NCBI GenBank assembly: GCA_001767955.1
Contig: MEMO01000017.1
Span: 22,090 to 86,089, forward strand
Source of the DNA: Alphaproteobacteria bacterium RIFCSPLOWO2_01_FULL_40_26
GTDB lineage: Bacteria > Pseudomonadota > Alphaproteobacteria > Rickettsiales > UBA1997
Direction of reading: 5' to 3'
DNA length: 64,000 bases
In this document: positions 1-64,000 of the stretch, one piece after another
How the letters are laid out: each line of letters begins with the position of its first letter
How positions within the stretch are numbered: the stretch's first letter is position 1
The notes under the pieces: model-generated
Databases searched by the model: none
Told to the model about the DNA's origin: nothing
Seen by the model: only the letters and a program-made list of their open reading frames with translations
Made by a program: the position numbers and the translations under genes

Positions 1-489
1 AATAACTTCGCTTTTATCGACAGCCAAAATCTGCATCTCGGCATAAAAAGTCATGGTTGGAAGCTGGATTTTGCAAGATTTTTGGTTTATTTGCGCCATC
101 GGTTTTCAGTCAAAAAAGCCTTTTTGTTTATTGGCTATATGCCGGGAAATGAAGGTCTTTACACAAAACTGCAACAAGCCGGATATGTTGTTGTTTTTAA
201 GCCAACCTTGGTTTTGGACGATGGTAGTGTTAAAGGCAATGTTGACGCCGAACTGGTTTTACACACAATGATTGAATATGAGAACTACGATAAGGCTGTG
301 ATTGTAAGTGGAGACGGAGACTTCCATTGCCTTGTTGAATATTTGGAAGAAAATCAAAAATTAGAAAAATTAATTGTCCCAAACAAAAACAAATATTCGA
401 TTCTCTTCAAAGAATTTTATAAACGCGGCATGATAAGTTTCTTGGGAGGTCTAAAAGATAAGCTACAAAAACATAAAAAAAGAGGCTGA
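1..489 (+). CDS. NYN/LabA-like (DUF88) domain protein, 5' end cut by window edge
   Basis: Frame 1 is open from nt 1 (NNFAFIDSQNLHLGIK...) into ORF 82..489. The GNVDAELV...VIVSGDGDF pattern is typical of NYN/LabA proteins. Confidence 0.6.
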   Translation, partial: NNFAFIDSQNLHLGIKSHGWKLDFARFLVYLRHRFSVKKAFLFIGYMPGNEGLYTKLQQAGYVVVFKPTLVLDDGSVKGNVDAELVLHTMIEYENYDKAVIVSGDGDFHCLVEYLEENQKLEKLIVPNKNKYSILFKEFYKRGMISFLGGLKDKLQKHKKRG

Positions 490-620
490 AATCCTCAGGA
501 TAAAACCTTTTGGACTCAGCCCCAAAAGGGGCGTCGCCTTGAGACGAAACTCTTCGGGTAATCCCCTCATCGTAATAGGCTGGCAATCTGCCTAAATAAA
601 AAAAAAACACAAGCAAACTT

Positions 621-1889
621 ATGACTTTTTTTTCCTCTGAACTTTCAAAAACAGATCCAACAATTTTTTCTTCAATTCAAAAAGAACTTGATCGTCAGAA
701 ATATCAAATCGAGCTGATTGCGTCAGAAAATATCGTGAGCCGCGCGGTGCTTGAAGCGCAAGGTTCAGTCTTTACCAACAAATATGCCGAAGGCTATCCC
801 GCAAAGCGCTATTATGGCGGTTGTGAATTTTCCGATGAAATCGAGCAAACCGCAATTGACAGGCTTTGCCAGCTTTTTGGCGCAAAGTTTGCTAATGTTC
901 AACCTCACTCCGGCGCCTCGGCAAATCTTTCGGTTTATCTCGCGCTATTACAGCCTGGCGATACGATTCTAGGGATGTCTCTTGCAGCCGGTGGTCATTT
1001 AACTCATGGCGCACAGCGCACAATTTCCGGAATGTGGTTCAAGTCAGTACAATATGGAATTCGCGCTGATGATGGTTTGATTGATTATGAACAGGCAGAA
1101 AATCTGGCACGCGAACATAAACCGAAACTGATCGTCGCCGGAATTTCATCATATCCGCGCATTGTTGATTGGACACGCTTCAAAAAAATCGCTGATGAAA
1201 TTGGCGCTTTGCTGATGGTTGATATGGCGCATATTGCCGGCCTCGTTGCTGCAGGAATTTATCCATCTCCAATCGGGATTGCCGATATTGTCACTTCCAC
1301 AACTCACAAAACTCTACGCGGACCACGCGGCGGCGTGATTTTGACTAACAATGAAGAATTGGCAAAAAAAATAAATTCTGCCGTTTTCCCCGGATTACAA
1401 GGCGGACCATTGATGCATGTGATTGCAGCAAAAGCCGTTGCTTTTGGCGAAGCGTTGAAGCCAGAATTTAAAATCTATGCCAAACAAATCGTGGCAAATG
1501 CTAAAATTCTGGCAGAAATTTTGGTCAAACGCGGTTTGAAAATCACCACCAATGGCACTGATTGCCATTTGATGGTTGTTGATCTCACTCCACTTGAAAC
1601 TTTAACCGGAAAAGAAGCAGAAAAAGTTCTGGAGCGCGCCGGCCTCACCTGCAATAAAAACGCTATTCCAAATGATCCGCGCTCACCTTTCATAACTTCC
1701 GGTCTCCGTTTTGGCACAGCCGCAGGAACCACGCGCGGCTTTAAAGAAAAAGAGTTTGAAAAAATCGGCCATATGATTTGCGATTGCCTCGAAGGCTTCG
1801 TCAAAAATGGCGAGGAGAACAATCGCGCTTTGGAACAAAAAATAAAATCTGAAGTCGTTGCTCTATGTAAACAATTTCCAATCTATTAG
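621..1889 (+). CDS. glyA: serine hydroxymethyltransferase
   Basis: 422-aa ORF with the PLP-lysine motif [14 protein letters not shown] and full-length SHMT-like sequence. Confidence 0.97.
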
Positions 1890-1897
1890 AGGCAAAA

Positions 1898-2569
1898 ATG
1901 GCTGATAAAATAAAACTGGTCACATCCAAATTTTCCCCCTACGGCCATCGTGTTGAGATGGTTCTAATCGAAAAAAATATTCCTTATGAAAAACAGGAAA
2001 TTGATCTCGCAAACAAGCCGGATTGGTTTGTAAAAGATTCGCCACTTGGCAAAGCTCCTTTGCTTTATGTTGGTAAAAAAGTTTTATTTGAATCAATCGC
2101 CATTTGTGAATATCTTGAGGAGACATTTTTAGAAATCCCTCTTCATCCCAAAGATCCTCTGACTAAAGCGGCTCACCGCGCCTGGATGGAAGTTAGCAGC
2201 TCAGTTTTAGCCGGAACTTTTGGAATTATTTTTTCGCAAAATCAGGAAGAATTCGACATAAAAAAGGCTGATGTTTCAACAAAACTGGCAACTCTTGATA
2301 AGCATCTAAAATTCAATCCTTATTTTGAAGGCGACAAAGTTTCTTTGGTTGATATCTTTTTTGCCTCAGCCTTCAAACCCCTCACCTTCATTGACCAAAA
2401 ATTTACTCTGGAAATTTTTGATCTTCACAAAAGCCTTTCCGCTTATGTTGAAGGCATCATCACTCGCGGCTCTTTGAGCAAAGCTCTTCCAAATGATTAT
2501 GAAGAAATTTTCAAAGCCTTCCTCGAAAGAAAAAAATCGCACCTGCTGACAATGAGCTTCAGCTTATAG
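1898..2569 (+). CDS. glutathione S-transferase family protein
   Basis: 223 aa. The N-terminal thioredoxin-like GST pattern (SPYGHRVEMVL...LFESIAICEYLEE) is followed by a helical C-terminal domain. Confidence 0.8.
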   Translation: MADKIKLVTSKFSPYGHRVEMVLIEKNIPYEKQEIDLANKPDWFVKDSPLGKAPLLYVGKKVLFESIAICEYLEETFLEIPLHPKDPLTKAAHRAWMEVSSSVLAGTFGIIFSQNQEEFDIKKADVSTKLATLDKHLKFNPYFEGDKVSLVDIFFASAFKPLTFIDQKFTLEIFDLHKSLSAYVEGIITRGSLSKALPNDYEEIFKAFLERKKSHLLTMSFSL

Positions 2570-2576
2570 CTCCTCA

Positions 2577-2622
2577 GAACCTGTCTAAAATCTGGGGTTA
2601 AAAAAGATTTTAGACAGGTTCT
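2577..2622. repeat. minimal B-family palindrome, a terminator-like hairpin after the GST gene
   Basis: The 18-nt arms agaacctgtctaaaatct and agattttagacaggttct are perfect reverse complements. The same arm sequence ends the longer elements at 11601 and 18667. Confidence 0.75.
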
Positions 2623-2641
2623 CAATCACTTTTACTACTGA

Positions 2642-3601
2642 ATGAAAATTTTAATCACCGGCGCTCTTGGTCAGATTGGCTCCGAACTTACGGCAGAACT
2701 GAAAAAAAATTATGGCGAAAAAAATATTGTCACTTCCGATGTGCGTGAAGGACAAATTCCTGAAGAATTTTTGCCTTATGAAAAACTTGATGTGCTAGAT
2801 AAATCTCGACTTGCCGAGATCATAAAAAAACACGATATCAAAGTAATTTATCACCTTGCGGCAATTCTTTCCGCCGCCGGAGAAAAAAATCATAATTTAT
2901 GCTGGAACGTGAATATGACTGGCCTGCACAATGTTTTGGAAATGGCGCGAGAATTGAATTTGAAGCAAATTATCTGCCCAAGTTCAATCGCAGTTTTCGG
3001 GCCGGAAACGCCGCGCGACAACACTCCGCAAGAAACAGTGATTTTGCCAAAAACCATGTATGGCTTAACCAAAGCCGCCGGGGAATTATTGTGCGATTAT
3101 TACGTTGCCAAATTCGGCATTGACGTGCGCGGCCTACGCTATCCTGGTCTCATCAGCTACAAAACTTTGCCTGGCGGCGGAACAACCGATTATGCGGTAG
3201 AAATTTTTTACGAAGCGATCAGGAAAAAATCCTATCAATGTTTTTTATCAGCTAACACAACCTTGCCGATGATGTATATGCCTGATGCCATCAGAGGCAC
3301 AATCGAACTGGCAGAAGCGCAATTTTTAAAACTCGAAAACCATTCCGATTTCAATTTCGCGGGAGTGAGCTTTTCCTGCGCCGAACTTGCCGCAGAAATT
3401 CAAAAACATATTCCTGATTTTAAAATCACATACCAACCTGATTTTCGCCAAAAAATTGCCGATTCATGGCCAAGATCAATCGATGATTCCACATCGCGTA
3501 AACAGTGGGGATGGAAGGTTGAATATGATTTAGAAAAGATGGTGCGGGATATGATTTTAAACCTGCGAAAGAAGCTGAATGGCTATTCAACAATTTCATA
3601 G
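2642..3601 (+). CDS. NAD-dependent epimerase/dehydratase family protein, L-threonine 3-dehydrogenase-like
   Basis: 319 aa with a GALGQIGS Rossmann motif. [22 protein letters not shown] (YxxxK) and [10 protein letters not shown] resemble short-chain-type TDH. Confidence 0.75.
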
Positions 3602-4005
3602 CCTGCGAAGAAAAATGCGATTTCGTTTTTAGCGTTCTCTAAATTATCAGAACCATGAACGGAATTGGCTTCGATTGATTCAGCAAATTCTTTGCGGATT
3701 GTGCTTTGAACTGCATCTTTTGGATTTGTTGCTCCCATAATTTCACGATTTTTTGCCACAGCATTTTCACCTTTTAACACCTGTACCACAACCGGACCGG
3801 ATGTCATAAATCTCACCAAATCCTTGTAAAATGGACGTTCGCGATGAATGGCATAAAATTCACCAGCCATTTTTTCTGAAAGCTGTAATCTTTTTTGCGC
3901 CACAATTTTTAAACCAGACTCTTCAAATTTTGCGTTGATTTTGCCAGTGAGATTTCTTTTAGTTGCGTCGGGCTTGATGATGGATAAAGTCAGTTCGATA
4001 GCCAT
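3583..4005 (-). CDS. ndk: nucleoside diphosphate kinase
   Basis: 140 aa with LSIIKPDA and NSVHGSD active-site motifs. It overlaps the convergent upstream gene by 19 nt. Confidence 0.97.
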
Positions 4006-4078
4006 AATTTAAAAAATTTGAATTTTGGAATTAAAGAGGCGCGGCAAGCTAGAAACTGAAACTTGAATTTCAACAAAC

Positions 4079-4384
4079 ATGACAATCGAAGAACTTTTTA
4101 ACATTCTTAAACAAAAAATTTCTGCCGAAGAAAAAAATTCCTACACCTACGAGCTTGTCAAAGGAGGTGTTGAAAAAATCACACGCAAAATTGGCGAAGA
4201 GGCTTTGGAAGTGGTGATTGCAAGCTTCATCCACCAAAAAAATTCAAACACAAAAACCCGCAAAGAATTAATCGGCGAAGTCTGCGATTTATTCTATCAC
4301 ACCTTGGTTTTATTGACTTCACAACAAATCGAATTTGATGAAGTTTTAAAAGAATTACACAAAAGAAATAAAAATAGATCCTGA
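4079..4384 (+). CDS. hisE: phosphoribosyl-ATP pyrophosphohydrolase (MazG-like HisE)
   Basis: 101 aa. KIGEEALEVVIA and EVCDLFYHTLVLL are typical of HisE. The stop codon lies inside the palindrome at 4375-4442. Confidence 0.8.
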   Translation: MTIEELFNILKQKISAEEKNSYTYELVKGGVEKITRKIGEEALEVVIASFIHQKNSNTKTRKELIGEVCDLFYHTLVLLTSQQIEFDEVLKELHKRNKNRS

Positions 4385-4442
4385 AACAAGTTCAGGATGA
4401 CCAGCGTGGTAGGACGTCATCCTGAACTTGTTTCAGGATCTA
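4375..4442. repeat. perfect palindrome with 27-nt arms
   Basis: tagatcctgaaacaagttcaggatgac (4375-4401) is the exact reverse complement of 4416-4442, with a 14-nt loop. It covers the hisE stop. Confidence 0.9.
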
Positions 4443-4458
4443 TCATCAACATGTTAAA

Positions 4459-4782
4459 ATGAATAGCATAACTCTGAGTAACACAGCATTAGCACGCATT
4501 AACGAGATAAAACAAAAACCAGAAAATCGGGAAAAGTTTTTGCGCATCTCTGTTTCCGGCGGCGGTTGCAGCGGTTTCCAATATGTTTTTGAACTTGATG
4601 GCAAAAGGCACAAAGATGATGTTGAAATCGTCAAAAACATCGCCATCACCGATGAAACTTCTTTACCATTTTTAAATGGCGCAGAAATTGAATTTGTAAA
4701 AGAACTCGGAGCATCATATTTCAAAGTGAATAATCCGAATGCCAAGGCAAAATGCGGCTGCGGCAGTTCATTTAGCGTTTAA
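4459..4782 (+). CDS. erpA: iron-sulfur cluster insertion protein (HesB/IscA/ErpA family)
   Basis: 107 aa with GGGCSGFQY and the C-terminal CGCGSSF cysteine motif. Confidence 0.9.
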
Positions 4783-4790
4783 ATTATCCC

Positions 4791-5630
4791 ATGTTTTTTC
4801 AACAAATTATCTTCACCCTTCAAAATTTTTGGGCAGCGCAAGGCTGTGCAATTCTGCAACCAATTGATATTGAAGTTGGCGCCGGCACTTTACATCCAGC
4901 CACAGTTTTGCATGCCTTGGGAAGTAAGCCGTGGAAAGTGGCTTATGTTCAACCTTCGCGCCGACCAACTGACGCACGCTATGCACAAAATCCCAATCGC
5001 CTTTCGCATTATTACCAATTCCAGGTTTTGCTAAAACCAGCACCGAAAAACATCAAAGATCTCTATCTGCAAAGCCTCGATCTGATTGGTTTAAACACCA
5101 AAGAAAATGATGTTCGTTTTGTTGAAGATGATTGGGAAAATCCGTCGGTTGGCGCATCGGGCTTGGGATGGGAAGTGTGGTTTAACGGCATGGAAATCAC
5201 GCAATTCACCTATATGCAACAAGTTGGCGGTATTGAATGCGATTTGATTGCCGGCGAAATCACCTATGGTTTGGAGCGCATCGCCATGCATATCCAAAAT
5301 GTCAATTCAGTTTTCGACATCAAGTGGAACGAGGAATTTACCTACGCCGACATTTTCAAACAGGCCGAAATTGAAAATTCCTCCTTCATTCTTGAGCATT
5401 CAAATCTTGAAATTCTTTTTAGAAATTTTGCCGAAAGCGTTGCGCAATCGCGACTTTTATCAGAAAAAAAATTACCAATTCCAGCTTATGAACAAGCGCT
5501 TAAAGCCAGTCATTTTCTAAATCTACTTGATGCCAGAAGCGCAATTTCGGTTAACGAAAGAGCTTCCTACATCGCACAAATTCGCACTTTGGTAAAGGCA
5601 GCTTGCGAATTAATAAATAATCAATCTTGA
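4791..5630 (+). CDS. glyQ: glycine--tRNA ligase alpha subunit
   Basis: 279 aa. The N-terminus ([33 protein letters not shown]) matches the GlyQ pattern. Confidence 0.96.
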
Positions 5631-5634
5631 ATTT

Positions 5635-8079
5635 ATGGATTATCTTGAACCAGTATCAATTCTTCGCACCACTGAAAATTTTCTTGATCAGATTCCGCAT
5701 TTGGGCTGTATAACTGCCCTGCTCTGCCTATTATTTGCCTACAAAAAATTTTCTGCATCTCCCTATCTGCTGGTTCTAACGGTTTATTTTCTTAAACATG
5801 ATTACGGTTTGATTTTCTGGGGAAGCTACGCCTTTATCGCAACTTTTTTGACCTTTCCGTTAGCGCGCCGCATCGTAATTACCCAACCTTTGATTTGTCT
5901 GATTAAAAAACTCGGACTTTTGCCAAAAATTTCTGAAACTGAAAAAATCGCCCTCACCTCAGGCACAATCTGGGTTGATGGCGAATTATTTTCCGGACGT
6001 CCCAACTTCAAATGGATTTTTAGCCAAAAATATCCGCAGCTCACAGCTGAAGAACATAGCTTTCTTGAACATGAAGTTGAAGAGCTGTGCAAAATCTGTG
6101 TTGATTACGAAGTGCAAAAATTGCGCGATTTGCCGGAAAATGTTTGGGAATTTTTACGTCAGAAAAAATTCTTCGGCATGATCATTCCCAAAGAATTTGG
6201 CGGACTCGGATTTTCGGCATATGCCCATAGCTGCGTCATTGAAAAACTTTCTTCGCGCTCAGTTCCACTCGCCATCACCGCCATGGTTCCAAACTCGCTC
6301 GGACCTGCGGAATTATTGCTGCATTATGGCACTAAAGAACAACGTGATCACTATTTGCCACGCCTTGCTGATGGTCGTGAATTGCCTTGCTTTGCCTTGA
6401 CTGAACCAACTGCCGGCTCTGATGCCACTTCAATAATTGCAAATGGCACTCTTTTCAAAGACGCTGATGAAATCAAAATCCGCCTCAACTGGAACAAGCG
6501 TTACATCACGCTTGGTGCTTATGCCACCATCATCGGCGTTGCTTTTCAATTGCGTGATCCAGAAAAAATTCTTTTTGCAAATGAAGAAGTCGGCATCACT
6601 TGTGCCTTGATTCCGCACACAACCAAAGGCGTGCGCCAAGGCCGCAGACATGATCCGCTCGCCACTCCTTTCATCAATTCTCCACTTAATGGCGAAAATG
6701 TTGTCGTCGGCTTAGATGCCGTAATTGGCGGACAAAACGGACTTGGCAAAGGTTGGAAAATGCTGATGGAATGTTTGGCCGCAGGCCGCGGAATTTCCCT
6801 TCCTTCAACTTCTTCCGGCGGCTCAAAATTAGTGGCGCGCACTGTCAGCGCTTACTCGGCAATTCGTCAGCAATTCGGTGTTGCCATCGGAAAATTCGAC
6901 GGTGTGGAAGAGGTTTTAGCCAGAATCGCTTCACGAACTTATGCGCTCGACGCCATGCGTAGCTTCACTGCAGGTTCAGTTGATTCCGGCGCAAAACCGG
7001 CAGTCATCACCGCAATTGCCAAATATCACGCCACCGAAATGTTTCGCCAAAACATCAATGACGGCATGGATATCATGGGTGGACGCGGCATCATTCGCGG
7101 GCCACGCAACATTCTTGCCAATGCTTATTTTTCGACACCGATTTCAATCACGGTTGAAGGCGCAAATATCATGACCAGAAGCCTGATCCATTTCGGACAG
7201 GGCGCGATAATGTGTCATCCTCATGCCTACAAGGAAATCACCGCTTTGGAAAAAAATGACCTCAAAGCTTTTGATCATGAATTTTTTGCCCATATCAATC
7301 ATCTCATAAGCAATTTTGTACGTTCGATAATTTTATCACTCACTCGCGGCTATTTCAGAAAGCCTTTCAAAAACGGTATCATCGCAAAATATGAAAGAAA
7401 AATTGCCTGGTGTTCTGCAACTTTTGCTTTGCTTGCTGACGTCGCTCTGGCACGTTTCGGCGGCAATTTGAAACGTAAAGAAAAAATTAACGGACGTTTT
7501 GGCGATGTGCTTTCTGCCATGTATATCGCGGTTTGTGTGCTGAAAAAATTTGACGAAAATGGCCACAAAAAAGAAGAAATTCCTTTGGTTGAACATGCCA
7601 TAAAAGAACAACTCGGCAAAGCGCAAAATGCTATTGACGGGCTCTATCAAAATCTTTTTGGTTGCGTTGGAAAAATGCTGCTCTGGCCTTTTGCCATGTG
7701 GGCGCGTTTCAATGCTTTTTCATGCCCTGCCGATGATAATCTTGGACATGCGATAGTAAAAAACTTCATCAAAAACGGCGAACTGCGTAGCGAGATCACT
7801 CATGGAATTTTTGTTGCCAAAGACAAAAACGACAATCTCGGACGCCTTGAAAACGCATTGCTCCTGCAAGAAAAATCCGAAAATGTGCGTGAAAAAATCA
7901 AATCAGCAATCAAGTCTAAAACCTTGCCACACAAGCGTTTGGAAGATTTGGTTGAATTGGCATTTGAAAAAACGATTATAAATCTTGAAGAAAAACATCT
8001 TTTGCAAGATGTGCAAAATGCGGTGTTGGACGCTATGCAAGTCGATGAATACTCGCTTGAAGACTATAAAAAAATATGA
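5635..8079 (+). CDS. fadE: long-type acyl-CoA dehydrogenase (FadE-like)
   Basis: 814 aa. N-terminal TM segments are followed by an ACAD core (CFALTEPTAGSDA, ITVEGANIMTRSLI) and the FadE-type C-terminal extension. Confidence 0.88.
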   Translation: MDYLEPVSILRTTENFLDQIPHLGCITALLCLLFAYKKFSASPYLLVLTVYFLKHDYGLIFWGSYAFIATFLTFPLARRIVITQPLICLIKKLGLLPKISETEKIALTSGTIWVDGELFSGRPNFKWIFSQKYPQLTAEEHSFLEHEVEELCKICVDYEVQKLRDLPENVWEFLRQKKFFGMIIPKEFGGLGFSAYAHSCVIEKLSSRSVPLAITAMVPNSLGPAELLLHYGTKEQRDHYLPRLADGRELPCFALTEPTAGSDATSIIANGTLFKDADEIKIRLNWNKRYITLGAYATIIGVAFQLRDPEKILFANEEVGITCALIPHTTKGVRQGRRHDPLATPFINSPLNGENVVVGLDAVIGGQNGLGKGWKMLMECLAAGRGISLPSTSSGGSKLVARTVSAYSAIRQQFGVAIGKFDGVEEVLARIASRTYALDAMRSFTAGSVDSGAKPAVITAIAKYHATEMFRQNINDGMDIMGGRGIIRGPRNILANAYFSTPISITVEGANIMTRSLIHFGQGAIMCHPHAYKEITALEKNDLKAFDHEFFAHINHLISNFVRSIILSLTRGYFRKPFKNGIIAKYERKIAWCSATFALLADVALARFGGNLKRKEKINGRFGDVLSAMYIAVCVLKKFDENGHKKEEIPLVEHAIKEQLGKAQNAIDGLYQNLFGCVGKMLLWPFAMWARFNAFSCPADDNLGHAIVKNFIKNGELRSEITHGIFVAKDKNDNLGRLENALLLQEKSENVREKIKSAIKSKTLPHKRLEDLVELAFEKTIINLEEKHLLQDVQNAVLDAMQVDEYSLEDYKKI

Positions 8080-8642
8080 TTCTGCTGATAGATAACTATG
8101 ACAGTTTCACCTACAACCTCTACCACTACTTGATTCAAGCCGGTGAAAAGCAGGTTGTGGTTAAGCGTAATGATGAAATTTCCGTTGCCGAAATCAAAAA
8201 AATGAAACCGCGCGGTATCGTGTTATCACCGGGCCCATGCACTCCAAATGACGCAGGAATTTGTTTGGAAATCATTAAAAAATTGCAGGGAATTTTTCCG
8301 ATTTTTGGCGTTTGCCTTGGTCATCAAGCTATTGGTCAAGCCTTTGGCGGTAAGGTTGTAAAGACTTATCCAATGCATGGAAAAGTCAGCGAAATTTTTC
8401 ATCAAGGAAAAAATATTTTTAAAGGTCTGCCCTCGCCTTTTAAGGCAGCACGCTATCATTCACTAATAATTGAAAAAAAAACCTGTCCGAAAAATTTGCA
8501 GATTACTGCCGAAACCAAAGAAGGAATAATCATGGGAATTGCCGACGAAAAACTAAAAATTTTTGGTGTGCAATTTCATCCAGAATCAATCGCCTCAGAA
8601 CACGGCCACACAATCATTAAAAATTTTTTGAAAATAATTTAA
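8076..8642 (+). CDS. trpG: anthranilate/aminodeoxychorismate synthase component II (glutamine amidotransferase)
   Basis: 188 aa with IDNYDSFTYNL, the GVCLGHQ catalytic Cys and FHPES. It has an ATGA overlap with fadE. trpG versus pabA cannot be resolved from sequence alone. Confidence 0.9.
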   Translation: MILLIDNYDSFTYNLYHYLIQAGEKQVVVKRNDEISVAEIKKMKPRGIVLSPGPCTPNDAGICLEIIKKLQGIFPIFGVCLGHQAIGQAFGGKVVKTYPMHGKVSEIFHQGKNIFKGLPSPFKAARYHSLIIEKKTCPKNLQITAETKEGIIMGIADEKLKIFGVQFHPESIASEHGHTIIKNFLKII

Positions 8643-8655
8643 AACCTAACCAAAC

Positions 8656-8914
8656 ATGCCTGAAATCAGCCGCTTCTTGGGAATTGTAATTTCGATGTAT
8701 TACAACGAACACAATCCACCGCATTTCCATGCAAAATATGGAAGATATAAAATTTCTGTTGAAATTGAGTCTGGCATTGTCCAGCGGTAAATTTCCAAAA
8801 AGAGCTTTGAGAGCAGTGCTTGATTGGTATGATCTTCACAGGAAAGAATTGCTACAAAACTGGAAATTGGCGCTTAAAGACGTGCCTTTAAATAAAATAA
8901 AACCTTTGGAGTAA
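8656..8914 (+). pseudogene. DUF4160-family gene, frameshifted copy
   Basis: MPEISRFLGIVISMYYNEHNPPHFHAKYG... stops at TAA 8788-8790. The family's C-terminal half (GKFPKRALRAVLDWYDLHRKELLQNW...) continues in the +1 frame (ORF 8729..8914). A single-nt indel lies near 8775-8788. Confidence 0.6.
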
Positions 8915-8917
8915 GTT

Positions 8918-9193
8918 ATGTTTGAATCCGTAATCAAAGCAAAACACATTGATGGCTATAAAATATGGCTCACCTTTGATGATGGCAGCGCTGGAGAAAT
9001 TGATTTAACCAGAAGTTTAAAAAATCGAGGCGGTGTTTTTAGGCCACTACGAAACATGGAATATTTCAAAAAATTTAAAATAGAAAATGACACTTTATCC
9101 TGGAACAATGGCGCTGATCTTGCTCCAGAATTTTTGTATGAAATGCTGAAAAAAGAGACAAAAAATAAAACAAATTTAACCAAACATGCCTGA
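8918..9193 (+). CDS. DUF2442-family protein
   Basis: 91 aa with a W/LTFDDGSAGEIDL ... WNNGADLAPEFLY pattern. It is paired downstream of the DUF4160 gene. Confidence 0.75.
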   Translation: MFESVIKAKHIDGYKIWLTFDDGSAGEIDLTRSLKNRGGVFRPLRNMEYFKKFKIENDTLSWNNGADLAPEFLYEMLKKETKNKTNLTKHA

Positions 9194-9446
9194 AATCAGC
9201 CGCTTCTTGGGAATTGTAATTAAAATGTATTTTCAGGATCACAATCCTCCGCATTTTCATGTTGAGTATGGTCAATATACAGCAAGTATAAATATGGAAG
9301 ACTTCGCAATCATAAAAGGAAACTTACCTCCGAGAATTCATGGCCTGATAACAGAATGGGCTTCGCTACACAAAAACGAGCTTCTTGACAATTGGAACAA
9401 AGCAAAAGAATTAAAAAACTTAAAAAGTATTAAACCTTTAGTTTAA
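9186..9446 (+). CDS. DUF4160-family protein (intact copy)
   Basis: 86 aa starting MPEISRFLGIVIKMYFQDHNPPHFHVEYG. It overlaps the preceding gene by 8 nt. Confidence 0.8.
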   Translation: MPEISRFLGIVIKMYFQDHNPPHFHVEYGQYTASINMEDFAIIKGNLPPRIHGLITEWASLHKNELLDNWNKAKELKNLKSIKPLV

Positions 9447-9450
9447 AGCT

Positions 9451-9708
9451 ATGCACAAATTTAATGTAGAAACTGCACAATACAAAAATGACTACAAAAT
9501 ATTCCTGACTTTTGATGATGGAAAAAGTGGAATTGTTGATTTGAAAAACTTTCTTTTTGACCAGGATTGCGGAATTTTCACAAGGTTAAAAGACAAAACC
9601 TATTTCAAAAATTTTGTTATTGATTCCCACACCATAACTTGGGGAGATGACCTTGATTTAGCTCCAGAATTTTTGCATAAAATATTGAAGTCCGATAGCA
9701 AAAAATGA
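9451..9708 (+). CDS. DUF2442-family protein
   Basis: 85 aa with LTFDDGKSGIVDL ... ITWGDDLDLAPEFLH. This is the second DUF4160/DUF2442 pair. Confidence 0.8.
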   Translation: MHKFNVETAQYKNDYKIFLTFDDGKSGIVDLKNFLFDQDCGIFTRLKDKTYFKNFVIDSHTITWGDDLDLAPEFLHKILKSDSKK

Positions 9709-9709
9709 A

Positions 9710-10639
9710 ATGAAAACCTCGCTCCCTAAACGCTCCCAGCCTCACTTCTACGAGCTTAAAAAAATCACTGATATAATTCTGGAACAGGCCAAAAATAAAG
9801 TGGCTTTTATTATCTTGTTTGGATCTTTCGCCAAGGGAAGTTGGGTTCAGGATATTTATCAAGAACACGGCATCACTTACGATTATTCATCCGATTATGA
9901 TCTCCTGATTATCACCAAAAAATATTTGAACAAAAAGCCGGAATTTGAGTTATGGAGAAAAATCAAAGCCGAAATTCATCGCAATCATCTTGATCGCGAA
10001 CATCCGACCACTTTGGTGATTGAATCGATAAAGCGTGTAAATTCAAAGCTTGAGAAGGCACAATATTTTTTCTCCGATATCATTAAGGAAGGAATTTTGC
10101 TTTATGATTCGAAGGAATTCGAATTGGCAAAGACAAAAAATATTGACAAGAAAGAAATAGAAAAACTTAACAAGAAGGAAGGAAATCACTGGTTTAACAG
10201 CGCCAAAGGATTTTTATCAGATTCTACTCATGCAATGAGCGAGAATAGATATGCGCATGCCGCTTTTCATCTTCATCAAACAACCGAATCCTTTTACCAC
10301 TCATTTCTCCTACACAAAACTGGCTATAAACCAAAAACCCATGATCTTGAAGAATTGCGAAAACTTTGTGCTGTTTACTCTGACGAATTTTTAAAAATTT
10401 TTCCAAGAATCAGCAAACCTCTGGATTACGAACCGCATCGCCTTGTCCAAAAGAAAGAAATAGACCGGCTTTACAACAGCGACAATCCCGAAGATTGGTA
10501 TAAACTCCTTTTGCTCGCCTATATCGAAGCACGCTACAACATCGTCTATCGCATCAGAAAAGAGCAGCTTTTGTGGTTGATTGAAAAAATCGGCAAGCTG
10601 CAGGAAATTATCTCGAAGTTAAATGGAAAATCTAAATAA
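9710..10639 (+). CDS. fused nucleotidyltransferase (MNT-like) + HEPN domain protein
   Basis: 309 aa. ILFGSFAKGS ... SDYDLLII is the pol-beta NTase motif. The C-terminal helical HEPN-like half has [10 protein letters not shown] and AYIEARY. The 3' end overlaps trpD by 17 nt. Confidence 0.75.
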   Translation: MKTSLPKRSQPHFYELKKITDIILEQAKNKVAFIILFGSFAKGSWVQDIYQEHGITYDYSSDYDLLIITKKYLNKKPEFELWRKIKAEIHRNHLDREHPTTLVIESIKRVNSKLEKAQYFFSDIIKEGILLYDSKEFELAKTKNIDKKEIEKLNKKEGNHWFNSAKGFLSDSTHAMSENRYAHAAFHLHQTTESFYHSFLLHKTGYKPKTHDLEELRKLCAVYSDEFLKIFPRISKPLDYEPHRLVQKKEIDRLYNSDNPEDWYKLLLLAYIEARYNIVYRIRKEQLLWLIEKIGKLQEIISKLNGKSK

Positions 10640-11615
10640 TTTCTCCGCACAGGAATTTGAAAAAATTTTTGATGAAATTCTCAATGGCAAAGTTGATGAG
10701 GATTCAGTCAAAAAATTTTTGCTTGATCTCAATTGTGCCAATCTTCCGCAAAATTCTTTTATCGGCGCTGTGTCTGCCCTCAAAAAAAGAATGAAAAAAA
10801 TTGCTGCGCCCGAAGGAGCAATTGATGTTTGTGGCACCGGTGGTGATAAATTAAACACCCTGAATATCTCAACTGCCGTTTGTTTTGTAGTTGCTGCAGC
10901 CGGAGTTTGTGTGGCTAAACATGGTAATAAGGCAATATCATCAAAGTCAGGATCGGCCGATATTTTTGCCGAATTGGGAATAAAAATTTCTTCTGATATT
11001 TCTGAAATTGAAAAAAACCTGCGTGAAAAAAATCTTTGCTTTCTCTTTGCCCCCTTCTTTCACGAATCACTAAAAAATCTCGCTGCAATCCGCAAATCCC
11101 TTGGCATTCCAACAATTTTTAATTTCCTCGGCCCACTCTTAAATCCAGCAAATACAACCCGCCAACTCATCGGAGTTTCACGCCATGATGTAATGCGCAA
11201 AATGGCCAAAACCCTTACCACTTATCACTTAACGCTTATCACTTCTTCTTACCTTGTTCATGGCTTTGACGGGATGGATGAAATAACGCTTACTACGAAT
11301 TCTTACCTTTTGCGCCTTGAAAACGGCAAAATTTTTGATGAGGAAATTATCAATCCCGAAAAATTTGGTTTTAAGAAAATTGCACTTGAAGCCTTAAAAG
11401 GAGCGGATCCGAAATATAATGCACAAAAACTTATTGCTCTTCTTGAAGGAGAAAAATCAGCCTATCGCGATATTGTGGTTTTAAACTCTGCTTTTGCTTT
11501 GAAACTGGCAGGAAAAGTTAGGGAAATTGGCGAAGGAATTGAGCTGGCGAATTTGATAATTAACAAAGGAGCGGCATTAAAAACTTTGAAAAATTTGACT
11601 CAGAACCTGTCCTAA
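10623..11615 (+). CDS. trpD: anthranilate phosphoribosyltransferase
   Basis: 330 aa with DVCGTGGDKLNTLNIST, KHGNKAISSKSGSADI and HGFDGMDE motifs. The last 4 codons and the stop are supplied by the repeat at 11601. Confidence 0.93.
   Translation: MENLNNFSAQEFEKIFDEILNGKVDEDSVKKFLLDLNCANLPQNSFIGAVSALKKRMKKIAAPEGAIDVCGTGGDKLNTLNISTAVCFVVAAAGVCVAKHGNKAISSKSGSADIFAELGIKISSDISEIEKNLREKNLCFLFAPFFHESLKNLAAIRKSLGIPTIFNFLGPLLNPANTTRQLIGVSRHDVMRKMAKTLTTYHLTLITSSYLVHGFDGMDEITLTTNSYLLRLENGKIFDEEIINPEKFGFKKIALEALKGADPKYNAQKLIALLEGEKSAYRDIVVLNSAFALKLAGKVREIGEGIELANLIINKGAALKTLKNLTQNLS
11215..11249. repeat. degenerate TTACCAC-type heptamer run inside trpD
   Basis: ttaccac ttatcac ttaacgc ttatcac ttcttct is read as LTTYHLTLITSS, the same peptide type as the murF array. 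Confidence 0.45.
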
Positions 11616-11763
11616 ATCTTTTTTAACCCCATATTTTACCCTGTTTTTGCTTATTTTTTGACAAAATTACTCACCGTATTTCCAGATACGCTTCGTAATT
11701 TTGTCAAAAAAGCGCTAAAAACATGCTAAAATCTGTGGTTAAAAAAGATTCAGGACAGGTTCT
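11601..11763. repeat. B-family palindromic (MITE-like) element, about 163 bp
   Basis: The termini cagaacctgtcctaaatctt and aagattcaggacaggttctc are inverted. An internal inverted pair is ttttttgacaaaattac / gtaattttgtcaaaaaa. The ends match 2577-2622 and 18667-18815. Confidence 0.8.
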
Positions 11764-12029
11764 CATGATTTTTTATAAATTTCACGACGATGTCCCAAAT
11801 CCAAAACCAAAACAATTAATTGCCTTTCTTCCAATCTGCAAATAACGCGATAATCGCCAACACGAAACCTCCAATTGCCGCGTTTTTCATATAACAAAGC
11901 TTTTCCAAAAGATTTTGGATTTTTTAAAAAAGAATCACGATTGAGATATTTAAGAATTTGTTTTTGCACTGTTTTATCAAGCTTGGATAAAAGCTTTAAA
12001 GCCTTTTCCTCAAAAACCACTTTCCACAT
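11763..12029 (-). CDS. RelE/ParE-family type II toxin
   Basis: 88 aa with WRFRVGDYRVICRLEERQLIVLVLDLGHRREIY, typical of RelE/ParE. It has a 1-nt TAATG overlap with the upstream antitoxin. Confidence 0.85.
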   Translation of the reverse strand: MWKVVFEEKALKLLSKLDKTVQKQILKYLNRDSFLKNPKSFGKALLYEKRGNWRFRVGDYRVICRLEERQLIVLVLDLGHRREIYKKS

Positions 12030-12271
12030 TATGCCAATTCTTTGGGGTTAATATTCAGGCGTTTTGCAACTTCTTCAATTGTGTAACCTTTTTTGCCACC
12101 AGCCAGATATCTTTTATAACCTTCTTCTGCCAAATGATAATCTTGAAAATCTTCAAGATAATTTTCGATTGCCTTACGAATCAGAAAAGTTTTTGAACGT
12201 TCTTCTTCATGGGCTATCTGATCCAGATGTTTATTTAAATCATCGGAAATTCTAATAGAAATAACTGTCAT
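12029..12271 (-). CDS. ribbon-helix-helix (CopG-like) antitoxin
   Basis: Start is taken at the internal Met (MTVISIRISDDLNKHLDQIAHEE..), an RHH beta-strand/helix pattern. The longer ORF start at 12331 is unsupported. Confidence 0.7.
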   Translation of the reverse strand: MTVISIRISDDLNKHLDQIAHEEERSKTFLIRKAIENYLEDFQDYHLAEEGYKRYLAGGKKGYTIEEVAKRLNINPKELA

Positions 12272-12342
12272 ATCTACTCCGTTTATGCCAAATCTTAGGC
12301 TTGGTATAGTAAGCTCTACAATGTAATACAAATGAATGTTTT

Positions 12343-13452
12343 CTAATGCAACAACTGCCTGATGTCATTAACCGTAGTAAAAATCATTAAAGCCAAAACC
12401 AAGCTTAAACCAAATCTGAAGCCAATTTGCTGTATCTTTTGTGATAAAGGCTTGCCACGAATTGCCTCAAACAAATAAAAAAACAGATGTCCGCCATCAA
12501 GCACCGGAATTGGCAGAAGATTCATTGCGCCGAGATTGATTGAAATCATCGCCATAAACCACAGAACAACATTCAAACCCATCTCAACAGTTTTGCCGGA
12601 ATATTTGGCGATTTTAACCGGCCCTCCGAGCTCTTTAACTGAACGTTGGCCAGTGATTAGCTCGCCAAGGACGCGAAAAATTGCAATGGAAATGCGGTAG
12701 GTTTCTTTATTCGCTTCAACAAAACTTTGTGCCAAATTTAAATCGCGGTGATCGGTTTTAGATGCGGCGATGCCAAGCATGGCAGTTTTTACCTCATCAC
12801 CAAACATATCCTTGCTGGTTGCAATTTTGGGAGTGATGTAAATTTCAAAAACATCATTGCCGCGCGCTATTTTGAACGACAATTGACCGGTAATATTTCC
12901 TACAACCTTATCGCGCACTTCACTAAAATCGCTGATTTCAGCGCCGTTAATAGCGAGAATTTCATCACCCTTTTGCAATCCTGATTCAAACGCCGCGCTA
13001 TCTGGCAAAACTTCATCAATAATTGGCGCAACGTTGGTGATGCCATTTAGGCGAAACAGAATCGTAAAAATGACAATCGCCAGAATGAAATTGGCAATTG
13101 GCCCCGCCACAACAATTGCCATGCGCTGCCAAACATTTTTGCCAATAAAAGAAATTTTTCTTTCGTCAGGAGACATTTTGGCAATTGCTTCCAAATCCGG
13201 CATCGAAGCGCCATTGCGATCGCCATACATTTTGACATAGCCACCAAAAGGCAGCAGACGGAAATTCCACAAAGTACCGTGTTTATCAGTAAATCCAAAA
13301 AGCCTTTGGCCAAAACCAATAGCAAATTCATCAATCTTGACACCACACAAACGCGCCACCCAAAAATGGCCAAATTCGTGGATGAAGACAATCAGTGAGA
13401 TGATTGCGATAAAGGAAAACAGATTGTGTAAAATTATTTGAGTGAGTGCCAT
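12343..13452 (-). CDS. rseP: RIP zinc metalloprotease RseP
   Basis: 369 aa with HEFGH, a PDZ segment and NLLPIPVLDGGH. Confidence 0.95.
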   Translation of the reverse strand: MALTQIILHNLFSFIAIISLIVFIHEFGHFWVARLCGVKIDEFAIGFGQRLFGFTDKHGTLWNFRLLPFGGYVKMYGDRNGASMPDLEAIAKMSPDERKISFIGKNVWQRMAIVVAGPIANFILAIVIFTILFRLNGITNVAPIIDEVLPDSAAFESGLQKGDEILAINGAEISDFSEVRDKVVGNITGQLSFKIARGNDVFEIYITPKIATSKDMFGDEVKTAMLGIAASKTDHRDLNLAQSFVEANKETYRISIAIFRVLGELITGQRSVKELGGPVKIAKYSGKTVEMGLNVVLWFMAMISINLGAMNLLPIPVLDGGHLFFYLFEAIRGKPLSQKIQQIGFRFGLSLVLALMIFTTVNDIRQLLH

Positions 13453-13479
13453 TTAGTTGTTTTGATTGGTTGCTATGCG

Positions 13480-13712
13480 TCTAGAGCCTGTCTTCAAACT
13501 CATCACAGCTCGCTTTTCCACAAATTTTGGCTCGTTTTCCGGCAAAATTTTTTGCAGTGTTTGAGCGTTAAAAAATCGCGAAGCGATTTTAGCGAAAACG
13601 GGCATGAGCGCAAAGCGCGAATCCCGATAAGATACAGCGGCAAAATTTTGCCGAAAAGTCGCTCAAAATTTCTGAAAAATCGAGCTGTGATGAGTTTGAA
13701 GACAGGCTCTAG
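13480..13712. mobile_element. A-family MITE-like palindromic element, 233 bp
   Basis: The 32-nt terminal inverted repeats are ctagagcctgtcttcaaactcatcacagctcg and cgagctgtgatgagtttgaagacaggctctag. The internal core ggcaaaattttgccg..gtcgc is shared, inverted, with the element at 19301. Confidence 0.85.
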
Positions 13713-14820
13713 CTTTTTCGTCAAAAAAAATCACCTCTTCAACTGAGGAAAGTTTTTTGTGAGAAATTTTATTTAGTGTTTTTTCAACAATTTTGCTGAT
13801 GCAATCAAAAGTGATTTCACCATCAAGAAATTTTGCAACTGCAATTTCATTAGCGGCATTGAGCACAGTTGGCGCACTTCCATCAATTTCAAGAGCTTCA
13901 CGGCAAATTCTAACGGCAGGAAATTTTTTTTCATCGACGGCAAAAAATTCCAATTTTTGTAACTTGGCTAAATCAAGCTTTTGATGCCTGATTTTCATGC
14001 GGTTGGGAAATGTCAAAGCATAGGAAATCGGCACTTTCATATCTGGCAGACTAATCATGGCAAGGCTTGAGCCATCAAGATAATTAACCATACCATGCAC
14101 AATTGATTGCGGATGCGTAAGAATTTTTATCTGATTTTTTTTGAGCGGAAAAAGATGGAAGGCTTCAATCATCTCCAAACCTTTATTCATCATGGTTGCT
14201 GAATCGATGGAAATTTTGGCGCCCATTTTCCAGTTTGGATGTTTGAGCGCTTCCGCAACGGAAATTTTTCTAAAATCTTTTTTGGAATTGAAAAATGGCC
14301 CGCCTGATGCGGTGAGCACAATGTCGTCAATCATCGCCAAATTTTCATTTTCAAAAATTTGGAAAATGGCATTATGTTCGGAATCAACCGGAATGATTTT
14401 TACTTTGTGCTTTTTTGCCTCATCCATCAAAAATTTTCCGGCACAAACCAGAGATTCCTTATTGGCAAGAGCGATATTTGATCCAGCCTTGATAGCATTT
14501 AGCGTGGGAAGCATACCAGCAAAGCCGACAATTGCCGCAACGAACAGATCACATTTGATTTTTGCCACTTCCAGAATCGCTTCCCAACCGCACAAAATCT
14601 CACAATTTTTTAAGCTGGATTTCAGTTTGGGAAAATGTTTTTCATTTTCGATAACCACATAGCGAGGCTTGAACAGCAAGGCTTGCGAGATCAGGGTCTT
14701 AACATCATTTTTTGCAACCAAGGCAATAATTTCAAAATCATCTGGTGAATTTTTTATCACCTCGATGGTGTTTTTACCGATTGATCCGGTTGATCCAAAG
14801 ATGGAAATTTTTTTCTTCAC
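13663..14820 (-). CDS. dxr: 1-deoxy-D-xylulose-5-phosphate reductoisomerase
   Basis: 385 aa with GSTGSIGKNT and PVDSEHNAIFQ. The last ~16 codons (ARACLQTHHSSIFQKF) and the stop lie inside the A-family element. Confidence 0.95.
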   Translation of the reverse strand: MKKKISIFGSTGSIGKNTIEVIKNSPDDFEIIALVAKNDVKTLISQALLFKPRYVVIENEKHFPKLKSSLKNCEILCGWEAILEVAKIKCDLFVAAIVGFAGMLPTLNAIKAGSNIALANKESLVCAGKFLMDEAKKHKVKIIPVDSEHNAIFQIFENENLAMIDDIVLTASGGPFFNSKKDFRKISVAEALKHPNWKMGAKISIDSATMMNKGLEMIEAFHLFPLKKNQIKILTHPQSIVHGMVNYLDGSSLAMISLPDMKVPISYALTFPNRMKIRHQKLDLAKLQKLEFFAVDEKKFPAVRICREALEIDGSAPTVLNAANEIAVAKFLDGEITFDCISKIVEKTLNKISHKKLSSVEEVIFFDEKARACLQTHHSSIFQKF

Positions 14821-15194
14821 TTGCGTCCAGGTTTGTATTTTGGCTTGTATTGTTTGGCTTCCTTATCAATCAGGGCTTCAAGCTCGACCGCTTTTCTTTG
14901 TGTTTTATCAAGCGCAAAAATGATCTCCGGCACAATTCTTAATTTTACTTTTTTTGCCAACTCATAACGAAAATGCGGCGCTGCATTGTTCAAGGCCTGT
15001 GTTATTTTTTCATGCGCCGACTCATTGCCAAAAATATCGATGAAAATTTTGACATTCTTGGCATCGGGACTGACATCGGCCTCAAGCACTGTTATCAGAC
15101 TTCCCGGCACTGACAAAATATCATCACGCAAAAAAATTTCCGACATTAGACGTTTGATATTTTCACCGATTTGAAGTTGACGTTGGGATTTCAT
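14817..15194 (-). CDS. rbfA: ribosome-binding factor A
   Basis: 125 aa, an RbfA-like KH-type sequence (QRQLQIGENIKRLMSEIF...). It overlaps the dxr start by 4 nt. Confidence 0.85.
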   Translation of the reverse strand: MKSQRQLQIGENIKRLMSEIFLRDDILSVPGSLITVLEADVSPDAKNVKIFIDIFGNESAHEKITQALNNAAPHFRYELAKKVKLRIVPEIIFALDKTQRKAVELEALIDKEAKQYKPKYKPGRK

Positions 15195-15944
15195 TTAGAA
15201 CTTTTTGTATTGATGCACACCTTGCAACACGATGTTGAAGGTGCAAAGCTTGATTGATTGTGGATTAAGAATATCGGAATGGTGCACTGATGCGGTGAGT
15301 AGTTTTTGCTCCTCGTGGCTGTAGGCGAGATATTGGTAATCGCTTTTGTTAAATGGATGATTTTCAAAATACATTTCGGTTTCAAGCTTGCCGAATTTTG
15401 GATGGTAGATATTCATATTGATGTGCGGAGAGCGTCCTGCCGTGCCTCCAGGCATTATGGTGATGAAGTGATAATTGCCGATATTGTCAGAAATGGCACG
15501 TCCGGACATGCTAAAAAATCTGTCGATATATTCGCTATTTGGTTCAAGCAAAGTGTGATATTTTCCCGCGGCATTGGTTTGCCAAATTTCAACTACTGCG
15601 TTTTGAATCGGCACACCGAAAGAGTCGGTGATCGTTCCCTGAACAAAAATCACTTCACCAAAAGCGCGATAAAATGAACCGGTTTTTTTGGCTAAATTGT
15701 TGGTGGTGGCAAAAACATCCGGCATTGACAAATCAGCAGCAAAAAAGCGTGAAGGAGTTGGAGTTTGCGGCGAAAAAAGCGATGGCGCTTCTTTGGAATA
15801 AGTGTTCATCGCCTTACCTTGAATGTCAGTAAATTCAGGCAAAGCGATGGGTTTGGTTTCTTCGTTACTGTAGATTTCCTTTGGAGTTTCGTCAGCCAAA
15901 AGAGGTAAAGAAATGAATAAAAAAACCAGCAATTTGTAAATCAT
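15195..15944 (-). CDS. secreted intradiol ring-cleavage dioxygenase family protein (protocatechuate dioxygenase beta-like)
   Basis: Start is at the internal Met giving the signal peptide MIYKLLVFLFISLPLLA. VEIWQTNAAGKYH ... GRSPHINMNIY is typical of intradiol dioxygenases. The ORF-track N-terminal extension to 16079 is read-through of the heptamer repeat. Confidence 0.7.
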   Translation of the reverse strand: MIYKLLVFLFISLPLLADETPKEIYSNEETKPIALPEFTDIQGKAMNTYSKEAPSLFSPQTPTPSRFFAADLSMPDVFATTNNLAKKTGSFYRAFGEVIFVQGTITDSFGVPIQNAVVEIWQTNAAGKYHTLLEPNSEYIDRFFSMSGRAISDNIGNYHFITIMPGGTAGRSPHINMNIYHPKFGKLETEMYFENHPFNKSDYQYLAYSHEEQKLLTASVHHSDILNPQSIKLCTFNIVLQGVHQYKKF

Positions 15945-15949
15945 AAATC

Positions 15950-16049
15950 GTGTCTTTATTCGTGCATCGTGCATCGCGCATCGTGCTTCGGTAGTTTTAA
16001 ACCACGAAGCACGAAGCACGAAACACGAAGCACGAAATACGCCAGACAT
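15950..16049. repeat. heptamer-array palindrome (TTCGTGC family)
   Basis: gtgtct..(cgtgcat cgtgcat cgcgcat cgtgctt cg) - gtagttttaaacca - (cgaagca cgaagca cgaaaca cgaagca cgaaata cg)..agacat. Confidence 0.9.
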
Positions 16050-16075
16050 AAATTTGCATAACAAATCGTAAACCC

Positions 16076-16642
16076 TCATACCTTTGGTAACGTCACCCCT
16101 CTTTGCCCCATATACTTCCCTGCCCTCATGTCATAGGAAATCTCACACGGTTTGTCACCCTTGAAAAACAGAAACTGGCAAACACCCTCAAAAGCATAAA
16201 TTTTTGCCGGCAATGGAGTTGTGTTGGAAAATTCCAGAGTCACATGTCCTTCCCAGCCAGGTTCCAATGGGGTTACGTTAACGATAATACCGCAACGCGC
16301 ATAAGTTGATTTGCCGACACACACAACCAAAACATCTTTGGGAATTCGAAAATATTCTACCGTGCGCGCTAGAGCAAAGCTATTTGGCGGAATAATGCAA
16401 ACATCGGTTGTGCGATTAACAAAGCTGGTTTCACAAAAATTTTTTGGATCAACAATTGCCGAATCAATGTTGGTAAAAATTTTAAATTCATTCGCAACGC
16501 GCGCATCGTAGCCATAAGATGAATTGCCGTAGGAAATGATTTTATTGCCATTACTATCAACTCTAATCTGTTCTTCAGCAAATGGTTCGATCATGCCTTG
16601 TTTTGCAAGTGCAGCGATTGATTTGTCGGAAAGGACTGTCAT
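16076..16642 (-). CDS. dcd: dCTP deaminase
   Basis: 188 aa with SSYGYDARV and a typical Dcd length and profile. Confidence 0.9.
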
Positions 16643-16647
16643 TTCTA

Positions 16648-16719
16648 TTTACGATTTACGATTTACGATTTACGAGTTGCAATTTCTTAAATCGTAAATC
16701 GTAAATCGTAAATCGTAAA
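16648..16719. repeat. heptamer-array palindrome (TTTACGA family)
   Basis: tttacga x4 (16648-16675), a 16-nt spacer gttgcaatttcttaaa, then tcgtaaa x4 (16692-16719). Confidence 0.92.
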
Positions 16720-16740
16720 TTGGTTGTTAAGTAAAATTCT

Positions 16741-16850
16741 GTGTCTGGAATATTTCGTGCTTCGTGCATCGTGCTTCGATAATTTTAATCCACGTAGCAC
16801 GGAGCACGGAGCACGGAGCACGAAAAAGACACAAAATTTTAAGAACAATC
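16741..16850. repeat. heptamer-array palindrome (TTCGTGC family) with a 22-nt tail
   Basis: gtgtct..ttcgtgc ttcgtgc atcgtgc ttcg - ataattttaatcca - cgtagca cggagca cggagca cggagca cgaaa..agacac. The tail acacaaaattttaagaacaatc (16829-16850) is identical to 38947-38968. Confidence 0.9.
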
Positions 16851-16862
16851 CGTAAATTATTC

Positions 16863-18617
16863 ATGCACGACATTTCCTACTTACACGACATCCTAATCCT
16901 TCTATTTGCCTCCGTCGCCATTGTCATTATCTTCAAACAAATGGGTTTGAGTCCGGCACTTGGTTATCTCGTGGCTGGCGCGGCAATTGGTCCTTTCGGA
17001 TTCGGCGTTTTAACCAGCACTGAAACCACAAAATCTCTTGCCGAGCTTGGGATAGTTTTTTTGCTCTTTGCTATCGGACTTGAGCTTACCATCGACAAAC
17101 TACTTGCTATGCGCAAATATGTTTTGGGATTTGGCGGTATGCAAATCATCACAACCGCTTCGTTTATTTCCTTCATCTGTTATCGTTTCATCCATCTTTC
17201 CGCCGAAACTTCGATAATAATCGGCAGCGCGCTTGCAATGTCTTCAACGGCAATCGTCATGCAGGTGATTTCTGAACATGGCGAGCAATCAACGCGCGTC
17301 GGACGTTTGGCCTTTTCAGTGTTACTGATGCAGGATCTGGCAGTAATTCCGATTTTTGTTCTTCTGCCTCTTCTTTCAAAAGTTCATCTCAATATCGCAA
17401 GCGCACTTGGCGGGGCATTGCTTAATGCCGCGATAGCAATGGCAATAATTTTTGCCATTGGACGCTTGCTGCTACGCCCACTCTACCGCATGATTGCTGA
17501 ATCACAAAGCGATGTCCTGTTTTTAAGCTTCACTTTAATCGTCGTTCTCGGCGCGGCTTTTTTTAGCGATTATTTTGGATTATCCTATGCGCTTGGCGCT
17601 TTCATCGCCGGCCTAATGGTTGCTGAAACCGAATATAAATACCGCGTTGAAGATGAAATTCTCTCGCTGAAATCTCTATTTTTGGGACTGTTTTTTATGA
17701 CAATTGGCATGTCGTTTGATTTCGATTTGCTGCTTAAAAGCCTGCCATACATCATTTTGGCTTCACTGGCGCTGATCGCGACCAAATCCTCAATCATCAT
17801 CATTTTGTGTCGGATTTTCCGCTTTCCTTTGGCGCCGGCAATTCACACTGGATTACTGCTTTCACAAGGTGGCGAATTTGCCTTTGTGGTATTTTTGATG
17901 GCAGTGCATCAAAAGCTGATTCCACTCGATCTATCACAATTTCTGATGACCGTCACAACTTTCACCATGGCGCTCACACCTTTGCTTGCAACATTGGGAC
18001 GTAAGCTCAAAGCACAACTCTACACCAAAGAAATTTTGCGCGATAACAAGCTGAAAAGAGAAATCGGCGATATTGAAAAACATATCATCGTAATCGGATT
18101 TTCTAAAACTGGCCGCATCGTCTCACACATTTTACGCAAACGCGGAATTAGCTACATCGTGCTCGAAAATAATCACCGCATCGTGCGCATCGAAAAAAAT
18201 AACGGCTATAACATCTATTATGGCGATTCCATGAATATCGACATTCTGCGCTATATCGGCATTGAGCGCTGCGAATCGGTGGTAGTTGCAATGGAAGATG
18301 AAATCGCCTGCATGAAAATCACTCGCTTCATCCATGAAAATTTTCCGCATATCGCGGTGATCACCAAATCGGAAACTATCAACAATGCCGACCGTTTCAA
18401 AAAAGTTGGCGCCAGCTATGTGGTTTCCAAAAATCTCGAAACCGGCCTGCAATTAAGCCATGCTGCTCTGGCTTCAATTGGCACTAGCAGCTTGGAAATC
18501 AACAACGCTTTAAACGCTTTTCGAGAAATTAATTCAGAGGTAGTAAAGGATATTGTGATGTTTGATGAAAATGCTGGCAGCGGAGAAATTTTTGAAAAGA
18601 AAGAAAGACCAAGTTGA
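16863..18617 (+). CDS. CPA2-family monovalent cation:proton antiporter with a C-terminal RCK/TrkA-N domain (KefB/KefC-like)
   Basis: Start is at the internal Met (MHDISYLHDILILLF..). About 12 TM segments are followed by VIGFSKTGRIVSHILRKRG, a Rossmann-like RCK domain. The upstream ORF extension is repeat read-through. Confidence 0.88.
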   Translation: MHDISYLHDILILLFASVAIVIIFKQMGLSPALGYLVAGAAIGPFGFGVLTSTETTKSLAELGIVFLLFAIGLELTIDKLLAMRKYVLGFGGMQIITTASFISFICYRFIHLSAETSIIIGSALAMSSTAIVMQVISEHGEQSTRVGRLAFSVLLMQDLAVIPIFVLLPLLSKVHLNIASALGGALLNAAIAMAIIFAIGRLLLRPLYRMIAESQSDVLFLSFTLIVVLGAAFFSDYFGLSYALGAFIAGLMVAETEYKYRVEDEILSLKSLFLGLFFMTIGMSFDFDLLLKSLPYIILASLALIATKSSIIIILCRIFRFPLAPAIHTGLLLSQGGEFAFVVFLMAVHQKLIPLDLSQFLMTVTTFTMALTPLLATLGRKLKAQLYTKEILRDNKLKREIGDIEKHIIVIGFSKTGRIVSHILRKRGISYIVLENNHRIVRIEKNNGYNIYYGDSMNIDILRYIGIERCESVVVAMEDEIACMKITRFIHENFPHIAVITKSETINNADRFKKVGASYVVSKNLETGLQLSHAALASIGTSSLEINNALNAFREINSEVVKDIVMFDENAGSGEIFEKKERPS

Positions 18618-18666
18618 CTTTTTTTCAACATTGAATTTGATTGCACCCCTTTTTTTCATAGGTTTA

Positions 18667-18815
18667 AGAACCTGTTCAAAATCTCGCTGCGATGAGCCAG
18701 AAATGGCGGATTCACGAGCATCGCACCGCAGCGTATCACAGACATACGTGAGGAGCGAAGCGCAGGGAATTCGCCATTTCTGGCTCATCGCAGGTAGAGA
18801 TTTTGAGCAGGTTCT
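18667..18815. repeat. B-family palindromic (MITE-like) element, about 149 bp
   Basis: Termini are agaacctgttcaaaatctc and gagattttgagcaggttct. Inner inverted arms are gctgcgatgagccagaaatggcg and cgccatttctggctcatcgcag. Confidence 0.8.
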
Positions 18816-18913
18816 AAGGCTTTCATTTAGTTGGTGCGACACGCGTTGCTCCTAAAATTAAGTGCCATAGCTTTTAGATCTCATGCCAAAAACGGCCGTT
18901 TAGGCCGTTTTCT

Positions 18914-18991
18914 CGGGGCGTAGCGCAGTCTGGCTAGCGCATCTGGTTTGGGACCAGAGGGTCGGGAGTTCAAATCTCTCCGCCCCGACCA
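18914..18991 (+). tRNA. tRNA-Pro (anticodon UGG), CCA encoded
   Basis: Manual cloverleaf fold: acceptor cggggcg/cgccccg, D stem gcgc/gcgc, anticodon stem tctgg/ccaga with loop tt-tgg-ga, T arm gggag-ttcaaat-ctctc, discriminator a, then cca. Confidence 0.93.
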
Positions 18992-19010
18992 AAGGAACCT
19001 CCAAAAAACC

Positions 19011-19283
19011 ATGAAAGAAATATTCTTCTGCGCAACTCTGATCCTTCTCAAATCAATTTCGGCAATGGCTTGGAGCGGTTATGATTATGACAACAAAACT
19101 GAAGTTGATATCGGACCGGGAAATCTGGTGCGCGAAGGTCTGATGATCCAATTTTACGATAACAAAGACGACAATTATCACACCGCCAAAGTGCTGTTCA
19201 TGCAATCAGCTGCCGGCGGCACAGAAATTCAACTGCACGATCTCGACACCAACAAAGATCGCACTTTCATTATGTATGATTGA
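19011..19283 (+). CDS. small secreted protein of unknown function
   Basis: 90 aa from the internal Met. The signal peptide is MKEIFFCATLILLKSISAMA|WSG. It starts 19 nt after tRNA-Pro. The ORF-track start at 18948 lies inside the tRNA. Confidence 0.6.
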   Translation: MKEIFFCATLILLKSISAMAWSGYDYDNKTEVDIGPGNLVREGLMIQFYDNKDDNYHTAKVLFMQSAAGGTEIQLHDLDTNKDRTFIMYD

Positions 19284-19300
19284 AATTAAAAACCACACAT

Positions 19301-19466
19301 CTAGAGCCTGTTTTCAAACCCAGCGCGTTTCGATTTTGCCCAAATTTTGTGCGACTTTTTGGCAAAATTTTGCCGCTGTATCTGGCATACTGCAAAAAAT
19401 TTTGCCAAAAAACGAGCCAAAATTTGGGCAAAATCGAAACGCGCTGGGTTTGAAAACAGGCTCTAG
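19301..19466. mobile_element. A-family MITE-like palindromic element, 166 bp
   Basis: Termini are ctagagcctgttttcaaacccagcgcgtttcgattttgcccaaatttt and its inverted complement ending ..caggctctag. The core gcgactttttggcaaaattttgccgctgtatc is the reverse complement of the core in 13480-13712. Confidence 0.88.
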
Positions 19467-20538
19467 TTAGTCCATCCTGAAATACCTCCTAACCCCACAT
19501 TCCACTTGCCTCCACAAGACTTTTTAACTATCTTTTTTTACCAGAAATCGAGTGGTCGCCCCTCATTTTCTGGCAAATAAATTCAGTAAAAATTAACAGA
19601 AATTCATGCAGCCGACTAAAATCGATAATCGTCAGGAAGATATTTTTAGGGGAAGATTGAGCAACGAGCTCAACCCCAAACATGAGATGATGATTTTATC
19701 CCGCCTGATTCCGTGGGATAGTTTGGAGTCTGAATTTTCTGATCTTTACCAATCGAATGGAAGTGTCGGCGGTCAGCCTCCAAAGCCAATCCGCTTGATG
19801 ATTGGAATTCTTTTGTTGCAACATCTGCACAATCTTTCTGATGAACAAGTTGTGTGTGGCTGGGTAGAAAATCCTTACTGGCAATTCTTCTGTGGCTACG
19901 ACTTTCTGCAATGGAACTTCCCAATTGACCCATCTTCTCTCACTCGCTTCAGAAATAGGATTGGAGCCAATCGCATGGAAAAAATCCTTTCCCTAACTGT
20001 TTCTGTAGCCGTTGAATCAAAAGCAGTAAAAGTGAAAGATTTAAAAAAGGTGAATGTCGACACCACCGTGATGCCAAAGAACATCAAGTTCCCCACCGAC
20101 TCAAAGCTTTACGACAAAGCTCGAAAAAGATTGGTCAAGCTTGCCTCCAAATACGAAATTGAACTCAGACAAAACTACAACCTCGTCGCCAAAACTCTTC
20201 TGCGTAAAATCTCAGGATATCTTCACGCTAAACAAATGAAGCGCACAAGGAAGGCGATCAAGCATTTGAGGACTATTGTTGGAAGAGTGGAAGCAAGAAG
20301 GGAAGCTGGGCCTCTGTAGGCTTAAAGGGATTATTGGTGATCAGATCAATGCCATCCTAACCGCAGCAGGACACAATCTCCAGCTGATCCTAAATCACAT
20401 CAGGAAGTTGCTGAAACTTGGAAAACTAAAGAATTTTTTAATCCAAATTTTACTTCGACTGCTGGAGATTTTTCTGCCAAAAACTTATCGGTTTGGGAAT
20501 TGTTGAGAGTGGGAAGTGGGTTCTTCAGGGGGGACTAA
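19467..20538 (+). mobile_element. decayed IS5-superfamily insertion sequence (internally deleted)
   Basis: Imperfect terminal inverted repeats are ttagtccatcctgaa (19467-19481) and ttcaggggggactaa (20524-20538), matching 13 of 15. It encloses the transposase fragments. A second right-end-like fragment lies at 20588-20606. Confidence 0.7.
19606..20506 (+). pseudogene. IS5-family transposase, disrupted with most of the DDE domain missing
   Basis: ORF 19606..20319 carries the N-terminal transposase domain (PPKPIRLMIGILLLQHLHNLSDEQ, NPYWQFFCG). ORF 20276..20506, in another frame, carries only the extreme C-terminal motif (GDQINAILTAAGHNLQLIL). Confidence 0.7.
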
Positions 20539-20635
20539 TTATGCCCAAGATTCTATCGATTTGAAAAAAATGCTGAAAGCGAAAAATTGGTTCTTCAGTG
20601 GGGGCTTCTTAATCGAGAAAAACTGGAAACTATAT

Positions 20636-22513
20636 TTATCTAACAATTCCGCGAATTGAGTTGCGAATCTTTAAAATAAATTTTCTAACACACATTAGTG
20701 GCTTAAAGACGGACATCTTTTTCATTATTTTGTAAATATCATTTTTGGTTACTTTGAGATCATATTCAAGAATATTGGGAATATCGCGATTTAGCAGAAT
20801 TACGTCGCAAAACAAGGATAGATCATTGTAATTGACCAACTTTTTTGAAGTGAGTTTTGTCACGAGAGGAGTCTCGGCAGAAGTCGTTCTTTTTGTATTT
20901 TTTTTCTTCTTAAAAAATGCCAAAATTACCACAGTAAAATGATTGAGACTCAAACTATTAAGAATAAAAAATGGCGGGAGATCTCTTAGTAAGAATGGCT
21001 TACATAAAATAGCGCCTCCCTTTTTGATCAAAAGCTCGTCATCAATAAGTATAGCATCAGAAGTTTCGCCACTACCGAGCAATCTTGCCGCCAAAAAATC
21101 TGCCACTTCAACTTCACCATCATCCTCAAGAACCCTCACTAGCGAAGTTAAGTGATCGTAAAACATCAGGGAATTTTTGGTAAAAACCATGTAACGCTCA
21201 TTCTCGCCGCTTGGCAATTGATTTCGCGCCGATTGCAACATTTGACCAAATTGAGTTTCATCACTCACATTATCACTTTTTAACAGGTGATAATTTATGC
21301 CTTCTTTTTCAAGAGAAGAGTAATCGAAATCGCTGAAAATGCTGAGAATAAATAGAGATTTATTGCCGTATGATTGCGCCTTAAATGACCTTATCAGAGT
21401 GCTTAAATCATCTTCTCTGCGATTGAGAAAATAGATCATGTTTACGCGCATTTTCTCAGATCGCGCAAAATACATTTCTTCGATCTCTTTTCTTCTGACG
21501 AAATGTTGCTCGTATAATTTCTTTAGCTGAACCGCTAGATCAAATTTCTCCTTCATCAAATTTTGTAAATCTTCCACCATAGTTTTCACCGCTGGCTTGT
21601 TATTCAATGCCCATTCGTGATGTTGAAGAATTGAAGAGGCTTTTTCTTCGGGAGTTTTTCCATCGATATACAAAACTCTGTCGCCGAAATTCTTTTTGAT
21701 AAAACTATTGTTGTCACAAAGCGGTAAAGCGCCACCGGCGATGATTTCAAAAATACGAGAAGTGGCAATTTCTGTTTCTAAGTGTGCTGAATGACTGATT
21801 GCAAGACCTAACAAAGATTGTGAAATAGTCTTGAATAGTGATGTTCCATCAAAGGCTATTTCGCCTTGATAACTTGCAAAATTTTTCCATGGCTCAGACT
21901 TTCCTAGTTTTTTAGGGCCGTAAATTTTTAGCACCGATTTCTTGTCAAGAATTGTGAAAACGTCATGAAATCTTTGTTGTGGATTTGCATTATTTTTGTC
22001 CCAGCCAATTCCGCAATAAAACACACCAGATCTGCCATCGTAAAAATCAAAATATGGACCGGAATTGGTGTGATTTAATCTAATCTGCGGAAATAGATGC
22101 TGATAGCCTTGGCAAAAGCTGTATCTGTAAAAACACTCGTCAGCAAAACTTGAGCCACAAGAAATTGAATCATGGTTTGAGGCCATGCTGGCGGCGTATC
22201 TTTCATAATTCCAATCGTGAAGAAACTTTAGAGGATTCCACAATAACAGATAGGAGAAGCCGTCATATACGCGTGGTGATGTGAAATGCAGGTTGATGAC
22301 AAAATCAACATCGTCGTTTGTGATAATTCGATCCGAAGCATGAATGTCATTTTCAAGATCGATCACCTCGCCTTTTCGATTGATGACCAACACATTTTTA
22401 TTAAGAGATTTCGCTGCGCTGGAAATTCTTTTTATGGTTTCGTTCTCTGCAGCTTTGGCGTGAGGCCAATCGCATAAAAGTGCGAAACAATTTTTTGATG
22501 AGCTGCTTAACAT
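20636..22513 (-). CDS. large uncharacterised protein with a possible CgeB/GT-B-like glycosyltransferase N-terminal half
   Basis: 625 aa. SRIFEIIAGGALPLCDNN resembles the C-terminal GT-B (CgeB-type) motif. The second half (MIYFLNRREDDLSTLIRSFKAQSY) is weakly GT-A-like. It is the last gene of the glycan locus. Confidence 0.4.
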   Translation of the reverse strand: MLSSSSKNCFALLCDWPHAKAAENETIKRISSAAKSLNKNVLVINRKGEVIDLENDIHASDRIITNDDVDFVINLHFTSPRVYDGFSYLLLWNPLKFLHDWNYERYAASMASNHDSISCGSSFADECFYRYSFCQGYQHLFPQIRLNHTNSGPYFDFYDGRSGVFYCGIGWDKNNANPQQRFHDVFTILDKKSVLKIYGPKKLGKSEPWKNFASYQGEIAFDGTSLFKTISQSLLGLAISHSAHLETEIATSRIFEIIAGGALPLCDNNSFIKKNFGDRVLYIDGKTPEEKASSILQHHEWALNNKPAVKTMVEDLQNLMKEKFDLAVQLKKLYEQHFVRRKEIEEMYFARSEKMRVNMIYFLNRREDDLSTLIRSFKAQSYGNKSLFILSIFSDFDYSSLEKEGINYHLLKSDNVSDETQFGQMLQSARNQLPSGENERYMVFTKNSLMFYDHLTSLVRVLEDDGEVEVADFLAARLLGSGETSDAILIDDELLIKKGGAILCKPFLLRDLPPFFILNSLSLNHFTVVILAFFKKKKNTKRTTSAETPLVTKLTSKKLVNYNDLSLFCDVILLNRDIPNILEYDLKVTKNDIYKIMKKMSVFKPLMCVRKFILKIRNSIRGIVR

Positions 22514-24816
22514 GATTTATCTCTTCTCCTTAATAAAATTATGACGGCGCTAATGACGAAAATTGAGTAAGTCGCAAAGAAGTAATAAAGCGCGCCGTTC
22601 TTATATTTGATCTTTATCTCATGTGATCCGGCGTCGAGATTAATCCTCATCAAACCCTCGTCACTTAGCTCATATTTCACCGGCTTATTATCGACGTAAA
22701 AACGGATTCTTTCATTCGGCCAAAACAGGTAACTGATTGAAATTTTATTATTGGAGCTAGTCGAGAATTGAATCTTATTGGCGCCATTAGTTTTGAAGTT
22801 TTTGACATCAACATCCTCGCCATCGGACAAAATTTTAATGTAGCCGTTATTGTATTTTTCTTCCACCGAATTCGCGATCTTGAGGGGCGCTACAACAATA
22901 TTATCCTTTAGCGCTAAAATCTTTTTTGGATTTGAGTTATCGATATATTTCAAAAGCTCTGAATCGTTGTAGGGACTGGCCTTGTCGTAGATAATAAAAT
23001 CAGCGCCGGTTGCTTTGAGGAAATTAATATCTGGATAAAAAGCCCAAGCTCCCGGGGTTGGATTCCGCAACTTCACAATATCTCTGTAGCTCAAAATTGT
23101 AGCGATGTGAGCCTCGTAACCAAGGTAAGAAGATATCTTGTTTTCAGAGTCACTATTTGAGTTGTAAATCCAAGGATAGTTCTTCGATGTGTAGGAGGTA
23201 AATTCTGGAACAATATCAATATATCTGCTTAGAGCTTTGGTCGAATTGGACTCGAAATAATTTCTTAACTTAACTTCGTTTGCATGATCAAGAATGACAT
23301 TACCAGCTCTAGACGATAACAATATTTGCTGATCTCTGGAATAGTTATACATGTCGTTCAGCGGAACAAAAAATATCACGATTATCGCCAAAACTTGAGC
23401 TGTTTTTCCGCTGAAAAAACACAAAGAAAATAAAAAAATCAGAACCGCGATAAATTCAAAAACAAGGCTTCCGCTTAAAGCAAGTAATCCTGATTGATTT
23501 GCGCAGAGAGCTACAGCCAAGAGAGTCACGTAAATTGCTAAAACTTTCTTAACGCTACTCAAACCATCAATATCTTTAGTGAAATATTGCAACATCGCAC
23601 CTACAGCAATCATCACAAAAATATTGGTGAGCATCAGATATCTTTGATAAATGTGCATCCCGCCGATCGGCCTTAACAGGTAATAAAATAGGTCACTTAG
23701 AGCGGTAGAATTTCCAAATGTAATTAGGACGCTGATAAGAAAAATAATTAGCGAGATGCCAAATGTTTTGAAAGAATACTCCGAGTTAAATTTTTCTTTT
23801 TTCAAATTTATGAAAAACACCAATGCGATAGTTATTGATAGAATGCCGAGTATCAAAGTTGATTCATAAACCGGCGCATCTTTTAGGTGAATATTGTGAG
23901 AAATTGCTCGCAATAAAAAGAGCGGAGAATCTGCTAAAGCATGAGCAGAGCCATTTAAACCAAAGTCTCCCGCCGGATTGGTAAGAATAAAAAATTTGTG
24001 AACAGCTAGGTAAAAAGGCAGAACAATAAGAGTGGCAAGGAATGCCGGTGATAGCGCTGTAAATATTTTTCTTATCGCAACATCGTAGCTAAAATATGAG
24101 TAGTGATAAGATGTTACAAAAATACCAATCAATATAAGCGTAGCCATCGACAGAGTCACATATCCGCTGGTGTAAATTAGTATGAATGTCGCTGCAGATA
24201 GTATGAAATTTTTACGAGAAAATTTTTCTCCAAGAGATAGAGCGCAATAAATTCCGACTGGCAAAAGCCAAACATAAAAAGGGAACGTAAAAAACGTTAA
24301 AGCCCTTACCACATATATGGAAAAGCTGTAACCAACCGCGACAAAGACGGCAGTTGTGTAGTTAAACTTAAAAAATCTTACGCAGAGCTTTTGCAGAAAA
24401 TAGCAGGACAAAAAGGCGTGGATGTAAAACATGATCACCATGATGAAGATCGTATTTTCCGGCGTTAAATACTTCATCGGAATCGCCGCGCAGAGGATTA
24501 TAAATGGATTATAAATAATCAGATTTGGCCTGAGAAAAAACTCGGAAGATCCGCCCCAAGTATAAAAATCTACACCAAAAAAATTCAGACTCTTGAACTG
24601 AGATATCACATTTATCAACTGCGGAACCCACAATATCACATTATCGCCAATCAAGGCAAATCTCGCGTCCGCACCTTCTTTGCGCAAAGACTCTAAGAAA
24701 AATAAAGTGGTAAAGATTGCAGAAACTACGAGCATCTTATGCTTACAAAATAGAACGAAGCCATGCCTGATTATTTTATCCAACGAAGCCTCAAGTCTTT
24801 GATAGTAAACTGTCAT
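22507..24816 (-). CDS. polytopic membrane protein, YfhO/GT-C-like putative extracytoplasmic glycosyltransferase
   Basis: 769 aa. About 13 or more TM segments are followed by a roughly 270-aa soluble C-terminal domain and a final TM. The first loop GDNVILWVPQLINVISQFKSLNFFGVDFYTWGGSSEF resembles YfhO-type loops. Confidence 0.5.
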   Translation of the reverse strand: MTVYYQRLEASLDKIIRHGFVLFCKHKMLVVSAIFTTLFFLESLRKEGADARFALIGDNVILWVPQLINVISQFKSLNFFGVDFYTWGGSSEFFLRPNLIIYNPFIILCAAIPMKYLTPENTIFIMVIMFYIHAFLSCYFLQKLCVRFFKFNYTTAVFVAVGYSFSIYVVRALTFFTFPFYVWLLPVGIYCALSLGEKFSRKNFILSAATFILIYTSGYVTLSMATLILIGIFVTSYHYSYFSYDVAIRKIFTALSPAFLATLIVLPFYLAVHKFFILTNPAGDFGLNGSAHALADSPLFLLRAISHNIHLKDAPVYESTLILGILSITIALVFFINLKKEKFNSEYSFKTFGISLIIFLISVLITFGNSTALSDLFYYLLRPIGGMHIYQRYLMLTNIFVMIAVGAMLQYFTKDIDGLSSVKKVLAIYVTLLAVALCANQSGLLALSGSLVFEFIAVLIFLFSLCFFSGKTAQVLAIIVIFFVPLNDMYNYSRDQQILLSSRAGNVILDHANEVKLRNYFESNSTKALSRYIDIVPEFTSYTSKNYPWIYNSNSDSENKISSYLGYEAHIATILSYRDIVKLRNPTPGAWAFYPDINFLKATGADFIIYDKASPYNDSELLKYIDNSNPKKILALKDNIVVAPLKIANSVEEKYNNGYIKILSDGEDVDVKNFKTNGANKIQFSTSSNNKISISYLFWPNERIRFYVDNKPVKYELSDEGLMRINLDAGSHEIKIKYKNGALYYFFATYSIFVISAVIILLRRRDKSC

Positions 24817-25773
24817 TTATTTTATTAATTTTTTTGCAACGAACTGAAATCCAGCGCTTGGATCATCTGAATAATTATGCAGATCTTCATACCTGCCCCC
24901 AACACCACGATAAAAATCATTGAAAGAAAATAGGTGTCCGTCTTCAACAATCTGTAAATTCTCCTCTCTAAAAAGATTCGACCACCACTCCTTACTCTTC
25001 AGCGTGACGTGATAAATCACGCCAGTCTTGGGATTGGAATATTCCAACAAAGAACATGTGCCGATAAAATAGCCGTCATCAGTCAGATGATCCTGAATGT
25101 TTTTTAACATCTGATTCAATCCGGACTCCGGTATGTGCTCGAGAACTTCCCATGAAGTTATTAGATCAAACTTCTTTTGCTTTTCTGAGGAATCAACGAA
25201 GGAAAATTTTTTGGTTACGTCGCAGGTAAAAAAATTCTTGGGCAAATTACGCCAGTAATTGTTGTTAGCTCTTAAACAAGTATCCGATCCATCTATCCCA
25301 ATAGATAAAACTCCCTCTATGGCAAAATCAAAAACCAGAGCCCCTGCTCCACATCCGATATCCAAAAAGGACATATTATCTCCGAATATCTCCTTTGCTT
25401 TTTTGACTAATCTTGGATATCTAACCAATCCCTCTAATGTTGATTCTGGAAAAATATGATCACTGCTTTCAACGGCAATTCTATGATCAGTGATGAGTTT
25501 TATCTCACGATTATGGAGTAAAATATTCGATCCATTTGATTCGAGAATTCTTATGACATCTCCGTAAAGAATTGCATTACCACTAAAAATTTCAGCCAAG
25601 ACTAATTTGCTGTTAATGATGTTCCACTCCACGTGCCTGAGAATTCCTTCAAGTCTTTCCACACTCTGATTTGCGGTATCAATACGCTTTAGTAGATCGC
25701 GATTAGTTATGACTCCCGACTTCTTTAAAAGTTTTCTGAAAATGTCCTTAAGCCAATCGTGAAGAGCCTTCAT
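24817..25773 (-). CDS. class I SAM-dependent methyltransferase
   Basis: 318 aa with motif I FLDIGCGAGALVFD and post-I/II motifs (FDLITSWEVLEHI). Confidence 0.8.
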   Translation of the reverse strand: MKALHDWLKDIFRKLLKKSGVITNRDLLKRIDTANQSVERLEGILRHVEWNIINSKLVLAEIFSGNAILYGDVIRILESNGSNILLHNREIKLITDHRIAVESSDHIFPESTLEGLVRYPRLVKKAKEIFGDNMSFLDIGCGAGALVFDFAIEGVLSIGIDGSDTCLRANNNYWRNLPKNFFTCDVTKKFSFVDSSEKQKKFDLITSWEVLEHIPESGLNQMLKNIQDHLTDDGYFIGTCSLLEYSNPKTGVIYHVTLKSKEWWSNLFREENLQIVEDGHLFSFNDFYRGVGGRYEDLHNYSDDPSAGFQFVAKKLIK

Positions 25774-25787
25774 AGGTTTTGATTAAA

Positions 25788-26678
25788 TTATATTTTTGGC
25801 TCGATCTTCTCGAGAGCTAAGATTTTTTTTAGTTTAGAATTATCTAACAGCGTTACCAAAGGCCTCTTGGCGATAGAAACCCAATTGGATTCTTTGGCTA
25901 AAATTGATTTGATATTTTCAGCGCCAAATCCGTGCCTATTGGCAACTCGCAGAATTATATTATGCTTAGAATATCCGATGTCAGCACAAATATTCACCGT
26001 GCCAAAATTATCGCCGCGCTCAATGAGCTGTAGTGCGTAAAGAGAGGCGGAATTAAAATCTAAAGAACTGCGACAAGAATCAGAGAAGGCTTCCACTTTT
26101 TTACCACTCGCAAAATCATCGACTATCATGTCGTAAAAATGCTTTTTATTGGCGAGACTTGGGCCGATTAAGAACGGATAATGAATCACGCTATAACCAC
26201 GAGATAAAACTATTTTCTCAGCTAAGGATTTTTGTTTGCCATATTCGTTAAATGGTACGTGATCATCAGTCTCTTTGAATCGATATCCGTCAAAACTCTC
26301 GCCGTAAACAGAGTCAGTTGATGAGTAATAAAATGTACGAATTGAGGGAATTTTATTAATGATATTGCCCAAGGCGACGATGTTAATTCCCCAAGCAAAT
26401 TGCGGATCTTTTTCCACATTATCTGGATGGTGATAAGCCGCCAAGTAAATGACGTCGAGCTTGGTGTTAAGCTTCGATAATTGATCACAGAATGAATCAA
26501 CTTCAGCAAAATCAGAAATGTCAAGATCGAGCCATTTAACCCTCTCGTGCGAGATTGAAGCTGATGAATTTTTGGTCTTAGTCGCGATTATGTTTAGCTC
26601 AGTAGTCTCTAAAATATTCTTTAGAAAATAAGACCCGATATAGCCTGATGCGCCTATTATTAAAAAAGTTCTACTCAT
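25788..26678 (-). CDS. NAD-dependent epimerase/dehydratase family protein (sugar-nucleotide reductase/epimerase)
   Basis: Start is at the internal Met (MSRTFLIIGASGYIGSYF), giving an 8-nt overlap with the cupin gene. It has a YGKQK (YxxxK) motif. Confidence 0.75.
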   Translation of the reverse strand: MSRTFLIIGASGYIGSYFLKNILETTELNIIATKTKNSSASISHERVKWLDLDISDFAEVDSFCDQLSKLNTKLDVIYLAAYHHPDNVEKDPQFAWGINIVALGNIINKIPSIRTFYYSSTDSVYGESFDGYRFKETDDHVPFNEYGKQKSLAEKIVLSRGYSVIHYPFLIGPSLANKKHFYDMIVDDFASGKKVEAFSDSCRSSLDFNSASLYALQLIERGDNFGTVNICADIGYSKHNIILRVANRHGFGAENIKSILAKESNWVSIAKRPLVTLLDNSKLKKILALEKIEPKI

Positions 26679-27054
26679 CTCGATAAATATCTTTTTTGCC
26701 GATTGGTTTTTCTTCCACTCCCAGATCATACATTGAGATCAAGGAAGCTTCTTCCAGATACTCGAAAGAATGTGAGACATTTTTTTCAATTACAAACATG
26801 TCTTCAGCCTTTATTAAGAAGGACTCAACGCGATCATATTTTTTTAGCACTAAATTAAATTTTCCAGAAATCACAAAAAACATCTCGCGATTATTTTTGT
26901 GATAATGCCCACCACGAATACTTCCAGGAAATGAGTTGATAAAATTAATCTGACTCCAACCGCTACTAACAAGCTGCCTTATCTTTCCCATCTGATTTTC
27001 AAAAACAAATTCTGGCTCCAGAAATTTTATCATTCCTTCGATATTTCTTTTCAT
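26671..27054 (-). CDS. WxcM/FdtA-like cupin (sugar-nucleotide keto-isomerase/epimerase-like)
   Basis: 127 aa with IRGGHYHKNNREMFFVISGKFNL, a cupin motif. Confidence 0.65.
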   Translation of the reverse strand: MKRNIEGMIKFLEPEFVFENQMGKIRQLVSSGWSQINFINSFPGSIRGGHYHKNNREMFFVISGKFNLVLKKYDRVESFLIKAEDMFVIEKNVSHSFEYLEEASLISMYDLGVEEKPIGKKDIYRDE

Positions 27055-27057
27055 GAG

Positions 27058-28011
27058 TTAGCTCCTGTGGTTTATTTCTTTTTCAATAATTGGCACCGCG
27101 TTGTGAGCCGATACCTGCCTGTATATCTTGCCAATATACTCACCCAAAATACCGATTAAAAAAGCGTTAATAGCTATCGATGCCAATACCAGAACTAGTA
27201 TGGCCGTAACCCCTCTAGGCAACTCAGGATTCATAAACAATTTATCAATAATAAACCATCCGGCAGCAGCCATTGAAAATACTCCAACAGCGGCACCAAT
27301 TATCGAAGCTATTCTAAGTGGAAAAATGGAGGTGTTGATTATGGCATCCATGGCTAATTTTATCATTTTAGACAAAGGAAATTTACTCACTCCAGCAACT
27401 CTTTGATCGCGAGAATATTCTATCCCTCTACGCGAATAACCGAAGCCAAAAATCACTCCACGCAGGTAAGGATCGCATAGCTTCACCTCTTTCAAATTCG
27501 CAATCACGTCCCTATCAATCAGCATAAAATCACCGGCGTCGTTAGGAATATCGTAATCACTTATACCGCGAACCAATCTGTAAAAAACCTTTCTAAGTCC
27601 ATTGATAAAAGCACTTTCTTTCCGGTCCTTCCTGATTCCGTAAACAATTTTAAATCCCTTTTTTCTGTAACTTAACATCTCTGCCAACATCTCAGGTGGA
27701 TCTTGCAAATCGGCGTCAAATTCTATCGCAGCAGCACCATTGGATTTTGCGTATCCCATCCAAATTGATTTCTGATAACCAAAATTCTTAGAAAAACTAT
27801 AAACCATTATTCTGCGATCTTTTGCGGCGAGCTTCTCTAGCTCAAAAAAGGTATTATCCGTACTGCAATTATCGGTAAAAATTATTTCAAAATCATAAGC
27901 GTCAGACAAACCATCGAGAACATTTGACATCCTCTTATAGTATTCAGCGACTATATCCTCTTCGTTATAAACCGGAGTAACAATCGAGATAAGTTCTTTA
28001 GAATTTGTCAT
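27058..28011 (-). CDS. GT2 polyprenyl-phosphate glycosyltransferase (GtrB/ArnC/CsbB-like)
   Basis: 317 aa with SIVTPVYNEE and FDADLQDPPE. Two C-terminal TM helices are characteristic of GtrB/ArnC-type enzymes. Confidence 0.8.
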   Translation of the reverse strand: MTNSKELISIVTPVYNEEDIVAEYYKRMSNVLDGLSDAYDFEIIFTDNCSTDNTFFELEKLAAKDRRIMVYSFSKNFGYQKSIWMGYAKSNGAAAIEFDADLQDPPEMLAEMLSYRKKGFKIVYGIRKDRKESAFINGLRKVFYRLVRGISDYDIPNDAGDFMLIDRDVIANLKEVKLCDPYLRGVIFGFGYSRRGIEYSRDQRVAGVSKFPLSKMIKLAMDAIINTSIFPLRIASIIGAAVGVFSMAAAGWFIIDKLFMNPELPRGVTAILVLVLASIAINAFLIGILGEYIGKIYRQVSAHNAVPIIEKEINHRS

Positions 28012-28922
28012 AATGAGTTGTTTTTTATAATTATTTTTATTCCGTCTCTTAAAGAAGTTTTTGATGTCCAGCCCGGCAATATTTTTTCAGAATATGGTCG
28101 CATGATTTGAAGAGGATAATAAGGCTTCCCCCCCCAGTTAGCACTAAAGGATTTTTTCGATATTTCGAAAATCATGGCGACGATCTGCCTTAAAGAATAT
28201 TTCTCCTTACCTCGCAAAGCGTAGACCTTGTGATATCCATCCAAATCAGACTCTCTATTAGAAACAAGTTGTGCTGCTGTCAGATAACCATCCACAACAT
28301 CATCTATGAAAACCATGTAGAACAGCTGCCTTCCTTCAGTTAAATCATATTTCGCACCATTTTCTGCACTAAAAAGTGAATTGATAAATTTCTTTCTGTG
28401 ATCGCCGTAACCGTAAACATCATAAAGCTTGAGAGTGATAGCCTTAATTCCAGAAGAGATCGCGTAATATTCGATTATGTTTTCAAAAGATTTTTTAGTT
28501 GCGGCATAAAGAGCGATTGGCTCATATTTTTTCTTGCCACCGTAATGCTGCCAATAAGTGCTAGTACTAACGATATTTTTACATCCATGATTTTTCATTG
28601 CCTCTAAAATAAATGCTCCAAGCTTTATGTTTGAGTCAATCATGCGAGAGATTGCCGAGCTTTCATGCTCATAATTTCCAAAAGCAGCAAGATGAAATAC
28701 TAAATCGAAATTTGAACTACCAAACGCCACATCAATGGAATCATAATCTTCATCAAAATAGAAAAATTTTATTCTATTCAACACATCTCCAACTATACTT
28801 AAATTAGAATCTCTGCGCACTAAAATTGATACGTTATGTCCTAGCGCAACTAAACGCCTCAATAAGAACTTCCCAATAAATCCAGTAGCTCCAGTTACTA
28901 AAATATTTTTCTTCTTAGTCAT
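28008..28922 (-). CDS. NAD-dependent epimerase/dehydratase family protein
   Basis: 304 aa with [14 protein letters not shown] and YAATKKSFE (YxxxK). Confidence 0.78.
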
Positions 28923-30100
28923 TTTTCAAAATTTAAATTCTTAACCGACAAGCTATCTACCATAATTTTAGAAGCAATTCCCGCACTCTTCGCCGCCTGC
29001 ATATCGCTTTCTTTATCCCCAATTATCAGAGATTTTTTTGGATCAATATTAAATTCTGCAATCGCCTTTAAAAGCATGCCGGGATTAGGTTTGCGATCGA
29101 AAGAATCCTGGCGGTATTTTTTAATTTTTGCTTCGATGTGATAGGGACAGTAAAAAGTTTTAGTAATTTTTATGCCGTGTTTTTGGAATTCATTTTCCAT
29201 CCATTTAGTTAGTTCAAGAAATTGTTCTTCCGTATAAAAACCCTTAGCAATTCCAGCCTGATTTGTGACCACAATAAGCAAATAGCCAAGCTCCTGTGCA
29301 CGTTTACAAAAATCAAAAATTCCGTCGACAAAATGAAATTTTTCTTTCTCAAAAACATGTCCATGATTGATGTTGATTACACCATCACGATCGAGGAAAA
29401 GTGCTTTGTTTTTTGTTAAGCTTGGCAGCTCTTTTTTTGCTTTTGTGTAATCTTCCGGAACGCCGATATCGATGAAATATCCATCTGCAATAAATGCTTG
29501 TGGCTCAACTTCTAACAAGTGTTTGGCAAGAAAATCAGACTCAAAAGAAAATTGTTCTTGGAGTGAGAATTTCTGAAAAATTTTTGGATTTAAAAGATAA
29601 ATTCCAGCATTGATAAATCCTGGATTTTTTTCTGACGACTTTTCTTCAAAATTTTTAATCAAAGAATTTTCATCAAAAATCACGCGACCGTAACGGCTGC
29701 AATCATCCATTTTACGCAAAACCATTACGAGATTGCCACAGCGAGAAAATAATTTGGAGTAATCGACTTTTAAAAAACTGTCGCCGTTAAGCACTAAAAC
29801 AGGTTTGTTTTGATCGATAAATTTTAATGAATTTACAATTGCTCCACCTGTGCCCAAAGGCTTGTCTTCTCTGGCGTAAACAACTTCCATGCCGAGATAT
29901 GAATCACCAAAATATCCGATGATTTTTTCCTGCAAATATCCGACGGAAATCACCACTTTTTTCACGCCGTGATTACGCAAATTTTGCAAAAGATAGGCTA
30001 AAAAAGGTCTTCCAGAAATATCTGCTAAAGATTTCGGAACGTCTTTTACAACCGCTTGCAGTCTGGTTCCGAAACCACCTGCTAAAATTATTGCCTGCAT
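28919..30100 (-). CDS. bifunctional sugar-1-phosphate nucleotidyltransferase (HddC-like) / D,D-heptose 1,7-bisphosphate phosphatase (GmhB-like HAD)
   Basis: Start is at the internal Met ([14 protein letters not shown]). The C-terminal half has the HAD motifs [17 protein letters not shown] and GDKESD. Confidence 0.8.
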
Positions 30101-30675
30101 TTGCCAAAAAAATGATCTTCGATCAAAGCACAAATTATATGGCCGCAGGCGATATGACCTTCCTGAATTTTTGGCGTTTCGTCGGATGGAATATTGATTT
30201 GGTAATCAGAAATTTCGCCGATATCTCGTCCTTCTCTGCCTAAAAATCCAACGGTGATAATTTTTTTTGCCTTCGCTGATTTCATGGCTTCAACGACGTT
30301 TTTGCTGCGGCCGGAAGTTGAAATTCCAATTAAAATATCGCCATCATTTCCAATTGCCTGAACTTGGCGCGAGAAAGAATAAACATAGCCGTAATCATTG
30401 CCAATCGCGGTTAAAGCTGATGTGTCAACTGTGAGTGCGATGGCATTTAACGCCGGACGATCATAGGAAAGTTTGCTTACCAACTCTGCTGCCAAATGTT
30501 GTGAATCAGCCGCTGAACCACCATTGCCACAAAACATGATTTTATTGCCACGCTGCAAAGATTGCACACAAACATTGGCGATAATTTCGATATTTTTTTG
30601 TAGATTTTCGTCAGTCAAAATTCTTTCGAATAAATCACGAGTTTTGGTGAGTTCTGAAACGATGTAATTTTTCAT
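30088..30675 (-). CDS. gmhA: phosphoheptose isomerase (SIS domain)
   Basis: [16 protein letters not shown] and ISTSGRS motifs. The start at 30675 gives an ATGA overlap with the kinase gene; 30690 is an alternative start. Confidence 0.88.
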
Positions 30676-31721
30676 TTGTTTATTCTCCAACTTTGCGAGC
30701 CTTCATCAACAAAATGACAGGGCATGGTTCTGCCATTTTTCTCTTGTTCAAAAAGGCGCAGAATTTTCATTCTTTTTGATGGTGGAACGAGAAACATAAA
30801 AAACCCGCCACCACCAGCACCGGAAACTTTTCCAGCCATTGCTCCTGCATTCATCGCCACATCATAAATACGGTCAATATTGCTGTTGGAAATTTTTGTT
30901 GATGAGGCTTTTTTGGCTTCCCAGCCACGTCGCATTGATTCCGCCATTTCCATAATATTACCCTTGAGCAAAGCCTCTTTCATGTCATAAGCTTCCTGTT
31001 TGATCTTCGTCATCATTTCCAAAGTGTTGCCAGTTTTTTCTTCGATATTTTTGCTTTGCTCCTCGATGATATTGTGCGACTCGCGTGACACACCGGTGTA
31101 GAATAAAATCAGCGATTGCTCCAACTCAGACATGATCCATCTACGCACTTTAAGCGGGTTGATTATGGTTTTATCATCACCATAAAATTCCATAAAATTT
31201 ACGCCGCCAAAAGTTGCGGCATATTGATCTTGCTTGCCGCCTTTCATTTTCAATTCTCTACGTTCGATATCGTAAGCGAGTTGCGCAATATCATAATCAC
31301 CGAATGGAATTGATAGCCATTCAACATAGGCTTTAACAATAGAAACCGTAAGAGTTGAAGAAGAGCCGAGGCCAGAACCTGGTGGTGAATCGCAATAGGT
31401 TGTCATCTTGAAAGCGCCGAGCGGTTTGCTGTGGTTAAAATCTTTGACGATGCGGTTATAGATTGCCTTGTGCAATTTGAGATTGCCTTCCGGTTCAATG
31501 AAATTGGTAATTTCAGTTTCAAATTCTTCGTTGATGTCAGAAGCAACAAAACAAATTTTTCCATCATTCTTCGGCTTGATGGTGCAGCAGGCATAAAGAT
31601 CAATCGTAGCATTCAAAACACAGCCACCATGCTGCAAATAAAACGCTTCCATATCAGTTCCACCACCGGCAAGGCCGAGGCGAAGCGGGGAGCGAGAACG
31701 AATTAGAAAAAGTTCAGACAT
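30672..31721 (-). CDS. GHMP-family sugar kinase (D-glycero-alpha-D-manno-heptose 7-phosphate kinase, HddA-like)
   Basis: 349 aa with PLRLGLAGGGTD and PPGSGLGSSS GHMP motifs. Confidence 0.8.
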   Translation of the reverse strand: MSELFLIRSRSPLRLGLAGGGTDMEAFYLQHGGCVLNATIDLYACCTIKPKNDGKICFVASDINEEFETEITNFIEPEGNLKLHKAIYNRIVKDFNHSKPLGAFKMTTYCDSPPGSGLGSSSTLTVSIVKAYVEWLSIPFGDYDIAQLAYDIERRELKMKGGKQDQYAATFGGVNFMEFYGDDKTIINPLKVRRWIMSELEQSLILFYTGVSRESHNIIEEQSKNIEEKTGNTLEMMTKIKQEAYDMKEALLKGNIMEMAESMRRGWEAKKASSTKISNSNIDRIYDVAMNAGAMAGKVSGAGGGGFFMFLVPPSKRMKILRLFEQEKNGRTMPCHFVDEGSQSWRINK

Positions 31722-31722
31722 T

Positions 31723-32742
31723 TTACCTGGTTAAAAATTTTTCGCCTTTGGCAACCCTCATACGCCAATAATCAAGGAGATCTTGCATGATCTTTTCGAA
31801 TTTGATTTCCGGTTTCCAGCCCGTGTGTTTTTCAAATTTTTTAGTGTTTGGAACTTGCAAATCGGCATCAATTGGGCGCAATCTTTCCGGATCGGTCTCG
31901 ATTTTGATTTTGCCTTTCATCACTGAAATTGAAATCAGGTAATCGAGCATTTCGCGAATGGTACAACTAAAAGTGCCGCCAATGTTGTAATATTCTCCGG
32001 CTTTTGGATTGACGGTGACCAGCATGTAATAAGCACGCACAGCATCACGCACATCGGCAAAAGTACGCAATGAATCGAGATTGCCAACCTTCACCACCGC
32101 TGGAATCAAACCCGCTTCGATCATGGCAATTTGTTTGGCGAAAGTGCTTTCAGCAAAAACATCGCCACGGCGTGGGCCGGTGTGGGTGAACATACGCGTG
32201 GTCATCACTGTCATGCCATAGGCTTCAGCGTAATAACGACCAACCAGATCAGTTCCGACTTTTGAAATGGCATAAGGCGAAGCGGGATGAAATGTGCATT
32301 CTTCATCAATCGGGAGTTTTTCTTTCGGCACGCGGCCAAACACTTCGCTTGATGCACAAACATGAATCACCGGTTTTAATTCCGGCATTTTACGCACCGC
32401 TTCCAAAACGCGCGCTGTGCCTTGAATATTGGTTTCAAACGTATCAAGCGGAGATTCAAAACTGGTTTGCGGATAGCTCTGCGCTGCGAGGTGGAAAATG
32501 TAATCCGGCCTGGATTTTTTCATCACATCATGAATCGAAATATAATCACGCAAATCGCCGTAGAGCAGATGGATGCGATCTTTTGTGTTAATGCGTTCAA
32601 TGAGATGTGAAAGGTTGTCAAGCGGGCTGCGCCAACGACACATGCCATAGATTTCCCAGTCGGTATTTTCGAGTAAAAAATCAGTCAGATGAGAACCGAC
32701 CATGCCGGTAATACCTGTGATCAAAGCATGCTTCTCTGTCAT
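31723..32742 (-). CDS. GDP-sugar 4,6-dehydratase family protein (GDP-mannose / GDP-heptose 4,6-dehydratase-like)
   Basis: 339 aa with ALITGITGMVGSHL and SPYAISK (YxxxK). It matches a short Gmd/DmhA-type profile. Confidence 0.8.
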   Translation of the reverse strand: MTEKHALITGITGMVGSHLTDFLLENTDWEIYGMCRWRSPLDNLSHLIERINTKDRIHLLYGDLRDYISIHDVMKKSRPDYIFHLAAQSYPQTSFESPLDTFETNIQGTARVLEAVRKMPELKPVIHVCASSEVFGRVPKEKLPIDEECTFHPASPYAISKVGTDLVGRYYAEAYGMTVMTTRMFTHTGPRRGDVFAESTFAKQIAMIEAGLIPAVVKVGNLDSLRTFADVRDAVRAYYMLVTVNPKAGEYYNIGGTFSCTIREMLDYLISISVMKGKIKIETDPERLRPIDADLQVPNTKKFEKHTGWKPEIKFEKIMQDLLDYWRMRVAKGEKFLTR

Positions 32743-33518
32743 GAAGAAAGATTTTTAGAAATTTGTAAAAATTGATGGCGATTTTTTATAATTAATTTTT
32801 TTGCCCGCCATAAAATTCTGAATTTTTCACAGCAATTTTTGGAATATTTTATCTGCACCGCAACCGTTTCCAGCCTTTGCTTCAAGCCATTTGAAGCTGA
32901 AATATTTTCTCCGGTGTTAACATTAAAAACTGCAGTGATATTCACCGGATAAAAAAGATATTTCTTCTGTGAAGCCAGACTCATATTGAGTTCGTAATCC
33001 ATTGAATAACGATTTTTTTCGTTAAATTTAAATTCATCAAAGATTTTTCTGCGATAATAAAAAGACTCACCAGAGCCGATAGGACAGTGTTTGATAAGAT
33101 TTCTAACCGTCACCGGAATTGTAGCGCTGGCATCAAAAGAATTGTGCAAACCGATGCAATAATTATTGAAATACATCACATCGAATTGCGGGTTTTTTTT
33201 AGCATAATAGGCCATTTCTTCAAAAAAATTCTTATGCAAAAAATCATCAGCACCAAGAAAGCCAACCACATCTCCAGTCACATGCCTCAAAGCCAGATTG
33301 CGCGCATGAGAAATTCCTGAATCTTTTTCCTTAATCCAGAAAATAAGTTGCGGAAATTTTTTTTGATAATCGGCAATTATCGTATGGGTTTGATCGGTTG
33401 AAATGTCGTCGACAATCAATAGTTCCTTGTCTGAATAATTCTGCTCCAAAAAAGATTCGATGGCTTTAGGTAAAAATTTTTCTGCATTAAAGCTGGTGAT
33501 AATTAACGAAATTTTCAT
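32739..33518 (-). CDS. GT2 family glycosyltransferase
   Basis: 259 aa with ISLIITSFNAEKFLPKAIESFLEQNY..LLIVDDISTD. It is the first gene of the minus-strand glycan locus. Confidence 0.8.
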   Translation of the reverse strand: MKISLIITSFNAEKFLPKAIESFLEQNYSDKELLIVDDISTDQTHTIIADYQKKFPQLIFWIKEKDSGISHARNLALRHVTGDVVGFLGADDFLHKNFFEEMAYYAKKNPQFDVMYFNNYCIGLHNSFDASATIPVTVRNLIKHCPIGSGESFYYRRKIFDEFKFNEKNRYSMDYELNMSLASQKKYLFYPVNITAVFNVNTGENISASNGLKQRLETVAVQIKYSKNCCEKFRILWRAKKLIIKNRHQFLQISKNLSS

Positions 33519-33597
33519 GAAAATTTTTCTAGAAAGTTAAATGGCTGCTGCTTTGATTTTAGGCAATTTTTCATCTCATTTTTAAAAATCAAAATTT

Positions 33598-34482
33598 ATG
33601 ACAGACATAATCCCCTTCGATCAGCGCGATGGTTTTATTTGGTATAATGGTAATTTTGTGCCGTGGAAAGAGGCCAAGGTTCACGTGTTAAATCATGGTT
33701 TGCACTATGCTTCATGCGTGTTTGAAGGTGAAAGAATTTACAACGGAAAAATTTTCAAAGGCGAAGAGCATACCAAAAGACTTCATGCTTCAGCACAGCT
33801 GATGGATTTTACAATCCCCTACTCCCGCGATGATTTAAACAGAGCCAAAAATGAATTGGCAAAAAAACAGGGAATTGTTGATGGATATATGCGCTGCTTT
33901 GCTTGGCGCGGTTCCGACAAAATGGCAGTTTCGGCACAACATAACAAAATTCACGTCGCTATCGCCTGCTGGCCATGGCCGCCATATTATTCAGAAGAAG
34001 CGCGTCGCGCCGGTTTGAAGCTGAAATTTGCGCGCTACAAACGCCCTTCACCTGAAACTGCACCAACTGCCGCAAAGGCCGCCGGACTTTATATGATCTG
34101 CACTATTTCCAAACATGAGGCCGAGCGCGATGGTTATAATGACGCTTTAATGCTTGATTATCGCGGTTTCTTGGCCGAAGCAACCGGAGCCAATTTATTT
34201 TTGGTGATGAAAAATGGTGAGCTGCACACACCACTCGCTGATTGCTTTCTCAACGGCATCACACGCTTAACCGTGATTGATCTTGCCAAAAAACGCGGCA
34301 TTAAAGTGGTTGAACGCCACATCAAGAAGGAAGAATTGGCCGATGCAATTGACGCCTTCTTAACCGGCAGCGCTGCTGAAATCACTCGCATCAGTTCGGT
34401 TGAAGACAAATACAACTATCCACAAGCAAGCCAGACAACGCTTGATCTCATGTATGATTACAATCAACTGGTTAGAAGCTGA
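33598..34482 (+). CDS. ilvE: branched-chain amino acid aminotransferase
   Basis: 294 aa, a class IV aminotransferase pattern (FEGERIY, EATGANLF, LTGSAAEI). Confidence 0.92.
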   Translation: MTDIIPFDQRDGFIWYNGNFVPWKEAKVHVLNHGLHYASCVFEGERIYNGKIFKGEEHTKRLHASAQLMDFTIPYSRDDLNRAKNELAKKQGIVDGYMRCFAWRGSDKMAVSAQHNKIHVAIACWPWPPYYSEEARRAGLKLKFARYKRPSPETAPTAAKAAGLYMICTISKHEAERDGYNDALMLDYRGFLAEATGANLFLVMKNGELHTPLADCFLNGITRLTVIDLAKKRGIKVVERHIKKEELADAIDAFLTGSAAEITRISSVEDKYNYPQASQTTLDLMYDYNQLVRS

Positions 34483-35042
34483 TGACAAAAAAAATTCTCA
34501 ATTTCGCCGTCACAATTTTTGTAGCAATTTTCATTGTTACGATCTTTTCAACAGTCAAATCGGCAAGCTCGCAAAGCCGGAATTTTCGCGTTAAATCGCA
34601 TTTACAATTTGATCAGAAATTTTCTGGCAACGCTTTTATTCTCGATGGCGACTCAATAAAAGTTGGCGGTAAGGAAGTCCGTCTTTTTGGACTCGACGCG
34701 CCAGAATATAACCAAAAATGCTTCAACGAAAAAAACAAAGAATATGCCTGCGGCCAGAAAAGCCGCGATTTCCTCATCAGTCTCGCCGGCGGAAAACAGG
34801 TTGAATGTTTTTATGCCATAAAAGACAAATATGATCGCTATCTTGGCAAATGCTATGTCGACAAACTTTCAATCAATGAAGAAATCATCAAAAACGGCAT
34901 GGCGGTAATTTACAATTTTACCGAATCAGACGAAAAAATGGAAAAGCTGGAAAAAGAAGCTCAAACAGCAAAAATCGGCATCTGGCAAGGCACATTTCAA
35001 TTACCAAAAGATTATCGCAAAGAAAATCCGAGACAAAATTAA
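34482..35042 (+). CDS. membrane-anchored thermonuclease (SNase-like) family protein
   Basis: 186 aa with an N-terminal TM helix. GDSIKVGGKEVRLFGLDAPE and DRYLGKCYV resemble staphylococcal-nuclease homologues. Confidence 0.8.
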   Translation: MTKKILNFAVTIFVAIFIVTIFSTVKSASSQSRNFRVKSHLQFDQKFSGNAFILDGDSIKVGGKEVRLFGLDAPEYNQKCFNEKNKEYACGQKSRDFLISLAGGKQVECFYAIKDKYDRYLGKCYVDKLSINEEIIKNGMAVIYNFTESDEKMEKLEKEAQTAKIGIWQGTFQLPKDYRKENPRQN

Positions 35043-35045
35043 AAA

Positions 35046-36083
35046 ATGAAAAAACTTCAAATCGCCATCATCGGCGCATCGGGATATACGGGAGCGGAGC
35101 TCGTCAGGATTCTGCTTAATCACAAAAAGGTGGAAATTGCAGCTTTGGTTGCAAACAGCAATGCCGGACAAAAGATCGAGCAACTTTATCCGCATTTGAT
35201 TCACTACAATCTGCCTGATTTGAAAACACCGGAAGAAATTGATTTTACAAAAATTGATCTCGCCTTTGGATGCTTGCCGCACACTACTTCACAAGAAGTT
35301 TTCAAAAAACTTCTAGCGCAAAATTCTCACTTAAAAGTGATTGATCTTTCCGCTGATTTCAGATTGGAAAACCCATCAGATTATGCCAAATGGTATGAAC
35401 ATGAGCATAGCGCACAAAGCCTACAACCACAAGCAATCTACGGCCTTTCCGAAATTCACAGAAATAAAATAAAAAAATCAAATTTAATCGCCTGCCCGGG
35501 ATGTTACCCAACTTCTGCTTTGCTGTCATTAATTCCGCTTTTGCAAAATAATTTGATCGAAAAACATGATATCATAATCGATTCCAAATCAGGCGTAACC
35601 GGCGCTGGCAGATCAGTGAAACAATCAAATTTATTTTGTGAAATTAACGAATCCGTAAAAGCATATTCGGTTGGAAAACACAGACATACTGCTGAAATCG
35701 AGCAGGAACTTGCAAAAGCTTGCGGTGAAAAAATCGAAGTGGATTTCACGCCACACTTACTGCCGATTAATCGCGGAATCATCTCAACAATTTATGCCAA
35801 AACAAAATTTTCTGCTTCTGACATCCAGAATTGTCTGGAAAAAAAATATGAGGATGAACCTTTTGTAAAAGTGATTTCTGGCGATCCGAACATCAAGGAT
35901 GTAGTTGGCACTAATTTCTGCATCATGAGCGTCAAAGCTGCGCGCACCAAGGGTAAAGTCATCATTGTTTCCGTTATTGATAATCTCTGCAAAGGTGCAT
36001 CTGGACAGGCAGTGCAGAATATGAATATTGTTTTTGGATTTGACGAAAGAGAAGGGTTGGAATTTGTTCCACTATTTCCATGA
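35046..36083 (+). CDS. argC: N-acetyl-gamma-glutamyl-phosphate reductase
   Basis: 345 aa with IIGASGYTGAEL and the catalytic-Cys motif PGCYPTS. Confidence 0.94.
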   Translation: MKKLQIAIIGASGYTGAELVRILLNHKKVEIAALVANSNAGQKIEQLYPHLIHYNLPDLKTPEEIDFTKIDLAFGCLPHTTSQEVFKKLLAQNSHLKVIDLSADFRLENPSDYAKWYEHEHSAQSLQPQAIYGLSEIHRNKIKKSNLIACPGCYPTSALLSLIPLLQNNLIEKHDIIIDSKSGVTGAGRSVKQSNLFCEINESVKAYSVGKHRHTAEIEQELAKACGEKIEVDFTPHLLPINRGIISTIYAKTKFSASDIQNCLEKKYEDEPFVKVISGDPNIKDVVGTNFCIMSVKAARTKGKVIIVSVIDNLCKGASGQAVQNMNIVFGFDEREGLEFVPLFP

Positions 36084-36086
36084 AAA

Positions 36087-37403
36087 ATGTCAACAATTTT
36101 TGCTTTAATCACTTCACCATTTCGTGCCGGAATTTCTGTGATCCGCATTTCCGGAGATGAAACATTGCAATGTCTAAAAAACCTTGGATTTAAAGGCGCG
36201 CTACAACATCAAAAAATTTCATTTCAAAAAATCTTTGATCCAAAAACTGCTGAAAAAATCGATGAAGTTTTGGTTTCATTTTTCAAAGCACCACAAAGTT
36301 TTACCGGCGAAGATGTTGCTGAAATCTCAATTCATGCCTCACCCTTTATCCTAAAAAAAATTCTCGAAATTTTATCGACGCAAAAAAACTGTCGCCTCGC
36401 CGAAGCGGGAGAATTTTCCAAACGCGCTTTTTTAAACGGAAAACTTGATCTCGTTCAAGCTGAAGCAATTCCAGACTTAATCGCGGCAGAAACTGAATTA
36501 CAACATCGCCAGGCCTTGATGCAGCTTGAAGGAAAGCTTGGTAAAATTTATGAAAACTGGCGTTTACGCCTGATTGAAATTTCAGCTTTTATTGCAGCAG
36601 CAATTGATTTTCCAGACGAAGATTTGCCAGAAAATATCATCACTTCAGTTGAAGAAAATGTTCAAAATTTGCGCAATGAAATTAAGAAACATCTAGATGA
36701 CAAAAAATCCGGACAAAAAATTAAAGATGGTTTAAGCCTTGCCATTATTGGCGCACCAAATGTTGGCAAATCTTCGCTGATAAATTTTCTTGCACAAAGT
36801 GAAGTGGCAATTGTTTCAGAAATTCCAGGAACAACGCGCGATGTGGTTGAGGTGCATCTGTCAATTGCCGGCATGCCGGTAAAAATTTCTGACACTGCGG
36901 GATTACGCGAAACTTCTGATCCAATCGAAAAAGAAGGAATCGCCCGCGCCTTACAAAAAGCCAGATTAGCCGATATAAAAATCTTCATGTTTGATGCCGT
37001 AAATCCGGTTTTGCGCGAGGATTTGATTGATGAAAATACGTTGCTGGTGGTCAATAAAATTGATCTTGGCGGAAGTAAATTATCAATGATCAATCATCAA
37101 TTATCAGCTATTGAGCTTTCTCTTACTGATAGGATTAATACCTCAACATTGCTTGAAAAACTCGAAGAAAAAGTTTTGGAACTCGCGCCAAAACAGAATT
37201 CGCCGCTGATTACACAGGAGCGTTATCGCACTGCTTTACAAAATTCTGTGGAAAATTTGGAACATTTTTCACTTACAAAAAACATCGAACTTGCCGCCGA
37301 AGATTTGCGGTTGGCCACAAATGAAATTGGAAAAATCATCGGCAAGGTTGATATTGAAAATATTTTGGACATTGTCTTTTCACGCTTTTGTATAGGAAAA
37401 TAA
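36087..37403 (+). CDS. mnmE: tRNA modification GTPase MnmE
   Basis: 438 aa with the G1 motif GAPNVGKSS, DTAGLR and the C-terminal CIGK. Confidence 0.95.
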   Translation: MSTIFALITSPFRAGISVIRISGDETLQCLKNLGFKGALQHQKISFQKIFDPKTAEKIDEVLVSFFKAPQSFTGEDVAEISIHASPFILKKILEILSTQKNCRLAEAGEFSKRAFLNGKLDLVQAEAIPDLIAAETELQHRQALMQLEGKLGKIYENWRLRLIEISAFIAAAIDFPDEDLPENIITSVEENVQNLRNEIKKHLDDKKSGQKIKDGLSLAIIGAPNVGKSSLINFLAQSEVAIVSEIPGTTRDVVEVHLSIAGMPVKISDTAGLRETSDPIEKEGIARALQKARLADIKIFMFDAVNPVLREDLIDENTLLVVNKIDLGGSKLSMINHQLSAIELSLTDRINTSTLLEKLEEKVLELAPKQNSPLITQERYRTALQNSVENLEHFSLTKNIELAAEDLRLATNEIGKIIGKVDIENILDIVFSRFCIGK

Positions 37404-37413
37404 AAATAATCAC

Positions 37414-53452: not shown

Positions 53453-54433
53453 ATGACAAAAAAAATAATCGGCATCGGCAATGCCATCGTTGATATTTTA
53501 TGCAAAGTCCAAGATGGATTTTTGCATGAACATAGTCTGATCAAAAATTCAATGTCTTTGATCGACGACGATACGGCAAACAAATTATCGCTGCTAAAAC
53601 CGGAAAAAATAACTTGCGGCGGATCGGTTAGTAATGCCATTGCAACCTTGGGGCAATTGGGCTGCAAAACCAGCTTTATTGGCAAAGTTGGATCTGACAA
53701 TTTTGGCACAAAATTTATCAGCGAATTGGAAAAAACCGGCACTCAATTCATCGGCGAAAGTGCTTATGGTCGTACTTCGGCAAAATCTTTCGTTATGATA
53801 ACACCGGATGCACACCGCACCATGTGCACTTTTCTTGGCTGCGCTTCCGAAATAAACGAAAATGATATCGACGACAAAAATTTCAAAGATGCCCATTATC
53901 TCTATTTGGAAGGCTATTTGTGGGATCGTGAAGAAACTATTTCCGGCCTTAAGAAAGCCATAAATCTGGCAAAAAAAGATGGATTAAAAATTGCTTTCTC
54001 TCTTTCTGATTCCTTTTGTGTCGCACGTCATAAAAAAGATTTTCTTAATCTGGTAATCAACGATCTCGATATAGTTTTTGCCAATGAACATGAAGCTTTG
54101 GAGCTTATTTCCCGCCCTGATTTTTCCGTTGAAATTTTAGGAAAAACTTTTGCAAAAAACCCAAATCTAACCGCAATTGTCACCAGAAGCGAAAAAGGCT
54201 GTATGATTTTCGACAGTGGAAATCTGTTTGAAGTTGCAGCAAAACCGGTTGAAAAAATGGTTGATACCACCGGAGCTGGCGATGCCTTTGCCGCTGGGTT
54301 TTTCTACGGTTTAGTCAATGATTTCGATCTGGAAAAATGCGGCTATTTCGGCAATCTTCTCGCCGCACAAATCATCCAAAAATTTGGCGCACGCTTTGAG
54401 AAAGAAGAAACTTTAAAACTCAAACTCGTATGA
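53453..54433 (+). CDS. PfkB-family carbohydrate/adenosine kinase
   Basis: Starts IIGIGNAIVDIL and has DTTGAGDAFAAGF. 53438 is an alternative start. Confidence 0.85.
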   Translation: MTKKIIGIGNAIVDILCKVQDGFLHEHSLIKNSMSLIDDDTANKLSLLKPEKITCGGSVSNAIATLGQLGCKTSFIGKVGSDNFGTKFISELEKTGTQFIGESAYGRTSAKSFVMITPDAHRTMCTFLGCASEINENDIDDKNFKDAHYLYLEGYLWDREETISGLKKAINLAKKDGLKIAFSLSDSFCVARHKKDFLNLVINDLDIVFANEHEALELISRPDFSVEILGKTFAKNPNLTAIVTRSEKGCMIFDSGNLFEVAAKPVEKMVDTTGAGDAFAAGFFYGLVNDFDLEKCGYFGNLLAAQIIQKFGARFEKEETLKLKLV

Positions 54434-55830
54434 ATCTTTGGAATAAAGAAGAGCTCATTGCGGCCTTGGGAGATGAGCTTCTACAAAATAATCTACCAGA
54501 AAATCTTGTAATTGACGAAGTTGTAATAGACGGACGAAAAGCCACAAAAAACGGCCTCTTCATCGCCATCAAAGGCGAAAAAAACGACGGCCATGATTTT
54601 CTCAACCAAGCCACAGAAAATGGCTGCACTACCGCAATCATCGATAAACTTACCACTTACCACTTACCACTTACCACTATTCTCGTAAAAAACACCTTCA
54701 CCGCCCTCTACAAACTCGCCGAATTTTCCCGCAAAAGAAGCAAAGCCAAAATCATCGCCATTACCGGATCAGTTGGAAAAACCGGAACAAAAGAAATGCT
54801 AAAACTGGTTTTTGAAAGTCAGGGAAAAACTTTTGCCACGGCAGGAAATCTTAACAATCATATCGGCCTCCCGCTTTGTTTGTGTAATTTCGCACGCGAT
54901 TCTGATTTTGGAATTTTTGAGATGGGAATGAATCATGCGGGAGAAATCGAACCTCTATCAAAACTTGTAAAACCACATCTTGCTTTGATTACCAACGTTG
55001 GCCCAGTTCACATCGAATTTTTCAAAAATGAGGAAGAAATCGCCAAAGCAAAAGCAGAAATTTTTTCCGGCCTTGTTGATGGCGGAATTTGCCTGATAAA
55101 CGCAGATAATAAGCATTTCGAACTCTTAAAAAAACTGGCAAAGAATTATGTTTCTTTCGGAGAAAAAAAACCTTGCGATTACCAAATCATCAAATCTGAA
55201 ACCAGCAGCGCAAACAATTCAGTGGTTGAAGCCAAGCTGAAAAACGGAAACAAAATCTACTACGAAATCGCCACTTCACAACCGGCAACAATCTTTAATT
55301 CAATCATAACCGTTGCCTGTCTTGACCTACTCGGAAATGATTTCGCCAAAGGAATATCATCGATGAAAAATCTCAAAACTGCAAATGGCAGAGGTAATGT
55401 TATCGAAACAAATAACCTCACCATCATTGATGACAGCTACAACGCCAGCGTGCTTTCCATGCGTGCCGGACTCGAACATGCAGCAAACCTGAAAAAAATC
55501 CTCGGCAAAAAAAGAGTGGTTGCTGCGCTCGGCGATATGCTTGAACTTGGTGAAAAATCCGTTGAATTGCATGAAGAAATTGCCGATTATCTGCTTCAAT
55601 TTCATATCGATTTTGCCGTTTTGGTTGGAAACAACATGACGCAAATCAGCAAAAATCTTCCCACAAATTCCTACAAAACTTTTTCTGATTCACAAACAGC
55701 AAGCCTTGAAATTGAAAGCCTCCTGCAAGACGGAGACATTCTCTATGTCAAGGGTTCTAGAGGAATGAAGATGGAAAAGTTGGTGGAAAAGTTGATTAAA
55801 AATCTAACTAATCAAAAAGGTGCTCACTGA
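54430..55830 (+). CDS. murF: UDP-N-acetylmuramoyl-tripeptide--D-alanyl-D-alanine ligase
   Basis: 466 aa with the ITGSVGKTGTKEM P-loop and a Mur ligase layout. Confidence 0.93.
   Translation: MNLWNKEELIAALGDELLQNNLPENLVIDEVVIDGRKATKNGLFIAIKGEKNDGHDFLNQATENGCTTAIIDKLTTYHLPLTTILVKNTFTALYKLAEFSRKRSKAKIIAITGSVGKTGTKEMLKLVFESQGKTFATAGNLNNHIGLPLCLCNFARDSDFGIFEMGMNHAGEIEPLSKLVKPHLALITNVGPVHIEFFKNEEEIAKAKAEIFSGLVDGGICLINADNKHFELLKKLAKNYVSFGEKKPCDYQIIKSETSSANNSVVEAKLKNGNKIYYEIATSQPATIFNSIITVACLDLLGNDFAKGISSMKNLKTANGRGNVIETNNLTIIDDSYNASVLSMRAGLEHAANLKKILGKKRVVAALGDMLELGEKSVELHEEIADYLLQFHIDFAVLVGNNMTQISKNLPTNSYKTFSDSQTASLEIESLLQDGDILYVKGSRGMKMEKLVEKLIKNLTNQKGAH
54650..54677. repeat. TTACCAC x4 heptamer array inside murF
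   Basis: Four perfect ttaccac units are read as (K)LTTYHLPLTT. Confidence 0.9.
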
Positions 55831-56872
55831 TTTTCTTGCACAGCATCTGTGGCTTAAAGCCTTTGTTTGTCTTGCTTCATCTTACATAATCGGATTTTTT
55901 AGTATCAAAAAATACATCGGTTTTGCTCATACCAATCCGAAGTTTTTTCAGCCAATTCGTAGTGATGGCCCTGAAAACCACATACAAACAAAACAAAAAA
56001 CTCCAACAATGGGCGGGATTTTTATTATCCTTGCCACTCTTACAACCACGCTGCTTTTCATTGATTTCAACAATCGCTATATTTTGGTTGTCGGCGTAAT
56101 TTTTCTGACATTTGCCGCAATCGGATTAACTGACGATTTGATGAAAATACTTTATAAAAACAGCAAAGGTTTTCGCGGCAGCATCAAACTAATTATCCAA
56201 TTCACCGTCATCGGCATCGCCTTTCTCTGGCTTGGTTCGATTGATGAAATCCACTTCAGAAACAAAGTTTTTCTACCATTCGGCCGCGGCCATTACATCA
56301 CTCTTGGCATCGTGCTTTATGTTTTGTTCGTCAATATTGTCATTGTTGGAACTTCCAACGCCGTAAACCTCACTGACGGGCTGGACGGGCTAGTTTCGGT
56401 TCCCGCAATCATCAGCCTGTGCTGCCTGATTTTAATGATTTACGCCTCATCAACACCACAACTTGCCGCCGGTTTTCATGTGCCTCATGTCAAATTTTCC
56501 GGTGAATTAATTTTCTTTTGCGTCGCACTGGTTGGCTCAATTCTGGCCTTTCTTACTTTTAATTTAAAACCGGCAAAAATTTTTATGGGCGATGTTGGAA
56601 GTCTGGCAATTGGCTCGGTTCTTGGCCTTATAGCCATCATCATCAAACAGGAATTTATTTTTTTTATAATTTCCCTGCTTTTTGTTGCCGAAGCCGCATC
56701 AGTAATTTTACAAGTCACTTCTTACAAACTACGCAAAAAAAGAATTTTCTTAATGGCGCCAATCCATCACCATTTTGAAAAAAAAGGCTGGAAGGAAATT
56801 GAAGTTGTCAGAAGATTCTGGCTTGCATCCATCTTGTTTGCAGCACTTGGGATGGGAATATTTTTATTATAA
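55820..56872 (+). CDS. mraY: phospho-N-acetylmuramoyl-pentapeptide transferase
   Basis: 350 aa with a GTG start, NAVNLTDGLDGL and a multi-TM layout. Confidence 0.94.
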   Translation: MLTDFLAQHLWLKAFVCLASSYIIGFFSIKKYIGFAHTNPKFFQPIRSDGPENHIQTKQKTPTMGGIFIILATLTTTLLFIDFNNRYILVVGVIFLTFAAIGLTDDLMKILYKNSKGFRGSIKLIIQFTVIGIAFLWLGSIDEIHFRNKVFLPFGRGHYITLGIVLYVLFVNIVIVGTSNAVNLTDGLDGLVSVPAIISLCCLILMIYASSTPQLAAGFHVPHVKFSGELIFFCVALVGSILAFLTFNLKPAKIFMGDVGSLAIGSVLGLIAIIIKQEFIFFIISLLFVAEAASVILQVTSYKLRKKRIFLMAPIHHHFEKKGWKEIEVVRRFWLASILFAALGMGIFLL

Positions 56873-56873
56873 A

Positions 56874-58436
56874 ATGACAAAAAAACCTCGCATTTATCTT
56901 TACGACTCCACCCTGCGCGACGGCGCGCAAACTGGCACCGTCAATTTTAGCGTGCGCGATAAAATCGAGATTGCAAAAGTAATTGATGAACTTGGAATCG
57001 ACTATATCGAAGGCGGCTGGCCTTCCGCCAATCCAACTGATGATGAATTTTTTGCCAATCTCCCTGCATTAAAAAAATCACAATTTGTTGCTTTCGGCAT
57101 GACACGCCGCAACAACACTTCAGCCGCAAATGACGCGGGTTTAAATGCTCTCATCAATGCCAATGTCAAAGCAGTTTGTATCGTTGGCAAAAGCTGGGAT
57201 TTTCATCTTGAACATGCTTTGCATATTTCCAAAAAAGAAAATTTGGCAATGATCGCCGACTCAATCAAACAAATCGTAAAGAAGAAAAAAGAAGCGATGT
57301 TTGATGCCGAACATTTTTTCGACGGCTATAAAGCAAATCCAAAATTTGCCATGCGCGTTATCGAAACTGCATATCAAGCTGGAGCCAGATGGATCGTGCT
57401 TTGCGACACTAATGGCGGAACTTTGCCACACGAAATTTCTGCAATCATCACCACAGTTACAAAAAAAATTCCTGGCGAGAATCTTGGAATTCATTGCCAC
57501 AACGATACTGGCAATGCCATTGCCAACTCACTTGCTGCCGTGCTTGCCGGCGTTTGTCAAATTCAGGGAACCATCAACGGACTCGGTGAAAGATGCGGCA
57601 ATACCAATCTAACTTCCATCATTCCAACCTTGATTTTGAAGATGAAATGCAATGTCGGCATTGATGAAAAACATCTGAAAAATTTGGTAAAAACCGCCAA
57701 TTTTCTCGACGATCTTTTAAATAAAGAACGCGATAAATTCGCACCTTATGTTGGCAAATATGCCTTCGCGCATAAGGGCGGATTGCATGTTTCGGCAGTG
57801 GCAAAAAATGCCAAATGTTATGAACATATCGAACCGGAAAAGGTGGGAAACCGGCGTGAAATCATGATTTCTGACCAATCTGGTCGCTCTAATGTGATTG
57901 AGCGTTTAAAAGAGATTGGAATTGAGCTACGTGATAAGATCAAGGTGAGCCAGGTTACTGATTTGGTAAATAAGGTAAAAGAGCTTGAAGCACAAGGATA
58001 TGCTTATGACGCCGCCGATGCGAGCTTTGAAATTCTGGCTAAAAAATCCCTTTCTTCAGTGCCGAATTTTTTTGATTTGATTTCTTTCCGCGTACTTGAC
58101 GAGCAAGGCAAAACATCAGAAGCAACAATTAAAATCAGAATCGGCAATAAAACCGTAATGTCAGTTGCTGAAGGAAATGGCCCCGTAAACGCGCTAGATA
58201 AGGCTTTGCGCAAAAGCCTTTCCAAAAAATATCCCAGCTTAAAAAATGTTCAACTTACCGATTACAAAGTGCGCATTCTCACCCCCAAAGCCGGCACCAA
58301 GGCCATAACTCGGGTACAAATCGAATCAACCGATGGCAAAGACAAATGGACAACCATCGGCGTTTCCGAAAATATTGTTGAAGCTTCCTTCCGCGCGCTA
58401 CACGATTCCATCACTTACAAATTGATGAAAAACTAG
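56874..58436 (+). CDS. cimA: citramalate synthase / 2-isopropylmalate synthase family protein
   Basis: Start is at the internal Met (MTKKPRIYLYDSTLRDGAQ). It has HCHNDTGNAIANS and a C-terminal LeuA-dimer-type regulatory domain. The ORF-track start at 56775 overlaps mraY. Confidence 0.85.
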   Translation: MTKKPRIYLYDSTLRDGAQTGTVNFSVRDKIEIAKVIDELGIDYIEGGWPSANPTDDEFFANLPALKKSQFVAFGMTRRNNTSAANDAGLNALINANVKAVCIVGKSWDFHLEHALHISKKENLAMIADSIKQIVKKKKEAMFDAEHFFDGYKANPKFAMRVIETAYQAGARWIVLCDTNGGTLPHEISAIITTVTKKIPGENLGIHCHNDTGNAIANSLAAVLAGVCQIQGTINGLGERCGNTNLTSIIPTLILKMKCNVGIDEKHLKNLVKTANFLDDLLNKERDKFAPYVGKYAFAHKGGLHVSAVAKNAKCYEHIEPEKVGNRREIMISDQSGRSNVIERLKEIGIELRDKIKVSQVTDLVNKVKELEAQGYAYDAADASFEILAKKSLSSVPNFFDLISFRVLDEQGKTSEATIKIRIGNKTVMSVAEGNGPVNALDKALRKSLSKKYPSLKNVQLTDYKVRILTPKAGTKAITRVQIESTDGKDKWTTIGVSENIVEASFRALHDSITYKLMKN

Positions 58437-59718
58437 TTTTTAGCAGACAATTTCCTCTTTTCAAATCCCGCCAATATTCCAACCGCTTTTTCAATTCTCG
58501 TTCAAATCCTCGCTCATTTGGCTCAAAGAATTTTGGATGGGATTTTTTTAGTAATTCTTCGGGGAAAAAATTCTGTCCAGAAAAACAATTTGGCGTGTCA
58601 TGATCGTAGATATAGCCTTGACCATAGCCTTCTTCCTTCATCATTTTTGTTGGCGCATTTAAAATATTTTTTGGTGGCATTAATTGTGTCGAATTTTCTG
58701 CTGCTTCCATTGCTGCCTTGTGTGCCAGATAAGCAGAGTTGGATTTTGGCGCAGTGGCACAATAAATCGTTGCATAGCTCAAAGCATAATCACCTTCCGG
58801 CGAGCCGAGAAAATCGTAATTTTCTTTCGCCGCCATCACTTGCAAAAGCGCATTTGGATCAGACAGACCAATATCTTCAGTAGCAAAGCGTGCCAGCCTA
58901 CGCAAAATGTAATATGGATCTTCTTTTGCCACCATCATTCGAGCAAGATAATAAAGTGCCGCATCAACATCCGAACCACGCAAAGATTTATGAAAGGCGC
59001 TGATTAAATTGAAATGAACATCGCCATTTTTATCAAAATTTGCCGCACGTTTTGAGATAAGTTTTTGTAAATCATCAACATCCAGAAGTTTTGTTGTTTT
59101 GAGATTTATTAATTCTTCGCAAGCATTGAGCAAATAACGCGCGTCACCACAAGACAGAGAAATCAAGGCTTCGCGCGCTACAGAATCTAACGGCAATTTC
59201 TTCTCCATCTGTTTTTCAACGCGCTGCAAAATTTTTTCCAAAGCATTTTCATCAAGAATTTTCAGAGTGATAATTTTACAGCGTGAAAGCAGCGCCGAGT
59301 TAAGATAAAATGACGGATTTTCAGTTGTGGTACCAATCAGCGTAATTGTTCCATCTTCAACAAAAGGCAAAAAAAGATCCTGTTGTGTTTTGTTGAAGTG
59401 ATGAATTTCATCAATCATGAGGATGGTTTTGCCAACATATTTTCTTGCTGTTTCAACAATTTTTCTGATGTCAGCCACACCAGAATTTATCGCCGAAATT
59501 GCAATAAATTCTGCGTCACAAATTTTTGCCAGAGCTTTGGCAATCGTTGTCTTTCCTACTCCCGTTGGCCCCCATAAAATCATCGATGGCACATTTTTGC
59601 TTTGGATAATCACCTGCAATGCACCATTTTCACAAAAAAGATGTTCTTGCCCGATCACCTCTTCCAGATTTTTCGGACGCATTGCATCTGCAAGCGGCGT
59701 GTTAAAAAATTTTTTCAT
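58411..59718 (-). CDS. rarA: replication-associated recombination protein A (AAA+ ATPase)
   Basis: 435 aa with Walker A GPTGVGKTT, Walker B MIDEIHHFNK and a MgsA C-terminal domain. It has a 26-nt convergent overlap with cimA. Confidence 0.92.
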   Translation of the reverse strand: MKKFFNTPLADAMRPKNLEEVIGQEHLFCENGALQVIIQSKNVPSMILWGPTGVGKTTIAKALAKICDAEFIAISAINSGVADIRKIVETARKYVGKTILMIDEIHHFNKTQQDLFLPFVEDGTITLIGTTTENPSFYLNSALLSRCKIITLKILDENALEKILQRVEKQMEKKLPLDSVAREALISLSCGDARYLLNACEELINLKTTKLLDVDDLQKLISKRAANFDKNGDVHFNLISAFHKSLRGSDVDAALYYLARMMVAKEDPYYILRRLARFATEDIGLSDPNALLQVMAAKENYDFLGSPEGDYALSYATIYCATAPKSNSAYLAHKAAMEAAENSTQLMPPKNILNAPTKMMKEEGYGQGYIYDHDTPNCFSGQNFFPEELLKKSHPKFFEPNERGFERELKKRLEYWRDLKRGNCLLKTSFSSICK

Positions 59719-59726
59719 AAAATAGA

Positions 59727-59756
59727 TTGACCATTTTGTTGACCATTTTTATGGTC
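59727..59756. promoter_or_regulatory. putative operator repeats upstream of the phd/vapC pair
   Basis: ttgaccatttt-g-ttgaccattttt-atggtc contains a direct repeat plus an inverted gaccat/atggtc, 26-55 nt before the antitoxin ATG. Confidence 0.4.
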
Positions 59757-59781
59757 TTTTTCAAAACTAATTTCCTGACCT

Positions 59782-60063
59782 ATGATCTCTGAAAATATTA
59801 GCGAAATCAAAACGAATTTTTCTTATTATCTCAACCTCGCCATCAAAAAAGGCAAGCCAATCATCATTTGCAACCATAATGTTCCGGTTGCTGAATTAAA
59901 GGCGATAGAGCCTGTTAGCAAAAGAAAACTTGGGGTTTGTAAAGATAAAATCATTTTACCGGATGATTTTAATGAAACATCGCAAGACATTATTGATTCT
60001 TTTTACACTAATAACATTTTCCCAAAAACTTTACAAAAAAAACGCAAAAAAACCCCTAAATAA
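59782..60063 (+). CDS. Phd/YefM-type antitoxin
   Basis: 93 aa. The N-terminus ISEIKTNFSYYLNLAIKKGKPIIICNHNVPVAEL is typical of Phd/YefM. It lies immediately upstream of the PIN toxin. Confidence 0.75.
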   Translation: MISENISEIKTNFSYYLNLAIKKGKPIIICNHNVPVAELKAIEPVSKRKLGVCKDKIILPDDFNETSQDIIDSFYTNNIFPKTLQKKRKKTPK

Positions 60064-60065
60064 TC

Positions 60066-60455
60066 ATGAAATACCTACTAGACACCTGCACCTATATCTG
60101 GATTATAACTAATCATGAAAAGCTATCGAATGAGGTGAAAGAAATTTTCCAAAATAAAAACAACAAGATTTACATCAGTATTATTTCACAAATTGAAATG
60201 TCGGTAAAACACCTCAAACACAAGATTCCGGGCATAACAGAACCAATAATTCACTATTTTAAAAGTTTCAGAATCGAAAGCGAAACCGAACTACTTAATC
60301 TTGAGCAAGAAGATATTGAAGGCGTTTTTGCACTTCCAAGAATCCACTCTGACCCTTTCGATCGCCTCCTGATTTCACAAGCCATCAACAACCACATGGC
60401 CATCATTACGCCCGACAAAAAATTTTCGAAATATCCGGTTAAAATTATTTTTTGA
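60066..60455 (+). CDS. vapC: VapC-family PIN-domain toxin
   Basis: 129 aa starting MKYLLDTCTYIW, with HSDPFDRLLISQA and IITPDKKF. Confidence 0.85.
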   Translation: MKYLLDTCTYIWIITNHEKLSNEVKEIFQNKNNKIYISIISQIEMSVKHLKHKIPGITEPIIHYFKSFRIESETELLNLEQEDIEGVFALPRIHSDPFDRLLISQAINNHMAIITPDKKFSKYPVKIIF

Positions 60456-60808
60456 TGAAAATAGCCAACACTACACAAGCGCCATGCTACGCCGTAATCT
60501 TCACCTCTCTTCGTTTTGCAAAAGATAATGGCTATCTGGCTATGTCTAAAAAAATGATTGAATTGGCACAAAAACAAGATGGGTGTTTGGGATATGAATC
60601 TGCTCGCGAAGACTTAGGAATTACGGTTTCATATTGGCGCAATCTTGAATCAATCAAAAAATGGAAAGAAAATTCCACACATCTTTTTGCGCAAAAACAA
60701 GGCAAAGAAAAATGGTATTCGGCCTACAAAGTCAGAATTTGCAAGGTTGAACATGATTATGAGTTTACAAACAACTCCCAATCTTATTTTGACAAATTTT
60801 CTCAGTGA
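60452..60808 (+). CDS. antibiotic biosynthesis monooxygenase (ABM) domain protein
   Basis: 118 aa. YAVIFTS...GYLGYESAR...VSYWRNLESIKKWKEN is an ABM-like ferredoxin-fold pattern. Confidence 0.7.
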   Translation: MMKIANTTQAPCYAVIFTSLRFAKDNGYLAMSKKMIELAQKQDGCLGYESAREDLGITVSYWRNLESIKKWKENSTHLFAQKQGKEKWYSAYKVRICKVEHDYEFTNNSQSYFDKFSQ

Positions 60809-61616
60809 TCTGCAAAAGTTTCTTCACATCTTTTGCCAGAATCTCCAAATCCTCTTTTGCCACATAAAAATCGGCATCATATCTGCCACTAATGTAAGCC
60901 TCTTCAAGAAGTTCAAAACGATCCTGTTGTGATTTGGTTTTTTGAGGGAAAAGTTTTTTTAAATCGGAATGAAGATGGTTAACATCTTGCACAAGATATG
61001 AGAGAAAATGTTCGTGGGGAGAGTAGTTGGTAAAAACCAGATGTAGGGTTTTATAGGCATGTTCTGCAGTTTGATGCAAATGAAATGCTGCCCTGTTCCA
61101 ACGCTTTGTGCGAAAACAAAATTTATAAGTTTCAAAAAAATCTTGTGCACACTGAAAAGTTTCATCGAAATAATCCCTTGCAATTCTTTGCTTTTCCTCC
61201 GGTTTTAATCTTCTTTTTTTTGCCAATTTAAACCTTGTTGAATCATAAAGCATGATCCCTTCTTTTTTGATATCAGAAAAAAAATACTGCCCTTCTGCGA
61301 GCTTGATATTCAGCATTCCAATATCATGAAATTCTGTTCTTACCAAAGCACTTAATTTCAATTTCTGACATACTGAAGCAATTTTATGCCATCGAGATTT
61401 ATCTTTTTTTTCCGTGATAACCAAAATGTCATAATCAGAAATTCTTCTAAAACCCGGCTTGTCTGGCACCACATCTTTAACTTCGCGCCAACTTCCTCTG
61501 GCGTAAGAGCCGAATAAAATTATCATTTCAATATCGGCAAGATTACGAATTAAGCTGACAATCTTTTTTAGTTCCAGCTGTTTTGATTTGGGAAGATGAT
61601 CAAACGAGTTTTTCAT
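60765..61616 (-). CDS. fused nucleotidyltransferase (MNT-like) + HEPN domain protein, second paralogue
   Basis: 283 aa with [10 protein letters not shown]...SDYDILVI, then [14 protein letters not shown] and AYISGRY. Its 5' end overlaps the dxs stop by 17 nt and its 3' end overlaps the ABM gene by 44 nt. Confidence 0.75.
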
Positions 61617-63513
61617 AAAGCTGCGTTATTGTTAAGACGATGGCATCAGCGCCAATTCCCGACTCATTTTGCATCTTTTCCTGTGAATTTTGTTCGATGA
61701 ATTTATCAGCCATAAAAAGTGAGCGGAATTTTAAATTGCCGTCGAGCATTGCGTTTGCAAGCAGGAATTGTGCTACAGCCGAGCCGAATCCACCGACTGC
61801 ACCTTCTTCAATTGTGATTAGCGCTTCGTGATTTTTTGCTAAATCGCACAACAGATTTTCATCGATAGGCTTGGCAAAACGTGCATCGGCAATGGTAATT
61901 TTTATACCATGTTTTTCCTGCAAGATTTTTGCCGCTTTCATGACATTGCTTAAAATCGTTCCACAAGCAATCACTGCAACTCCGCTTCCTTCCTGAATCA
62001 AGCGCCCTTTGCCAATTTCCATAATTTCATCATCATTAAAATCTATTTCACAATTTGTTTCGCCACGTGGAAAACGAAACGCTGACGGACGATCATCAAT
62101 CGCGTTTGCTGTGTTAATCGCTTTCACCAACTCCTGCCCGCCTGATGGCGCCATTAAAACAAAATCCGGTAAATTTATGAGATAGGCGATGTCATATGAA
62201 CCTGCATGAGTCGGACCATCAGCACCAACAAATCCGGCACGATCGATAGCAAAACGCACTGGCAATTTTTGTACTGCCACATCATGAATCACCTGATCAT
62301 AAGCACGTTGCAAAAAAGTTGAGTAAATCGCCACGTAGGGCTTCATACCGCAAGCTGCAAGGCCGGTAGCAAATGTGACCGCATGCTGTTCGGCGATGCC
62401 AACATCAAACATTCTTTTTTTATGAATTTTAGCAAACTCATCCAAACCAGTGCCGGAAGGCATTGCCGCAGTAATTGCCAAAATTTTTTCATCTTTTTTT
62501 GCCAGCTCGGCAAGATGTCTGCCAAAAATTTTTGAGTAACTGACGCCAGAACTCACGGACTTTTGCTGCTCTCCGGTTTCGGGATCAAATTTGGCAACGG
62601 CATGAAGTTTATCCGCGCTTTTCATCACCTCATTATAGCCATAACCCTTCTCGGTCACACAATGGATGAGGATTGGATCAGTTGAGTGATCATCACGAAT
62701 ATTTTGTAAAATCGGAATCAAAACATCGAGATTATGCCCGTCAACCGGCCCGACATAATAAAATCCAAGCTCCTCAAAAATATTGCCGCCCATCCACCAT
62801 TCCTTTGTCGCCTTTTCCAATTTGCGCGGAAAATGCGAAATGGCATTTGGAAGTTTTTCAGTAATTTTTTTGGCAAGATCGCGAATTTTCAGATAGGATT
62901 TTGATGAGGCAACGCGCGAAAGATAATGCGACATTGCACCGGTTGGTGGCGCAATTGACATATCATTGTCATTCAAAATCACGATGAGACGATTGTCATG
63001 AAAAAATTCATCCTCAAGCGCACCAGCGTTATTCATGGCTTCAAAGGCCATTCCCGCTGACATTGCACCATCTCCAATCACTGCAATAACATGTGATTTT
63101 TCGTTTTTGAATTTTTTGGCAACAGAAAATCCAAGCGCGGCGGAAATAGAAGTGGAGCTATGCCCTGCCCCAAATGGATCATATTCGCTTTCTTTTCTTT
63201 TTGTGAAACCAGACAGGCCGGAAGGCTGGCGGATGGTTTTCATTTTTTCGCGCCGACCGGTTAGAATTTTGTGCGGATAAGATTGATGACCAACATCCCA
63301 AATCAAAATATCGCGCGGCGTATCAAAAACATAATGCAAAGCGCATGTCAACTCAACCACACCAAGCCCCGCACCCAAATGTCCGCCAGTTTGCGACACG
63401 GCAAAAATCGTTTCAAAACGCAGCTCATCAGCCAGTTTTTTTATTTCTTCCGGCGAAAATTTTTTTAGATCGGCAGGAATTTTAACCTGATTGAGTAAAG
63501 GAGTTTTGGTCAT
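61600..63513 (-). CDS. dxs: 1-deoxy-D-xylulose-5-phosphate synthase
   Basis: 637 aa with [12 protein letters not shown] and the TPP motif [18 protein letters not shown]. Confidence 0.96.
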
Positions 63514-63611
63514 TTAACTTTTGAATGTTAGCTTGAGAAGACATATTTTGTGAGGGGCAAATGACTCATAGAGAATAGAGTAATTGCAAATCTAAAATCA
63601 AAATCTCAAAA

Positions 63612-64000
63612 ATGCTTCAAGATTTAAAATTCAGCAAAGAACTCAATTTGCTTTTCATCAGCATCTTCCTCTTTGCCTGCGCTCTTGGCATAGATCTTGT
63701 TACCTTCCCCACCATTTTAAGCAGAAACAATGTCAACCCGGGTTTAATTGGCATCGCCGGTGTTTCTGAGGTGATTGGCGGAATTTTAGCTTCATTTTTT
63801 TTAAGCCGTCTGGTTGCAAAAACAGGTATGATTAGAGCTTTGCGCATCTCCTCATCTGCCTACGCCACCTCGATTTTACTGATTTACTTTTACCAAAATT
63901 TTTTCCTCTGGCTGGCATTTGTTTTTTTCATGGGATGCTGCTGGTTCATTTATGTCATTACACGTCAAGCCTGGATGAACATCCTCTTAAGCAATGAACA
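63612..64000 (+). CDS. MFS-type transporter, 3' end beyond the window
   Basis: The frame is open from ATG 63612 to the window end and is absent from the ORF track because no stop is reached. It has successive hydrophobic helices (FISIFLFACALGIDLVTFP, IGGILASFFLSRL). Confidence 0.55.
   Translation, partial: MLQDLKFSKELNLLFISIFLFACALGIDLVTFPTILSRNNVNPGLIGIAGVSEVIGGILASFFLSRLVAKTGMIRALRISSSAYATSILLIYFYQNFFLWLAFVFFMGCCWFIYVITRQAWMNILLSNE

Follow-up and report, generated by a model that had tools for sequence, protein, structure and literature searches.

Three elements around dcd, each built of tandem heptamers, a short spacer and inverted heptamers, raise the question of whether one hairpin design with an exchangeable heptamer has been multiplied in this DNA, or whether repeats of different kinds lie side by side. 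The original prediction took the former course and read the elements, together with related arrays elsewhere in the stretch of 64,000 nucleotides analysed here (the window), as a single family with a swappable unit. The region very probably holds two different repeat types that have a 7-nt tandem periodicity in common, namely a MITE and separate heptamer microsatellites. Both belong to kinds that are already known.

Heptamer arrays in the window

The coordinates of the arrays were obtained with Tandem Repeats Finder and by direct reading of the letters, and all of the arrays listed in the original prediction were found again.

15960–15990: arm array of E1, TCGTGCA x4.4, with its partner at 16003–16041, CACGAAG x4.9
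16647–16675: arm array of E2, ATTTACG x4.1, perfect, with its partner at 16688–16720, TAAATCG x4.7, also perfect
16754–16778: arm array of E3, TTCGTGC x3.6, with its partner at 16791–16822, CACGGAG x4.6
38353–38385: single array between rlmH and coaD, CATTTAG x4.7
38891–38922: array, TTCGTGC x4.6
49567–49599: array, TTCGTGC x4.7
51690–51745: short array
54648–54678: array, ACTTACC x4.4

The three elements around dcd are real, although E1 and E3 reach further outwards than was first drawn, because their terminal inverted repeats form part of them. Two degenerate period-7 arrays (11209–11250 and 37076–37110) had been overlooked, as had a decayed inverted pair at 50453–50514. The array at 11209–11250 (plus strand) is of the CTTACCA type, lies within a coding region and has the same unit as the array in murF.

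A strict period scan of the window returned eight arrays of period 7 and none of periods 4–6 or 8–12. In a more permissive test, with 21 matches out of 28 as the minimum for any one lag, 11 segments were recovered at lag 7, none at lags 4–6 and 8–11, and three at lag 12. Likewise, TTCGTGCTTCGTGC occurred 19 times with two mismatches or fewer, against 0.48 expected. Head-to-tail 7-nt units are in excess both over chance and over other periods, as is characteristic of microsatellites.

A mobile element with heptamer arms

E1 and E3 are copies of a MITE of approximately 130 bp, of a family not previously described. The ends of the MITE are 24-nt terminal inverted repeats (GGTTGTTAAGCAAAATTTTGTGTC and GACACAAAATTTTAAGAACAATC), conserved across copies and mutually inverted, and its interior consists of an asymmetric bulge and two arms of 4–5 NTCGTGC heptamers around a conserved loop of 14 nt (GTAATTTTAATCCA). 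Full copies are 116–144 bp long. The MITE has no ORF of its own, and host ORFs read through some of the copies. The following features of the window relate to this family.

About 15934–16067: E1, an older copy between the dcd stop (16076) and the start of a dioxygenase-like gene (15944), from the profile and an alignment with 20 other copies
16722–16850 (exact): E3, a complete copy of 129 bp with both arms, from nhmmer, a search for terminal inverted repeats and a perfect target-site duplication
16714–16721: left copy of the E3 target-site duplication, CGTAAATT, equal to the last E2 unit plus T (direct reading)
16851–16858: right copy of the duplication, CGTAAATT, separated from the kefB ATG (16863) by 4 nt (direct reading)
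38889–38968, plus strand: truncated copy with a left arm of TTCGTGC x4.6, the loop GGTAATTTTAAACCA and the right terminal inverted repeat TACACAAAATTTTAAGAACAATC
49564–49631, minus strand: fragment in which the loop is flanked by arms of 1.5 and 4.7 units
51688–51745, plus strand: two short runs of ACGAAGC within polA, in direct orientation and of doubtful membership (nhmmer E 0.015)

Profile matches in the window were obtained with nhmmer for E3 (E 2e-39), E1 (1.6e-31, with a second match at 1.4e-27), the copy at 38889 (2.4e-15) and the fragment at 49564 (6.5e-15). E2, the 38353 array and the murF array gave no match to the MITE profile and lack the ends and the loop of the element, which speaks against one family with a swappable heptamer. 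The design itself does recur with different units, as had been claimed, with TTCGTGC, TTTACGA, ATTTAGG and AGAATTA in the clade and ATTGCGG at a planctomycete locus; it does not, however, mark out a single family. Moreover, the A/T-rich spacers that had been quoted do not characterise the design at large; they are the loop conserved within a single repeat family. Altogether 41 distinct copies or fragments of the MITE were found with nhmmer in approximately 280 kb, of which the window contributes four; the copies other than E1 and E3, some 40 in number, come from the same groundwater community. A scan of the metagenome with the loop pattern returned 35 stretches (25 distinct), about 19 of which have the same ends, arms and loop within differing flanks.

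Target-site duplications of 8 bp flank a number of the copies. The two flanks agree at all eight positions in E3 (CGTAAATT), L137 (CTATCTCA), L139 (TTGATAAA) and L125:9621 (AGTGAATG), a result with a chance probability of 1.5e-5 per copy, and at seven of eight in L132 and L136; one further copy agrees at about six of seven, and 4 of the approximately 13 full-length copies are without a recognisable duplication. A reading of the arrays as transposon footprints was ruled out, since a unit of 7 nt does not correspond to a duplication of 8 bp. The loop occurs in either orientation relative to the ends, and some copies lie within coding regions.

E3 is the clearest case. The left terminal inverted repeat (GGTTGTTAAGTAAAATTCTGTGTC) is followed by the bulge GGAATAT, and then come the loop GATAATTTTAATCCA and the right repeat GACACAAAATTTTAAGAACAATC; the search for terminal inverted repeats gave one match with two mismatches at E3, against 0 expected. 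An exact empty site would read ...TCGTAAATCGTAAATT joined to ATTCATGCACG, with a single CGTAAATT, and the removal of E3 with one copy of the duplication leaves a dcd–kefB spacer of 83 nt (83–84 nt in relatives). In E1, the loop GGTAGTTTTAAACCA lies at about 15991–16002 and the inner repeat, on the dcd side, is good (reverse complement GATTTGTTATGCAAATTTATGTCTGG). Towards the dioxygenase gene the outer end has degenerated, so that its boundary is uncertain, and the candidate duplication agrees at only six of eight positions. Gene callers differ on the start of the dioxygenase (249 or 294 amino acids), because the open frame runs through E1.

Orthologous loci were compared in three relatives with 72–75% amino acid identity. 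E1 and E3 are absent from the corresponding sites, dcd and the dioxygenase gene abut or overlap (2–4 nt apart), the dcd–kefB spacer is 83–125 nt long and no period-7 array was found in 10–20 kb. Likewise, the relatives L159 and L160 gave no match to the MITE profile. The orthologous loci of five relatives are without the elements, at a protein divergence of 25–35% that is too large for a precise single-copy target. Among near strains, E1, E2 and E3 are identical in 8 contigs from several samples, and these strains are nearly clonal (L121 and L122 are the same sequence as the window).

The copy at 38889 has lost its right arm and left terminal inverted repeat and sits between the coaD stop and the start of an Elm1-like gene (38972); in relatives, coaD and elm1 overlap (L160) or are separated by an unrelated spacer of 93 nt (L159). 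Its right terminal inverted repeat is an exact 18-nt match to E3, and a reading of this common 3′ flank as the native kefB leader was rejected when the family alignment showed it to be the right terminal repeat. The fragment at 49564 lies in frame inside the gene of an APH/AmgK-like kinase (48720–49775, minus strand), where it encodes an extra loop of approximately 23–25 amino acids (FCAISYFDNLSQRSTKHEARSTNK...). PDB 3csv aligns on either side of this segment (26 query residues against 3), and the kinase orthologues, of approximately 321 amino acids and 63–69% identity, are without it. The runs at 51688–51745 were also considered as an in-frame insertion and rejected; their E value is marginal, and the PolA linker is no longer than in its closest relatives.

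The number of units varies. The commonest layout has four plus four exact cores (15 of the 41 copies), and this layout is inherited from the master copy of the family. Across copies, arm length ranges from about 1 to 5.6 units, and at one locus five units in L148 correspond to four in L149, a single case that involves two assemblies. Furthermore, the alignment of copies shows heptamer variants to be homogenised within an arm. In view of these three observations, the argument that a copy number near four speaks against slippage is not supported.

The proposal that the elements are non-autonomous and mobile, one of three candidate roles in the original prediction, holds for E1, E3, 38889 and 49564, on the evidence of the terminal inverted repeats, the 8-bp duplications, the dispersed copies and the absence from orthologous sites. 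The MITE inserts with an 8-bp target-site duplication and, since it codes for nothing, would have to be moved by a transposase supplied in trans. After insertion, the arms would change in 7-nt steps, with variants spreading within an arm and the two arms drifting independently; deletions produce half copies such as 38889, and fragments persist in frame within genes, as at 49564. In the fetched DNA we found no autonomous element or transposase with MITE-like ends, and two pairs resembling terminal inverted repeats about 1 kb apart (L146 and L150) proved to be false positives inside nuoL. A literature search with the repeat strings returned only unrelated human primer sequences. A MITE family with a heptamer-microsatellite stem, in an uncultured Rickettsiales-like alphaproteobacterium of groundwater, is thus undescribed. 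For annotation, E1 and E3 are to be read as insertions and not as host regulatory sequence, and the kinase as carrying an element-derived loop. The family shows that heptamer arrays can be dispersed by mobile elements, and a like structure might be looked for in the inverted heptamer pairs reported from other organisms.

AT-rich arrays next to start codons

The remaining arrays include E2, which has no terminal inverted repeats and no profile match and is not a member of the MITE family.

16647–16720: E2, a perfect palindromic heptamer microsatellite, (TTTACGA)4.1, a spacer of 12–16 nt and (TCGTAAA)4.7 (100% matches in Tandem Repeats Finder)
38353–38394, plus strand: AT-rich single array of the TTTAnnA class, ATTTAGC x3, ATTTAAC, ATTTCTC and ATTTTC, not MITE
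50453–50514: decayed palindromic ATTTAGR/YCTAAAT pair in the divergent GST–polA spacer, orthologous to intact pairs in L159 and L160
54648–54678, plus strand: ACTTACC x4.4, coding for the MurF surface-loop peptide LTTYHLPLTT, not MITE

E2 lies 4–5 nt from the dcd ATG (16642, minus strand) and, before the E3 insertion, lay 6 nt from the kefB ATG. It takes up the full length of the 83-nt spacer that ancestrally separated the divergent starts of dcd and kefB, and E3 inserted later into the last E2 unit. The predicted folds of E2 are stable (−39.9 and −38.6 kcal/mol, z −10.5 and −12.0). Another pair of TTTACGA arrays, whose spacer differs, lies at L151:2533–2599 and ends 1 nt before an ATG; the suggestion that its left arm abuts a divergent start codon is not supported by the ORF list. 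The 38353 array fills the 43-nt spacer between the divergent starts of rlmH (38351, minus strand) and coaD (38395, plus strand) and has no secondary structure (−1.3 kcal/mol, z +0.7). ATTTAGG arrays were found at L129. At the polA–GST spacer, the pair in the window folds weakly (−7.2 kcal/mol, z −1.1) in comparison to those of L159 (−26.5, z −6.9) and L160 (−19.9, z −4.7). TTTAnnA arrays in the clade occur singly or as inverted pairs that adjoin start codons, and are kept at one orthologous site in several species.

The murF array was considered as an insertion and rejected, since the loops of relatives are equal or longer and one has the same array. The MurF loop is only 2 amino acids longer than in E. 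coli MurF, and L158, whose MurF is 73% identical, carries ACTTACG ACTTACC ACTTACC ACTTACG at the same place. Arrays persist in more than one species both in the MurF loop and in the polA–GST spacer, in the latter with unit variants.

The AT-rich arrays would be heptanucleotide microsatellites of the sort already over-represented in prokaryotes, probably maintained by 7-nt slippage and either tolerated or used as 5′ regulatory sequence. Slippage is a viable part of the best explanation of E2 and the other AT-rich arrays; it leaves unaccounted for the exclusivity of period 7, the 4–5 units of the arrays that are not mobile, the match of E2 to the ancestral spacer length and the frameshift-free turnover of a 7-nt unit in murF.

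A use in regulation could take two forms. E2, the 38353 array and their relatives may be binding sites of a DNA- or RNA-binding protein (a global regulator, a nucleoid protein, S1 or a cold-shock protein), with each arm of a palindromic pair serving one of two divergent genes. We regard this as possible though doubtful. The form TTTAnnA, with positions 5 and 6 free, describes seven of the clade's nine intergenic AT-rich arrays, and the arrays adjoin start codons; the same proposals have been made for the heptamer sites of Geobacter (PMC2700814) and for TAACTGA arrays (PMC4679880). The polA–GST pair is intact in two species, but in the third, that of the window, it has decayed while the genes were retained. 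Moreover, the contexts differ (divergent, co-directional and at the 3′ ends of genes), and no candidate protein was found.

Alternatively, and on our own reading of the letters, (TTTAnnA)n of at least four units might form self-phased promoters of the sigma-70 type, bidirectional when paired, a proposal that we consider unlikely. The starts of the −35 and −10 hexamers are separated by 23 nt, equal to 3x7+2, and therefore each register would offer TTTAnn as a −35 and TAnnAT as a −10 hexamer, over a span of 29 nt or 4.14 units. The form of the unit and the observed minimum of 4.1 units fit such an arrangement. The −35 and −10 hexamers each have least conserved positions, and the free positions of the unit coincide with these. 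Two single arrays point at a gene (38353 at coaD, and L129:5204 at an ORF at 5266). The spacer of the relatives contains other conserved sequence, which E2 has replaced, so that the dcd promoter would now lie in or near E2. However, only 8 of 12 consensus positions match. Consensus scans for promoters and terminators, which covered 15800–17000 and 38200–39100, placed no site in the arrays, and at the promoter cut-off of 9 of 12 neither E2 nor the 38353 array yielded one. The kefB-facing arm of E2 terminates in TACGAG, without the T at −7; palindromic pairs satisfy any orientation rule trivially; and the GC-rich heptamer arrays here and in other phyla are left unaccounted for. If the proposal were true, 7-nt slippage would create, tune and destroy promoters and so provide a general route to promoters de novo, and the minimum of about four units would correspond to a 29-nt promoter core; the heptamer array of the mobile hairpin element would be incidental, and the element itself a separate passenger. 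The TTTAnnA form makes the promoter-phase hypothesis directly testable.

RNA folding, slippage and known repeat systems

The stability of the hairpins could suggest structured RNA selected for its fold, such as mRNA stabilisers, processing sites, attenuators or a small RNA, and a structured RNA was among the roles first proposed. The folds of E1, E2 and E3 are very stable, with z of −7 to −12 against dinucleotide shuffles, and E1 lies inside a probable dcd–dioxygenase transcript. In E1 (−57.1 kcal/mol on the minus strand, z −9.0, and −47.1 on the plus strand) and E3 (−48.5 on the plus strand and −40.9 on the minus strand), the sense strand of the neighbouring genes is the one that tolerates mismatches as G–U pairs, an asymmetry that amounts to two cases. 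Compensatory change is not seen, however, as an arm forms 27.1 of 30 Watson–Crick pairs with its own partner and 27.3 with the arms of other copies. No Rfam family matches at threshold: the elements give look-alikes of microRNA precursors below threshold, and only a tRNA in the window reaches the gathering score (gathering and E-value thresholds). No terminator-like site (a G+C-rich hairpin with a U tract) was found in 15800–17000. The occurrence of the loop in both orientations, and of copies inside coding regions, also argues against selection on the fold, and we consider a structured RNA quite improbable.

It is very unlikely that all of the elements are independent microsatellites produced by replication slippage in place, with palindromes symmetrised by template switching and no mobile element involved. 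That only period 7 is found, that L148 and L149 differ by one heptamer, that variants are homogenised within arms and that heptamer arrays behave alike in many phyla would all be expected of slippage. Yet 24-nt ends, a bulge and a 14-nt loop are common to E1, E3, 38889, 49564 and some 40 other copies. Such non-repetitive sequence is beyond slippage, and some of the copies have perfect 8-bp flanking duplications. For the TTCGTGC family, slippage alone is refuted by the common ends and the target-site duplications.

REP and REPIN sequences are moved by Y1 transposases, which leave no target-site duplication and do not require terminal inverted repeats. A reading of the elements as REPINs (REP doublets moved by a RAYT, or Y1 HUH, transposase), which they resemble in the long hairpin of two inverted halves with a spacer and in the high copy number (PMC3116915), is highly improbable given the terminal inverted repeats and 8-bp duplications and the lack of an IS200/RAYT (Y1) gene in the annotated parts of the window, 14–57 kb.

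E1 and E3, read as MITE copies, find their place among known mobile elements. Like other bacterial MITEs, among them the Correia/NEMIS elements of Neisseria, the element is short and non-coding, ends in terminal inverted repeats, is flanked by a target-site duplication and has many copies dispersed close to gene starts. The Rickettsia palindromic elements (RPE), which Ogata et al. are said to have described in 2000, are likewise palindromic, mobile and found in frame in protein genes; the hosts here are Rickettsiales-like alphaproteobacteria, and the likeness is one of behaviour alone. There is only one in-frame case here, that of the kinase. RPEs are not known to consist of heptamers or to possess a clear structure of terminal inverted repeats and target-site duplications. 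A further parallel is a MITE of Porphyromonas gingivalis that contains a minisatellite (PMC4596501); the elements here also have an internal tandem repeat of variable copy number. In contrast to known MITEs, the internal repeat here is a 7-nt microsatellite that forms both arms of a hairpin of approximately 70 nt.

The heptamer arrays also have precedents, in Xanthomonas (PMC4692102), in Geobacter metallireducens (PMC2700814) and in the general heptamer excess of prokaryotes (PMC4679880), so that the design is not without a described counterpart, as had been supposed. A genome-wide scan with (TTCGTGC)3 returned more than 109 loci in many phyla; the source genome is not among the matches listed, and the scan bears little on the family described here. 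Among the matches listed, many genomes have clusters of heptamer arrays with differing units. According to the summaries of Mrazek, Guo & Shah 2007 given in PMC4679880 and PMC4692102, 7-nt repeats are in excess in prokaryotes, are mostly intergenic and are products of slippage, and according to PMC4679880 heptamers are the commonest long simple-sequence repeats. As here, only 7-nt units are in excess, across many phyla; in contrast, the 2007 work, as far as these summaries go, linked no array to mobile elements. The excess has been without explanation since 2007, and this clade, with period 7 only and 4–5 units, is tractable material for it.

Among the GGGAATC repeats of Xanthomonas (Rehm et al. 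2015, PMC4692102), four is the modal number of units and 70–75 convergent inverted pairs could form stem-loops; the repeat type is kept between species while its length varies. They differ from the arrays here in being G-rich and quadruplex-forming, with one dominant unit family, and terminal inverted repeats or target-site duplications are not reported for them. The elements of Geobacter metallireducens (Aklujkar et al. 2009, PMC2700814) contain four heptamers, and their 49 copies lie both inside genes and in the intervals separating them; paired sites have five heptamers on opposite strands at variable spacing. They share with the present arrays the 4–5 tandem heptamers, the intragenic and intergenic positions and the several unit sequences per genome, whereas they are GC-rich and have been read as regulator-binding sites or regulatory RNA. 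The TAACTGA repeats of Beggiatoaceae and cyanobacteria (MacGregor 2015, PMC4679880), in genomes with few canonical ribosome-binding sites, have a single unit sequence and are nearly always direct (1 indirect among 170 sets), in contrast to the arrays described here. Their position, as sets of 2–6 heptamers a few nucleotides upstream of start codons, is nevertheless that of E2, the 38353 array and the arrays of L151 and L129, which they resemble.

Period-7 arrays around dcd

The window originates from a Rifle groundwater MAG, the relatives of which carry the label Rickettsiales. Locally, dxr, rbfA, a dioxygenase-like gene and dcd follow one another on the minus strand, and kefB comes next on the plus strand. 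Direct reading of 15800-17000, together with Tandem Repeats Finder, confirmed the three inverted period-7 pairs originally described around dcd:

E1, 15934-16067, lying between the dcd stop and the dioxygenase start; arms 15960-15990 and 16003-16041
E2, 16647-16720, separated from the dcd ATG by 4-5 nt on its upstream side; arms 16647-16675 and 16688-16720, both perfect
E3, 16722-16850, lying between E2 and the kefB ATG; arms 16754-16778 and 16791-16822

The further arrays at 38353, 38891, 49567, 51690 and 54648 are likewise all present. Period 7 is exclusive among the arrays here: a strict scan returned eight arrays of period 7 and none of periods 4-6 or 8-12, and in a permissive test lag 7 accounted for 11 windows and lag 12 for three, with none at lags 4-6 or 8-11. 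Compared with dinucleotide shuffles, the folds of E1-E3 have z-scores of -7 to -12. Both spacers are identical in eight contigs from several samples; these contigs differ by one base in ~490 and are therefore uninformative on polymorphism.

An ORF at 15195-16079 (minus strand) is open from an ATG overlapping the dcd stop, through all of E1 (45 codons, in frame, no stop), into the dioxygenase-like gene. Because this open frame crosses E1, identical dioxygenase-gene DNA is called as 249 aa or 294 aa across public assemblies. Elsewhere in the window, composition skew is strong at 44001-46000 (AT skew 0.38, GC skew +0.11), inside a 2051-aa TrbL-domain ORF (39956-46111).

The original prediction took the arrays as one hairpin design of four plus four units with an interchangeable heptamer. 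The observation stands, but the interpretation survives only in part, resolving into a short non-autonomous mobile element (MITE) and separate heptamer microsatellites.

E1 and E3 as copies of a MITE

The TTCGTGC elements have more in common than heptamers. Their loop is GGTAGTTTTAAACCA, GATAATTTTAATCCA or GGTAATTTTAAACCA, and the 18-nt flank at 16833 is identical to that at 38951. A metagenome scan by loop pattern gave 35 stretches, 25 of them distinct, and ~19 of the 25 share one architecture, with flanks that are unrelated. Alignment of these copies defined an element of ~130 bp, with the following parts in order:

terminal inverted repeat (TIR), GGTTGTTAAGCAAAATTTTGTGTC
bulge after the first TIR, GGAATAT
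first arm, (TTCGTGC)4
centre, TTCG, loop GTAATTTTAATCCA, CGAA
second arm, (GCACGAA)4-5, then AAA
closing TIR, GACACAAAATTTTAAGAACAATC

Both loop orientations relative to the element ends are seen in the alignment. Furthermore, flanking 8-mers are duplicated at element copies, perfectly for E3 (CGTAAATT at 16714-16721 and 16851-16858) and, among the other loci compared (L numbers), for L137, L139 and L125:9621, and at 7/8 positions in L132 and L136. An nhmmer profile made from 12 full copies matched the window as follows:

E3, 16720-16853, E 2e-39
E1, 15934-16066, E 1e-31
truncated copy, 38889-38937, E 2e-15
fragment in a kinase gene, 49564-49631, E 7e-15
marginal match, 51688-51745, E 0.015

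The last segment, within polA, was rejected as an insertion by comparison with PolA relatives. E2, the 38353 array and the murF array gave no match to the profile in the window. Community loci hold 41 distinct matches, with a modal layout of 4+4 cores and frequent half copies. Synteny is kept in three relatives (neighbouring protein 72-75% identity), in which the dcd gene abuts or overlaps the dioxygenase gene and the kefB-dcd spacer is 83-125 nt; period-7 arrays are absent from the 10-20 kb examined there, and two further relatives have no profile match.

With shared ends, arms and loop, 8-bp duplications and dispersed copies, E1 and E3 are copies of an element that has the defining features of a MITE. 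The suggested role as a non-autonomous mobile element thus holds for the TTCGTGC elements (TIRs, duplications, profile matches) but not for E2, which lacks the TIR and the loop and is not matched by the profile. A search of the compared loci found no transposase partner, so we infer mobilisation in trans.

The presence of about four units per arm, which is passed down from a master copy, had been taken to argue against slippage. Slippage nevertheless appears to act on the MITE arms: a single locus has five units in L148 and four in L149 (two assemblies), arms range from ~1 to 5.6 units, and variants recur within one arm (ATCGTGC x3; GCACGGA x3 in E3; GCACGAG x3), which indicates turnover in a 7-nt register. 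The proposed structured RNA found no support as a selected structure, because arm co-variation is absent (27.1 of 30 Watson-Crick pairs with the own partner vs 27.3 cross-copy), the elements have no Rfam match and a terminator check of 15800-17000 revealed no U tract. In E1 and E3, folding is 8-10 kcal/mol more favourable on the strand that is sense for the neighbouring genes, and these hairpins could still influence mRNAs containing them.

The MITE fragment at 49564-49631 lies in frame within an APH/AmgK-like kinase gene. The kinase aligns with PDB 3csv on both sides of the segment, where 26 query residues stand opposite 3, and its orthologues (63-69% identity, ~321 aa) are without the segment. 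In this it behaves like the Rickettsia palindromic elements, which are found in frame within genes. In one relative, the orthologue (P0267, 63% identity) carries an insertion of 41 aa, independent in origin, at precisely this loop; the loop appears insertion-tolerant.

TCGTAAA/TTTACGA-like sequence directly adjoins 3 of ~13 full MITE copies (E3, L142:4080 and L125:2570). This exceeds chance (rough estimate, about 1e-3) and suggests a target preference for AT-rich arrays, or another link with them.

Two other palindromic repeats were seen in the window. A near-perfect palindrome of ~165 bp (19302-19465; CTAGAGCCTGTTTTCAAACCCAGCGCG ... CGCGCTGGGTTTGAAAACAGGCTCTAG), closely followed by a truncated transposase ORF of IS5-like type (DUF772; 19606-20319), is probably a second MITE family; ends like its own adjoin heptamer-MITE copies in L134, L150 and L152. 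A ~250-bp repeat (53203-53461) that separates the polA stop from the pfkB start, with copies of 75-99.6% identity, matched on both strands, in L131, L141, L148 (two copies) and L150, is probably a third.

E2, the AT-rich arrays and the murF array

The insertion site of E3 is the last unit of E2. Without E3 and one copy of the duplication, the sequence reads CAT-GAATAA-(TTTACGA)4-TTTAAGAAATTGCAAC-(TCGTAAA)4-TAGAA-ATG, at 83 nt the spacer length of the relatives (83-84 nt), whose spacer sequence looks unrelated. In L151, another TTTACGA pair, whose spacer differs, stops 1 nt short of an ATG, and L129 contains ATTTAGG arrays, both single and paired. The 38353 array nearly fills the 43-nt rlmH-coaD spacer (38352-38394) separating divergent start codons, so that both promoters must lie inside the array or in the neighbouring genes. 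In the divergent polA-GST spacer, a palindromic ATTTAGR/YCTAAAT pair is present in the relatives L159 (z -6.9) and L160 (z -4.7), and the orthologous window site (50453-50514) retains only a decayed remnant (z -1.1). In the related species L158, a pair of (AGAATTA)4.9, ~45 nt and (TAATTCT)4.3 at 5350-5459 begins in the last murF codons, at the murF stop, and continues as far as the contig reaches; the window's murF overlaps mraY, leaving no spacer there. L159 also has (AGTCGTA)5.6 adjoining the IGPD gene start (3719-3757) and a long palindromic ATTTAAC/AAATGTT pair upstream of tatC (12379-12499; -45 kcal/mol, z -7.5), the last unit of which contains the tatC ATG.

The form TTTAnnA is taken by 7/9 intergenic AT-rich arrays, so the heptamer is not interchangeable at will; with E2 outside the profile, a single family no longer holds. 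E2 and the AT-rich arrays are placed among the heptanucleotide simple-sequence repeats, a known class. A testable idea is that they are self-phased promoters, which would account for their 4-5-unit size and gene-start role: hexamer starts 23 nt apart equal 3x7+2, and 29 nt equals 4.14 units. However, consensus scans of 15800-17000 and 38200-39100 gave this no support. The arrays are probably used or tolerated as 5' regulatory sequence.

Within murF, ACTTACC x4.4 (54648-54678) encodes LTTYHLPLTT, a surface loop just 2 aa longer than that of E. coli MurF. L158 (73% MurF identity) has the same array, ACTTACC x4, in the same loop (L158:4171-4197), and other relatives have 7-residue periodic peptides in this loop (LRLTTYNLRL, QTTNNQRPTT, LTTHDSQPTT). 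The coding array is apparently long-lived, and the protein sequences suggest that its unit differs between species.

Comparison with known heptamer repeats

Among the matches listed, (TTCGTGC)3 occurs at >109 loci in many phyla, with 64 other period-7 arrays in the neighbourhood vs 1-8 for other periods giving any; inverted pairs built of other units were also found. Several heptamer arrays of differing but related units also cluster within a few kb in other phyla, at L036 (Haloferula sargassicola), L023, L033 and L016; L036 has 11 of them in 8 kb, and in L033 three arrays (GTGCTCC/GTGCAAA/GTGCTTC) abut one another.

This cross-phylum sample agrees with the published picture, in which no type of long simple-sequence repeat is commoner in prokaryotes than the heptamer (Mrazek 2007, as cited in PMC4679880 and PMC4692102). 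The view that no described family has this design is contradicted by Xanthomonas, where the modal GGGAATC array has four units and 70-75 convergent inverted pairs exist (PMC4692102), and by Geobacter metallireducens, where elements made of four heptanucleotides in tandem number 49, some inside genes and some intergenic, alongside paired five-heptamer sites (PMC2700814). Moreover, TAACTGA arrays are found a short way upstream of start codons (PMC4679880). The MITE itself is undescribed, with a heptamer microsatellite as its stem, and belongs to a known kind of element, a MITE with an internal minisatellite being known from Porphyromonas gingivalis (PMC4596501).
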